64,000 bases of DNA from Octopus vulgaris (taxonomy: Eukaryota): positions 40,920,001 to 40,984,000 of the forward strand of contig OX597826.1 of NCBI GenBank assembly GCA_951406725.2, written 5' to 3'. Under the pieces are notes generated by a model, which made no database searches, was not told the DNA's origin, and saw only the letters and a list, made by a program, of their open reading frames with translations. This document shows positions 1 through 64,000 of this stretch, piece after piece (the stretch's first letter is position 1; each line of letters starts with the position of its first letter). The translations under genes were made by a program, and so were the position numbers.

Positions 1-92
1 TATGCCTGTATGCGTGTATGCGTGTATGCGTGTATGTGTGTATGTATGTATGTATGTATGTATGTATGTATGTATGTATGTATGCATGTATG

Positions 93-455
93 TATGTCAC
101 TCATCTGTCTCGTTTTATGACTACGAAGATGACTCTTGAGTCCAGCTTTACTGAGGGAGGGTCTTGCACAGACACTGCATGTCAGCATCATAGGAAGACC
201 CTTCCCATCTGGAAGTGTAACAGCGATGCCCTTCCTGACATCCCTCCTTACTTTCTCATGTGCAACTCGAGATTTCTCAAAACTGTCTGTCCCCTCGTGC
301 ACAATCCTTCTCCACCTGCTACGATCAATAGCTATACCTTCCCATGTGTCAGGAGAGATGCAAGCATCTCTTAAGGAAGCTTTCAGCAAGTCCTTATACC
401 TCTTTTTTTGGTTTATGTGGAGGTCGTTCTCCTTTAGCTAACTCTCCATAAACTA
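93..455 (-). mobile_element. RTE-clade LINE, 3' coding fragment with terminal C2H2 finger
   Basis: Minus strand reads YGELAKGERPPHKPK/(frameshift)/RYKDLLKASLRDACISPDTWEGIAIDRSRWRR...CSVCARPSLSKAGLKSHLRSH, the typical RTE/BovB-like C-terminus; ends in (CATA)n. Confidence 0.8.
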
Positions 456-1542
456 CAGCCGGCTATTACCGGTAAAGGTTTTAGTTGCCAATTCTGTACA
501 AGACATTGTAGAAGTATGTATGTATGTATGTATGTATGTATGTATGTATGTATGTATGTATGTATGCTGGACGTTATTAAGGAAGTTCTCCAGAGGATGC
601 AGAGAAACTAGCATGGAAGTACCAGCGATGGAGAGCACTGGTAGACCTGGTCGCCTCTACGCACGACGACGCTTCTGAGACCACTAACCCGGATGACTCC
701 AGCCCCATCAAGCAAAAGCATGAGCAACCAAGAAGCAAGCAAGCATGTATGTATGTATGTATGTATGTATGTATGTATGTATGTATGTATGTATGTATGT
801 ATCTATGTATGTTGATATACTTCTAATCTGATATTTAGTGTTGTAACCTTATAGCATAGTTGGATGGTTGAAAGGCGACCAAGGTCGGCCACTTGAAATA
901 CTTTACTAAGTGAGGAAGGTAAAATACAAGAACTGTCAAAGAGTGGATGAATCCTGCAAAAGAGCCAACTAATATTTAGCAACAACGAACTACTCCAGGC
1001 AGTGAACTGCCCCACTGTTAGACCATTGGGAAATGATAGACCCCTAACTTAGAAATTTCATACAGCGTAGAATAATGGAAATAATGACAAATTTTCTTTT
1101 TTTTTTTCTTTTCTTTTTTTTTTAAGATCCACTAGAATCGGGGTAAGATTTCTCAGTTAACTAAAACTCTTAATTTTCTACTGCTCTAATGTTTTAGAGG
1201 AAATCAAGGCAAACCGTCCAGTAACCAAGGATCGGAATTGAATATTTTCCTTCAAATATTTTGGCCATTATGTCTTAAATCACTGTAGGAATTTTGTCAG
1301 TTCTGTTAACTATTCTCCACACAGAGTGTTGTGCAATTCACGTTCCTGGCCAATAAAAAAAAATGGAATTGTAAGGAGGATACATTACATGAGCTATTTG
1401 AGAGTTATTTGGAAAACTTTTAGTTTAGATGGGTGGATGATAACTACGAAGGTGATCGGTCGAACAGTTGAAAACATTGTGACTGATACACGTATTCTTT
1501 AATTGTATAAAAGAAAATTATATATACATATGTGTGTGTATG

Positions 1543-1588
<46 letters not shown>

Positions 1589-1597
1589 CATGTATAA

Positions 1598-1895
1598 TCT
1601 TTATATATAAAAGTGAAGTTGTGTGTCTGTCTCCTATGATTTAGATTCGTAACTACTCCCACATTTTGCGGTGCAGTGTAACCAAAAGCGGGTATCTTAT
1701 AGTCGTGATTCATATCGAGCCCTTCTGGGTATTAGCGCGCGTCTACGATGAGTCTACGATTAAAAAAAAATTTACCATAATTTTTTCCCATTTTTAATGC
1801 AATTTTTTGCTATTATATAAGGGAAGTAACTCTCTAAAAATGCTTATATAGTTTTTTCCCTTACAAACTCGAGCAACGCCGGGCGATACTGCTAG
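1598..1895 (+). mobile_element. Non-autonomous Helitron
   Basis: Starts TC after A (1598), ends CTAG before T (1892-1895), with a GC-rich subterminal hairpin-like motif ctcgagcaacgccggg just upstream of the end. Confidence 0.75.
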
Positions 1896-3849
1896 TGTTA
1901 TATAATTCTATATATAAGATGTTCTTTAATTGTTTTATATCATTGGTTTATTATTCTTAAATTAAAACATTGCATTTACTTCTTTTTATAATATGGAATC
2001 ATTTTGTTTCAATATCCATTCATTTGCAATTTTCTGTTATAGATTGATTAAAATTTTAATTTCAAGTACAGTCATAGCTATAAGGTGGACATAAAAAAGA
2101 CATCAGTAAATATGTTTGTTTTAAAATAAGAGGTAAGTGTACTCAACTAGGAGAGCATTCAAAGAACGGACTTATTCGATAATAAAATATTTCGTAATTA
2201 ATTTAGAATGCTAATATCAAACATCACCAACGTTTTTGAAAGGCCACAGTTGAATTCGGACATAAAAATATGTCATTAGATATTGCCAAGGAACTGAATC
2301 CGTCACACAACTTATTTCTGTCAATCCACCACCCACAGTGATCGAAATAGAAATGCCTCATTTACATTCCCACCTTCTCTTCCTAGTTTGTTAACAAGAG
2401 GACGTAACAGAGTTAATGAAAATAAAATAAAATAAAATGAAATGAAATAAAACACGCCATTCTCGACGAACGCCTAATTGGGCCTCGTTTTCACGTCACT
2501 TATTTCCAGCGATAAAATATCTCACATGCAGTCAGCCAGAAATCCACATTAATGGGCTTCGAAATTTCACTTCCTTTCTTCCATCCTTCCTTACTTCCTC
2601 ACTCTTTTTCTTTTTATTTTTTTCTTTGTTTTTATATTAATTTATATTTTTCTTCTTTCGTTTTCTCTGCTTCTTTTTGTTTTTGTTTGTTTGTGTTTTT
2701 CTCTTCCCTTTTTTTATTCAATTTTTTTCCTCCCCCTCATCATCGGCATAAATTGTATGTCGTCAGGTCAATTCCCTGTATATCCTTCCTCAGCTTTCAG
2801 GGTTGACGCACAGTTGCAGGATCACTGCAAATGGCTGATATTTTGGCTAGAATCCTGACAGGAAGAGAGCAATATTGATGAGAACTCTGGAGGAAAGGGA
2901 GTCAAAATAACGAAACGACCGTTTTTAATCTTCGTTGTTGTTTTGTTGTTGATGTCGTTGTTGATGTTGTTGATGAAGCTCTGCCATAGACGTGAGATGT
3001 AACGTAAGATCTACTAAATTATCTTCTTATCACCCGTCGATGTTGGCACAGAAGATAAGGCGCGGGATAGGAAAGCTTTTCGCGGGTATCTTTAGTTCAC
3101 TGCCTTAGATACCCTCTCTCCCTGAGTTCAAATCTCACTTGTGGTCGACCCTTACTTTTCGTTGCTTGTTGGTCGATAAGATAAGCACCTGTAATTTACT
3201 GAAACAAATTCAACCCTTCACATCCCCCTTTAGAACTTCCTTTTCATTTGCAAAATAAATATGTAGAGAGATGGAAAAATAAATAAATAGATAGATAAAT
3301 AAATAAACTTGGAGTGATAAATTCCTGGGGTAAATAGAGTCCTTGGACCAATTTCGAGTCTAAACTGGAACCAATTTGCTAATGTCTGAATTCTACGAAT
3401 CTACGTTTTCGTCTGTTAAATAAATATAATATATTATCCCAAGTGAACGGAGAACAGCGAGAATCAAGACGATAGGTTCAGGCAGATTTGAACGTGAATA
3501 TACTGGTCACAGTTGTATTTCGTTTTCGGAGAATACCTCCTCTTTTCGATACAAGTCTAAATCTTATTGACAAATCAAAAACGTGACTATCAATTTCTTA
3601 AAGATAGTTTAGCATCACAGTCTCTCATCCCCTCCCCAACGCTTTAAAATATATGGGTTTCCCGCTTATGTAAGAACAATTGTCGTTACCACCCACTCTC
3701 GTGCCTTGACCTGAAAATCGTGAGCAAGAGGTAGACTTTCACTCCTGATCAAACACAAATATAAAAAATTTAAACATCTAATAATTATAAACGAAAAAAA
3801 CTACTTAAACCATAACAAGTATAACGATGGTATATAGTACCAATAATAT

Positions 3850-4157
3850 GTTGTTTGTTCCTTCTCGAGTCATGCCTGGCTCATAAGGGCCGGTTTCCAA
3901 CTTTCCTTGGCGTATAGGTTCCCCACCTGGACGGGACGCCGGTCCGTCGCAGGTGAGCTGCAAGATGCAGGAGGAAAGAGTGAGAGAAAGTTGTGGCGAA
4001 AGAGCCAGCAGAATTTCGCCATTACCTTCTGCCGGAGTCGCGTGGAGATTAGGTGTTTCGCTCATAAACACACATGCACATCGCCCGGTCGGAGATTCGA
4101 ACCCGCAACCCCTCGACTGCGAGTCCACTGCTCTAACCACTAGGCCATGTGCCTCCA
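3850..4157 (-). mobile_element. tRNA-derived SINE (family A)
   Basis: Minus-strand tRNA-like head GGAGGCACATGGCCTAGTGGTTAGAGCAG...GGTTCGAATCTCC with A and B boxes; body similar to the copies at 24308, 37484 and 40675; imperfect flanking duplication taccaa(t/a)aatat. Confidence 0.8.
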
Positions 4158-5254
4158 TACCAAAAATATAGGAGGGAAGAAATATTATTAAATGATTGGT
4201 TGAAATGGTCCTTTCTTTTCATCGTTACAATATAAGATACAACTTCTTCGAGTCGTAGTACAAAGATTATTCGTAGTACTGATATCCATTCTGTAGGTAG
4301 TTAAGTCCATCTTTTGTTGACTGCTAGAAGACTGGTGGGGAAAATGCGAGAGAGAAAGAGTAAGAGAGTCTAAACAAGTAGAGAGGGTAAGAGCTGTGTA
4401 TTCCCTCGCTTAAAGTGCTTCCTCCGTCGGCGCCGAAAGAAGACCAAATTTTGTTACTGTATTTTATATATGCTGGAAAACTGGATGTAGATCAGAGAAC
4501 AATGGAAAGTCTCTCTCGAACTGTATTTAACCCGAGAATGATAGAACCTAACTCAATAGAACCTAACTCAATGTGACAGTTGACTCTCATGAATTTCGAA
4601 GAGCAAAAGCCGAGAACAATAGAAAAGGAGCAAGTAGAAAAATATAGATTCGGTTTAGAATCTAGGAAACTATTCGCTATACAAGTATTGCTGTGAACTT
4701 GAAGATATTCTCCACAATTGTTGACATAAACTAACATGTAGAACGTTGAGTAGAAACAGCCTTCGTCAATTTCTACTCAAGACCACCGCTTTACTAAGAG
4801 ATCGTAGCCTACAACCGACTTAGCTATTTGGCAGAGTCGTTAGAGCGTCAGACAGATTGCTTTGTGGTCATTTGTACTGGCTCTCTACATTCAGAGTTCA
4901 AATCTCACCGTTGTCAACTTTACTTTTCACCCTTCTACATCGATAAAATACCAGTTCTACATTGGAATTCAGTTCTCTTTCTTTCACGACTTATGTCATA
5001 GTGGTACCCTATGACTTCAACACACAAGGAAAGTAGTTTACATAAACAGATAGATATTTATAAACTACATATACATACATGTATGTGTAAGCTACATATA
5101 CGTTAAACCACATATATGTACATGTAAACGATAGATAGACAGACACACACATACACACACGCACACATATATATGTGTGCTTGCATATGTAAGCTACATA
5201 TACAAGGTAGATGTTATTTAGATTACAACTGAGTTAATTTACACATTACATCAA

Positions 5255-5432
5255 GTTTTGGCACAAAGCCAGCAATTTCGGGAAAGGGATAGGTCGATTA
5301 GATCGATTCCAGGGTTCAACTTGATGAAAGGTAAAGTCAACCTCGGCGGAATTTGAACTCAGAACATAAAGACAGGCGAAATATCTAAAGCCTTTTGGCC
5401 GGCGTGCTTACAATTCTGCCAGCTAACCGCCT
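5255..5432 (-). mobile_element. SINE (family B), degenerate
   Basis: Reverse complement of the ggcgg..agctggcagaat...ctgagttcaaattccgccgaggt.gactttacctttcatc motif seen best at 47069-47300. Confidence 0.7.
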
Positions 5433-6494
5433 TATTTAATTTGACTGGTTTGGCAACTGTTAAACATTGGCAAACGACATGAAACTTAGTCGAAATGTAG
5501 ACATGTATAAAACGTTTGACTAAATGTTGGGTGTATATTTCGGAGTATACAGTTTTAGTATATACTCCGAATTGTCAGCAAAATGACATAATTAACAGAA
5601 AAACTAGAAAAGGTTTTCGTACTCACGTGTAGGTTTGTTCTGATGTCGTTCGTTGTCTTTTTTATTTTTTTTTTTTTGTGGAATTTGCTACTTTTAACAA
5701 ATTCTCTCAGTAGATCCTGGTCACTGGTCTCTAATTAAATAACGCGTTTCCTTCATTAAAATTTTAATTGCATCAGATGTTGAATACCAGAAATGTCTTC
5801 GATATTTTACATTCTCCTGCCAACATTCAATTTACACAACACTCATTAATTTTAGTCATTTACCTGCTTTTCGTTTATTTTTTATTTATCATATTTATAT
5901 GTTTATGTTTTTTGTATATTTGATTTATTCATTTAATCTCTGAATTTCAAGATTGTAAGAATCGCTGCTTAAATTATTAATCCCCAAGTCAGCGCTGTTC
6001 GTTCAGACCTATGATCAAAAGCATTCTCTCCATGACCATCCTGTCCTACTGTCCACTGTGCTACATTGTACAATTTATTTGTTCCTTCTTTACAAAATGA
6101 TGAGTATAGTTTGGAAGAAAAATTGGTCGCTATTTCTAGCAGATTAACTAGTCGTATAACAGCCACATTCATGACTCGTTAAATATTTGGTGCCTTTATT
6201 ACGTATGTAACTGTAATTATTCCTACTAATGAGAACCTATAATCATACACTATTCTCCACCACCAGAATTGCGTGACCCATAAAATACCTTGTGGTATTT
6301 CTTTTGGCTCTTTACGTTTTAACTTCAAATTCCGCCGAGGTCAACGTTGCCTTTATCCCGTCAGGGTCGGTATAACAATGTACCAGTCAAGAACTGAGGT
6401 CGATGTATTTGACTCATCGCTGCCCCCGAAATTGCTGGCCTTGTGCCAAAATTTGAACCCATTGTTATTGTTGTTGTTGTTGTTGAGTGAGAGA

Positions 6495-6725
6495 GTAGTG
6501 CATACCATTAAAATAACACTGGGGTACAAATATACGAAGCAGAGTGTACCCATCATGACTACCCGTCTGATAAGGGTACACCAGGCACAAGCATCAAACC
6601 ATATGTGCGCGACATGGTGATCTCATATCAAAATAAACAGCGTATGACCTTGCAGGTATGAGATTGCAGGCCCACTTAGAATTTTCTTCAGGTCGAGTAG
6701 TCCATCCCGCTCAAAAGGTCCCTTA
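6495..6725. repeat. Interspersed repeat fragment (probably retroelement-derived) ending in a fold-back
   Basis: Non-coding, higher-complexity block recalled as a common octopus repeat; its end is inverted at 6732-6750. Confidence 0.4.
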
Positions 6726-7548
6726 TTCAGAGACCTTTTGAGTGGGATGGGGTACAATATTTCACTGTCGAGTGGTTTGGGAAATGGCTCTGGCGAAAGT
6801 AGCATTAATTTTCTTAGGTCGTTCAATTTGTTTCAATTAATCAATAAACTAATTGAGTAAACCTATCAGTAATGTACCTATAATGAACACTGGAAACAGC
6901 TGTAAGCCAAATTTGCTCTGATAAAGGGAAAATATGTAATGACTGTTATCTTTAACTTATTCTTTATATATCACTCTGTGTAAAAGCCAGGTTATATGGA
7001 GCCCATCCACAGATTTACAATATAGAATTGTGATGACCTTTAACTTGGAACTCAGAAACTAAGAAAAAAGACAATATTTCACTGTCGAGTGGTTTTGGTA
7101 TTGTGGATGACATGGCCTCTAGTTTACTTCTATGTCTGTCTGTGTCTCGACTCTAGTCTGTCTCGCAACGTCTCCCCTCCCACCTCTCTCTCCTCCTCTT
7201 TACACCCCCCCCCCTCTGTCTCTCTCTCTCTCTTGTCAGTTATTTTTATTATCATTTATAACCAAACGCTATAACCATCTACCTTGTCTTTTTGGCTTTG
7301 CTATGTTTTTTTTCTTCTGACAAGCCAAAATGTTAGTTCTAAAATCCAAGAGATCAACGCAGTAATCGTATTAACAAGTATTAACAAGTAATGCTCGTAG
7401 CCACTTCGACATGGCTGTTCGTTCGAACTTTACAGTGATTTTTTTTTAATCCCTAGAGGACATCACCTCTAGCTGGTTAACGATGCACACCTGCATCCGA
7501 GATATTGCGAGCAGGGGAGCGAACCCCTATCACCTTCTAGAGACGGGA

Positions 7549-7598
7549 CCAGCAGACCAGCCTGGTTTCGGGCTATTTCTGTCTCTCTTAAGTACTGG
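7549..7598 (-). ncRNA. Degenerate type I hammerhead ribozyme motif
   Basis: ccagta-CTTAAGA-gagacagaaatagccc-GAAA-ccaggctgg-TC-tgctgg: 6-bp stem I and stem III intact, core CTGANGA mutated to CTTAAGA, stem II eroded. Confidence 0.5.
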
Positions 7599-8299
7599 AC
7601 ACCTCGTCTATTAGAGATGGCAGTAGCTCGCTTTTACTCGCAATGTATATAGTTTCAAGTGATATACAGTCGCTGATTTTACAACAAGCAAAATTGCTAG
7701 TTTTCTCTTTTTCTTTATTTTTACCGCTTCTTATCCCAAACCTTTGTCGAAACCTATGATAAATACATTTGACCACCATATCCAGATAATGTATGCTAAT
7801 TTATGAAACTCATCTGATTTAGAATTGGTTCCACTTACTCGACTGACAGATCACTTGCCATTGTTTCTGCTGTTATTTTCAACTCTTTGCTTTTGCTATT
7901 TTTGTTTTGTTTTTTGTTTTTGTTTTTTGTTGTTGTTTTTTCTTCTTGTTATTTCATTGAAGATTTCTCAATCGTGACCCATAGATGGAGTATATGATAA
8001 AATAATGAAAAACGGAATTTTTAAATGCTCATTTCGGAGTTTGTACATATTTAACAAAATAATTTCCTATATTGAGGTGAAAGTCTTTCCAACAGCTCAA
8101 AGTATCCAAACAATTAGCCGATAAAGACTCCTTCGGTAGCTAATTACGATCTAAAATCAACAAGTTTGCTTCCCAACCACATTATTCGGGTTCGGTCCCA
8201 CTGCGTGGCACCTTGGGAAAGTGTCTCTACTATAGCCTCAGGCTGACCAAAGCCTTGTGCGTGGATTTGGTCAACAGAAGTATTGGCATTCCTGTACTT

Positions 8300-8560
8300 C
8301 TCTGAGTTTTTATGAATTTAGATAAGGCACAAGTTTTGCCAATCATCAAACCCTTCAAATTCTAAAACGATAACAGAAGATGCAAAGTTTGGAAAGTGTT
8401 TACAACCAAAACAATAAACTCGACCTTTTGAGGGATAAATACGCAAACCACTCTTGCTGCTTTTGTTACCACATTGACTTCTGTTAAATATAAACGAAGC
8501 GATTCTGTGTAAAATCCGGACTGCATTTTGTCCACGCACATGCAATTAAAAACTGGTCCA
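8300..8560 (-). pseudogene. hAT-family transposase N-terminal TTF zinc-finger fragment
   Basis: IYPSKGRVYCFGCKHF...EGFDDWQN...IH matches the ZMYM1/hAT TTF-finger pattern; interrupted by stops. Confidence 0.5.
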
Positions 8561-10481
8561 CAACATATGCTGAACTTCAAGAAGAATACTTCATCATGTG
8601 GTAATTCTTTGAATCAACTAACATCTGTATTTGGCATCATCTCTGTCTGTGTCTGGAATGCTTCGGAACTCACCTGCCATACAAGCTATGAACTAAAACA
8701 TTTATCTATCTAAATTATTTTCTTTAGCTTTGAATTAGTTCTATATTTTTATTTTGAGCCTGTATCATGGCTGCTTCTTCATAATCAGCTCGATGTTCCA
8801 TCTCTGTTTCACTGTTTCTTGGAGGTTTTCTTCTCGTTGAATACTTGTAGATGGCACTGGTTAACTCCACCGCACTGGTTTCTCTGTTTTTGTATCAATG
8901 TATCTGTTTCTCCTCTGACACTTGTTGCTTCTTGTCAATAGCCGATGTCAGAAGACAGTGATTGATCTTCAGTTACTCTTTTACTCTTTTACTTGTTTCA
9001 GTCATTTGACTGCGGCCATGCTGGAGCATCGTATCATTTTCAAATCTCTTTTCGCTTATTAACACAACTTTCAAATCTTTTACTCCTGCTCAGATTACAA
9101 TCTGGAAATTAAAAAAAACTAGACTTGACCCTCCGTAGATACGTGCACAGCTGTGTTTTCAACTTTCCTATGACACTGTGTTCCTGGAAGGACAAGATCG
9201 ATACAGAAACCAATACCAGTGTCAAATTATCGACTCAAGACACTACCATCATGAAAGGGAAAGCAAATAAAATTTACTGAAGGGTTATTTGTATACTACA
9301 GTATGATATGAGACTATGAGTAAGAAAGGTCTATGACAGTGGGAGAAATGCTTATGTTAACTGGAGACCTGAGGATAAATTAAGCACTTCATGTGGCTAA
9401 ACAAAAGCTTAACCTTTTCTAGAAATCATAAAGTCCATAAGGATAGTGCCTATCTTCTGTCTTGTTAGTTTTTAGTGAAGACGAAGATTGGGAAATTTGA
9501 CTCAGTACTGAAAATAAGGTGGTTAACCGTCATTGTAGTTATAACATTATTAAATTTATTTGATACATTAGACGGTCGTAAGCGTCTGTAACGTTTATAT
9601 AGCCTCACCGTGGACAATAAAAAGGGGATCGACCGAACAAACGTTTCAAATGTTATTAAATTCCCTTCGGTAATCGCTTACCCGTCTCTTAAATGTCCAT
9701 TGTGAAATTGTATTTAAAGCCATTGTTATTAGACGTATAACTAAATCGAGCAGACTGATTTGAATACATGACATAGTTTTGGCCGTTAGTTTTATTAAGT
9801 ACACAAAAGTGAATATATCGAGTTTTTCTCCTCGCACACAAAAAAAATTAAGGAGATTACCCTAACATGTTTCAAGGTCAATCGTTAAAAGATAAACACC
9901 TCCCACTTCTCAGTATACATAGAGAACTTGATAGTTATTATTATCAAGTACTCTATCATGAAATAAGCTTTCACTATCAAGGCCCTGGAGGTTAAGTAAT
10001 GCTTCAAAAAGAACACGAACTGGTAACATTTCTTCAGTAGTTTAACGGTCGTACACCATACCGATGAACTAACCATGAAGCTAATTACTATCAGCCGTCC
10101 AGTTTCCACTAGAATATTTTTAATTCACTGCCAAATTTGCGTGTATCAAGGGATCAGAATAGATATCCTATCGCTGATTCCTTCAGAGTATTAACCCATA
10201 GAGAGGAATTACAGAATGGTAAACTATTTTGCTATCATTTTGGGAATTGGTAAATTATCACAATCTAAATTCTAAGAGATCTTTATAACGATGTTAATAA
10301 TTAAGGCAGCGAATGGTTATCTAGAGAGCACTACATGCAATTACGACATCTAATTACGTCACTTCGTGTTCTGAATGTAGCCTTGGCCACTGTGAGATTA
10401 ATGAAGTCTATTGCAATCATTTCGTTGCCAGATCGACGCCACACTTTTCCCATATCCTAGAGTCAGCCTAAACCTTATATG

Positions 10482-10626
<145 letters not shown>

Positions 10627-10673
10627 GTATATATATGTATATATATATGTATATATATATGTATGTATATATG

Positions 10674-10717
<44 letters not shown>

Positions 10718-10829
10718 GCACACATACATATATACATACATACGTAAATACATACATACATACATACATACATACATACATACATACATACATACATACA
10801 TACATACATCTGAATAAATTCTCCACCCT

Positions 10830-11377
10830 GTATTGAGTACAGTCGATCTATATTCATTCCCACTTCGTGTGCAATTTCCTGGATCGTTACACGACAGTTT
10901 TCCATGACTCAAATCGTTCCTCGTTTCAGCTTGTGGACGGCCTGCTCGAATGTGCCTCGCCTCCACTGAGATGCGGCCATTTCTGAAACGGTTGTACAAC
11001 TCCTTAATCTGAGCTTTGCTCTTGGCATCATTACCGAAGGCCTGCTGAATCTTCTGGATGTTGTTGGTCGAGTGATCATAGCTAGGTCCCTTCCTTAAAT
11101 CCCTTCTCGGAGTCTCCCTTATATCCCAACTTGGTGTCTCCCTAAAACCAAGCTTATTGCAAAACTTGATACAATATTTCTGCTCGATACATTCGGTTAT
11201 CTTGCTTGGAATCGAAAATCCGACGAGCATAACAGTCTGGAACTGACACAGCCTACCGACAGCAACATTTTTCACGCATGCGCAAGAATAGTGGCGTCAC
11301 TTCTCATTGAAAGAATTTTGCCTGCGCGGCATTAGTTTTGGCGGGAAAAAAGTTGGATACTTTTTGAGTGCATTTCG
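10830..11377 (-). mobile_element. 5' half of a mariner element, decayed
   Basis: Terminus TA-cgaaatgcactcaaaaagtatccaac; protein EQKYCIKFCNKLG...IQKIQQAFG...YNRFRNGR...GRP...[15 protein letters not shown] (paired HTH domains); frameshifted and truncated at a (TACA)n array. Confidence 0.85.
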
Positions 11378-12049
11378 TATATATATATATATATAATAAA
11401 ACTTTACATATATAAATATAAATAACGTGAAATACACGAAGAGACGAACATGAAAAACAGACAGGTCATTCAAAGCCTTCATTCTTCAGTCAGAAACCGA
11501 TTCATCATTGCAAATTTCGGCTCTTTAATTCTGAGATCTGCTCCGAATCGGCCAGCCCCAAGGAAAACTAAGCTATGGGCATTAGATCTCTTGGTAGAAG
11601 GAAAGAATGCAAACGCAACAGAGACGAACATGAAACGAAAAAGACTTTTTTGAAGACAGTAACGGTTAAAAACAAGAATGACACAGGCGTCCTACGACTT
11701 TGAGACAAAATGAGACACAAAAACAATTTATCAGCAAGCGTGGAAAAACAATATATACATATATATATATTAAAAGTATTCCTAATGACGTGACATTATA
11801 CTTTTAACAATATTTGTCAATCTTAAAATGTTACTGTTGCCTGGTTATTGACAGAATGTCAAGGACTGAAACCAAAGATGTCTTAAATGTGTAGACTTAT
11901 AATAATTTCATAAAAATTGGCTTTATTCGGGGCTCAAGAAGTTAGATCCTTAAACTCGTCTATATATGGATCATACTCGTGTTGATCCTATCCAATTGCT
12001 GCTTATACTAACGGGTTCTTTTCACATGGTGGCCAGATAAAAATGTTCA

Positions 12050-12330
12050 ATCTTAAAATACACTTTACATGAAATTTTGTCCCCAAGAATGATGTGTTAA
12101 ATGTCTGGTTGTTGGACAACTCCGAATTTCAGAACAATTTTTGTTTTTAGTAATAGAAAATTGGCTGCATTCCTTACTAACAGTTCTCTGTTATCTGCAA
12201 TACAATGGAATTGCAGAACGAATGGTTCAATCAATTAAAATGAAGTTGAAAGTGATTTTCTCCATATTTGCACCGCCTATAGTTCATTTACCATACTGTT
12301 CCTCATCTTATATGCTACATTGATAGAATG
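12050..12330 (+). pseudogene. Gypsy-like integrase remnant
   Basis: QYNGIAERMVQSIKMKLK resembles the integrase PQSNG.AER.V.TIK..L motif; highly decayed. Confidence 0.55.
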
Positions 12331-13295
12331 CCAAATTTGTGTGCTCGTGACCAGATCCTGTTCCATGTGGAAGTCATTTCTAGTATTTGTGAATTATTTA
12401 CTTCATTACACGTCACACTTTTTTTCTGCCAGACACAGAGTATCTTGAGTTACAATATACAATGTCATTTTTTTTTTTTCTTTTGAAATGTAGGATGTAA
12501 TTTGAAGGCAGCCCTGACCGACACGTAGAACAATCATCTTGTCCAGGCAGTGAGGTATGGCATATGGCTGGATCTGCTGCCTTCTTTTTGGATTCGAGGT
12601 CGAGGTAGAGTTGATCTATGTTCAGCACCACAGAACATAAACCAACACAATCCAAAAGTGGTAGTCAAAGGTGTTGACATCGGCATTGGACCCTAGCATA
12701 TTGTTCCCTTTATTGTATAATACGAGTGGAAGATAAGTACGGGGGTGAGGAGCAACGAAAAGTGGTCGAGTGGAAAGTCAGAATGGATCTGCAAGCTCAA
12801 AATTATATGGTAATTTCGTAGCTGAGCCCAGTTCCTGGAGCAGAAACACGAGTAGTGATACTGGCAGTGCACGGGAGGTAAAGTCACCTGAAAATTTTCT
12901 CCCTGAAAAGCTGGAAAGACAGAGAGAGGGCAATATAGAAAGAGAGAGAGAGAGAGAGAGAGAGAAACAGAGACAGACAGAGACAGACAGACAGACAGAC
13001 AGACAAACAGCAGTGTACAGCAGCAAATCCACCACCACCATCAACAACAAAAATTGCCGGGAGAGAACTGTTTCAATAACACCGTCAATCGAAATTCCAG
13101 AAATGGCGGAAGACATCGTTCTCCGTTCAGTAATGCATGCAAACCCTCAACACCCCTACTACCAGCTTCTTTCTCGTGGTACCATGCCACCCACTTGTGA
13201 TGATGGAGAGCAAGTGGAGTCAAGAGAGGAGTAGCAGACTGTTACAGAGAAACACAAATAAACCAAACGACATCGACAACAAAAAGCAATAATTA

Positions 13296-13433
13296 TTCTG
13301 TATTACCCACAAGGGGCTAAACATAGAGGGGACAAACAAGGACAGACATAGGTATTAAGTCGATTACATCGACCCCAGTGCGTGACTGGTACTTAATTTA
13401 TCGACCCCGGAAGGATGAAAGGCAAAGTCGACC
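13296..13433 (-). mobile_element. SINE (family B), 3' part
   Basis: Close reverse-complement match to 22130-22265 and 47160-47300. Confidence 0.8.
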
Positions 13434-13684
13434 CAAGCAATACGGTGTGCAAAACTCACGAAGAAAACCCCCACTTCACCCACTGACATGACGTTGTTGG
13501 TCGAGTGATCATAGCTAAGTCCCTTCCTCAAATCACTTCTCGGAGTCTCCCTTAGGTCCCAGCTAGGTGTCTCCCTAAAATCACAGCTAGGTCTGTATAA
13601 AACCGATAGAGAAGTTTTGCGTGGGTGGGATGTAGATCATAAAGCCGATATTTACAAGTCATGTAAATGAGGGGAAGACTACCC

Positions 13685-13951
13685 GAAGAATTTATCAAAC
13701 ACCTGAGGAAGAATTTATCAAACACCCGAGGAAGAATTTATCAAACACCTGAGGAAGAATTTATCAAACACCCGAGGAAGAATTTATCAAACACCTGAGG
13801 AAGAATTTATCAAACACCCGAGGAAGAATTTATCAAACACATGAGGAAGAATTTATCAAACACCTGAGGAAGAATTTATCAAACACCTGAGGAAGAATTT
13901 ATCAAACACCCGAGGAAGAATTTATCAAACACCTGAGGAAGAATTTATCAA
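13685..13951. repeat. 23-bp minisatellite, ~11.5 copies
   Basis: Unit GAGGAAGAATTTATCAAACACC(T/C), directly abutting with no spacers. Confidence 0.95.
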
Positions 13952-14515
13952 GATACCAAATAGAAACACTCGGATGATTGGATGCTTCTTAGCTAAGTCA
14001 ACACGAGAAACGTTCAAGAGCACCTTTGGAGGTAAACCCAATCTCCATAGAACGAGAAGCAGGAGGGTAAATTCTGAGGTGCTCAGAGCCGACCTAGCTA
14101 CTGTTCTTTTTTTTTTTTTGTTCGTTTTTTTTTCCGTTTTTTTTTTTTTAATGCAGAAAACTTCTCTTAGCAACTTCTCTCAATGTTTTTAGTTGACTTG
14201 TGAACAAGAATTTTATTTCATTGAATCCAGTCCTGGTGAACACCCACCTCCTCTAATTCCCCCAACATCATTCCCATCTCTCCTTCCGCTTCTCTCTCTC
14301 TCTCTCCCTCTTCTCTCTCTTCCCCTCCCTCCCTCTCTCTCTCTCCCTCGCATGAACCCTGTTGTTCTGTTTTGTTTATACATAACTCTACCTTAATCTA
14401 GTCTCCCTGACAAAACCCTGCCAAACAGTTTTACTTAACCTTTGCTTCACTGTCATAAATCTCTGAAAATTCTAACGCAACCACCACCACCATCACTCTC
14501 CTAACATCAATACTA

Positions 14516-16290
<1,775 letters not shown>

Positions 16291-16608
16291 ATGTATGTAT
16301 ATAAAATGAGAGCGTATGTGTGAATGTAAGTGAAGGCTTTGAAATGGTGTGTCCCCGAGGAAAACGGATTTGATTTTCGAAATCTGAATCCCAGCGACAA
16401 GGTTTTCGGTTATAATTATTCAAAAAATTTCATTTTGTACCAGAAATAACTCAACTTTTAGAGCGACAGATCTACCACTCTCTATCTGTCTCCATCAGGT
16501 TCTCTCTTTTATGTCTTTTCCCCTCTCTATATATATTTACCACACGCTTTATCACTCTGCGTGTGTGTGTATGTGTGTGTGTATGTGTGCGTGTGTGTGT
16601 GTGAGTGA

Positions 16609-16668
<60 letters not shown>

Positions 16669-17129
16669 GTTTGTTTGATAAGTTACTCTAAGCGAAACAC
16701 TCGGCCGATTGTCACGAATAATTCCATTTATAATAGTTATTCTCGACAGTCAACGCCATCTTGAACTCTTTATTTGAGAGACAGTTTCCAAGTTGATAGC
16801 ACGTCTATACACACACACATACACGCACACACACACATACACATATCTGTATGCATGTATACATGTATAGTTGTTCGTTTGAACCCAATGCGTGCCAAAT
16901 TTGGTCATAGAGTATAATATAGCTCACTAATAATAAACGGGTCTTTTTCTTGTAGTTGCTGTTTCAGGAGGAATAAATAGTGGCCATGTTCTTGCAGGCC
17001 CTCTAAGACAAGTGAGTTTCGTGGTATTAACATTCCTCTTGAACTTATGCAAAGAAAGATATGAGGAAGGAGGGAAATCCAGGGTATTTATGCTTCGAGA
17101 AGGAAGGACTAGATGTAGTAATTTATGAG

Positions 17130-17546
17130 GAACTGCCGACATGTTTGTTGCAACAAGGGTAATGAAAAGAGGTAAGACGATTAGGACAAGAAAATATGTT
17201 ACAGTTTGTAACAGACCATGCCTTTCTTTTGCTGGGCTCAAATCTCATTTGCTGACCCATGGAAAACGAACCTCCACGAACTATTCTGCTTATATGTCTG
17301 TGCACACCTTTGAATGCAGTGTATGCCAGAAGGTTTGCAAATCTAACAGAGGCCTCAAAAGACATTTTAAGATCCACAAAGATGAGAACTTATCTGCAGC
17401 TCTTGGTAGTCCAAACCGGATGTGCAATCTATGTGGTTGTCTTTTCAGAACATTGTCTGATTTAAAAAGCCACATCAGAAGCCATAATGGTTCTAAGGTG
17501 TAGGTAGATGTGGTCAAACTCTGCATTAGGAGTAGACAACCACAAT
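17130..17546 (+). mobile_element. RTE-clade LINE 3' end with three C2H2-type fingers
   Basis: CNRPCLSFAGLKSHLLTH, CSVCQKVCKSNRGLKRHFKIH, CNLCGCLFRTLSDLKSHIRSH; first finger resembles the one at 93-455; no TGEKP linkers; short 3' UTR then a (TGGA)n tail. Confidence 0.7.
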
Positions 17547-18375
17547 GTATGGATGGATGGATGGATGGATGGATGGATGGATGGATGGATGGATGGATGG
17601 ATGTGCTAGGCCAGATTAAGACCCAGAGAGCACCTATGTACTTAAGAGATTGTGGTGGCCTCATATGTAATTAATTCAAAATATAAACAATAATACCATA
17701 GAATAAATTCATATTTTTCAAAATGAAATAGAACAGTACCATAGAAAATAATATTTTTATATACGACCAAGTTTATTTATATTTCAAAAGTTTTCTCTGA
17801 TTAGATCCTCACTTTGGTACCATGAACACTTCGAAATCATATTGCCAATCATATAAACTACTTTGAATATTATTTTAGCAAATTTAAAGTGGTTTCTTTT
17901 GAGCCACAAATCATTTGCCATTTCTGTGGTGCCCTCTTCCCTTGATGACCTAAGTGCGTGCTTAATTTGTTTCATGGTTAATCCAGCACTGTGTGTGCGT
18001 ATGTATATGTATGTATGTATTTATATGTGTATGTGTGTATGTATGTGTGTATGTATCTATGTTTGTACGTATGTACGTATGTGCTTGTGTATGTATGTAT
18101 GTATGCATGTGTGTATGTGTGTATGCATATATGTATGTGTGTATGTATGTATTATGTGCGTGTGTGTGCATGTATGTATGTATGTATGTATGCATGTTTG
18201 TATGTACCAATGAATGAATGAATGAAGGAAGGAAGGAAGGAATGAATGAATGTATGTACGTATATATTACGCAGGCATGTGTGTGTTCATGTATGAATGA
18301 GAGAGTATGTGAACATAGTCGTTTGAGTGTATGAGAGCGCGCACACTCGTGTTTAAAAAGAGAGAGAGACTATAA

Positions 18376-18449
<74 letters not shown>

Positions 18450-18808
18450 TTAGTTCTGGGTAGGAGTGAGAAACATGGGTGTACGTATGTGTGTGTCTAA
18501 GAGCGTGTGTAGTTGTATGTTTGGTTCATATGTGCGTGTTTGCGTGAGTATATGTACGCATGAATGTGTTGACGGTAATGTTTTAGTGCATGTATAAATG
18601 TATGAGCATATCTTTAGGGATATTTGTGAGCATACAGCAGTGCTTTGGGGCGTGTGTATGTGTGTGTTTGTGTGTGTGTATCTGTGTGTGTGTGTGTATC
18701 TGTGTATGTGTGTACGTGAGAGAGAGAGATAGAGACTTTGTGTGTGTGTGTGTGTGTGTGTCTGTGTGTGTATCTGTGTATATGTGTACGTGAGGGAGAG
18801 AGAGAGAG

Positions 18809-18892
<84 letters not shown>

Positions 18893-19292
18893 AGAAGTCA
18901 GAGCGGGGGCAAACTGTTTAGTTAAGGTGAGAGTAAATTTACAAGACACCGGGAAGAGATAAAAGCGCCACCTTGTGAGGAACATGGAGATAGAAGGGTA
19001 TCATAGACCAAAGCAACGACAGACACATACACTCAAGCACGCACTTATATGTGTGTGCGTGTGTGTGTGTATAGTACATACACACACATACAAACACTTT
19101 CGCAAACATATACACACACACACAGCAATCATACAAGATAAGCAAGAAGAAATAATACCCCTCCCCCTCTTATGTTAGCTGCGAAAGGTGGGGGAAGGGG
19201 TATGGTAAAAGTAGAATAAAGGAAGAGGTAAGAGAGAATAGAGAGGTGGAGGGGGTTCGTCTGCGTCTGAGATATATGTATATGTAAGTATG

Positions 19293-19323
<31 letters not shown>

Positions 19324-19913
19324 GAATGTCCTTTCGTTTGCCGACTCACTCGTGTGTATACACACACTCACACACATATACACACTCTTACCCTTATATA
19401 CACTATATAACACACTCGCTATCATTCATTGCGTGCAATCACTACTGTTGCCATACAATTCCACCACTATGTGCCACTGCTAACAATACATTGCTAACAC
19501 CACCACCACCACCAACACCAACAACAACAACAACAACAAAAGCAACGCAACGCTGAGGCCATCACTATATCACTAGCACCACCACCACTACCAACACAGC
19601 GCCAACATCACCACCTCCATCGCCACCGCTACTACCACCGTCACTGACACCACTAACACCACCGCCTCCCTAGACCACCGCCATCCTCTCGTAAACTGTA
19701 AACTGTCCGCCATATTGATCCGTCAGTTGACAGAATCGTTATCTGATTGTTTCCCCCAATTACGACTAAATGGTGTTAGGATCAAATGTACTTCCGGTAG
19801 AGAAATAAAGGGGAGATAAACAAACGAAAATAAAATGGTTGACTTGAAATGCATCCTTAACGGTCTGAACTGTCTAAAGTAACGATTGAAATGATGATTA
19901 GCAATAGTGTGTA

Positions 19914-19959
<46 letters not shown>

Positions 19960-20363
19960 TGTGTGTGTGTATGCGTGTGTGCGTGTGTTTGTGCGTGTTT
20001 GTGCGTGTGTTCGTGTGTGAGCTGCTACCGTTTATTTTGCTTTCTCTTTAATGCCTTTATGTCAACACCCACGTTTATATTTAATATATACAAATACATA
20101 CATGTACATACACGCGTACACAAACATATATATAATATACGTATGTATGTTTGCTTCTGTGTGCTAGTATGTATTAAATACATTTGGACATACACACACA
20201 CATATATATATGCATACAGTATTTTCACTACTTCAGCAAGCCAGTATTTTTCCGTCTGTATACAAACAGTTTTTTATCCAAAACGTCCGCATCGCTCTAT
20301 ATTTAAACCCTAATGGCTGACAACCATATGTAACGAAACTTAACAAAATCCTGTCTCTTTCTA

Positions 20364-20413
20364 TACCCACTGAAGGAGCGAGTTGTCGCCGAAACATCTA
20401 GACGTCCTGGGTA
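20364..20413 (+). ncRNA. Degenerate type I hammerhead ribozyme motif
   Basis: taccca-CTGAAGG-a-gcga-gttg-tcgc-c-GAAA-catctagacG-TC-c-tgggta: stems I (6 bp) and II (4 bp) present; last core A is G. Confidence 0.5.
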
Positions 20414-20982
20414 ATTTCCATGTAATAATTGCACATAGACGAGAGTTATATTAGTTTGAATCGCAGAGTTTCACTCTTTCCAAAGAATTAGTTTGAAGAA
20501 TGAGACAGAAATTGTCGTGGACCGCAGCAAAACATGAATGCCGAACTAATAATACTTAACTAACACTCCCTTGGTTACTTTAAAAGTTGTAAGATGATTG
20601 GAAGCTTATAGAGAACTATGAGGTATATATTTTTATACTTGGCAATGGTCTGGGTGTTGGGGTTCCGCCAATTAAACATACGCACTATTTATTTATGCAA
20701 CTACCTATACCGAGGAAAAGTTAATTGAGTTTACCACACGGTGATGGATAACAGGTGATTGACTATAAATCAAATAACCAATGCTATTAGCATATCCTGT
20801 GAGAGAATAGAGAATATTCTCTATAATGAACTTAACATGACGAAGGTTTTTGCTTGGTGGGTTCCACGTCTTCTGATACCTACTCAAAAATGCACCAGAG
20901 TGATCACATGACGGAAAATCTGACATTATTTCAGTCAGATCCTGCTGGTTTCTTTGAACGTTTCCTAACCCAGGATGAGTAT

Positions 20983-21150
20983 TGGCTTCATCGCTTTGAG
21001 CCAGGGCTTCATCGCTTTGAGCCAGGGCTTCATCGCTTTGAGCCAGGGCTTCATCGCTTTGAGCCAGGGCTTCATCGCTTTGAGCCAGGGCTTCATCGCT
21101 TTGAGCCAGGGCTTCATCGCTTTGAGCCAGGGCTTCATCGCTTTGAGCCA
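20983..21150 (+). repeat. 21-bp tandem repeat x8 inside the mariner ORF
   Basis: (G/T)GGCTTCATCGCTTTGAGCCA x8, encoding (W/G)LHRFEP x8. Confidence 0.97.
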
Positions 21151-21534
21151 TACACAATCCTGCAGAGGAAAAACCCCACCTCACCCGCTCTAAAGAAGAC
21201 CAAGGTCGTTTCATCTGCAGAGAAGGTGATGGCCTCAATTTTGGGGAATGCTAAAAGCATCGTGTTTATTGTCTACCATCAATGGATAGTACTATGCCAA
21301 CTTGCTGAGGCAGTTACGAAAGGCTACCAAGATCAAACGCCCAGGAAAACTAACAAAAGGAGTCTGTTTCATCAGGACAATGCTCCAGCACACAAGTCCT
21401 TGTTTTCAATGGCTGATGTACGTGACTATGGCCTTAAACTGGTTGATCGCCCTCTTTATTCTCCTGAATTGACACCATCTATCATCTGTTCCCCAGCATG
21501 AAAAAACACTTGGTTGGGAACCAGTATTGTAGTG

Positions 21535-21783
21535 GGGTAGAAAGGGTTCCTTAGCCGTAGTGAAGGCAATCTATCTAGGGAGATAAATCACTCGGTCCGT
21601 AGCTTAGAAATACTGGGTTGACGTCCAACGGGAACAGCTTTGTTTCATGGAGGAGGAAAGATCTTCTTTAGTACTTGGTTGTACAATGCTTTCCAATGTG
21701 TGTAGTAGTGGCGCGCGCACACATTATTAGCCATTTGAAAAGACTATGAAAGTCTCGACCACGGTCGAACAATGATGATGATG
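21535..21783 (+). mobile_element. Short retroposon with (ATG)n tail, nested in the mariner
   Basis: 9-bp target duplication attgtagtg at 21526-21534 and 21784-21792; the mariner coding sequence resumes after it. Confidence 0.8.
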
Positions 21784-22104
21784 ATTGTAGTGATGACGGC
21801 GTTATATCTGCTGTTGATGATATTTCTGACCAAGAGAATGAAAGCTTCTTCTCTAATGGGATCTAAGCACTGCAACACCAATGGAAGAAGTATGTAAACA
21901 GCAAGTGGGACTATGATGAAAAATGAACCTCATTAGGTCGGCCTTTGAACTTTTCAGCCGACCTCGTATGTGTATGTACGTATGTATGTATGTATGTATG
22001 TATGTATGTATGTATGTATGTGTATGCATGTGTGAGTGACCCCTCCGCCTTTTGTGGGTATAAAAAAAGGAGTCGGAGGCTGCCTGTTTGACTCGAACCT
22101 ATAT

Positions 22105-22265
22105 CTCTGAGTTCAAATTCCGCCGAGGTCGACTTTGCCTTTCATCCTTTCGTGGTCGATTAAATAAGTACCAGTTACGCACTGGGGTCGATGTAATTGA
22201 CTTAATCCCTTTGTCTGTCTTTGTTTGTCCCCTCTATGTTTAGCCCCCTGTGGGCAATAAAGAAA
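22105..22265 (+). mobile_element. SINE (family B), 5'-truncated
   Basis: ctgagttcaaattccgccgaggtcgactttgcctttcatcctttcg...taagtaccagttacgcactggggtcgat, near-identical to 47140-47300. Confidence 0.85.
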
Positions 22266-22538
22266 TATATATAACAGGCTTTCTATCATTGTACCATAGC
22301 AATCCTTCGAAAATTACAACCCATTTTAGAAACTTTATTCTTATCATCGAATATTGTCTGTTGTTGATATTTTAAGAATTTATAAACTTTCGAGAGAAAA
22401 CGTGCAATAATGTTTTTGGAATTTTACATGCTATTATTTGTAGTTTTATGTGTTCTTCGAGAGCCAATTTCGAAAAAGAAAAATTCCACGTTCTCTCGAA
22501 AGTTTATCAATACTTATGACCTCAACACACGCGCGCGT

Positions 22539-22593
<55 letters not shown>

Positions 22594-23802
22594 ACATACA
22601 TACATACATACATACATACATACATACATACATACATACATACATAGATGCATACATGCATACATACATACATACATACATACATGCATACATACATACA
22701 TGCATACATACATACATACATACATACATACATACATACATACATACATACATACATACATACATACATACATACATACATACTTTTCCCGTTTTGCATG
22801 TATACACATAAACATATTTTGTATTTCATACCGAAACTGTTATATGTAATATATCTAATTTGTGTATCCGCATAATTGCCTGCATATCTGCTGAATTTGA
22901 ACCTTCTTATAGCCATTCTTTACCCCGCGGAATAGATCCCCTGTAAAGACATCAGAGTCTAAGTTTTAATTTTTTGAGCACTACTAAGTGTCTTCTAAAC
23001 GGAGAATCTCTGGATCTCATTTGTGAACTACATGCATACACATACATACATACATACATACATACATACATACATACATACATACATACATACATACATA
23101 CATACATACATACATACATACATACATGCATGCATGCATGCATACATACATACATACATACATACATACATACATACATACATACATACATACATACATA
23201 CATACATACATACATACATACATACATTCTTCTACAGTTGAATAGACGAAGAATACTGTTTACAACAGCTTACCAATTGGCAAGTCTGTAAGACAACTGT
23301 CCTGATATAAAGAGCACCTCCGTGCTTCGTTTTTCCTGACTCTTTGAATTACCGATACTACTCGTTTTTGCCAGCTGAGTGGACCGGATCAACGTAAACT
23401 TAAGTGTCTTGCTCAAGGAAAGCAACACGCCACCGGTTTTCGAACTCACGACCTTACTATCGTGTGCCGCATACCCTAACCACTTAGCCACACGCCTTCA
23501 TGACGGGGATGTAATGACACACACAAACATCATAGACCACATCAAGAAAAGGCCTGTCCGTCAAAGATCCACTTCCTAACACACTGCACACTACAGCTTT
23601 AACTTCTGATCCACTAAATATAGCGCACACTATACACGCCCATATATATCTCACGTCTTCACATTTCAGTCTTTATAAAAATACTTGATCGGTTATTTCT
23701 TCCCATAACTTCGCCTTTTTAGAATTTCCTCGCAGCCCACATTTTTCTGTATTCTTTGTCGACTTCGAATCATTTCTAATGATGCATTGCAATGGCTATG
23801 CA

Positions 23803-23850
<48 letters not shown>

Positions 23851-24033
23851 GACATACATAGACACTTGGTAGTTAAACAACAAAAAAATCCCATAAACGG
23901 AGGATAGACAAACAGACAGACAGACAGACAGAAAGAAAGACAGACAGACAGACAGGAAGACAGACTGGCAGGCAGGTAGGCAGGCAGACAGGCAGACAGA
24001 CAGAAAGACAGACAGACAGAAAGACAGACTGGC

Positions 24034-24145
<112 letters not shown>

Positions 24146-24307
24146 CTATGTGTGTATTCGTATATGCATGCGTGTGCACATCCCGTTGAAACCATGAAAT
24201 GGACCGTAAAATTAAGAGAAAAACCTAAAATCTCAAAAGCCTCAGGACCAGACTACTTGTTCACCCCATCCTTAAAAAAGTGTGATCAATGGGAAACTAC
24301 CAATAGT

Positions 24308-24689
24308 GGAAGCACTCCGTCGGTTACGACGACGAGGGTTCCGGTTGATCCGATCAACGGAACAGCCTGCTCGTGAAATTAACGTGTAAGTGGCTGAGCA
24401 CTCCACAGACACGTGTACCCTTAACGTAGTTCTCGGGGATATTCAGCGTGACACAGAGAGTGACAAGGCAGGCCCTTTGAAATACAGGTACAACAGAAAC
24501 AGGAAGTAAGAGTGAGAGAAAGTTGTGGTGAAAGAGTACAGCAGGGATCACCACCATCCCTGCCGGAGCCTCGTGGAGCTTTAGGTGTTTTCGCTCAATA
24601 AACACTCACAACGCTCGGTCTTGGAATCGAAACCGCGATCCTACGACCGCGAGTCCGCTGCCCTAACCACTGGGCCATTGCGCCTCCAC
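24308..24689 (-). mobile_element. Full-length tRNA-derived SINE (family A)
   Basis: tRNA-like head; 9-bp TSD accaatagt (24299-24307, 24690-24698); near-identical to 37484-37865 in the opposite orientation. Confidence 0.92.
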
Positions 24690-24704
24690 ACCAATAGTAA
24701 ATGT

Positions 24705-24742
<38 letters not shown>

Positions 24743-25094
24743 AGTTGAGTGGGTGTGTGTGCTGACCTAAATATACATATATAAATTTCTAACACTCACT
24801 TACCTACAAATTTTAGGAGAGAAATTAACTCAGTAAAATTGATACCAGTTCATGGTAGGACGAAAAGAAAAGGTGACATAAGCCGGATTCGAAATCTGGA
24901 ATAATAAGATACGTAACTAAATACCACAAGTTATTTTGTCCGATGCTCTATCGATTCTGCTAATGCACCATCATTGTCACAGATAATTATATCCCTAGAT
25001 ATACATAATCACCTTCTACGAGTGTCCAATACTGTGCCACCGTTTTCGTTTGATCTTAGAGTTAATGAAGTCTTTTTTTTTCTTTTTGATTTGC

Positions 25095-25310
25095 TCCCAC
25101 AAGTCTTGCAATGGAATCCCTCAGATGCCTCCATCCCACCCAGAGCGAAAAGAACAGGACCAAGGAATTCATGGCAACGTAAATGAAGAACGAAGAGAGA
25201 TCTGAATGGATCTGGGGTATATGGATAAGAAGGTCCAGGAGAGGGGTAAATGGAAGTATGTGACTGATGGTATATGCCCCAGGAGAAGCCAAGAATTGAG
25301 TGAGTGATAC
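25095..25310 (+). mobile_element. RTE LINE 3' fragment
   Basis: QVLQWNP...KRTGPRNSWQR...QERGKWK resembles the RTE WNP.GKR.RGRP...W..AQDR..WR terminus; (GAGT)n-like tail. Confidence 0.55.
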
Positions 25311-26919
25311 ACTGAAATGTGAATATGAAATAAAATGAACCTATAGATGTAATTTTGAAAGCACTAATATTTCTTATCTCCGTCCTGTATCTGCAGTTAC
25401 TATATCAGATATTGTCTAACCAACACTTATATTGATATCAGTATATATAGTTATATAAAAAGCAGGCATCATTGATTGAAGTTGGCCAGCTTTCAATACA
25501 ACAGCAAAGGAAATGGAGAAATGGCAGCTTTTTGTTTTGACTTTCCCTCTTTCTTTCTTTTTTTCTTTCTTTTAGATCTATTCCGACACAGACCGCCAAG
25601 TCTCCAAAACTAGACATTAAATATTCCCATAAATACGATTCCCTTGAACTATAACGTTTTCTTCTTCATTCTTTCGCCCTTATGGGACTACTTAAATGGA
25701 ATAAACCATAGTTAACAACTATGTTCAAATTATACCATGAATATAAAAGAAATCAAACAAGCAGACGACAGCTACATTACGCCATTTCAATTTTCCTTAT
25801 TACCCTTACAACAACGATAATAACTCTACATTTGCGAAAATATATACCAATAAAATTCTCTATTTTCTCTTTTCCTGCGGAAGTCAAATTTCTAGGCAAC
25901 AATAACATTTCTAGCTAATACAGAAAATTAAATGATAGAATCAATACAATTAACCGATTTCAACCCAATTAACACTGAGATCGATCGGGTTCTGTCCCCG
26001 TTCACGTCAGTTATTTTATTTTATTTTTTGTTCTTGTTCTTATTTTTCCATCCTTCGGTGCCACTAGTAAAGCTTCTGCTTTGCAAGAGATATAAACAAC
26101 CTCGATTCTGTTTCAAATCCTTTTTGTAGCAGTTATCTTTCATATTACTATGGCCATAAGGAAGGTAGTGAGCTGGTAGAATCGTTAGAGCAACGGACAA
26201 ACTGTTTAATGTTATTCCTTCCAGCTCTTTATGGTCCGGGTTCTATTTCTGTCGACTTTGTCTTTCATCGTTTCGAGGTCGATAAAATGAAGTACCAATC
26301 GAGTACTGGGGTCGATATAATAGACTAACACCCTCCCCCTAAAACTGCTGGATTTGTGCTACAATTTAAACAATTACTATGACCAGGATCTAAACTACAA
26401 CTGGTACTTATTTTATCGGTTCAGAAGAATGGTGGGCTACCAAAATTTACTAATTACTAAAACATTTTGTACGCCGACCAACTGACCGATTCTGGCAATC
26501 CGCCGCCATTTGAAGTAAGAACAGTTGAATATTGCATAATCGAATGCAAAATTGGAATACTCGCTTTTAAAGAATGAGTGTTCGAGAAAAAAATATAGAA
26601 AGTAATGTTAAGACAAAGAACAGGAAAAAAAACTGAAAATCCAAAGAAAGGAATTGAATGTCCACTTGTCTTCTTTTTGTTTCCTTATTTTCTTATGATT
26701 GTAGAAGAGAAAACTCTTTTTGCTATATAGCAACCAGCTTCCACCTAAACCATGAGCTGAATCAAAAACAAAACAAAAAGAACACATTTGGAGATCTAAA
26801 AATAAAAAAACCCACAAAATTAAACATCCACTACCTCTACTAACACCACTAACATCCCCACTACCTCCCGAACACTGATAATAAATCAGAGTAACAGCCA
26901 CTACCAGAATCAGAAAACT

Positions 26920-29290
26920 CAGTATGTTCATAGGTGTCTATATTTTACACCATTTGCATATAAAATTCCCTAATTTAAATGCAGGTTTATACACGGATGA
27001 TAGCCTTATAGTGACACGTAACATGAACGGGTATGAATTCGATAGCCTTAGGAAGAATCTTATTGTATTCTTCCAAAGAATGTACTTTAAAATTAGTTGT
27101 CATGAATTTTAGAGGTGTTGACTTTTTAGATATCAATCTAGATTTGAGATCAATTTTAAGCCTAATGAAAGGCTATTTTTGATCAATAAATGGTGAAACT
27201 ACTCGTCCTGAATTCTTAAGAATATGGTTACTAACATAAAGCAAGCGCATTGTCATCGGACGAGGTAGCCTGTAATGATGTCTCCCCGCATTTTAATGAT
27301 GCGCTGTGCAATTGTGGGTTCCCAGAGAACATCCCCTAACCCTAACCCTATGTCGATAGTGGGAGCAACCCCAGAACTCGTAGAACTAGGAGTTGAAAGG
27401 TCTTTTAATAGAATCCGGCATACGCGTTAGATGTAATGTAGGTAGAGAATTTTAAAATTTAGTTTCAAAACATTATTCAAGTGACCATAAATATCACAGA
27501 ATCTTCGACAGAAGAGCGCTAAAGATTAGCTATTCTTGTTGCAAGAACTTCGTCACTTTTGTCAATATGACCATTCTCAGTAAAGCTAACGAAATTGCTG
27601 ACGTACCTAAATGTAAAGACCTTGGAAGTTGTATTTTAAATGGTAATTGCTTTATTAAAGGCGTTATATAGAGAGCTAAACAGAATGGCAACACCTCTGC
27701 ATTTAAAACTTATACTGGTGCCACAGAAAATTGCTTCAAAACGAAACATTACTCACGCAGAAATTCTTTTAAATATTCTGAGAACAGGTCGACAACAACC
27801 TTCACTAAGCATTATGACAATTAAAAGAATCGAGATCTGCCCCGCTTAAGATATATTAATCTATTGGGTTGGCAACTAAGTTCCCGCCGTTTTTTTTTTA
27901 ATTTAAATTTTTAAAAGGTTTAATAAAAAATATCAACTAATTAATCAATAATGAATTCACCCTTGTTGTTTACAACTTCTTCCCAACGTTCAACAAGATT
28001 TTCAATACCTCGTTGGTAGAAATCACCCGATTTCAACTCGAAAAATTGATCCAACCAAGCTCTCAATTCTGCATCAGTATTGAATGAAACTCCGCGAATA
28101 GCATTTGAAAGAGATCGAAAGAGGTGGAAATGCGTTGGTGCCAAATCAAGAGAGTACGGCAGGTGTGGCAGCACTTCCCAGCCATGCGTTTGAATGGCTT
28201 CCTTGGTCATATTGGCGATATGAGAGCGGACATTGTCGTGCAGCAGAACTCCATGCTGCCGATTAGGTCTTTTCTCTTGAATAACTGTGTTGAATCGTCC
28301 CACCTGTTGAACATAGAGTTCCGCGTTGACCGTTTGGTTCCGTTCAAGCAATTCGTAATAGATAATCCATTCCCAGTCCCACCATACGCACATCGTTTTA
28401 CGCGGATGAAGATCTTGTTTCACGCGCGGTGTCGCTTGTTTACCGAGGCTAAGCCATTCCTTACGCTGCTTCATATTGATGTACAGGCACCATTTTCGTC
28501 GCCAGTAACGATTCGGTAAAGAAATCGTTGCTTGTGTCCATGAGCTGAGCGGTGACGAGCAAGCAAACCAGCGGAGATTGTGGCTCTGTTGTTGTCACTT
28601 AAAGCATGCGGAACCCATGTTCCATACTTCTGAACCTTTCCCATAGAGTGAAGATGCTTCTCTATAGCAGCGTGGGAGCATTCCATTTTCTCTGCCAGTT
28701 CCCTTGTCGTTTAACGAGAATTTTCGTGCAAAAGTTGGTTTAATCGCTTTTCATTGAACTCAACTGGACGGCCAGAACGAAGTGCGTCTTTGAGGTCAAA
28801 ATTTCCATTTTTGAACTTGGCATACCAATCACGAGCGGTTCTTTCAGCTATGGCACCCTCTCCATACACAGCACAAATGTTGCGTGCAGCTTTTGCGGCC
28901 TTAGAGCCTTGATTAAGAGCAAAAAGAAGGAGGTGTCGAAAATGCTCGTTTTTCTTAACTTGACATTCCATTTTAATGATCTGAAAATAAACTAAAATTA
29001 ACTAGAAAAAAAAATAGATTCCAAAATGATTCAAAAATAGAATTCTCGAAAAAAATAGATTCCAAAATTTAAAAACGCAATAAATTCCAAAATTTTTAAA
29101 AATGGCGGGAACTTAGTTGCCAACCCACTATTTTGGAGAAGGCTAACTCTTATGGGTATGGATCGTGCCGAAATTCTAAAAGATGTCCGTTGTGCTTGAG
29201 AGAAAAGCACTTTATACTATTCCGAGGCAAATATGCATTGAACCGCAAGACTTCTTGAATTTCTGTAGACGCGCTTCTAAATATCCTCTG
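26920..29290 (+). mobile_element. Penelope-like element (RT + GIY-YIG) pseudogene, interrupted by a mariner
   Basis: IGVYILH...GLYTDDSL (cf. GLYRDDGL), FLD, KISYSC, KGVIYRA...YTGATENCFK; after removing 27864-29130 it continues SILEKANSYG...KRCPLCLREKHFILF...LNRKT. Confidence 0.85.
27864..29128 (-). mobile_element. Near-full-length mariner (DD34D), 1265 bp
   Basis: Inverted termini ttgggttggcaactaagttcccgcc / ggcgggaacttagttgccaaccc, TA on both sides; transposase in three ORF pieces (28711-28971, 28471-28686, 27941-28474) with WVPHAL, IVTGDE, LHDN and YSLDLAP. Confidence 0.95.
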
Positions 29291-30205
29291 TGTTGTCAAA
29301 CGATTCTATATTGTTGAGACCTTTTGAGATTCGCCAAATATTATCGATCTTTTAAAATAACCCTGTTCCTTATATATAATTCGGGTTTCTTTTTGTTGAT
29401 ACCTTTTGCACTGTGTTTTTTTCCATCTTTCCTTTTCCTTTCCAGACCGTCCATATTGGTTATACCGTATTCCTTTTGTTCTTTTAACGATTCTTTAGAC
29501 CTTATACATTAACTTAATACCTAGCATAACTTTTCCAACCATTATAATTTTAGTTTTATGCTTTGAAAATATCTATTTTATACTTTATGTAAACACATCA
29601 CAGAAAGCAAATGTGAGGGAGGAGTGGAGGAGGATGGGTGGGTGGGTGGTGGTGGTGGTGGTGATGGAGGAGGAGGAGGAGGAGGATATTGATGATGAAT
29701 TAAAGCTAAGAAGATTAGTGATGTCTGTGTAGAGATAGGTCGAATGTTATCTATAAATCATTTCAGAAATTAAATCAATGTCCCTTTTTCTAAGTCGATC
29801 GAGTATCGAAGCACGTTTCTAATATAGATCAATAGACTGAGTTCAGAATTATGGGGCAGATAACGAACCTGGTTCAGACAGATTTAAAGGTTATCACATT
29901 TTTCCCCCAACAACTTCGTAGTTCTAACTTAATATGAACTGTGGCAGGGATGTCGGTGGTGGTGGTCGTGGTGGTGGTGGCGATGTTTGTGGTGATGGTG
30001 ATAGTAGCGTTGTCGTTGTTGTTGATTGTGATGATGATGATGATGATGATACTTTGTGTGTTGGTGACTATTAGTTTTGTTGTTCTGTTATCGTCATTCC
30101 ATATAAACAACGAGAGAGCCACTATATGGAGCGTCGGTATCTTCAGAATGGAGCTAAAGTAATTCTGAATAAAATGGCAGGAAAGTTTCAACTAAAACTT
30201 CTTTG

Positions 30206-30254
<49 letters not shown>

Positions 30255-30543
30255 AGCACACACACATGCTTTATTCGTTTCAGACATGCGGCTGCGGTCA
30301 TGCTGGAGTACCACCGTGATTTTACTCCTTTACTTATGATTCTCCTTTGGCTGATTATTTGACAACATAATGTAGCAGTCCTGGTTATAGTTTGCCGTAT
30401 AGCCAGCTGGAGACGATGTTTCCGGAGGCTAAATAACAGTAACAATCGTCCTAACGAGGGCTGCTACATTATGTTGGCAAGTAAACTTTATTCTAGAGTA
30501 CTGTTACTGAATGTCTCTCCTTCAGAAATTCAGAAATAATAAT

Positions 30544-30639
<96 letters not shown>

Positions 30640-31669
30640 ATATGAGGGAAATTCTGTCTGCGGGTGTGTTTGTGGAGTTTTTATCTAACCCCTCCTACAT
30701 CGTTTTATCGATTTTGACACGTGAGTAGAACTTATGTTTGGGAACCCCATATCATACTCAGATTGTTGAAAAAAAATAGATAACAGAGCCCCTGGAAGGG
30801 ATCCTTATATATATAACCAAGGAAAATAACCCATTCATTTTCCTAAATTATTTGGTAAAAATGAAATTGAGTACGCTTATTTCTTAGTATTTCAACTGTT
30901 AGAGTTATTTTCGCAATTTATCCAGTACAACCCTTAAACAAGTAAATAATATTTTCCTAACAATAGATCCACTTATTTCGGTTAGTGACTTATTCACGAA
31001 TATAACAACACTAGCGCCCCTGGGGGCAATATTCTCTGGGAACGCTCAAAAGCCTTTTTCAGAGTTATTTTACTTTGAATTGTTATTATCTCATATCTGA
31101 TTAGCCTGTTATTACGTAACACGCTTCACGATTTAGTAAACATACCTTATCAGTATTTCCTCCTAAGTTCTATATACTCTGAGAACGTATCAAAGCCCTT
31201 TTTGGGGCTACTTTATTTGAGTTCTTACTATCGGGTAACTAATTTCATATTATTAGATAACTGACTTCACAATTTGAGTATTCATAACTTATTGGAAATT
31301 CCTAGAAACAAGATCCTGTGTAAGACAGTTCGGTATTCTCTGTAAATGCACAAAAACTGTTTTCAGGGCTACATACTTTGTATTGTTGTTATTGGATTAG
31401 CGAAACAATTATGAGAACGGAACCAAGGGATAAGCCACGCTTTCCGTTAGGTAGGATATATATGGAGATGTCAAAAAGTAGATCGATCTGTAGTGAATAT
31501 AACTTGGGACACTCAGCCGAAATTGCGAGGATAATCTGGTGCTTGACTGAGGAAAGAAAACTTCGAATGACCCGCCCTTGTCTTCTTTGTATCGTCTATC
31601 TGGATGTTTTGTTGTCCCTTTTTGTATCACCTAGCTGTCCGAATGTCTTGCGTTCTTGTCCCATTTTGT

Positions 31670-31752
<83 letters not shown>

Positions 31753-31879
31753 ATGTATATATAAACCAACTGGAAGAAACAGGTCTCATTAGAATAGGAA
31801 AAGTAATCAGTACATACACTCTACGCCTCCCAAAAGGCGATATGCAGAGGTTGTACGAACTGCCGTTATTGAGCAACAG

Positions 31880-32315
31880 GCTTTTTTGAACTTGGCCCAG
31901 AATATAATGTAACAACTGACATGAATGTAAAAGCTACCGACCACTCTACCTAAATCCAGAACCAGGTACTGCAATAGCTTAAGCTTCAAAGGCCCACGGC
32001 GTTTCAATGTCCTGCCGCAAAAATTAAGAAACCTGCACAGAGTGAGCGTAAATGTCATCAAAAGGGACTAGACCTTTTTTCTCTCCATAATACAAGATGA
32101 ACCGATGGCTCGGCATGAAGTATAGACGTGGGCAGCGGTGTCAAACTCCTTCGTGCACCAAAGGGGACAGCAACCAGAATAAAAGCACAAAGTGGTGTGG
32201 TGGTGTGATGCGACACTATCCTGAGCCAAAGGAGAATCGTATAAGTAAAGGAGTGAAATCACGGTGGTACTCCAGCATGACCGCAGCCGCATGTCTGAAA
32301 CGAATAAAGAATAAT
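31880..32315 (+). mobile_element. CR1-group LINE 3' end
   Basis: SRTRYCNSLSFKGPRRFNVLPQKLRNL...DEP...AAVSNS, followed by the ccagcatg.ccgcag...ctgaaac.aataaa tail shared with SINE family C. Confidence 0.7.
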
Positions 32316-32317
32316 GA

Positions 32318-32350
<33 letters not shown>

Positions 32351-32371
32351 TGTGTCTGTGTCTGTGTCTGT

Positions 32372-32447
<76 letters not shown>

Positions 32448-32918
32448 CAAAGAAGTTTTAGTTGAAACTTTCCTGCCATTTTATTCAGAATTACTTTCGC
32501 CCCATTCTGAAGATACCGACGCTCCATATAGTGGCTCCCTCGTTGTTTATATGGAATGACGATAACAGAACAACAAAACTAATATTGTCATCATCATCAT
32601 CATCATCACAATCAACAACAACGACAACACTACTATCACCATCATCATAAACCTCGCCACCACCGCCGTCATCCCCCCACCCCCACCCCAAGATTATATT
32701 AAGTTAGAACTACGAAGTTGTTGGGGGCAAAATGTGCTAACCTTTAAAGGTTATCCTGTCTGAACCAGGTTCGATATCTGCCCCATAATTCTGAACTCAG
32801 TCTATTGATCTATATTACAAACGTGCTTCGATACTCGATCGACTTAGAAAAAGGGACATTGATTTAATTTCTGAAATGATTTATAGATAACACTCGACCT
32901 ATCTCTACACAGACATCA

Positions 32919-33019
<101 letters not shown>

Positions 33020-33067
33020 CTCGAGATTAGAATTCCAATATCAAAACAGGTTATTTTAGTTTATATG

Positions 33068-33159
<92 letters not shown>

Positions 33160-33324
33160 TGTATGTATGTATGTATGTATGTTTGTATGTATGTGAATAT
33201 GTGTGTGTAGGTATGTATGAATGCACGTATGTATGTATATATTTATATACATATGTATATATGTGTGTGTACGTATGTATGAATGCACGTATGCATGTAT
33301 TTATATACATATGTAATCATATAC

Positions 33325-33355
<31 letters not shown>

Positions 33356-33444
33356 TGTATGTATGTATGTATGTATGTATGTATGTATGTATGTATGTAT
33401 GTATGTATGTATGTATGTATGTATGTATGTATGTATGTATGTGC

Positions 33445-35511
33445 AGATTTGTATGTTTTGCTTTGAGTATATATTCTCATGCATATTTTTACGTATCTAG
33501 ATATGCTCATATATATTTAAATTATAAAATTCTGGAAAGTTTTACCGATTTTTACAGTTCCAGTCATGGACTGGATCTGTAGTCTCCGAATTAGATCTCA
33601 CCTTTCCGGTTCTGAGAAGCCCAATTTCTCAAGATTGGTATTTAGACAGTGTGTTACATATCACAAGGCCCCAATAATTACAGGTATAAACCTGAACTTG
33701 TAATCTGGATAAAGTAATTGCAAATTTCTCAATAGTTCAGTGTACATGTTCTCTTTTTCACTGATCTTCAGCTTTATATTAACATCTACTGGGCAACTAA
33801 CTTCCACAACTGTGCACAGTTTCTCTTCTCTGTCCCAAATCATTAAATCAGGTCTGTTGTGCTTACATTTTACTGAGGTTTTCACTGGCACGTTCCCCCA
33901 TTAGTCCTTTTTATTATGACTGGCTATGGCTTCTACCACATTGTGAGTTTTTATTTCTTTGTCTTCGGGATTAACCTTCAGACGGATTTCATTACAGAGT
34001 ATCCTAGCAACAACGTCATGTCTCATCGGTGGATATACCGTGATGACATTTTCGGTCAACTGCTTACGATGTGGGTGATATCTTCAGTGTGAACTCCACA
34101 AAGTCTGCATCGGTTGTCACATTTTACTGCTTTCCTGCATCTCTGTCCTTTTTGTGCATCAGATACTTGGTTGATATTTCCTGTTCCTGGATTGCAAACT
34201 CATACCCTTCAAAGTGGGAGGTAGTAATCCAGCTATTGGTCCATGATAAACTGCTTTGATGATCGATATTACTATCATCACTGAACTTTCTACTAACATA
34301 TCCATGCATAGTCTTCTGCTCATATAGGCTCGTCCTTTCATCTGATGATACGTCGTCGCTGAGTCGTGCGACTTCTTTAGGCATGTATTCTAGGTTTTCA
34401 GATAAAGAGTGTTGCTCAAGGAGCTGCCTTCTAAGTTTTATGATGTTATCAGCCTCATGTAATGCTAACTTGGTCAAGGGATGCCCTTCGACACACGTGG
34501 TGGTTAAAAGATGTTGCCGAAGGAATTTGATGCAACATTCAAAGGCATTTTGGATCGACGTTAAACCTCTGCCGCCTTGTTTACGTTTTAGGCAGTGGCA
34601 ATCTACGTCACTGTTTATGTGGAAATTATGTGTGCATGTTATTTTTCGGGTTTTCACATCAATAGCTCGGATCTCATCAAGTGTCCGATCAAGCAGCCCA
34701 AATGTGGGCCATTGTTTTATTGAATGCAGAGAGTTCTGAGGTTCAAATTTTCCTTATTCGACTGTAATATTCTTTAGTGGCACGTATTTTGTTACGGGTG
34801 ACATTGTAAGATATATTTTCATTCACCCCTAGATATTTGTAACATTCCTTGTCAGATACAGAGGAAACAGTCAAATCATTGATGGAAATGTTACTAGACT
34901 GGTTTATAGTTCTCCTCCTTTTCCCAACCATACAACAACATTTATCTTAACCAAATTCCAACCCTACATCCTTTGAGAATGTTGTAACTAGGTCAAGGCT
35001 CTTTTTCATCTCATGCATATTCTTTACATAAAGTTTCAAGTCATCCACAAAGAGAGCAGTGTGTAATTTTGGTATCTCTGTTTCCTTGTGAATTAGTGAG
35101 ATATCCTTCAGACTTCCTTAACATGAGATGACAAGAGGTTTAAGGAAAATATAAACAACGTCACAGAGAGGCTGTCTCCTTGGAATATGCCTTTGCGATA
35201 CTGTATTCTATCGGCGATAAAACAGTCTCTCTTTTTGTTTAATTTCAAGATGGTGGGCCACGATGAAGTCAGGTCAGCTATGGCTTTGACTATTCTCACT
35301 GGAACTTTAGCAAGTTGAAGGGCTTCTAGCATCCATGAGTGAGGAACAGGGTCAAAAGCTTTCTTGAAGTCTAGCTACATTGAAACTAGGTTCCTCATAT
35401 GCTTTCGCACCTTTGACATCACAATTTTGTTGATTAACAATTGCACGACACATCTCCAGACTCCCTTCTTCCCAACGGCTTCTTCTGCCGTGATATTGTT
35501 ATTGGTTTCAC
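33445..35511 (-). mobile_element. R4/Dong-like non-LTR retrotransposon (RT + restriction-like endonuclease), 5'-truncated and decayed
   Basis: GIFQGDSLS, LFVDDLKLY, YKYLG, GGRGL, CRLCG...HIVSS knuckle, RHDVVA and HNRPDLMIWD...VEVSCP (RLE motif). Confidence 0.88.
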
Positions 35512-35914
35512 TATGTATGTATGTATGTATGTATGTATGTATGTATGTATGTATGTATGTATGTATGTATGTATGTATGTATGTATGTATGTATGTACGT
35601 ACGTACGTACGTACGTATGTATGTGTGTATGTGTTCATATAATAATTCTTTTATTCATTCTGTAATTTGACTGCAGCAATGCTGGAGTACCGCCTTGAAG
35701 GGATTTAAGCTGAACAAATCTACCCCCAGGACTTCTTTCTTAAGCCTAGTACGTATGGTACACGAGCGCGTACGCACGCGCGCACATAACAGCTCCAACA
35801 ACACCAACGACGATGGCTATAACCACCACCGATGATGTCCCCTACGTCAGTATTAGCGACACCGGTGTCAGCACCAACAGCAACGCCAGCATTAACAACG
35901 CCAACACCGATGGA

Positions 35915-36100
35915 ACTCCATATGTAATATCATGGCAGATCCTAGAAAATCCAGGCCCCTACATAAATGGAACTAAGCGTTGTAAATTGTGCATAGTCGA
36001 ACAGACGAGGATATTAAAGAATTCCCTCGACCTAGGGAACATCCTTAACTCCAGGATGGAGGTCTTCGGACCCTGCTTTGCACTCTAGGAAATTCCTGCT
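35915..36100 (+). mobile_element. Penelope-like element GIY-YIG C-terminal fragment
   Basis: YVISWQILENPGPYINGTKRCKLCIVEQTRIL...ILNSRMEVFGPC matches the W.IL....Y....K.C.LC..E...I...LN.R.E....C pattern also seen at 29130-29290. Confidence 0.8.
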
Positions 36101-36235
36101 AACGTCCTGGGACTCACACGCCAACATGGCTAATGAATAACGGTCAAAGAGAGACAATCCCTTGTTGTTGACTAACGAAGTTTTTTTCCTCCACCATTTT
36201 CTAGAGAGGCCACTTGGACATAGGCCAGCGGGTTT

Positions 36236-36297
36236 TAGGGTCTGAAGAAGCACTGTAGAGCTAAGCGCTCTATAGACGTGAAACCCGAGGTAACACC
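36236..36297 (+). ncRNA. Hammerhead ribozyme motif downstream of the PLE endonuclease fragment
   Basis: CTGAAGA-agca-ctgtagagc-taagc-gctctatag-acgt-GAAA-cc-cga-gg-TA: intact core, 9-bp stem II, short stem III, weak stem I. Confidence 0.55.
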
Positions 36298-36809
36298 ATA
36301 TACCGGCCATATATATGTTTATATACATACATATAAAAAAAAAAAAGGAGCACTTCGTCGGTTACGACTACGAGGTTCCCAGATGGTACGATCAACGGGA
36401 CAGCTTACTCGTGAAATTAACGTGCAAAATGTTTAGCGGTGTTTCGTCCGACTTCACATTCTTACTTCAAATTTCACCGAGGTCGACATTGCCTCTCATC
36501 CTTTCGGGGTCGATGAATTAAATACCAGCGAAACACTGGGATCGATGAATTAAGCACCAGCTTATTGTGTCTGGGCTGAGCAATCCACAGACACATGTAC
36601 CCTTAACGTAGTTATCAAGGAGATTCAACGTGACACAGAGTGCGACAAGACTGGCCCTACAAGTACTACTCATTTTTGCCAGGTGAGTGGACTGGAGCAA
36701 CGTGAAATAAAGCGTCTTGCTCAAGGACACAACACGTCGCCGGCAATTGAACTTAAGACCTTACAATCATGAGCCGAATGCCCTGGCCACTAAGCCACAC
36801 GCCTTCACA

Positions 36810-36876
<67 letters not shown>

Positions 36877-36946
36877 AGCCATCCGCTATGATCGACTGGT
36901 AGCCACTAGCTTTTTTTAATCTCCCTCTCTTTATTTTTTCTTGTTC

Positions 36947-36982
36947 CTTTCTGATGAAAAGCATAGGCTCGAAACGTAAAAG
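36947..36982 (+). ncRNA. Minimal type I hammerhead ribozyme motif
   Basis: cttt-CTGATGA-aaagc-atag-gctc-GAAACGTA-aaag: intact core, palindromic ACGT stem III, 4-bp stem I. Confidence 0.55.
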
Positions 36983-37089
36983 ACTTTCTCACCTTCCGAG
37001 CGTTAAGCTAACACACCTGTTTGTTGTTTATACACCTGTCTTCGTCTTTTTTTTTTTTTTTTTTTTGTAAATTCCAACTATATATATCC

Positions 37090-38445
37090 CGCCTGAAAAT
37101 ACAACTGCTGGAGATTGAAAAAAATCTGCAACTCTCCCATGAAAAAGAAAGAGCAGACAAAGAAGCTTAGGCTATAGACAATATAAAATCTAACCCCAGA
37201 GCCTTCTACAAGTTTGCCAAAGAAACAGCCTCAGTGCACAGCAGGGTGGGGCCACTTCTCGACAAAGATGGTTCACTCACAGGAAACCCAATGAGGATAA
37301 ATAAAATACTAAATTCGCAATTCAAAAGTGTTTTCACTCCACCCCTAGGACACTTGCAAGTCAGCAATCCAGCTCACTATTTTACTACTGCAGATATAAA
37401 AACAGTGGCAATGATGATTGATTATATCAGTATAAAAGAAGACGATGTAATAAGATGAGGCTATAAGGCTATAGATGAAATGAGTGGAGGCGCAATGGCC
37501 CAGTGGTTAGGGCAGCGGACTCGCGGTCATAGGATCGCGGTTTCGATTCCCAGACCGGGCGTTGTGAGTGTTTATTGAGCGAAAACACCTAAAAGCTCCA
37601 CGAGGCTCCGGCAGGGGATGGTGGTGATCCCTGCTGTAATCTTTCACCACAACTTTCTCTTACTTCCTGTTTCTGTTGTACCTGTATTTCAAAGGGCCGG
37701 CCTTGTCACTCTCTGTGTCACGCTGAATATCCCCGAAAACTACGTTAAGGGTACACGTGTCCGTGGAGTGCTCAGCCACTTACACGTTAATTTCACGAGC
37801 TGGCTGTTCCGTTGATTCGGATCAACCGGAACCCTCGTCGTCGTAACCAACGGAGTGCTTCCATAAGATGAAATGAACCCGAACTCAGCTACTGGCCCTT
37901 CTAAAAGCATGTAAGCGAGTCCTACCTATCAAGACCACTGCATTCCTTCTTTCAGAGCTTCTTTGTAACTGGCAAACTTCCAAGCAAGCTGAAGGAGGGT
38001 AAAATATGCCCTATTCATAAAGGCGGTAGCAGAGCAGAGGCCAAAAACTACAGACCTATCTCTCTGACCTCGTGCATCAGCAAAGTCATGGAACGAATAC
38101 TCAGAAGAAAACTAATCGCCTTCCTTGAGGAAAATGACTTGCTGACTGACACAACATGGTTTCCAACCAGGAAGAAGCTGCCTGACTCATCTCTTACAAC
38201 ACTATGACTGGGTGTTGAAATAGCTGCTCAACCGCTCAAATGTGGAAGTGATATATCTCGACATTGCAAAGGCCTTCGATAAAGACGATCATGGAATAAA
38301 ATGTTACAAACTGCGTGATCTCGGTATAGTCGGGAAATTGGGAGAATGGCTGCATGACTTTCTAAAGGATAGAAGTCAGGTGGTGGTAGCCAATGGACCA
38401 CTTCCAATGACATGCAAATAGTGAGCGGTGTTCCGCAAGGCACTT
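37090..38445 (+). mobile_element. CR1-group LINE reverse transcriptase fragment, decayed
   Basis: IKSNPRAFYKF, PIHKGGSRAEAKNYRPISLTSCISKVMER, IYLDIAKAFDK, VSGVPQGT; several stops and frameshifts; interrupted by a SINE. Confidence 0.9.
37484..37865 (+). mobile_element. Full-length tRNA-derived SINE (family A) nested in the CR1
   Basis: Head gtggaggcgcaatggcccagtggttagggcagcgg...ggtttcgattccc; 11-bp TSD agatgaaatga (37473-37483, 37866-37876). Confidence 0.93.
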
Positions 38446-38943
38446 TCTCAGCCTTATGGCTAAGATCAATATCAAGGAACTGTTTTGGGACACTTACCCA
38501 AGATGTCACGCAGTGGGACTGAACCCGACACCATATGGTTGGAAAGCAAGTTTCTTACCACACACCCACACCTTGCGCCTATGTATGTATGTATGTATGT
38601 ATGTATGTATGTATGTATGTATGTATGTATGTATGTATGTATGTATGTATGTATGTATGTATGTATGTATGTATGTATGTATGTATGTATGTATGTATCA
38701 GAGGCGTGTATTCCGAATGTGCTAGGTGTGCGCTGCACACCCATCGCAATGGCAAATTCATTATAAATATTAACCTTACTCATTAATTTAATCACAAATC
38801 TAAATCGAAAACTTTTGTTTGAAATTTGGTGGCATTGAGTGTGGCAGCACATCCAATACAACAACCACCATACGTCACTGGTATGTATGTATGTATGTAT
38901 GTATGTATGTATGTATGTATGTATGTATGTATGTATGTATGTA

Positions 38944-38976
<33 letters not shown>

Positions 38977-39089
38977 ATGTATGTATGTATGTATGTATGT
39001 ATGTATGTATGTATGTATGTATGTATGTATGTATGTATGCATGTATGTATGTATGTATGTATGTATGTATGTATGTATGTATGTATGTA

Positions 39090-39120
<31 letters not shown>

Positions 39121-39311
39121 ATGTATGTATGTATGTATGTATGTATTTATGTATGTATACACACATATACGTGGGACAAATAGATGTTGAGAATCTACTT
39201 ATACAGCGTCAATAAAAGTATGTGAATGTAAGTTTCTCTGCGATGTGCGCGCGCGTATGTGTATGTGCGCGCGTGTGTATGTGTATCTGTAAGCATGTGT
39301 GTGTGCCGTGT

Positions 39312-39352
<41 letters not shown>

Positions 39353-39533
39353 TGCAGATACCTACACGCAAGCACACATGTCTGTGTGGTAAGAACTTTA
39401 CTTCCCAACCACATGGTTTCGGGTTCGGTTCCATTGCGAGACATCCCGACCAAGTATTTTCTACTTTTGTCCCAGGCTGACCAAAGCCTTGTGAATGGTT
39501 TGATAGACGAAAACTAAATGAAACCTATCGAAT

Positions 39534-39587
<54 letters not shown>

Positions 39588-40674
39588 GAATGAATGGATA
39601 TACATGTAGGTGTCGCTTTACTGCCTTGTTTTTTTACAAGAGACATATTTTCCACAGTCACCGCCTTAGCCATCATCAGACGGTGTTGTATGTATAACCT
39701 TGACAGACTATGGTAATTTAATACTAATGTTAGTATAGCCTGTTATTTAGATTGTATATTATTTCATTTTTGTTTATTTAATTGACACTCGCTTCTCGCC
39801 ACCTTTTTTTTGATGCCCAAGTAGGCCTTGAATCAACATATTCCTCCCTGACCATCTTCACCGCTTTAGGCATAGTATTTCTACACTATCCAGTGTGTCC
39901 TTTTTAAAGATGATTGTGTGTAATTTGAGGAAGATTTGGCTGCTGTTTCCTACACATCAAGTGACCAGCCTTTGCTCGTGTGTGTAAAATGTTTCTGTTA
40001 AATTTATGCTTATAGTTCCCTTTACATTTACTTTAATTCATAAATAGTAAGGTAATGTTAAGGGAAGAATATGGCATTTGTATTCACTATACTGCTATTA
40101 ATGCGTGGCGCCTTGGACAAGTGTCTTCCAGTCTCGGGTAGCTTAATATCTTGTAAAATTTGGTAGAAAATTTGGTATCTTGTAAAATTTGGTAGAAAAA
40201 CACCGTACAGTTCATATGTATATAAATGCGTGTGTGCATGTCTGCATTGACACACTTGAGCAGTCAAGTGGTGAGCTGACACAATCGTTAGCACGGAGGG
40301 TAAAATGCTTAGCGGCATTTAGTCCGTCTTTACGTTCTGAGTTCAAATTCCACCAAGGTCGACTTTGCCTTAACATTTTTTTAAGGTCGATAAAATAAGT
40401 ACCAGTTGAACAGTGGGGTCGATGTAATCGACTTCCCCCTTCCTCGAAATTGCTGGCCTTGTGCCAAAATTTGAAATCAATATTTGTTTATACCCCTACA
40501 TAAAACAAGCCTGTGCTTCAGCTCATTGATTCAGTATGCAAATTCCATTGGAATAAAATACCTTGGATGAGGGGTTTGTATCAGGAAGGACATCTAGCCC
40601 CCAAAGAATACTTCCCGTTGGCTGCATGAAAGAGATGACCAAATACACAACAATGCTGATAATTATATCTTATT

Positions 40675-40976
40675 TTTTTATGCGCCCTTTTCAAGCCTAG
40701 CCAGGCTCATGGGCCCGGTTTCTGTGGCGTATATGTGTTCCCCCCAGCTGGACAGGACACCAGTCCATCGCAGCATTACTCAAGAAACAGGAAGAAAGAG
40801 TGAGAGAAAGTTGGGGCGAAAGAACACAACAGGGGTCACCACCACCCCCTGCCAGAGCCTCGTGGAGCTTTAGGTGTTTTCGCTCAATAAACACACACAA
40901 CGCCCGGTCTGGGAATCGAAACCGCAATCCTCCGACCGCGAGTCTGCTGCCCTAACCACTGAGCCATTGTGCCTCC
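40675..40976 (-). mobile_element. tRNA-derived SINE (family A, alternative tail)
   Basis: Same head as 37484; tail resembles the 3850 copy. Confidence 0.85.
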
Positions 40977-41364
40977 GATAATATATATATATATATATAT
41001 ATATATACTGATTTTACATTTTGGCACAAGGCCAACAATTTTGGGGGAGGGGATAATTTGACTGCATCAACACCAGTGCTCAACTGATCCTTAAAAGATT
41101 GATCCCTAAAAGATTGAAAGGCAAAGTCAACCTCAGCGGAATTTGAACTCAGGATGTAAAGACAGATACAACAGTGCTAAGCATTTTGCCTGGCATGCTA
41201 ACAATTCTGCCAGCTCACTTTATATATATTCAGAGTAGTAAGAGCTTGGTTCAACTAAAATAAAATAGAATATTTATGCATAAGCATGGTTGTGCAGTAG
41301 AAAGTTTGCTTCCCAACCACATGGTTCCAGGTTCAGTTCCACTGTGTGTTACCTTGGGTAACCT

Positions 41365-41416
<52 letters not shown>

Positions 41417-41831
41417 CTTAGGCAAAAGAAGGCAGTCGAGATTTGGATAAAAATTATTTATTTAACACTTTCATCCCTTTCAGGGATTCATCATGCAAGA
41501 TTTCTTACTGGAAGTTAGTTGAAAAAAATCCTGAGTTGAATTTTGTTTCCCTGGGTTCGGGAAAACATCCTCTTTCCAAAACTCGAGGAAATAATTTCAT
41601 CAGTTGACAGCCGTCATCCTATAGGATGAAATCAACTGATGAAATAACAATATTCATCTCATACCTCCTGACTTTCTTTATATTCTATATGCTCCTCATG
41701 AAATAATTTTCACTGATTGGATTCACTGGATTTCAACTGCTCTCCTATGTATTGGTTTACTTTGTGGTTTATAGCCAGGTCCACTGAAGGAGCTTTTTTG
41801 TGATTACCACTGGATTATATAAATCCATATA

Positions 41832-42192
41832 TTACTCTTTTACTTGTTTCAGTCATTTGACTGCGGCCATGCTGGAGCACTGCCTTTAGTCGAGCAAATC
41901 GACCCCGGGACTTATTCTTTGTAAGCCCAGCACTTATTCTATTGGTCTTTTTTTGCCGAACCGCTAGGTGACGGGGACGTAAACACACCAGCATCGGTTG
42001 TCAAGCAATGCTAGGGAGACAAACACACACATACATATACGTATATATACATATATACGACAGGCTTCTTTCAGTTTCCGTCTACCAAATCCACTCACAA
42101 GGCATTGGTCGGCCCGGGGCTATAGCAGAAGACCCACGCAGTGGGACTGAACCTGGAACCATGTGGTTGGTTAGCAAGCTACTTACCACACA
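41832..42192 (-). mobile_element. SINE (family C) with CR1-like tail
   Basis: Near-identical to 54358-54736 apart from a short internal deletion. Confidence 0.88.
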
Positions 42193-42844
42193 AGAAAAAA
42201 AGTACTCTTTATCACAGATAAATAATATTCTATTTTGTTGAAGGGGAAACTCAGAGTAGTAAGAGCTTGGTTCAACTAAAACAAAATAAAATATATTTAT
42301 GCACAAGCATGGTTGTGCAGTAGAAAGTTTGCTTCCCAACCACATGGTTCCAGGTTCAGTTCCACTGTGTGTTACCTTGGATAAGTGTCTTCCACTCAAG
42401 CCCTGGTTCGATCAAAGCCTTTTGAGTGGACTTGGTGGATGGAAACTGAAACAATCCCATCATGTATATCTATTAGTATACATTTGTGCATGTTTGTCCC
42501 CCACCACTGCCTTAATCTGGTGTTGCTTTGTTTACATCCCCGTAGCTGCAGTTTGGCAAAATTGACTGTAGAATAAGCATCAAGCTTACAAATTCATAAT
42601 TGCTGGGGTCAGTTTGTTCTGTTAAACCCTTCAAGATGGTGCCCCAGCATGGCCACAATCTAATGACTGAAACAAATAAAAGAACATCTGTATTACGCAA
42701 TGTCTATTATTCACATGGTATTGGTCAGCATGAAACCACAGTAAAAAATATTTACTTAAGATGCATGGGATCAAATCTAGACCAAACATCTTAACAACAA
42801 AGCAAAGTTAGTCTTGTTTTTTCTCTTTTTTTCTTCTCCAGCTT

Positions 42845-43000
42845 ATGAAGAATTTCATGGCAGGATTGCGACTGGCATTTAATTTTGGTTTCTGGAACCC
42901 TTTACAATCAGAATGGACCTTTGCTGCTCAGTGTATCCAACCTGAAGAAAAAGAACGTATTTCTCAGTTCATGTTCCAAAAAGATGCCAAAGCTGCAATG
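42845..43000 (+). CDS. AASDHPPT: AASDHPPT (4'-phosphopantetheinyl transferase) coding exon 1
   Basis: MAGLRLAFNFGFWNPLQSEWTFAAQCIQPEEKERISQFMFQKDAKAAM matches the family N-terminus (IQPEEKERI.QF.F..DAKAAM); acceptor ttctccag ends 42841; donor gtaagt at 43001; phase 0. Confidence 0.95.
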
Positions 43001-43504
43001 GTAAGTCTTACTCTTTTACTTGTTTCAGTCATTTTGACTGCGGCCATGCTGGAGCACCACATCTTGGTAGAAATTTATTTCTAGACACGAAGTTTCCACA
43101 CCTGGAGTAGGGTAGGGGTGTGAATTATGATGGAGGAAGGTTGGCTGATTAGAGGTGAGTTGTGTTGTGGGGAGAGACTGAAGAGTGTTGGTGTGAGAGT
43201 ACTATTATTATTATTGTTGATAAAGCTGTAAGCTGACAGAATTGTTAACACACTGGAAAAAATGTTTAGTGATATTTCACCCGTCACTATGTTCTGAGTT
43301 CAAATTCCACTGAGGTCAACTTTGCCTTTCATCCTTTTGGGGTCGATAAAATAAGTGCCAGTTGAACACTGGGGTTGATGTAATCGACTCATCCCCACCT
43401 TCCCCAAGCTGCCCTTGTGGCAAAAATTTGAAATAATTATTATTGTAGAAATATTACATTTCTAAATCTCTGAGAAAGATTTATACTGTAGCAGCACGAT
43501 AAAG

Positions 43505-43884
43505 TGATGGTATGTTGTCAACTTAATGTGACAGTCTCATGAAAGAGACGAATGCTGCTGCTATTTAGTTCTAGGAAACACCGTTTCCTGTTGGCCATGA
43601 TACATTTTCTGTGTCCTTGTTTTCAGAGGGGGAGATAAGCACCTCCACTCAGCATCCAGAGACTAGTTTCAGAGTCATTGCTCATCATCAGTCTGGAGTA
43701 GCATGGCTTGCTAGCTGTCTGGATGCTGGCTTTGCTGGGTAGAGGTGCTTATCTCCCCCTTTAAAAATATAAGGATGCAGAAAATGTGTTATGGCCAACA
43801 GGAAACAGTGTTTCCTGGGGCTAAATAGCAGTAGCATTCTTCCCTTTCATGGGACTATCACATTAAGTTGACTGCATACCGTCA
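43505..43884. repeat. Long imperfect inverted repeat in AASDHPPT intron (arms 43505-43660 and 43718-43884)
   Basis: Arms align by eye along their whole length, with mostly transition differences and small indels. Confidence 0.95.
43655..43697 (-). ncRNA. Minimal type I hammerhead ribozyme motif, intact core
   Basis: tccaga-CTGATGA-t-gag-caatga-ctc-t-GAAAC-TA-GTC^tctgga: perfect 6-bp stem I, 3-bp stem II, palindromic ACTAGT stem III, GUC cleavage triplet. Confidence 0.75.
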
Positions 43885-45217
43885 TAATTATTATTGTTGT
43901 TCAGAAAGGTAACAAGCTGACAGAATCATTAGCACACTGGGCAAAATGCTTAGCAGCATTTCATCCGTCCTTACGTTTTGTCTGTCGTCCTTTCAGGGTT
44001 GATAAATTAAGTACCAGTAGAGTACTAGAGTCAATGTAATCAAATTTACCCCTATCCCCAAAATTCAGGTCTTGTACCTATAGTAGAAAGGATTATTATA
44101 GTTGTTTAGCCCCTAGGTCAGCCTAAGTGAGCAAACATTTAAGTAAAGACCATATAGACCCTCATACAATCCTAATTTTAAAATATGTACATAATGTCCT
44201 TCATCATCATCATCATCATTTAATGTCCGTTTTCCATGCTGGCATCGATTAGACGGTTTGACTGCAACTGGTATGCCAGAGAGCTGCACCAGGCTCCAGT
44301 CATCTGTTTTGGCTTGGTTTCTATAGCTGGATACCCTTCCTAACACCAACCACTTTACAGAAGGTACAGGGTGCACTTATGTGCCACCCCATTGGTGCTT
44401 TTTACATGCCACCAGCACTGACTATGACCACAATTCACTTAGCTGGACATGTCTTCCCATGCACAGCAAATCGCCAGAACCCTCAGTCATTTGTGTCATT
44501 AATGATGGCTAAAAGGGTTCATAACAGGTTTGGCATCCAGTTATGCCTCAGAAAAACCATCCCGTCCATGTCAGCTTGGGAGGTCTTAAAATGATGATGT
44601 AATATATACAGAGAGAGACAGACAGACAGCAGACAACCTGAATAAATTCACACCACCAGAGGTTAGTAATACTGTGAATCATAAGTATATTGAATTCTAA
44701 TAACTGGTTACTTTATGTGTTTGTGTGTGTGTATTATTCACCTACTTTTAAGTATATAACCACCTTTGTCACATCACCATAGACAGTCTTTGGATTTACT
44801 TTTGCCATATTCCTGGCACGCAAATCTGGTTTATTGCCCTTCTGGGTCTTTTGTAATTGCAGTTGAAGCTCATAAAGTAAAAACAAGAATAATAAATTTC
44901 TATGAATACAAAAATTAATGGAACTCTGAGCTTAGTATGATGAAATACATTAAATTGTTACATGGTCACATGATCAGCTAAAAAAAAGGAGCCAAATCTC
45001 CTTCACATCACACACTTCCACCTAAAAAAAATGAAAGCACCTATTGCATAATGTAGTCCTATACACGCAATGGATGAGATGGTCGAGGATGGATCACCTT
45101 TGATCATAAGCCAGAGTCAGGGCTGACAAGGGATCAAACTATAAAATATTTGCCAATTAACTTATCAATGACATAACTATTCATCCTTTCTTTCTTTGTC
45201 TTTCTCTAATTTTCTAG

Positions 45218-45446
45218 GCTGGTCGTTTGTTAATCCGTAAATCTCTGAGTAGTTTACTGCAAGTCCCCTACTCCTCATTGGTACTAAGCCGGACTGACAA
45301 AGGAAAGCCATATCTATCATCTGTAGGCAATGCTCTCAGCAATACTTCACCCCATTTCAATATTGCCCACCATGGCAATTTCACTGTCTTAGCTACCCAC
45401 CCAAATGTTGACATTGGGGTAGACGTCATGAAAGTAGAACAACCAA
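45218..45446 (+). CDS. AASDHPPT: AASDHPPT coding exon 2
   Basis: AGRLLIRK...RTDKGKPYL...FNIAHHGNFTVLA...IGVDVMK; acceptor tttctag; donor gtaggt at 45447 gives phase 1, matching the next exon. Confidence 0.93.
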
Positions 45447-46744
45447 GTAGGTAAACAGGTATTTTTTTGCTTTGTTTTCATTTGTTATATTTGTAACACT
45501 AGCAGTTGTTGTTGTTATTGCTTAACCCCAGGTGTGCCCTTCTTGAACAGATGTAAGATCAAAGACATTCCAGCTGGGAACATCTCTCCATATCTGTGAC
45601 TACTTCATTCTATACAAACTTCCCTTCAATCGCTCACTCTTGCTAGAAATAGCAGCCAAATCTCCCTCCCTCAAATTGCACTCTATTACCATTTTCTTAT
45701 TTGATCAAGCTGACCCATGATCAAAAGCATACCAACCATGATCATCCTGCCTTTCCCTAAAACAGAACTACATTTATTTTTTGACGATAGGAGAGTGTAG
45801 GGATTTGAGGGAAATTTGGCTGCTATTTCTAACAGGTCAGGGGAGCCACATAATTGTTGTTGCTTGTGTTGCATCCCTTTATGTCCCATAACCTAGCTGT
45901 TTGACAAGTAGATATCAATAAAATGGATGCTAGGTTGAAGAAAATACAAAGGTTGATGTAGGCAACTAAATTTTTAAAGGTAGTACTCCAGCTTGGCCGC
46001 AATCTGTTAAAACCATAAAACAATACTCTTGTGTTACACACAACTGTATACATGTATACTTGTGTGTATATGTGCTCATACAACTGTGTGTACATGTGTA
46101 GATACAACTGGATTTATGTATGTTTATATATGCATACAATTTCATGCATATTGTATATATGTATATCTATGCGTATTTCATTTGGCAAGGTATAGCACCT
46201 GTTCAGCCACCCTGCCAGTGATACAACAAAGTCATGGGACTGCAGCAAGGCAGATTGTGAAGAGGTAGCAGAAGAGCTCAACTGAGCCAATGGTGCTTCG
46301 CACATTGATACTAAGCAGAGGAATCCTAGAAGATCAATGGTCAGGATTACCCAGCTCTATGAAGAGAGTAACTACAGTACATCCATAGGGGCAGCATCCC
46401 TGGTTGTGTAATTAGATATTCACTATGACTCAAGCTCCCAATACAAACATACAGTATATATATATATATATATATATACATACATATGTAATAATACATA
46501 TTATTAAGGCGGCAAGCTGTCAGAATTCTTAGCAGTATTTTTCCTGTCTTTACATTGAGTTCAAATTCTGCCAAGTCAACTTTGCTTGTCATCATTTTAG
46601 GGTCAGTAATATATCAACCAGTTGAACACTGGGTCAATGTAATCAATTAGCCCCACTTCCACTCCCCTCCCCTCAAATTTCAGGCCTTATGCCTATAGTT
46701 GAAAAGATTATTATTATAAGAGTATAAGAGATTACTTCTTCTCA

Positions 46745-46898
46745 TGGAGTGGTTGGCGTTAGGAAGGGCATCCAGCCGTAGAAACATTGCCAGATCAAAC
46801 TGGGCCTGGTGCAGCCTTCTGGCTTCCCAGACCCCAGTTAAACCGTCGAACCCATGCTAGCATGGAAAGCGGACGCTAAACGATGATGATGATGATGA
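46745..46898 (+). mobile_element. Retroposon 3' fragment with (GAT)n tail (family D)
   Basis: ggagtggttggcgttaggaagggcatccagc...agcatggaaagcggacg..aaacgatgatgat; diverged copies at ~44200-44360 (-) and 49770-49910 (+). Confidence 0.75.
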
Positions 46899-47068
46899 TA
46901 TGTGTGTACATGTATACATGTGTATGAGTTTGTCTTTCATCCTATACTTGTTTAAATCATTAAACTGCAGCCATACTGGGGCATTGTCTTGTAGGGTTTC
47001 AGTTGAGCAAATCGATCTCAGAACTTTACATTTGTTTAAAGCCAAGTACAAATTCATAACAGAATTGG

Positions 47069-47300
47069 ATGGCGGTGAGCTGGCAGAAACGTTAGCACGC
47101 CGGGTGAAATGCGTAGCCGTATTTCATCCGCCGTTACATTCTGAGTTCAAATTCCGCCAAGGTCGACTTTGCCTTTCATCCTTTCAGGGTCGATTAAATA
47201 AGTACCAGTTACGCACTGGGGTCGATATAATCGACTTAATCTGTTTGTCTGTCCTTGTTTGTCTTCTCTGTGTTTAGCCCCTTGTGGGTAGTAAAGAAAT
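47069..47300 (+). mobile_element. Full-length SINE (family B); central part resembles the Meta/MESC domain
   Basis: Best-preserved copy; flanked by agaattggatggc on both sides (TSD-like); many degenerate copies, e.g. near 6300, 26160, 40265, 41020, 43220, 53800 and 58250-59600. Confidence 0.85.
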
Positions 47301-47517
47301 AAGAATTGGATGGCAACAGAGACATGGGAATCTGCAAAAGCAGCACAACCAAAGAAGAGATCTGTGTGTAAACTTAAGCATGTGTATGTGGATGTTTTGT
47401 TTCACTGTTCTTCCCCAATTGCAAAGCATACCTTCCTATGCACTTTGTTTAGCTCCATATAAGGAAGCTTCCAGAAAAAAATTTCCTACTAGTTCTTCCA
47501 CATGGAATCTATTTCAG

Positions 47518-47639
47518 TGGGAAGAACTATCAAGAAATTCTTCCATGATATGAGACGACAGTTCACTGAGCTTGAGTGGAGAGTGATCCAGTCAGCAGGA
47601 AGTGAATTCAACCAGCTCCTCATGTTTTACAGACATTGG
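47518..47639 (+). CDS. AASDHPPT: AASDHPPT coding exon 3
   Basis: GRTIKKFFHDMRRQFTELEWRVIQS...QLLMFYRHW; acceptor tttcag, donor gtatgt. Confidence 0.95.
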
Positions 47640-48298
47640 GTATGTATTTATTATTATCAGATCAAAGAAATCTGTAGAACAATGAACAAAATGCATTATG
47701 GTTTTTAATTACATCTGTTTACATTCAGAGTTCAAATCCTGTTGAAGTTGACATTATATTTTATTCTTCCTGGGACAATAAAATAGATACCACTAAAGTA
47801 TTGGAAGTCAATTTAAAACACAATACATCAAGTTTGTGGCTTAGTTCCTATATTCCAGCTATCAATTGAACGGGAATCATTCTCAATAATTTTCAGTTCC
47901 TTTCTTCAACACTCCTAGTGTTCCTACAATCACTAATGTTGTAACCACCTTGAAGTGTCACATTTTTCAATTTCAATTTATATTTTGTGAGCTAGTCAAA
48001 TTCTTTTGCCAAGATATGATCACAAGGAATGCTAATGTTGATCAATAAACAAACTTTACTGTTTTGGTCTAACCCATGCTAGCATGGAAAGCGGATGTTA
48101 AACAATGATCTGGTTTATTAGCTTTGATGGTTCAGTCTCTCTGTACTGGAAAGTCCCAAAGAATCATTGCATTTTCTCCCTCAGTTACAGCCTCAAGGTG
48201 GTGTTGGCAGTTTTGATTATATAATGCCAACATATTAACCAGTCTAGATATTATTATTGTCATAATAATCATTATCATAATTATCATCATTTTTGCAG

Positions 48299-48565
48299 TG
48301 TTTGAAAGAAAGTATGGTTAAATGTCTTGGAGCTGGAATTGGTTTCGGCCTGGACAGGTTAGAATTTCACGTATCCAGTCCTCTACTGACCAGTGGCAAC
48401 ACTGTTACTGACACAGTTCTCTTGTTGGATGGTAAAATCAACAAAGAGTGGACATTTGAAGAGACTCTACTGGAAGGTGACCACTGCATTGCCATAGCTT
48501 ACCAATATCTTACACCACAGAACCATCTTACAGCACAAGAAACCAAAACAAACCACAATGAAAAG
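48299..48565 (+). CDS. AASDHPPT: AASDHPPT coding exon 4
   Basis: CLKESMVKCLGAGIGFGLDRLEF...EWTFEETLLEGDHCIAIA completes the W.LKES..K motif; acceptor ttgcag; donor AAG/gttttt is weak, and an in-phase alternative ends at 48574. Confidence 0.88.
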
Positions 48566-50197
48566 GTTTTTCAAGTTTTTTTCTTCTTTTTATGTGTGAA
48601 CAGTGGAATTTTTTTTTAAATAAACCTGTTTTTTTGTATCTCCAAGAATAGGGGGAGGAAACTTTCCTTGTTTGTATGTGTGGGTAGGGTTTTGTTGTTT
48701 AACACCAAGTCTATATTTAGCCAGGAGATTTATGATCAAAGGTATTTCTGTCATAACTATTATGTTTGTTGACTGATGTTTGATCTTTTCTTCAAGCACA
48801 ATGTATCCAGAATTACATTATCCGACTTGTCTATCCTTGTAATGAGATATAGGGCTGTAATTTGATGAACATTTGGTTGCTATTCCTAGCAGGTTGATCT
48901 ACCACATAAAGGTTTTCTCATTGTTTTGACTGATGTTGTTAAACCCCAGATCAACCTTGTTACAGGAGACCTATGATCAAAAGGGTTTCAGCTATGACCA
49001 TCCTGCCTTTTTAAGCAGTCTTTATACATCAAAAAGTACATTATCGAATATATCCTTCAGACTGTGATTGGTTAGATTATTGTAGTTGGTGGGGGTGGGG
49101 GTGTTTAACCCTAGGTCAGCCCCACACAGCAGACCTGTGATCAAATACATTCCAGCTTTTATATTTCTATATATTGTAGTATCTAGTACTACATTTACAT
49201 TGTGTCCTTCCTTTTTTAAGCTAGTAGAGTATGATTTGGTTACTATTTCTTGCATGTTGAATGACCACTAACTGTCCTCACTGCTGCTTCTCATGTGAAT
49301 CATGAAGTGGTTCCTGTACTTATACCACCCTGCAGTGCATCTTTACACATGAGTGGACTCAACTATTTAGAGCCAAATGCCTCAGTAACTGCAGCAGGAT
49401 TACAGGAACACCTTCATGTCTTCACTGGTTCACCATATCCACCCACAGATCAGGTCTAACTGAACAAATCTATGATCTGAAGCATTCCAACTGTGACTAT
49501 CTCCTCTCTTAGTGTATCAGTTTCTAATAAATGTAATGTACTTTGGGCCTCACAGAGGGGATGACAGGAAACCAAGACTTCTGGCAATTCGCTATGCTCG
49601 AGAATATATGTCAAGGTCAGTAAATACTTGGTTGTCCTTGCATACAGATATGTCCCCTGCATCCCTTCCTTTTCAGCTGGCATTCCCAATCCTGCAAGCT
49701 AGTGGGTGCCAGTGCGTTGTGAAGAGCACTTGTGCCAGTGCTGCATAATAGCACCCAGTACGCTATGCTGAGTGGTTGGCATTAGGAAGGGCATCCAGTT
49801 ATAGAAAGCATGCCAAAACAGGCATGGAGCTCGGGCAGCCCTCCAGCTGACCATCTTCTGTCAAACCATCCAACCCATTACAGCATGGAAAATGGACATT
49901 AAACAATGATGGTTGTGATGTTTGTGGTCATGGTGGACAGTAGAGTATGATGCAAGAGAGATTTGGATACTATTTTTAACTCATTAAATATGTAGAGCCT
50001 CTCTTATTTGCCCAATCCAAATATATTCAGGGCATAAAACAAATGCCCCCCCCCCCCTCATTTAAAACAGTAGGGTGTTGGGTCAGAGAAAATGTGGTTG
50101 ACATCTTAAAATCTTTGTTGTCTTGCATAGAAACATTAAATGACATTTCTAGATTTGAAAACAAAATAAAAATTATTTTATCTTTTTGTTTTTTCAG

Positions 50198-50368
50198 GAA
50201 TCACAACAAAGTCTCATTGAAGCTTCAACTGTTAAACCATTTAGAATTCTTTCCTTTCAAGAACTGATAGCCAATGCCATGCCACAGACACCAGCTGATC
50301 TCGAATACTGGCAGAACTTTGATTCCAAACTAGAAAGACCCAAAAAACAACAGGAATCAGTCACGTAA
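50198..50368 (+). CDS. AASDHPPT: AASDHPPT coding exon 5 (terminal)
   Basis: PFRILSFQELIANAMPQTPADLEYWQNF matches the family C-terminus; acceptor ttttcag; the joined CDS is 945 nt (314 aa) with no internal stop. Confidence 0.92.
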   Translation, partial: ESQQSLIEASTVKPFRILSFQELIANAMPQTPADLEYWQNFDSKLERPKKQQESVT

Positions 50369-50731
50369 ACTTTCAATGTGCAATTGCTCTGTGTGCATCA
50401 CTACATGTGTATGTGTGTGTGTATATATAGATATATATATATATATATATAATCTCCAGGATTCGAGAGAATCAGGTATTTAAATGGTGAAAGCACCAAG
50501 GTCAGGCCAGTTATAGTACTATCTTGTACAAACAATGTATAATGACAAATACTCACTCACTAAAGTAAACATGGATTTGTTCTCCAGTTATGCAAACATT
50601 TACAAGCAGCTGTCTGAATATACAATGAGTCATCAAGGTCACACATGGATACACTCACTGCACCTATTGATCCGTCGTCTATAAACACTAGATCCCAACA
50701 AATTGCATGATCCAAGTTAGGTGAAGGACGA

Positions 50732-50910
50732 ACAATAACACATGGATTGTGGTTCACATCAGCTGTTTCAGGCATGTTATTTTATTGATGAAGAGAAGTG
50801 TTATATCTTGTGGGGTGTTTACAGGATGTAACACTGCTATTCATCAATGAAAAAAAACATGTCTGAAACAGCTACAACAAACCACAATCCATCTGTATTA
50901 TTTTATTGTT
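50732..50910. repeat. Imperfect inverted repeat (~75-80-bp arms, 9-nt loop) downstream of the AASDHPPT stop
   Basis: atggattgtggt...agctgtttcaggcatgtt...agtgttatatcttgt pairs with acaggatgtaacact...aacatgtctgaaacagct...accacaatccat. Confidence 0.9.
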
Positions 50911-52289
50911 TTGGATTTACACTCCCAAAAAATATACATAATCCAAATAAGCAAACCAGGATTTACCCATCAGAAGAATTACTGTGGGATTACTTAATGT
51001 AAGCAATATTTAGTGCTTCTTACTACTTGATATGTTTAGCCAAAACATGGAATATACCTCAGAGCACTTATGGTACCCGCCTGGATAATTTATTATATTC
51101 TCATCATGTGTTTGTGTGTGTGTATATATATAAATATATAAAAGAGAAAAATGGGATTTTAAAATCCTAGCAGATATCAATTAAGCAATCTGTAGGAATA
51201 AGGTTAAATTTCCAACAATCAGATACCAACAAATGTAAGTAGAATGCAAATCCCAAGTAAATCTTCATATATGGCAGGTTAATCCAACAATTCTTTTGTG
51301 GAATTTTAAGAAATTCAGAATATTTAATAACAACAAATAATATGTACACAGAAAATCATATCATATCTGAGATCACATCTTTAAAATACAATTGTTTCAA
51401 TTACATTAACATATAAACACACACATGTGCGTGCATATATATATAGTTAATATATACATATAGCATTTATTAACAGCTAAAATTATTTCAGACGTTCAGT
51501 TGGAATTGCAGCAATTTGGATTACTTTGATAATATTTTATATTTATATATATATGTGTGTGTTGTGTATGTTAATGCAAGTGAAACAATTGTTGGATTTT
51601 TAAGCTGATAGATAGACAGACATTTATTTATTCATTTACATTTACATGACCCAACAAGATGGGGTACCCTTGAAAATTGGTCTGCTCAGTTAACATTTAT
51701 ACACTCATATCATCAAATGATTATAAAGTTTATTTCACAATTAAGGTCTCAAGTTCAATCCCACTGTGAAGCTGTATGCAACTGAATTTGCAGTTTGATA
51801 ATTGTGTTTGTATGAAACTCAATTTTTGAGTCATTTATGTAGCTTCTGAGCTATAATTAAATTATATATTCATGTGTGTGTGTGGGTTCAACAAAATCTC
51901 TATAAACTAGAAATCCTTAAACAAGTATTACCTTTACCAAGATTAGAATCCCTATGAAGGACAACCATGCAGTATCAATGTGTGTGTGTGTGCACATGGC
52001 TGACTTAATACATTTTATAGATAGATAGATAGTGTGTCAAGAATAAGTCAGCCATGTGGATGAACCATGTCTCTCCTGGTAATCATGAGAGAAAAATTAC
52101 AGGAACTAGGAAAGTGAAATAAAATTGTACAAGTAAAGATCATTCATGCATGTCAGACTTGTCACCAGGTGCTCTACACTCCTCTGTGGTATACAGATAC
52201 ACCACACTCACCCTCTCTGTTTATTTATCTCTAAACAATGTGTTTGGAACATGAGATTAAGAATAAGTTGATTTTTATAATTGTTTTGC

Positions 52290-52295
52290 AATAAA
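52290..52295 (+). terminator. Candidate AASDHPPT polyadenylation signal
   Basis: AATAAA followed by T-rich sequence ~1.9 kb after the stop; other AATAAA hexamers lie nearby, so the choice is uncertain. Confidence 0.3.
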
Positions 52296-52934
52296 TGTTT
52301 ATCTTTACCTTTGATGTTAACCATTTCTTTCTTCATCTAAGGAGTCTGAAATTCCAGGAAGCCAATAGGTACTAGGATGGTGTTACAGAAATTTTTGTTG
52401 CAGCAAAGATTTACCAATTAATTAAATTACCTGTTGAAACTATTTCCCATTCAAAATTAGTTCTCAATAAAGATATAAACATGATGATGATGGCGGTGGC
52501 AATGGCATTAGCGGTCGTGGTGTCTGTTATTAATGGACCATGTGAAACAGTGGAATCCAGAGGAAGCAAGGAATGGTCTGCCATAAGTACAAAAAGTTCA
52601 CAGAGTTGTATGGTATGTTAGTTTGATGTGAGGAAGAGGAGGGGGAATATTTCAGACAGAGCTCTTCAAAAAAATGGAATATGAAATTCCTACCAAAGCT
52701 AAATTATATGAAATAGAGTTGTAGATAAACTGAAGCAATTGGTGAGAGAAAGATTTGGTTGTTTTTGTTGTCACAGAAAGTAGTAGTTTTGGGAGTGGTG
52801 GAGGAAATGGTAGTGACAGTGTGAGAGGGAAGTGATAAAATCAGGAATTGGACAAGAGGTGACTTTAGGGTCTAAAACTAATATATAGTGACATTGAGTT
52901 ACTTCATTCTCTGTTTTCCTCTAAATATATACTG

Positions 52935-53065
52935 TGGGATGACATCAGCAGCTGGGGAGCGGACCGGAAGGGGCAGCAGTGACACGCGCGCAGCAAGGGC
53001 AAGAATCTGCCTTTTCGAGGCAGGTTGCCGAGTGGGTAAGACGGCGTCAGCACGTTGTTAAGGTT
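52935..53065. promoter_or_regulatory. Short GC/CpG-rich island with promoter-like motifs
   Basis: TGACATCA, CCGGAAG (ETS-like), ACGCGCGCA, GGCGTCA and a GG/GTAAGA donor-like site within CpG-poor AT-rich flanks. Confidence 0.35.
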
Positions 53066-54357
53066 GAGAGAAGCAGCTGCTATTTCTAGCGTTCGACCTC
53101 ATGCAATATTTATTACCTAACATTTGGTCAAAAACTTCTGGTGAATTATAGTTCCATGATTCTGATAATCAAATTCCAGATATGTGTTTGTATATGCATG
53201 ATTATAAGTTCAAATCATGAAAAAGAAGTTTCAACCAGCATCATACTTCATATAGTTAGGAAAGAAATCTAATTAATTATGATAATTATACGTTGAGGAG
53301 AAGGAAACAATATTTTATTAGTCTGAAGTTGGCAACAAATCCAGGCATGTTTCTGCCTTGGACCTCCTGTGAAAAGTAAAACCTTCTCTGCATTTGCCAG
53401 ATTAGTGATGGAAATAATAAGTGATGTATAACAATGTCCACCTGTTGTAGGTAAAGCTCTCAATCATTACTACTGCTTATTAAAATTTCTGTTCTGTGTA
53501 TCCATGAAAAACTGCTTGCTTCAATCCAGGGTTAATTCTGTTTAAGCAGGGGATTATGTGTCTTTTTCTGGTTTAAAACAGCAGGGTTTAGTTTGAAGGA
53601 GATGTGGCTGCTATTTCAACCAGGTCGACCGCATAGGTATTTCTTTGTTGGCTCATTGTGAATATAGTAGTATCAGTCAGTCCAAGGTCACACAGATAGA
53701 CATAAAACAAATGAACAGTGGATGGAATAAACCCAGCACATGGCCAAGTTTATTCAATATTTTATCATCTCACCAATGAATGATAAAATATTGCTTTCAA
53801 ATTTTGGCACAAGGCCAGCAATTTTGGGATGGGGGTAAGTCAATTACATCAACTCCAGTGCTCAACTAGTATTTATTTTATTGATTTCGAAAGGATGAAA
53901 TGCAAAGTGGACCTCAGCAAAATTTGATATCAGAACATGAAGACAGACGAAATACTGCTAAGCATTTCACCCGGCATGCTAACAATTCTGCCAGCTCATC
54001 GAATGGTAAAAATATTTAAAAGTCAACATTTAAAATTTGAACTTAAAACATCTGTACAATGTTTACTCCAGTTCTCCACATTTTCTGTCATCGATATTCG
54101 AAGAATTAAACTACGTTAAACTTACAAATTACAATTTTCTCAAAAAAGCCAAGTGAAAATAATGTTTTCTTTTGACACATTCTACCAGTATACGAAGTTT
54201 CAAATTGTTTAGTTAACCAGAAATTCTGTCCATCAAAAGGAAAAGATCCGTAAATTTTAATAATAGAAAAAAAAAAATTTTCAAACTGCCTCAGTTTATA
54301 AGTCAAAGGGAGATAAGTCTTTTTTCCCTGTATTTGTTATGAATAGACAAATGTATA

Positions 54358-54736
54358 TTACTCTTTCTCTTTACTTGTTTTCAGTCATTTTGACTGCGGC
54401 CATGCTGGAGCACCGCCTTTAGTCGAGCAAATCGACCCCGGGACTTATTCTTTGTAAGCCCAGTGCTTATTCTATCGGTCTCTTTTGCCGAACCGCTAAG
54501 TGACGGGGACGTAAACACACCAGCATCGGTTGTCAAGCAATGCTAGGGGGACAAACACACACACACACATATACATATATACGACAGGCTTCTTTCAGTT
54601 TCCGTCTACCAAATCCACTCACAAGGCATTGGTCGTCCCGGGGCTATAGCAGAAGACACTTGCCCAAGATGCCACGCAGTGGGACTGAACCCGGAACCAT
54701 GTGGTTGGTTAGCAAGCTACCCATACAGCCACTCCG
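54358..54736 (-). mobile_element. Full-length SINE (family C)
   Basis: tRNA-like head ggagtggctg...ccgggttcagtccc on the minus strand; tail ccagcatggccgcagtc..atgactgaaa; matches 41832-42192. Confidence 0.9.
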
Positions 54737-55029
54737 TAGAAGTATTATACAACTGAAATAATTATTGATGTGTAAAGGAACCAACTGAAACGATTGTATC
54801 CTATGAGTTGGACCTATTATTATAAATATCTATATATTTATTTACATTTGTCGTCTTGTTTTCTCCAAGACACCTGAAACGTTGTTAACAAATGAGATGT
54901 GGACAAATTTCCATCAAATGTAAATAATGAACATAATTCCTCATCTATTAGATATAGAACTGTATATATTTATACTTGTAGAGGCGCAATGGCCCAGTGG
55001 TTAGGGCAGCGGACTCGCAATCGCAATGA

Positions 55030-57439
55030 TTGAAGAGAGGGTTCTTTAATCAATTCTATTGCATAATTTTTGTCTTAAAGTGACTCTAATTACAGGTAAA
55101 TCCAGATAAACTGAGCAAAATGTAAAAATATTTAAATTTTGTTTAAACATTACCATAGAAAATGAGTCCTCTGCTAATATTTAATTGAGGTATGCAACAA
55201 AATTCTGATATAGAAGAATTGTGCACATCACTAGATTATCAGTTGAATTTAATGCACAGAAGAACAGGTGTATCATAAATGTAAAATAAACTGAAATACT
55301 GGAATTTGTTTTTGAAGAAAACTAGAAAATTAAATATACTCACACACATACATAAATACACAGGAACATATATAATAAAGATTTACAATAGAAATAGTCA
55401 AAACTTATCACTCAGCTTACAGGCAAATTAAAATTACAGGTAAATTACAATAAAAAGTTAAATTTGAAAAATATTTATACAATCTAATTATACATATATA
55501 CAAACAATATTTACACTATATCTCTATCATGGAAAGTTGTAAAACATCCCACTCTACATACTGCAACCTTGCAGAATGCACATTGGAAAGACGTTTCAAC
55601 TGGCCTTCCAATGGGTGTTTTCCTTTGTTGTTGTAGACATTCACGGCACTGCCTTTTGCGACCCACGATTTTTTCTAATTTATGTAGATCGGCTGAAGTC
55701 AGAGGAATATCTCTCTGTCAGGCTTTGCTTTTCTTTCCTGCAGTTATTTTTTGGGAGGAATAACCTGCCTTCAACTGCGTTGCTACATCTGCTCGGAACT
55801 GCAGATGGTCGCACCGCTTGCGAGCCCCTCCTGATTTGGTATATAATATATATGCATTTACAATGCTCATGTTTACTATATACCAAACCAGGTATCGCCA
55901 CCATTTATTATCCGGTCTACCAACCGGATAATAACTCATCCTCTGCTTCAGTCGATCTACACCACCCCTGTACCTGTTATAATCAAGGTTCACAAAGGGG
56001 GTACCATTTTCATCTACACGTGGTTGTGCACTGGTAGATAGAAAATTTACCTGTCTCTTATTTCTGTATGCGGTCGCTAGCAGATTTCCTTTCTGCCGTT
56101 GGATTATTTCACCTTTTTTTTTTAATTTTGCTTTTTTTATATCCAACGGCAGCCCTTTTCTACTAGCAATAACTGTAGCACACGTATACGTTGCAACAGC
56201 TTCTAAATCCACCGCAAGTTTGACCGAACTGAAAAATCGGTCAAAAAATAATATACGGCCCTGGTTTTGGTATGGAAGAGATAAATTCCAGACCACATCG
56301 TACCCTAGGCCGTGCTGACTAACATTGTCTCTTTTCCCTGTACAGAAGCTAAACCCACAGCAGTACCCAGTATCTGCTTCACAAATTTTCCAAACTTTGA
56401 TCCCATTTATGGACTTTCCTGGCATATACTGTCGGAAGCGTACCCCTTCTTTATACTCCATCTTGCCCTCATCGACGGATAAGTATCTCCCGGGGTTGTA
56501 AAATGTTCTATATGCATTTTGAACGCAGTCAATGAGGGGTCTTATTTTAAAAAAGGGATCAAAGTTTGGTTCTCCACGTACTGGGGTACTGCTCGTGTCC
56601 CTCACATGTAAATATTGGTTCAGTTTCACAAATCGTATTTCAGTCATAATACTGGACACATACTCATCACGTAAAAGTTCCAGATCGCTCCAGTAATTTG
56701 TAATCCTGGGTAACTGTCTTATACCAATTATTATATTTATTGCAAAAAATGCCCGTATTTCATCCACGGTTGTAGGAAACCACGAGCTATCTTTTTTTCC
56801 AGCTTGTTTACATTCTGCGTAACGATTTGTTTCCGCAGTGATTGCTTCAAACAAGCATTCTGGAAAAAATAAATAGAAAAAGTCTAATGGTTTCGCTTCC
56901 TGAGAAAGACTATGGGTAGACCCTGTCTCCTCAGAAAAATTGTTAATAAAAACTTCTTTTAACTCTTTACTCCATTCTGGTGTAAAATCATCCTCGCTGT
57001 CTACGTCACTGCCTTCAGTTTCTTCAGAATCGCTTTCTGTTTCATATTCAGAAATATCCGATTCATTTTCGTCCACCACGTGCTCTTGCACCTCATTCAA
57101 TATTTCACTCGATATCTCCATATCTTCTGTTGAAAAGCTTTCAAATTCAGAATCACAGCTTGATGGCATGAAACTCCTCTCCATTTTCAAAGTTGAAAAA
57201 AATTAACGCCGGAAAAATCTTCTAAAATTCAGTGAGTTCAAATATCACGCCAAACAATGTCGGATATAATAACAGCTGATAGAAAAGTATAATCACGGGT
57301 TTTAACGAATGTACCAACGAGATTTGGGTTCAAATTTACATTTAAATAACAATGGGTGCTCTCGGTCGGCTACGGCCGGGTTGATCTTATGAACCGAAAA
57401 ATTGTTTCGGTCGGTTACAGCCATTTAGTAACGAAAGGG
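55030..57439 (-). mobile_element. piggyBac element; 5' terminus intact, 3' terminus not found
   Basis: TTAA (57440-57443) followed on the minus strand by CCCTTTCGTTAC; subterminal direct repeat tcggtcgg(c/t)tac(g/a)gcc near 57362 and 57407; the left boundary is approximate. Confidence 0.85.
55511..57184 (-). CDS. piggyBac (PGBD4-like) transposase: 488 aa to TGA, then a 68-aa in-frame Cys-rich domain
   Basis: Acidic N-terminus; catalytic LSVDE, FFDRFFSS and GGVD motifs; one TGA at 55718-55720, after which the frame continues QRDIPL...CRECLQ...CAFCKVAVCRVGCFTTFH to TAA at 55511-55513. Confidence 0.9.
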
Positions 57440-57479
57440 TTAAACCATCCCTTCATGAGATTAAGACAACCTCTAATCG

Positions 57480-57521
<42 letters not shown>

Positions 57522-60500
57522 CAGTATCAGTGTCACGCATTGTTTGGAGATAAGCAATTTTTAAGTTAGTTAAAATATATTTGTGATATATTTCAACTTC
57601 TAAAAGCAAATTCACTGCAGTTATCGTGGGAAAAAAATATTCTCTCGTATGGTAAAAAGTGTAAAAACATCATTTCTGCCCAGTGTTACCTTCTATTGGC
57701 TTCCCAAAACACTGCATTTCTAGCTCTTTAGGTGTTATCAATGGGAAATACCAAAATATATATGCTTAGGGTTTGGCAATAGAGACCAATAGAATAAGTA
57801 CCAGGAGTAAAATATATATATATATATTGGGGCCAATTAATTCAACTAAAACTCTTCAAGATGATGCCCCAGCATGGCCACAATCCAATGACTAAAACAA
57901 GTATAAGATTAAAAAAATGTATTCCACTTAGAGAGATAAAAGATAAAGTCAAACTCAGTAGAGAAAGAGGCCAAGTCCTTTTCATGAGTGGACTTCAAAG
58001 AGGGACCAAAGCTAAATTCTGTTGACCATTCTATCAGATTTACAGCAAAATAAGGATTTCTAACATTTAACAACTAGAAATTTGTTATAGAACATGTATT
58101 ATTGAACAAACAGAGTCAACTATCACCCATCATAGAAACCTGTTATTTGTTTTATAGGTCCCTTGAGGGGATGAAGGGTGCCAAGATGATCAGAGTGAGA
58201 TTTAAACAAGGAATGTAGAGGCAGGAAAAAAATGGAAGTGATATATTGATTTCAAATTTTGGTACAAGGCCAGCAATTCTGGAGAAGTGGCTAAGTCGAT
58301 TACATCAAATCCAGTACTCAACTAGTACTTATTTTATTGACCCCAAAAGGGGAAGACAGACAAAATGCTTAGCAGCATTTTGTCTAGTGTGGTAACAATT
58401 CTGCCAGTTTGCCGGTGCCCCAGCATGGCCACAGCTCGTGAGCTGAAACTGGATAAAATAAAAATAAATATTGCTCAGCATATACGCTGATGGCTTATCA
58501 TTACATGCAGCAGAGATAAACTGTAGAAGTGGCTAAGCCTGCTAGAAATAGCAACTGAATCTCCCTCAACTCACACCTTGCTGTCTTGCCGAAGAGACAT
58601 TGATAATGTAGTCCTATATGCAAGATGTCTGGGGGAAATCTGGACCCTCTTTGACCAGAGAGTTAACAACATCACACTATAAAAATAAAAGAAACAACAA
58701 AAGAATTTATTTATTATTGTCATTTTTTATTTTGTTTTATATCATTTGAAACGTAGATAAAATATCCAACATGAAGTGAAGGTTGGCCCTTAATTACAAT
58801 GTAATATCAAACTGACCACAAAAATGTCATCTATGTACAAGTTTTTACATTGTCTTTGTACTATAATGGTGTGATTTGAGATAAACTACTGTATTTACAT
58901 CTACTGAATGATTCTTTTAAAACAATGATCTCTAATTTAGGACACAAAGCCACAAATATATTTCATTTTAACAAGAGGTGTAATTAATTTAATCAACCTC
59001 AACCCCACCCTACATATACTTTGTAACTTTATAAAGGGAGAGGGAATAAAGGCAGGCAAAATCAACTTCGGCAGGATTTGAAGTACACAGAGGGACATAA
59101 TAACCATAAGGTATTTAGTATGATCTCAGTAGGATTTGAACTCAGAATGGCAAGAGCCATAACTAAATACCCACAGGCATTTTATGAAATACTTTAATCA
59201 TTCTGTCAATTCAATCTACTGCCATTGTATTAGTAATTGTTTTTAATTTGGGTACAAGGCCTGAAATTTGGAGGGGAGGGGTTTGTTAATTACAATGACC
59301 CCAGTATTTGACTAGTACTTTGTTTTATTGAACGATAAAAGGCAAAGTTGACCTTGGCAGGATTTGAGCTCAGAACAATTACCACTCCAATGATTTTTGC
59401 CAATCCACCACCTTTGTGATGATAATAATAATCCTTTCTACAATGGGCACAAGGCCTGATATTTGGTGGGGGAGGGGGCTGATTGATTACATCAATCTCA
59501 GTACATGACTGGTACTTGTTTCATCAACCCCAGAGAGATGAAAAGCAAAGTTGACATAGACAAGACTTGAACTAAGTATGTAAAATGTCAGAACAAACAC
59601 TGCAAGGCTATTTGCAATGCTCTCATTATGCTAGTTTGTTGTCCTAATGATGATGATGATGATGTGGTGGTGGTGGTGGTGGTGGTAGTAGTGGTATTTT
59701 TACATTGGCACAAGATCACATGTCACATAGGGGCTTAGTCACCCAAACTGGCTCCTAGCAATGTTACTGGTATTTGTTTTTCCTTACCAAATTCCTCTTC
59801 TTGGGGAGGCAAAAATCCACCTTCGTTTCATTTCCATCATTTTCGATTACACAAAACAAAACAAACAAGGAGGGAGGAATCTGACATGAAATAATGTTTT
59901 GGAAGTAATTATTGCAAACAACCCTTCATGGAAACAGTTTAAAATACAAAGAACATTCTTTATTTGGGACCAGTAGTTGGGGGTGAAATTTGACACTACC
60001 TCATCTTCTGATTCCACAAAGTTTTTATATTAACTCTGTATTGAAGAACATGCAAATGACTTCAGTACAAATTTTTGGATTATTTTTATATTTCCCTAAT
60101 AACCCATAAACTTTGTGTAAAATTGATGACATAGGTGTATATTATAGGTTTTTAGCTGATGGATGATACAGGTGCATATATCAAGGTAATGATACAAGTA
60201 TGTATGTGTGAAATTTATTCATAAATTATGTATAAACATATTTCAAATTTAGCTCACCTCACTGTGAACGAGTTCTTGAACTGAGAAAGATAGAGAGAGA
60301 AATAGGGGCCAGTATTGTATTGTTGACATCTAGCAAAACCACACACTCCCTATCTCTCTTCTTTTATTTAACCCTCGCCACACACACACTTCTTCAGTGA
60401 AAACACTAACTCATTAATAATAACAAGAGAAGCTATGAAAAATGCTTCTAGCAGAAGCCATTCATTCACTATGCAACCATGATCATCACAACTGTCTTCT

Positions 60501-62319
60501 CTTCAAATGGTTAACTCCTTGGCCCTCATTGTTAGGACAACTATTTATTTGTAGTAGCTGTTATATGGTGCTTGTGGATTGTGTGCAGGTCAAATATCAT
60601 TGATGCCAGTAATTATACGGCTGCAAAAACAATTATATATGGTTGTAATCATGACGTGATTGTCTGAAAAGGTTTATAGTTAAAATGTGTGTGTGTGTAT
60701 TGATTCCCAGGCAACATTTAGGTTTTTAATGTTATTAACACTACCAAAGCAGCTGATGATAGGAATATAGATGTTATTTGCTTGTTTTCTGTGAATCTTT
60801 TATATTTTGGAGTCTTGTTATTTGGAGTTATCCTCCCTTCTCAAAAGGTTGAATTTGTTAAACAGTTTATGGTGGTTTTGTTTGTATTATTACATATATT
60901 TCATTGGTAATTAAAGATTTCTAGTTTTTGTAGGCTCTGTAGCATACACACACACATGCACACAACAGGTTTCTGCACAGTTATTATTTTCTAAACCCCA
61001 CTAATAAGGTATCAGTCAACACAAGGCTACAGTAAAAAACACTTGCCCAAAGTAGTATGCATTAGGATTGACCCTGAAACCACATTATAGCAAAGCAAAA
61101 CTTCTTAAACATCCAACCATGGCTGCAGGGTTGGGCTGGTGGTTTGAAATAACAATCGTATGATTTGTTGTTAATTTATCCAGCACTCTATTAAATCTAG
61201 CCTCCATCGCTCTTTTTAGTAACAATAACAAAGATTTCTAATGTAGAAACAATGTCCTAGAACTTAGTTGCCATTTTATTTTTAACAACCTGCAGGAGAA
61301 TGGAAAGCAAAGTAGCCCAGGTGAGATTTGACCACAGAACCTAAAGTGACATAAGCACTGCAAAACATTTTGTCAATAATAATAATAATAATAACAATAA
61401 TTGTTGTTGTTTCTACTACAGGTAAAATGCTTGAAACTTGGAGAAAGGGGTGTTACCTTATATTAAAATTTCAGATTAGCCACTGAATATTGTCTAATAA
61501 GTAATTAAATTTAAAGCATCTCTCATAAAAAAATTTCTTCTCTGCAATTCAGGAACAATAAATCCCCAACAAGTTTCCTCAGCACAAAACAATAAAAATC
61601 ATCAACTGATAATTACTGTAAACCCCAAACTGAAATCATCAATCACTTCATTGCTAAATGTGAAAGTTCTCAAGATACCACCTTTTCATGAGACATGATG
61701 TGATGGCCAAAGAGATCTGCAATAAAATCAAAGGATAACAACAACAACAACAACCAGTAAGGACAAATACTTTAGGTTGATGGATGAAAAAAAACATTGC
61801 TGGTGCCTACAAATAAAAAAACAAAAACACAGCAACCAAATTAAAACATAACATACTTGATGTTTAAGACAGCAAAATATAAACCTGTTCTGTTGTGAGA
61901 GTTAGCTGTTCAATGAGGTAACAAAAAATAGTACAATTTAAAGGTTGATTGATTGTAGACAGAATGATGAAAAGAACAGCACAAACTGCTTTCCTGTTAG
62001 TTAAGATTTTTTTTTTTTATATGAACTTATTTCCAAATGAGGGGCCAGTCAAAATAAAGACTGAAATTTCAATCAGGAAGTGAAACATACACATGTTCTA
62101 CAAATACATACATATACAGAATAGAAGTACACATCATCGTTTTAACATCCACTTTTCCATATTTACATGGGGCAGAGATTGAGGATGGATGCCCTTTGTG
62201 TTGCCCATGGTCAGACATGTTTTTCATGGAAGACTGGACAGGAATGATATCACTTGTATGACAGTGGCACTCATTTACAACTATCATCATGTAATGCCAA
62301 GACAAGGAGACACAAACAC

Positions 62320-62366
<47 letters not shown>

Positions 62367-63161
62367 GACTTCTCTCAGTTTCCATCTACTAAATCTTCTC
62401 ACAAGGCTCTGGGGCTATAATTGAAGACACTTGTCCAAGGTGCCATGCACTGGAACTAAACCTGAAATCACAAGGTTGACTCGTGAACTTCTTAAGCACA
62501 CAGCCAAGCCTGCACTAAGTACACAATAGTACAAAACAATCCAGAGAGAGAAATGCTCAATATAATAGAGCAGAGTAGTAAAATTTGCTGGAAATTATAT
62601 ATATACATACACAATATATATTTTTATATATTTGCATGTAAGTTTATATATAAACACAGACACCACACATCAATTCATACACTCAAATTCATACAGTATA
62701 TATATATATATATAACATAAATATTCAATATATACACACCTAAAAATATCCAGTAGCACAACTCATATATAAAATGTAAATCATACACACATACATGCAT
62801 GCACTAATAAATAGCCTTATACACCCACACATAAACACACACAACCTTAAAATTAAAAGATATAGCTTGAAGATGGAGTGAAAAAAGAAAAAAAAAAGTG
62901 ACATTTACAGGCGTGTTTCCATGGCAATAAATTTCAGATGGAATTATTTGTCATTCTTCACAATATTGACACCCACCCCCATCACAATTTCTTTTATATT
63001 CTCATTTACATTGAGATGAAGTTCTTTCTTCTCTCTTCACAAGATCATACCACAAACCTTTTTACATATTCTTAAACATTTTCTGGAAATTTTATGCACA
63101 GGCTTTTATTGTTTTTATAATTATTAGTGTTGTTTTCTTTTTCAAACATTTTGGTTTCGGT

Positions 63162-63577
63162 TCAGTGAAGGAACTGATCAATATCGAATCCTTCGTTAGA
63201 TTGATTGTCATCATTACTGATTGGCACAAAGTCATTGTCTTCACTTTCTGACTCTGAGACCTGCAAGTCTTTGTTGATGTCTTCAACAGAGTCTGGTTGT
63301 TGCTCATCCTCTTCCTCCTCATCCTGTTGTTGTTGCTGTTGCTGGTTGTCATCAGTCATTTGCTGAGCCAATGAACTGCTCAGGAAGAACGCTGCTGGAT
63401 CAAAGCTTTGCTCTTCATCATCACCTATACCAGCCATATTGTACATGTTAGATTCGTTCTCACTTGAGTAAAACTGGTTTGCATTGTCACCACTATACTG
63501 CTGGCCATAGACACTGTCTTCGATGTATTGCGATATTCCAGAAGGTAACTCTTCATTTCCACTGCCATCCATGCCAT
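63162..63577 (-). CDS. TAF1: Terminal acidic coding exon of a convergent gene, probably TFIID subunit 1
   Basis: Acceptor tgttctcttgtag; EQSFDPAAFFL and DINKDLQVSESESED resemble my recollection of invertebrate TAF1 C-terminal motifs (YDPSDFL, IDDDL.ISESDEE). The exon is well supported; the gene identity is only moderately supported. Confidence 0.55.
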
Positions 63578-64000
63578 CTACAAGAGAACAGAACATGATC
63601 AGATGACATATTACATAAAACAGAGTTGCATATCAAAGCTTTCATATTTTTATTTCCATCCTCCAGTTTTCCTACAACACTATTCATCTCAGATACCACC
63701 ACCCACCCACCCCCACACACACACATTTTCTAGATTTGCGAAGACTTCATTAAGCAGAATTCCTGGAGAAAGCTTTCCACATTTGCTGCCAGTTTATATC
63801 CAACTTCACACCACACACGCACTCAACTATTTTTCTCCATCTAGCCAGTCTCATCACCACACACAACATATCAAGTACAATAACAGCTCTGCTCCCTCTA
63901 AACAAGTGGTTCTCAACTGTTTTTTTACCTATGGACCCCTTCAATAACAATTTTATTCTGGCAGACCCCCATAGCCATTCAATGTTTAAAAACTAGTTTT

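Follow-up and report, generated by a model that had tools for sequence, protein, structure and literature searches.

The window, by which we mean the whole 64,000-nucleotide stretch of Octopus vulgaris DNA that was analysed, carries a plus-strand AASDHPPT gene. A coding exon at 42839..43000 (Pfam AASDHPPT_N positions 3 to 38, E 1e-12; further backed by a human structure match, tblastn of P0002, and a GT donor) is followed by the next exon at 45218..45445 (AASDHPPT_N positions 39 to 99; tblastn), whose product shares 100% and 97% identity with Octopus-named proteins and 81% with Argonauta. The intron between them, 43001-45217, holds a palindromic insert with a hammerhead ribozyme motif on the minus strand. 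The plus-strand exons end at 43000 and resume at 45218, and the hammerhead is antisense to AASDHPPT, as an earlier note on this DNA had claimed.

The insert measures 437 bp (~440 bp), from 43447 to 43883, and is bounded by two identical copies of an ATT-rich 14-bp direct repeat (left copy, 43433..43446; right copy, 43884..43897) that is likely a target-site duplication. When both strands of the window were scanned, this 14-bp sequence occurred exactly twice, at these two places. Against a target duplication, the surroundings are low-complexity ATT sequence with a dispersed repeat on either side. The flanking repeats lie on the plus strand at 43205..43445 (17 further matches in the window) and at 43888..44100 (the same kind, by repeat comparison within the window); we take both to be SINE-like. 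The earlier note had set the limits at 43505..43884, which is too narrow for the insert, because a tail reaches to 43447 with the 14-bp duplication outside it.

The insert consists of four parts. The first is a one-sided 3' tail of 59 nt on the minus strand (43447..43505), which is missing from the inverted arm and for which nothing on the right side provides a pairing partner. It is followed by the left arm (43506..43660, 155 nt, minus strand), which the arm alignment identifies as a direct copy of sequence downstream of the cut site. Next comes a 57-nt loop (43661..43717, minus strand) that contains the 5' strand of an extended stem I and the hammerhead core, as judged by motif scan, fold, and family variation. 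The last part is the right arm (43718..43883, 166 nt, plus strand), an inverted, 5'-truncated, and tail-less copy whose start falls between +1 and +3 relative to the cut. Aligned with each other, the arms match by Watson-Crick pairing in 134 columns; of the remaining columns, 19 are transitions, 2 are transversions, and 11 are gaps. Compared with the right arm, the left arm has lost 9 nt after position 43648 and another 2 nt after 43617. The arms thus differ by ~14%, which indicates that the palindrome is not an assembly fold-back. Folding z-scores are -23 for the minus strand and -28 for the plus strand, and 0 of 100 shuffles equal the observed fold on either strand. The palindrome that had been proposed, with arms of ~155 to 165 bp around a 57-nt spacer, is therefore real.

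The hammerhead in the loop

Read along the minus strand, the loop contains stem I, CTGATGA (43691-43685), stem II, GAAAC (43670-43666), TA, and GTC (43663-43661), which places the cut site between 43661 and 43660. Stem I has 6 bp and helix III has only 2 bp, around the palindrome ACTAGT. All the parts by which a type I hammerhead is recognized (CUGAnGA, GAAA, and an NUH triplet, with helices I to III) are present, and a descriptor of core plus stems finds 1 match in the window, whereas 100 shuffles yield 0.02 matches per window on average. The minus-strand hammerhead and the core that had been ascribed to it are thus genuine. The Rfam hammerhead models give zero matches to the loop motif, either at the gathering threshold or at E values up to 10. 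Because they also miss a motif at 36951 (see below), we conclude that these models are insensitive to hammerheads of such forms.

The base of stem II is unusual. The G10.1-C11.1 pair is absent from its place directly before G12, where there is a U-U or an extra U, and the 5' partner at this position varies among U, C, and A within the family (43684). In the family, the usual G-C that closes stem II is seemingly replaced by this variable U/C/A facing a constant U (43671/43684), and this closure is possibly a hammerhead variant.

Stem I extends well beyond its 6 bp when the loop strand is paired with the right-arm sequence. The duplex of the loop strand with the right-arm version of the sequence has an energy of -26.7 kcal/mol, versus -15.8 kcal/mol with the left-arm version, and with the right-arm version the predicted structure is a helix of 6 bp that is separated by an internal loop from a long outer helix. 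The outer stem I is complete with 9 nt that the right arm retains, and the 9-nt deletion in the left arm removes it; one family contig has 9 extra letters at 43648. The combination of a 6-bp helix, an internal loop, a long outer helix, and a 2-bp helix III matches the canonical animal type I form as it is described in PMC4209133, and this form occurs in the non-LTR retrozymes treated in PMC7229834 and PMC7761336. Based on this match, the motif is a canonical animal type I hammerhead of the non-LTR retrozyme kind and not, as had been supposed, a minimal one. With the minimal hammerheads of Penelope-like elements, as PMC4209133 presents them, it shares the core, a variable nucleotide after position 9, a palindromic helix III, and the expectation of cleavage as a dimer. 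In contrast, the minimal form described there has a long helix II and a short helix I, whereas in the octopus motif stem II is short, the outer part of stem I is long, and helix III has 2 bp.

We predict that the ribozyme at 43661-43717 is inactive. In predicted folds, the stem I pairs have probabilities of 0.12 to 0.39 without the upstream arm and of at most 0.001 with it, which bears out the suggestion that the long hairpin and stem I compete for the same strand. According to the accounts in PMC4209133, PMC6466107, and PMC6765202, a hammerhead with a short palindromic helix III needs a dimer for cleavage. When two copies of the ribozyme are cofolded, the minimum-energy structure is one other than the dimer fold; the helix III duplex alone amounts to -6.2 kcal/mol. 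The prediction of inactivity is based on the antisense position relative to the host gene, the sequestered stem I, the lost outer stem, and the lack of a nearby second copy with which to form a dimer. Taken by itself, the insert at 43447-43883 is predicted to be a dead copy.

The dispersed family and a sister insertion

Contigs from four sequencing runs, two of DNA and two presumed to be of RNA, were aligned at 80% likeness to 43400-43945. The DNA runs, from two organisms, placed 5155 and 5672 contigs and the presumed RNA runs 162 and 488, counts that include contigs on the flanking repeats and whose summed depth does not equal copy number. Every bin of the tail, the arms, and the core is deeply covered. 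Contigs of the family cross the tail and begin near 43446, which shows that the tail is part of the element. At the other side, 33 contigs from one run diverge from the window behind 43719, where they share ~25 letters that are followed by TA repeats. Because contigs part from the window at this point, the normal element is colinear and the hairpin is not the normal form of the family. The positions of the loose ends, 43719 and 43446, lead us to infer a unit of ~310 nt that is bounded by a (TA)n end and the end of the tail. With 3 mismatches allowed, a 14-nt motif from the upstream part of the family matches the window twice, which is the chance level (mean, 2.12).

Among the 40 of 99 variant entries listed, only two positions in the loop vary, 43684 and 43676 (the latter in loop II). 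At 43684, the nucleotide after A9, the DNA runs have C in 26 to 45% and A in 8%, read on the ribozyme strand. The catalytic core therefore looks conserved in the family, as far as the listed entries and the 80% filter allow. Five sites that vary in the family carry the same variant in both arms (32 of the 40 listed entries were used), which suggests that the arms come from one template or subfamily.

The two strands of evidence, from the locus and from the contigs, bear on the idea that what moves or functions is the hairpin together with its ribozyme, either as a rod-like RNA or as a switch in which the arm governs cleavage. The predicted closing of stem I by the arm fits this idea, as does a loop that is almost exactly the 5' half of the ribozyme. 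However, family contigs stop short of crossing the junction (of the 32 pieces listed, out of 11,698, none spans that of this locus), the tail is one-sided, the 9-nt loss takes away the outer stem I, and 14 of the 19 transitions are A-C mismatches on the ribozyme strand, which is the wrong direction for a rod that is being kept. We regard this reading as largely refuted and very improbable. The related proposal of a hairpin-ribozyme retroelement as the form of the family fails for similar reasons: the contigs diverge at 43719, the other joints are scattered, and a sister copy inverts far from the cut.

This sister insertion, a member of a diverged subfamily, lies at 30359..30537 on the plus strand. 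It has a 24-bp inverted arm (22 of 24 positions), a 74-nt spacer, and a 57-nt tail (30481-30537) that is the counterpart of the 59-nt tail 43447..43505; it ends in ATT/TA and is without a hammerhead. Since its inversion is far from any ribozyme, the family makes head-to-head inversions regardless of the cut. In the insert of the AASDHPPT intron, the tail (43447-43484) and the end of the arm (43516-43548) contain small hairpins, and those at the arm end are also present in the 30-kb copy, with two double changes. When three small hairpins close to the 3' end are compared, 92% of cells are paired and there are 2 double changes; with 4 rows this is not significant, as 33 and 89 of 500 shuffles attain the observed pairing and double-change values, respectively.

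A MITE or foldback DNA transposon, whose hammerhead-like loop would have arisen by chance, could account for the long inverted arms, and the lack of an Rfam hammerhead match and the presence of a DDE transposase open reading frame in the window are in line with it. Yet the chance rate of the descriptor is 0.02 per window, an extended stem I accompanies a palindromic helix III, a 14-bp duplication is present, and the tail is asymmetric. Fixed symmetric terminal inverted repeats are absent from the contigs and the 30-kb copy, which instead show a one-sided tail and variable junctions, and dispersed copies of the family end their arms at differing places. The family data refute a DNA transposon, which we consider scarcely credible.

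An open reading frame with reverse transcriptase plus GIY-YIG is present neither in the insert nor among 52 of the 124 listed open reading frames at 36000-64000. There are no head-to-tail tandem arrays of the family within the window, and one tandem-type (go-back) joint, 43715 to 43446, is found among 12 of 34 joint entries listed. Exact-pattern scans return 0 stretches in metagenome contigs, viral contigs, and prokaryote genomes. The family consists either of solo terminal repeats left by a Penelope-like element or of a dispersed, ~310-nt retrozyme that descends from such an element.

As is usual for a retrozyme, the family has a canonical type I hammerhead in a non-coding unit of 150 to 450 nt, the unit length being estimated from the loose ends. 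Like the metazoan non-LTR retrozymes of coral, mussel, and axolotl (as presented in PMC7229834) and of vertebrates (as presented in bioRxiv 10.64898/2026.07.22.740005), it combines a non-coding unit of an estimated ~310 nt, high copy number, and a proposed dependence on Penelope-like elements with a type I hammerhead that has a 6-bp helix I, an internal loop, an outer stem, and a short palindromic helix III. Unlike these retrozymes, the octopus copies are dispersed and are truncated or inverted, with one tandem-type joint among the entries listed, and the base of stem II is atypical in its variable nucleotide after A9 and extra U before GAAA. The literature found on hammerheads with octopus or cephalopods contains no cephalopod retrozyme family, although the bioRxiv supplements may list some. 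Together with searches on inverted Penelope junctions (with few subscription papers covered), this indicates that the family and its cut register appear unreported.

Origin of the inverted junction

We think it probable that the locus goes back to one old insertion of a hammerhead repeat with many copies, in which a Penelope-like reverse transcriptase-endonuclease joined two 5'-truncated copies head to head and whose ribozyme is predicted to be inactive. Three marks of Penelope-like insertion are found: an inverted, 5'-truncated head-to-head copy (in two cases), a one-sided tail (59 and 57 nt), and an AT/ATT-rich duplication. In the accounts given in PMC3846280 and PMC8557442, the Penelope-like unit carries a pLTR that is inverted and shortened at its 5' side, and it shows a one-sided tail, head-to-head junctions, and a duplication of 8 to 10 bp. 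The connection that had been made, from the sequence alone, with Penelope-like elements and the inverted structures at their ends is upheld by the inverted shorter copy, the tail, the ATT-rich 14-bp duplication, and the sister case. As described in PMC13282606, octopus carries Penelope-like elements, and bioRxiv 10.64898/2026.07.22.740005 argues that animal retrozymes derive from Penelope-like terminal repeats.

The sequence of events that we infer at 43447-43883 is one in which the RNA of the element would have been copied twice, in opposite directions, by a Penelope-like reverse transcriptase-endonuclease. Staggered nicks at ATT would open the target. A first cDNA, begun at an outer start site, would include the tail and pass the ribozyme to -57, and a second, begun at an inner start site, would lack the tail and halt at +1 to +3. 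Short homology would then join the two cDNA ends head to head, after which each arm may have decayed by ~7%. For one element in vitro, PMC11167929 describes nicking at ATT with extension of both strands and a tail that equals the gap between two internal reverse transcriptase starts. The octopus insert is in keeping with each of these published features.

The closest known systems are the head-to-head pLTR insertions of endonuclease-positive Penelope-like elements, as shown for Adineta vaga Pen2a (PMC3846280), in Fig. 2 of PMC8557442, and for Anolis PAc (PMC11167929). These share with the octopus insert a shorter copy that lies inverted on the 5' side, a one-sided tail, a target duplication, an ATT-rich target, and a hammerhead ~160 to 170 nt upstream of the inner 3' end. 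The octopus insert differs in having no open reading frame between the repeats and in its canonical hammerhead. Also against the Penelope-like fit are the lack of an autonomous partner among the open reading frames scanned, the lack of a bridge over the junction of this locus among the 32 pieces listed, the tail of 57 to 59 nt versus the published 30 to 40 nt, the duplication of 14 bp versus the published 8 to 10 bp, and a ribozyme of the retrozyme type that is accompanied by a single tandem-type joint among the 12 of 34 entries listed. The locus is real but largely ordinary, since its parts and architecture are known.

The earlier note held that the arm begins exactly at the predicted cut. 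The inner end of the arm does pair with 43660, but the letters 43718-43719 suit either side of the junction, so that the start is +1 to +3 and not exact. Twin copying by a Penelope-like enzyme does not demand an exact register, and we also weighed a variant that is compatible with it and differs in one step, namely that the inverted arm was copied off self-cleaved RNA and ran off its 5' end, which would make the junction a fossil of cleavage in the germ line. Nine joints of the head-to-head type, from lists of 15 of 93 and 12 of 34 entries, fall at +1, +6, +10, +85, +91, +100, +101, +101, and +129. Three of these nine listed joints are within 10 nt of the cut (P of ~0.02 to 0.04 under a uniform model), and one joint, 43524 to 43718 with GTC between, is present in both DNA runs. 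Along with the start at +1 to +3 and a family core that looks conserved, these observations favor copying from cleaved RNA, and the clustering is a weak hint in that direction.

Against it, the other six listed joints lie at +85 to +129 and the 30-kb copy breaks elsewhere. The right arm of the reference ends at +1, and joints slightly upstream would be pushed to this edge, which inflates the count near the cut. Moreover, the upstream letters of the family repeat TC (+1/+2) and GATGC (+5 to +9). Because GATGC is repeated upstream, a template switch by short homology can land at the cut without cleavage, and microhomology explains the register as well as cleavage does. There is no peak of loose ends at the cut among 24 of 840 entries listed, and for PAc, PMC11167929 reports that uncleaved RNA is the chief template and that no reads begin at the cut. 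A run-off from self-cleaved RNA is thus possible at this junction, though we judge it unlikely. A recurring register that seemed to arise from opposite-strand joints (43655/43724, 43657/43726, and 43661/43718) was rejected, as these are expected of a colinear copy aligned to a left arm that lacks 9 nt.

A more far-reaching reading, which we hold to be distinctly doubtful, is that an octopus retrozyme family with an atypical canonical hammerhead moves on Penelope-like machinery and that its junctions pile up at the cut because self-cleaved RNA is one of the two templates. If this were true, the junctions would be a genomic record of ribozyme cutting in vivo, retrozyme mobility would be tied directly to twin priming of the Penelope type, and thousands of intronic fold-backs would be a source of octopus editing substrates. 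The role of the hammerhead in Penelope-like elements is open, and the mobilizer of animal retrozymes has so far only been inferred. Here one and the same molluscan family unites a ribozyme of the retrozyme type with insertion marks of the Penelope type, which supports such a link, and the family offers thousands of junctions with which to ask whether cleaved RNA templates insertion.

The stem in the host transcript

Because the ribozyme is on the minus strand and the gene on the plus strand, AASDHPPT pre-mRNA would not be cut. The long double-stranded stem that had been foreseen in this pre-mRNA is supported by the fold, which predicts unbroken helices of 35 and 32 bp in the plus-strand RNA of the hairpin. 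The 19 transitions between the arms divide into 14 that are G:U on the plus strand and 5 that are G:U on the minus strand. Most arm differences are thus G:U compatible on the sense strand, as had been remarked, but the excess is marginal (14:5, P = 0.064, or 0.13 against the 12:12 control; with wider limits 15:5, P = 0.041), and of the 12 of the 14 sites that family letters polarize, 8 are C>T and 4 are A>G on the plus strand, which weakens the argument that had been built on the G:U sites for an ADAR substrate. The control ratio is 12:12 in 4 neighboring intronic repeat copies and 51:47 in 13 others, some of which may sit in the first intron of the gene. Two candidate causes were rejected: a retrocopy of edited RNA, as only 4 of 12 polarized sites are A>G, and a transcription-linked mutation bias, which is unseen in either set of repeats.

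An excess on the sense strand would also be expected if the host had kept the intronic stem by selection, for control of AASDHPPT editing or splicing. The 14:5 ratio points that way, and the 12:12 ratio of neighboring repeats together with the small strand skew of the introns means that a general mutational asymmetry is not evident. In addition, octopus hyper-edits long stems strongly, as reported in PMC5625713. Yet the excess was spotted post hoc and has a P value of 0.064, or 0.13 against the control, each arm decays as a neutral copy would, and the common variants that are paired are family variants rather than local compensations. We find host selection improbable; chance is enough to explain the excess, which the insertion of twin copies by a Penelope-like enzyme does not demand.

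The plus-strand RNA of the arms holds 82 adenosines. By analogy with other octopus inverted repeats, for which PMC5625713 reports very high hyper-editing of long stems, the insert in AASDHPPT pre-mRNA would likely be edited as a bystander, which would be nothing out of the ordinary. Family-wide, the ratio of A>G to T>C places is 13:12 and 17:11 in contigs from the presumed RNA runs, versus 10:14 and 12:10 in those from DNA. As a self-contained pre-mRNA stem of >150 bp, the hairpin resembles the ADAR-hyper-edited palindromic repeats (Xenopus Harbinger and octopus inverted repeats) treated in PMC5625713; unlike Xenopus Harbinger, it is a retroelement inversion and not a DNA transposon.

Several other features of the window were observed. 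A 198-nt inverted repeat (30069-30266 and 32387-32584, 97% complementary) holds the likely first AASDHPPT coding exon (30126-30182) plus a mirror copy of it, and would form a near-perfect stem spanning the 5' end of AASDHPPT. On the plus strand at 36946-36992, a loose scan finds another hammerhead-like motif, of the minimal kind (a stem I of 4 bp, CTGATGA, stem II, and GAAACGTA), which is the motif at 36951 that Rfam also leaves unmatched. The repeat that contains it is flanked by (TG)n and (TA)n, as is typical of the terminal repeats of Penelope-like elements. About 1 kb downstream, a weak reverse transcriptase match on the plus strand (37905-38204; E 0.003, below the cut-off) is probably a LINE fragment. 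The transposase frame, presumably piggyBac-like, is a 494-amino-acid open frame on the minus strand at 55718-57202 with a DDE_Tnp_1_7 domain (E 1e-75), and a minisatellite with a 23-bp period occupies 13639-14020.
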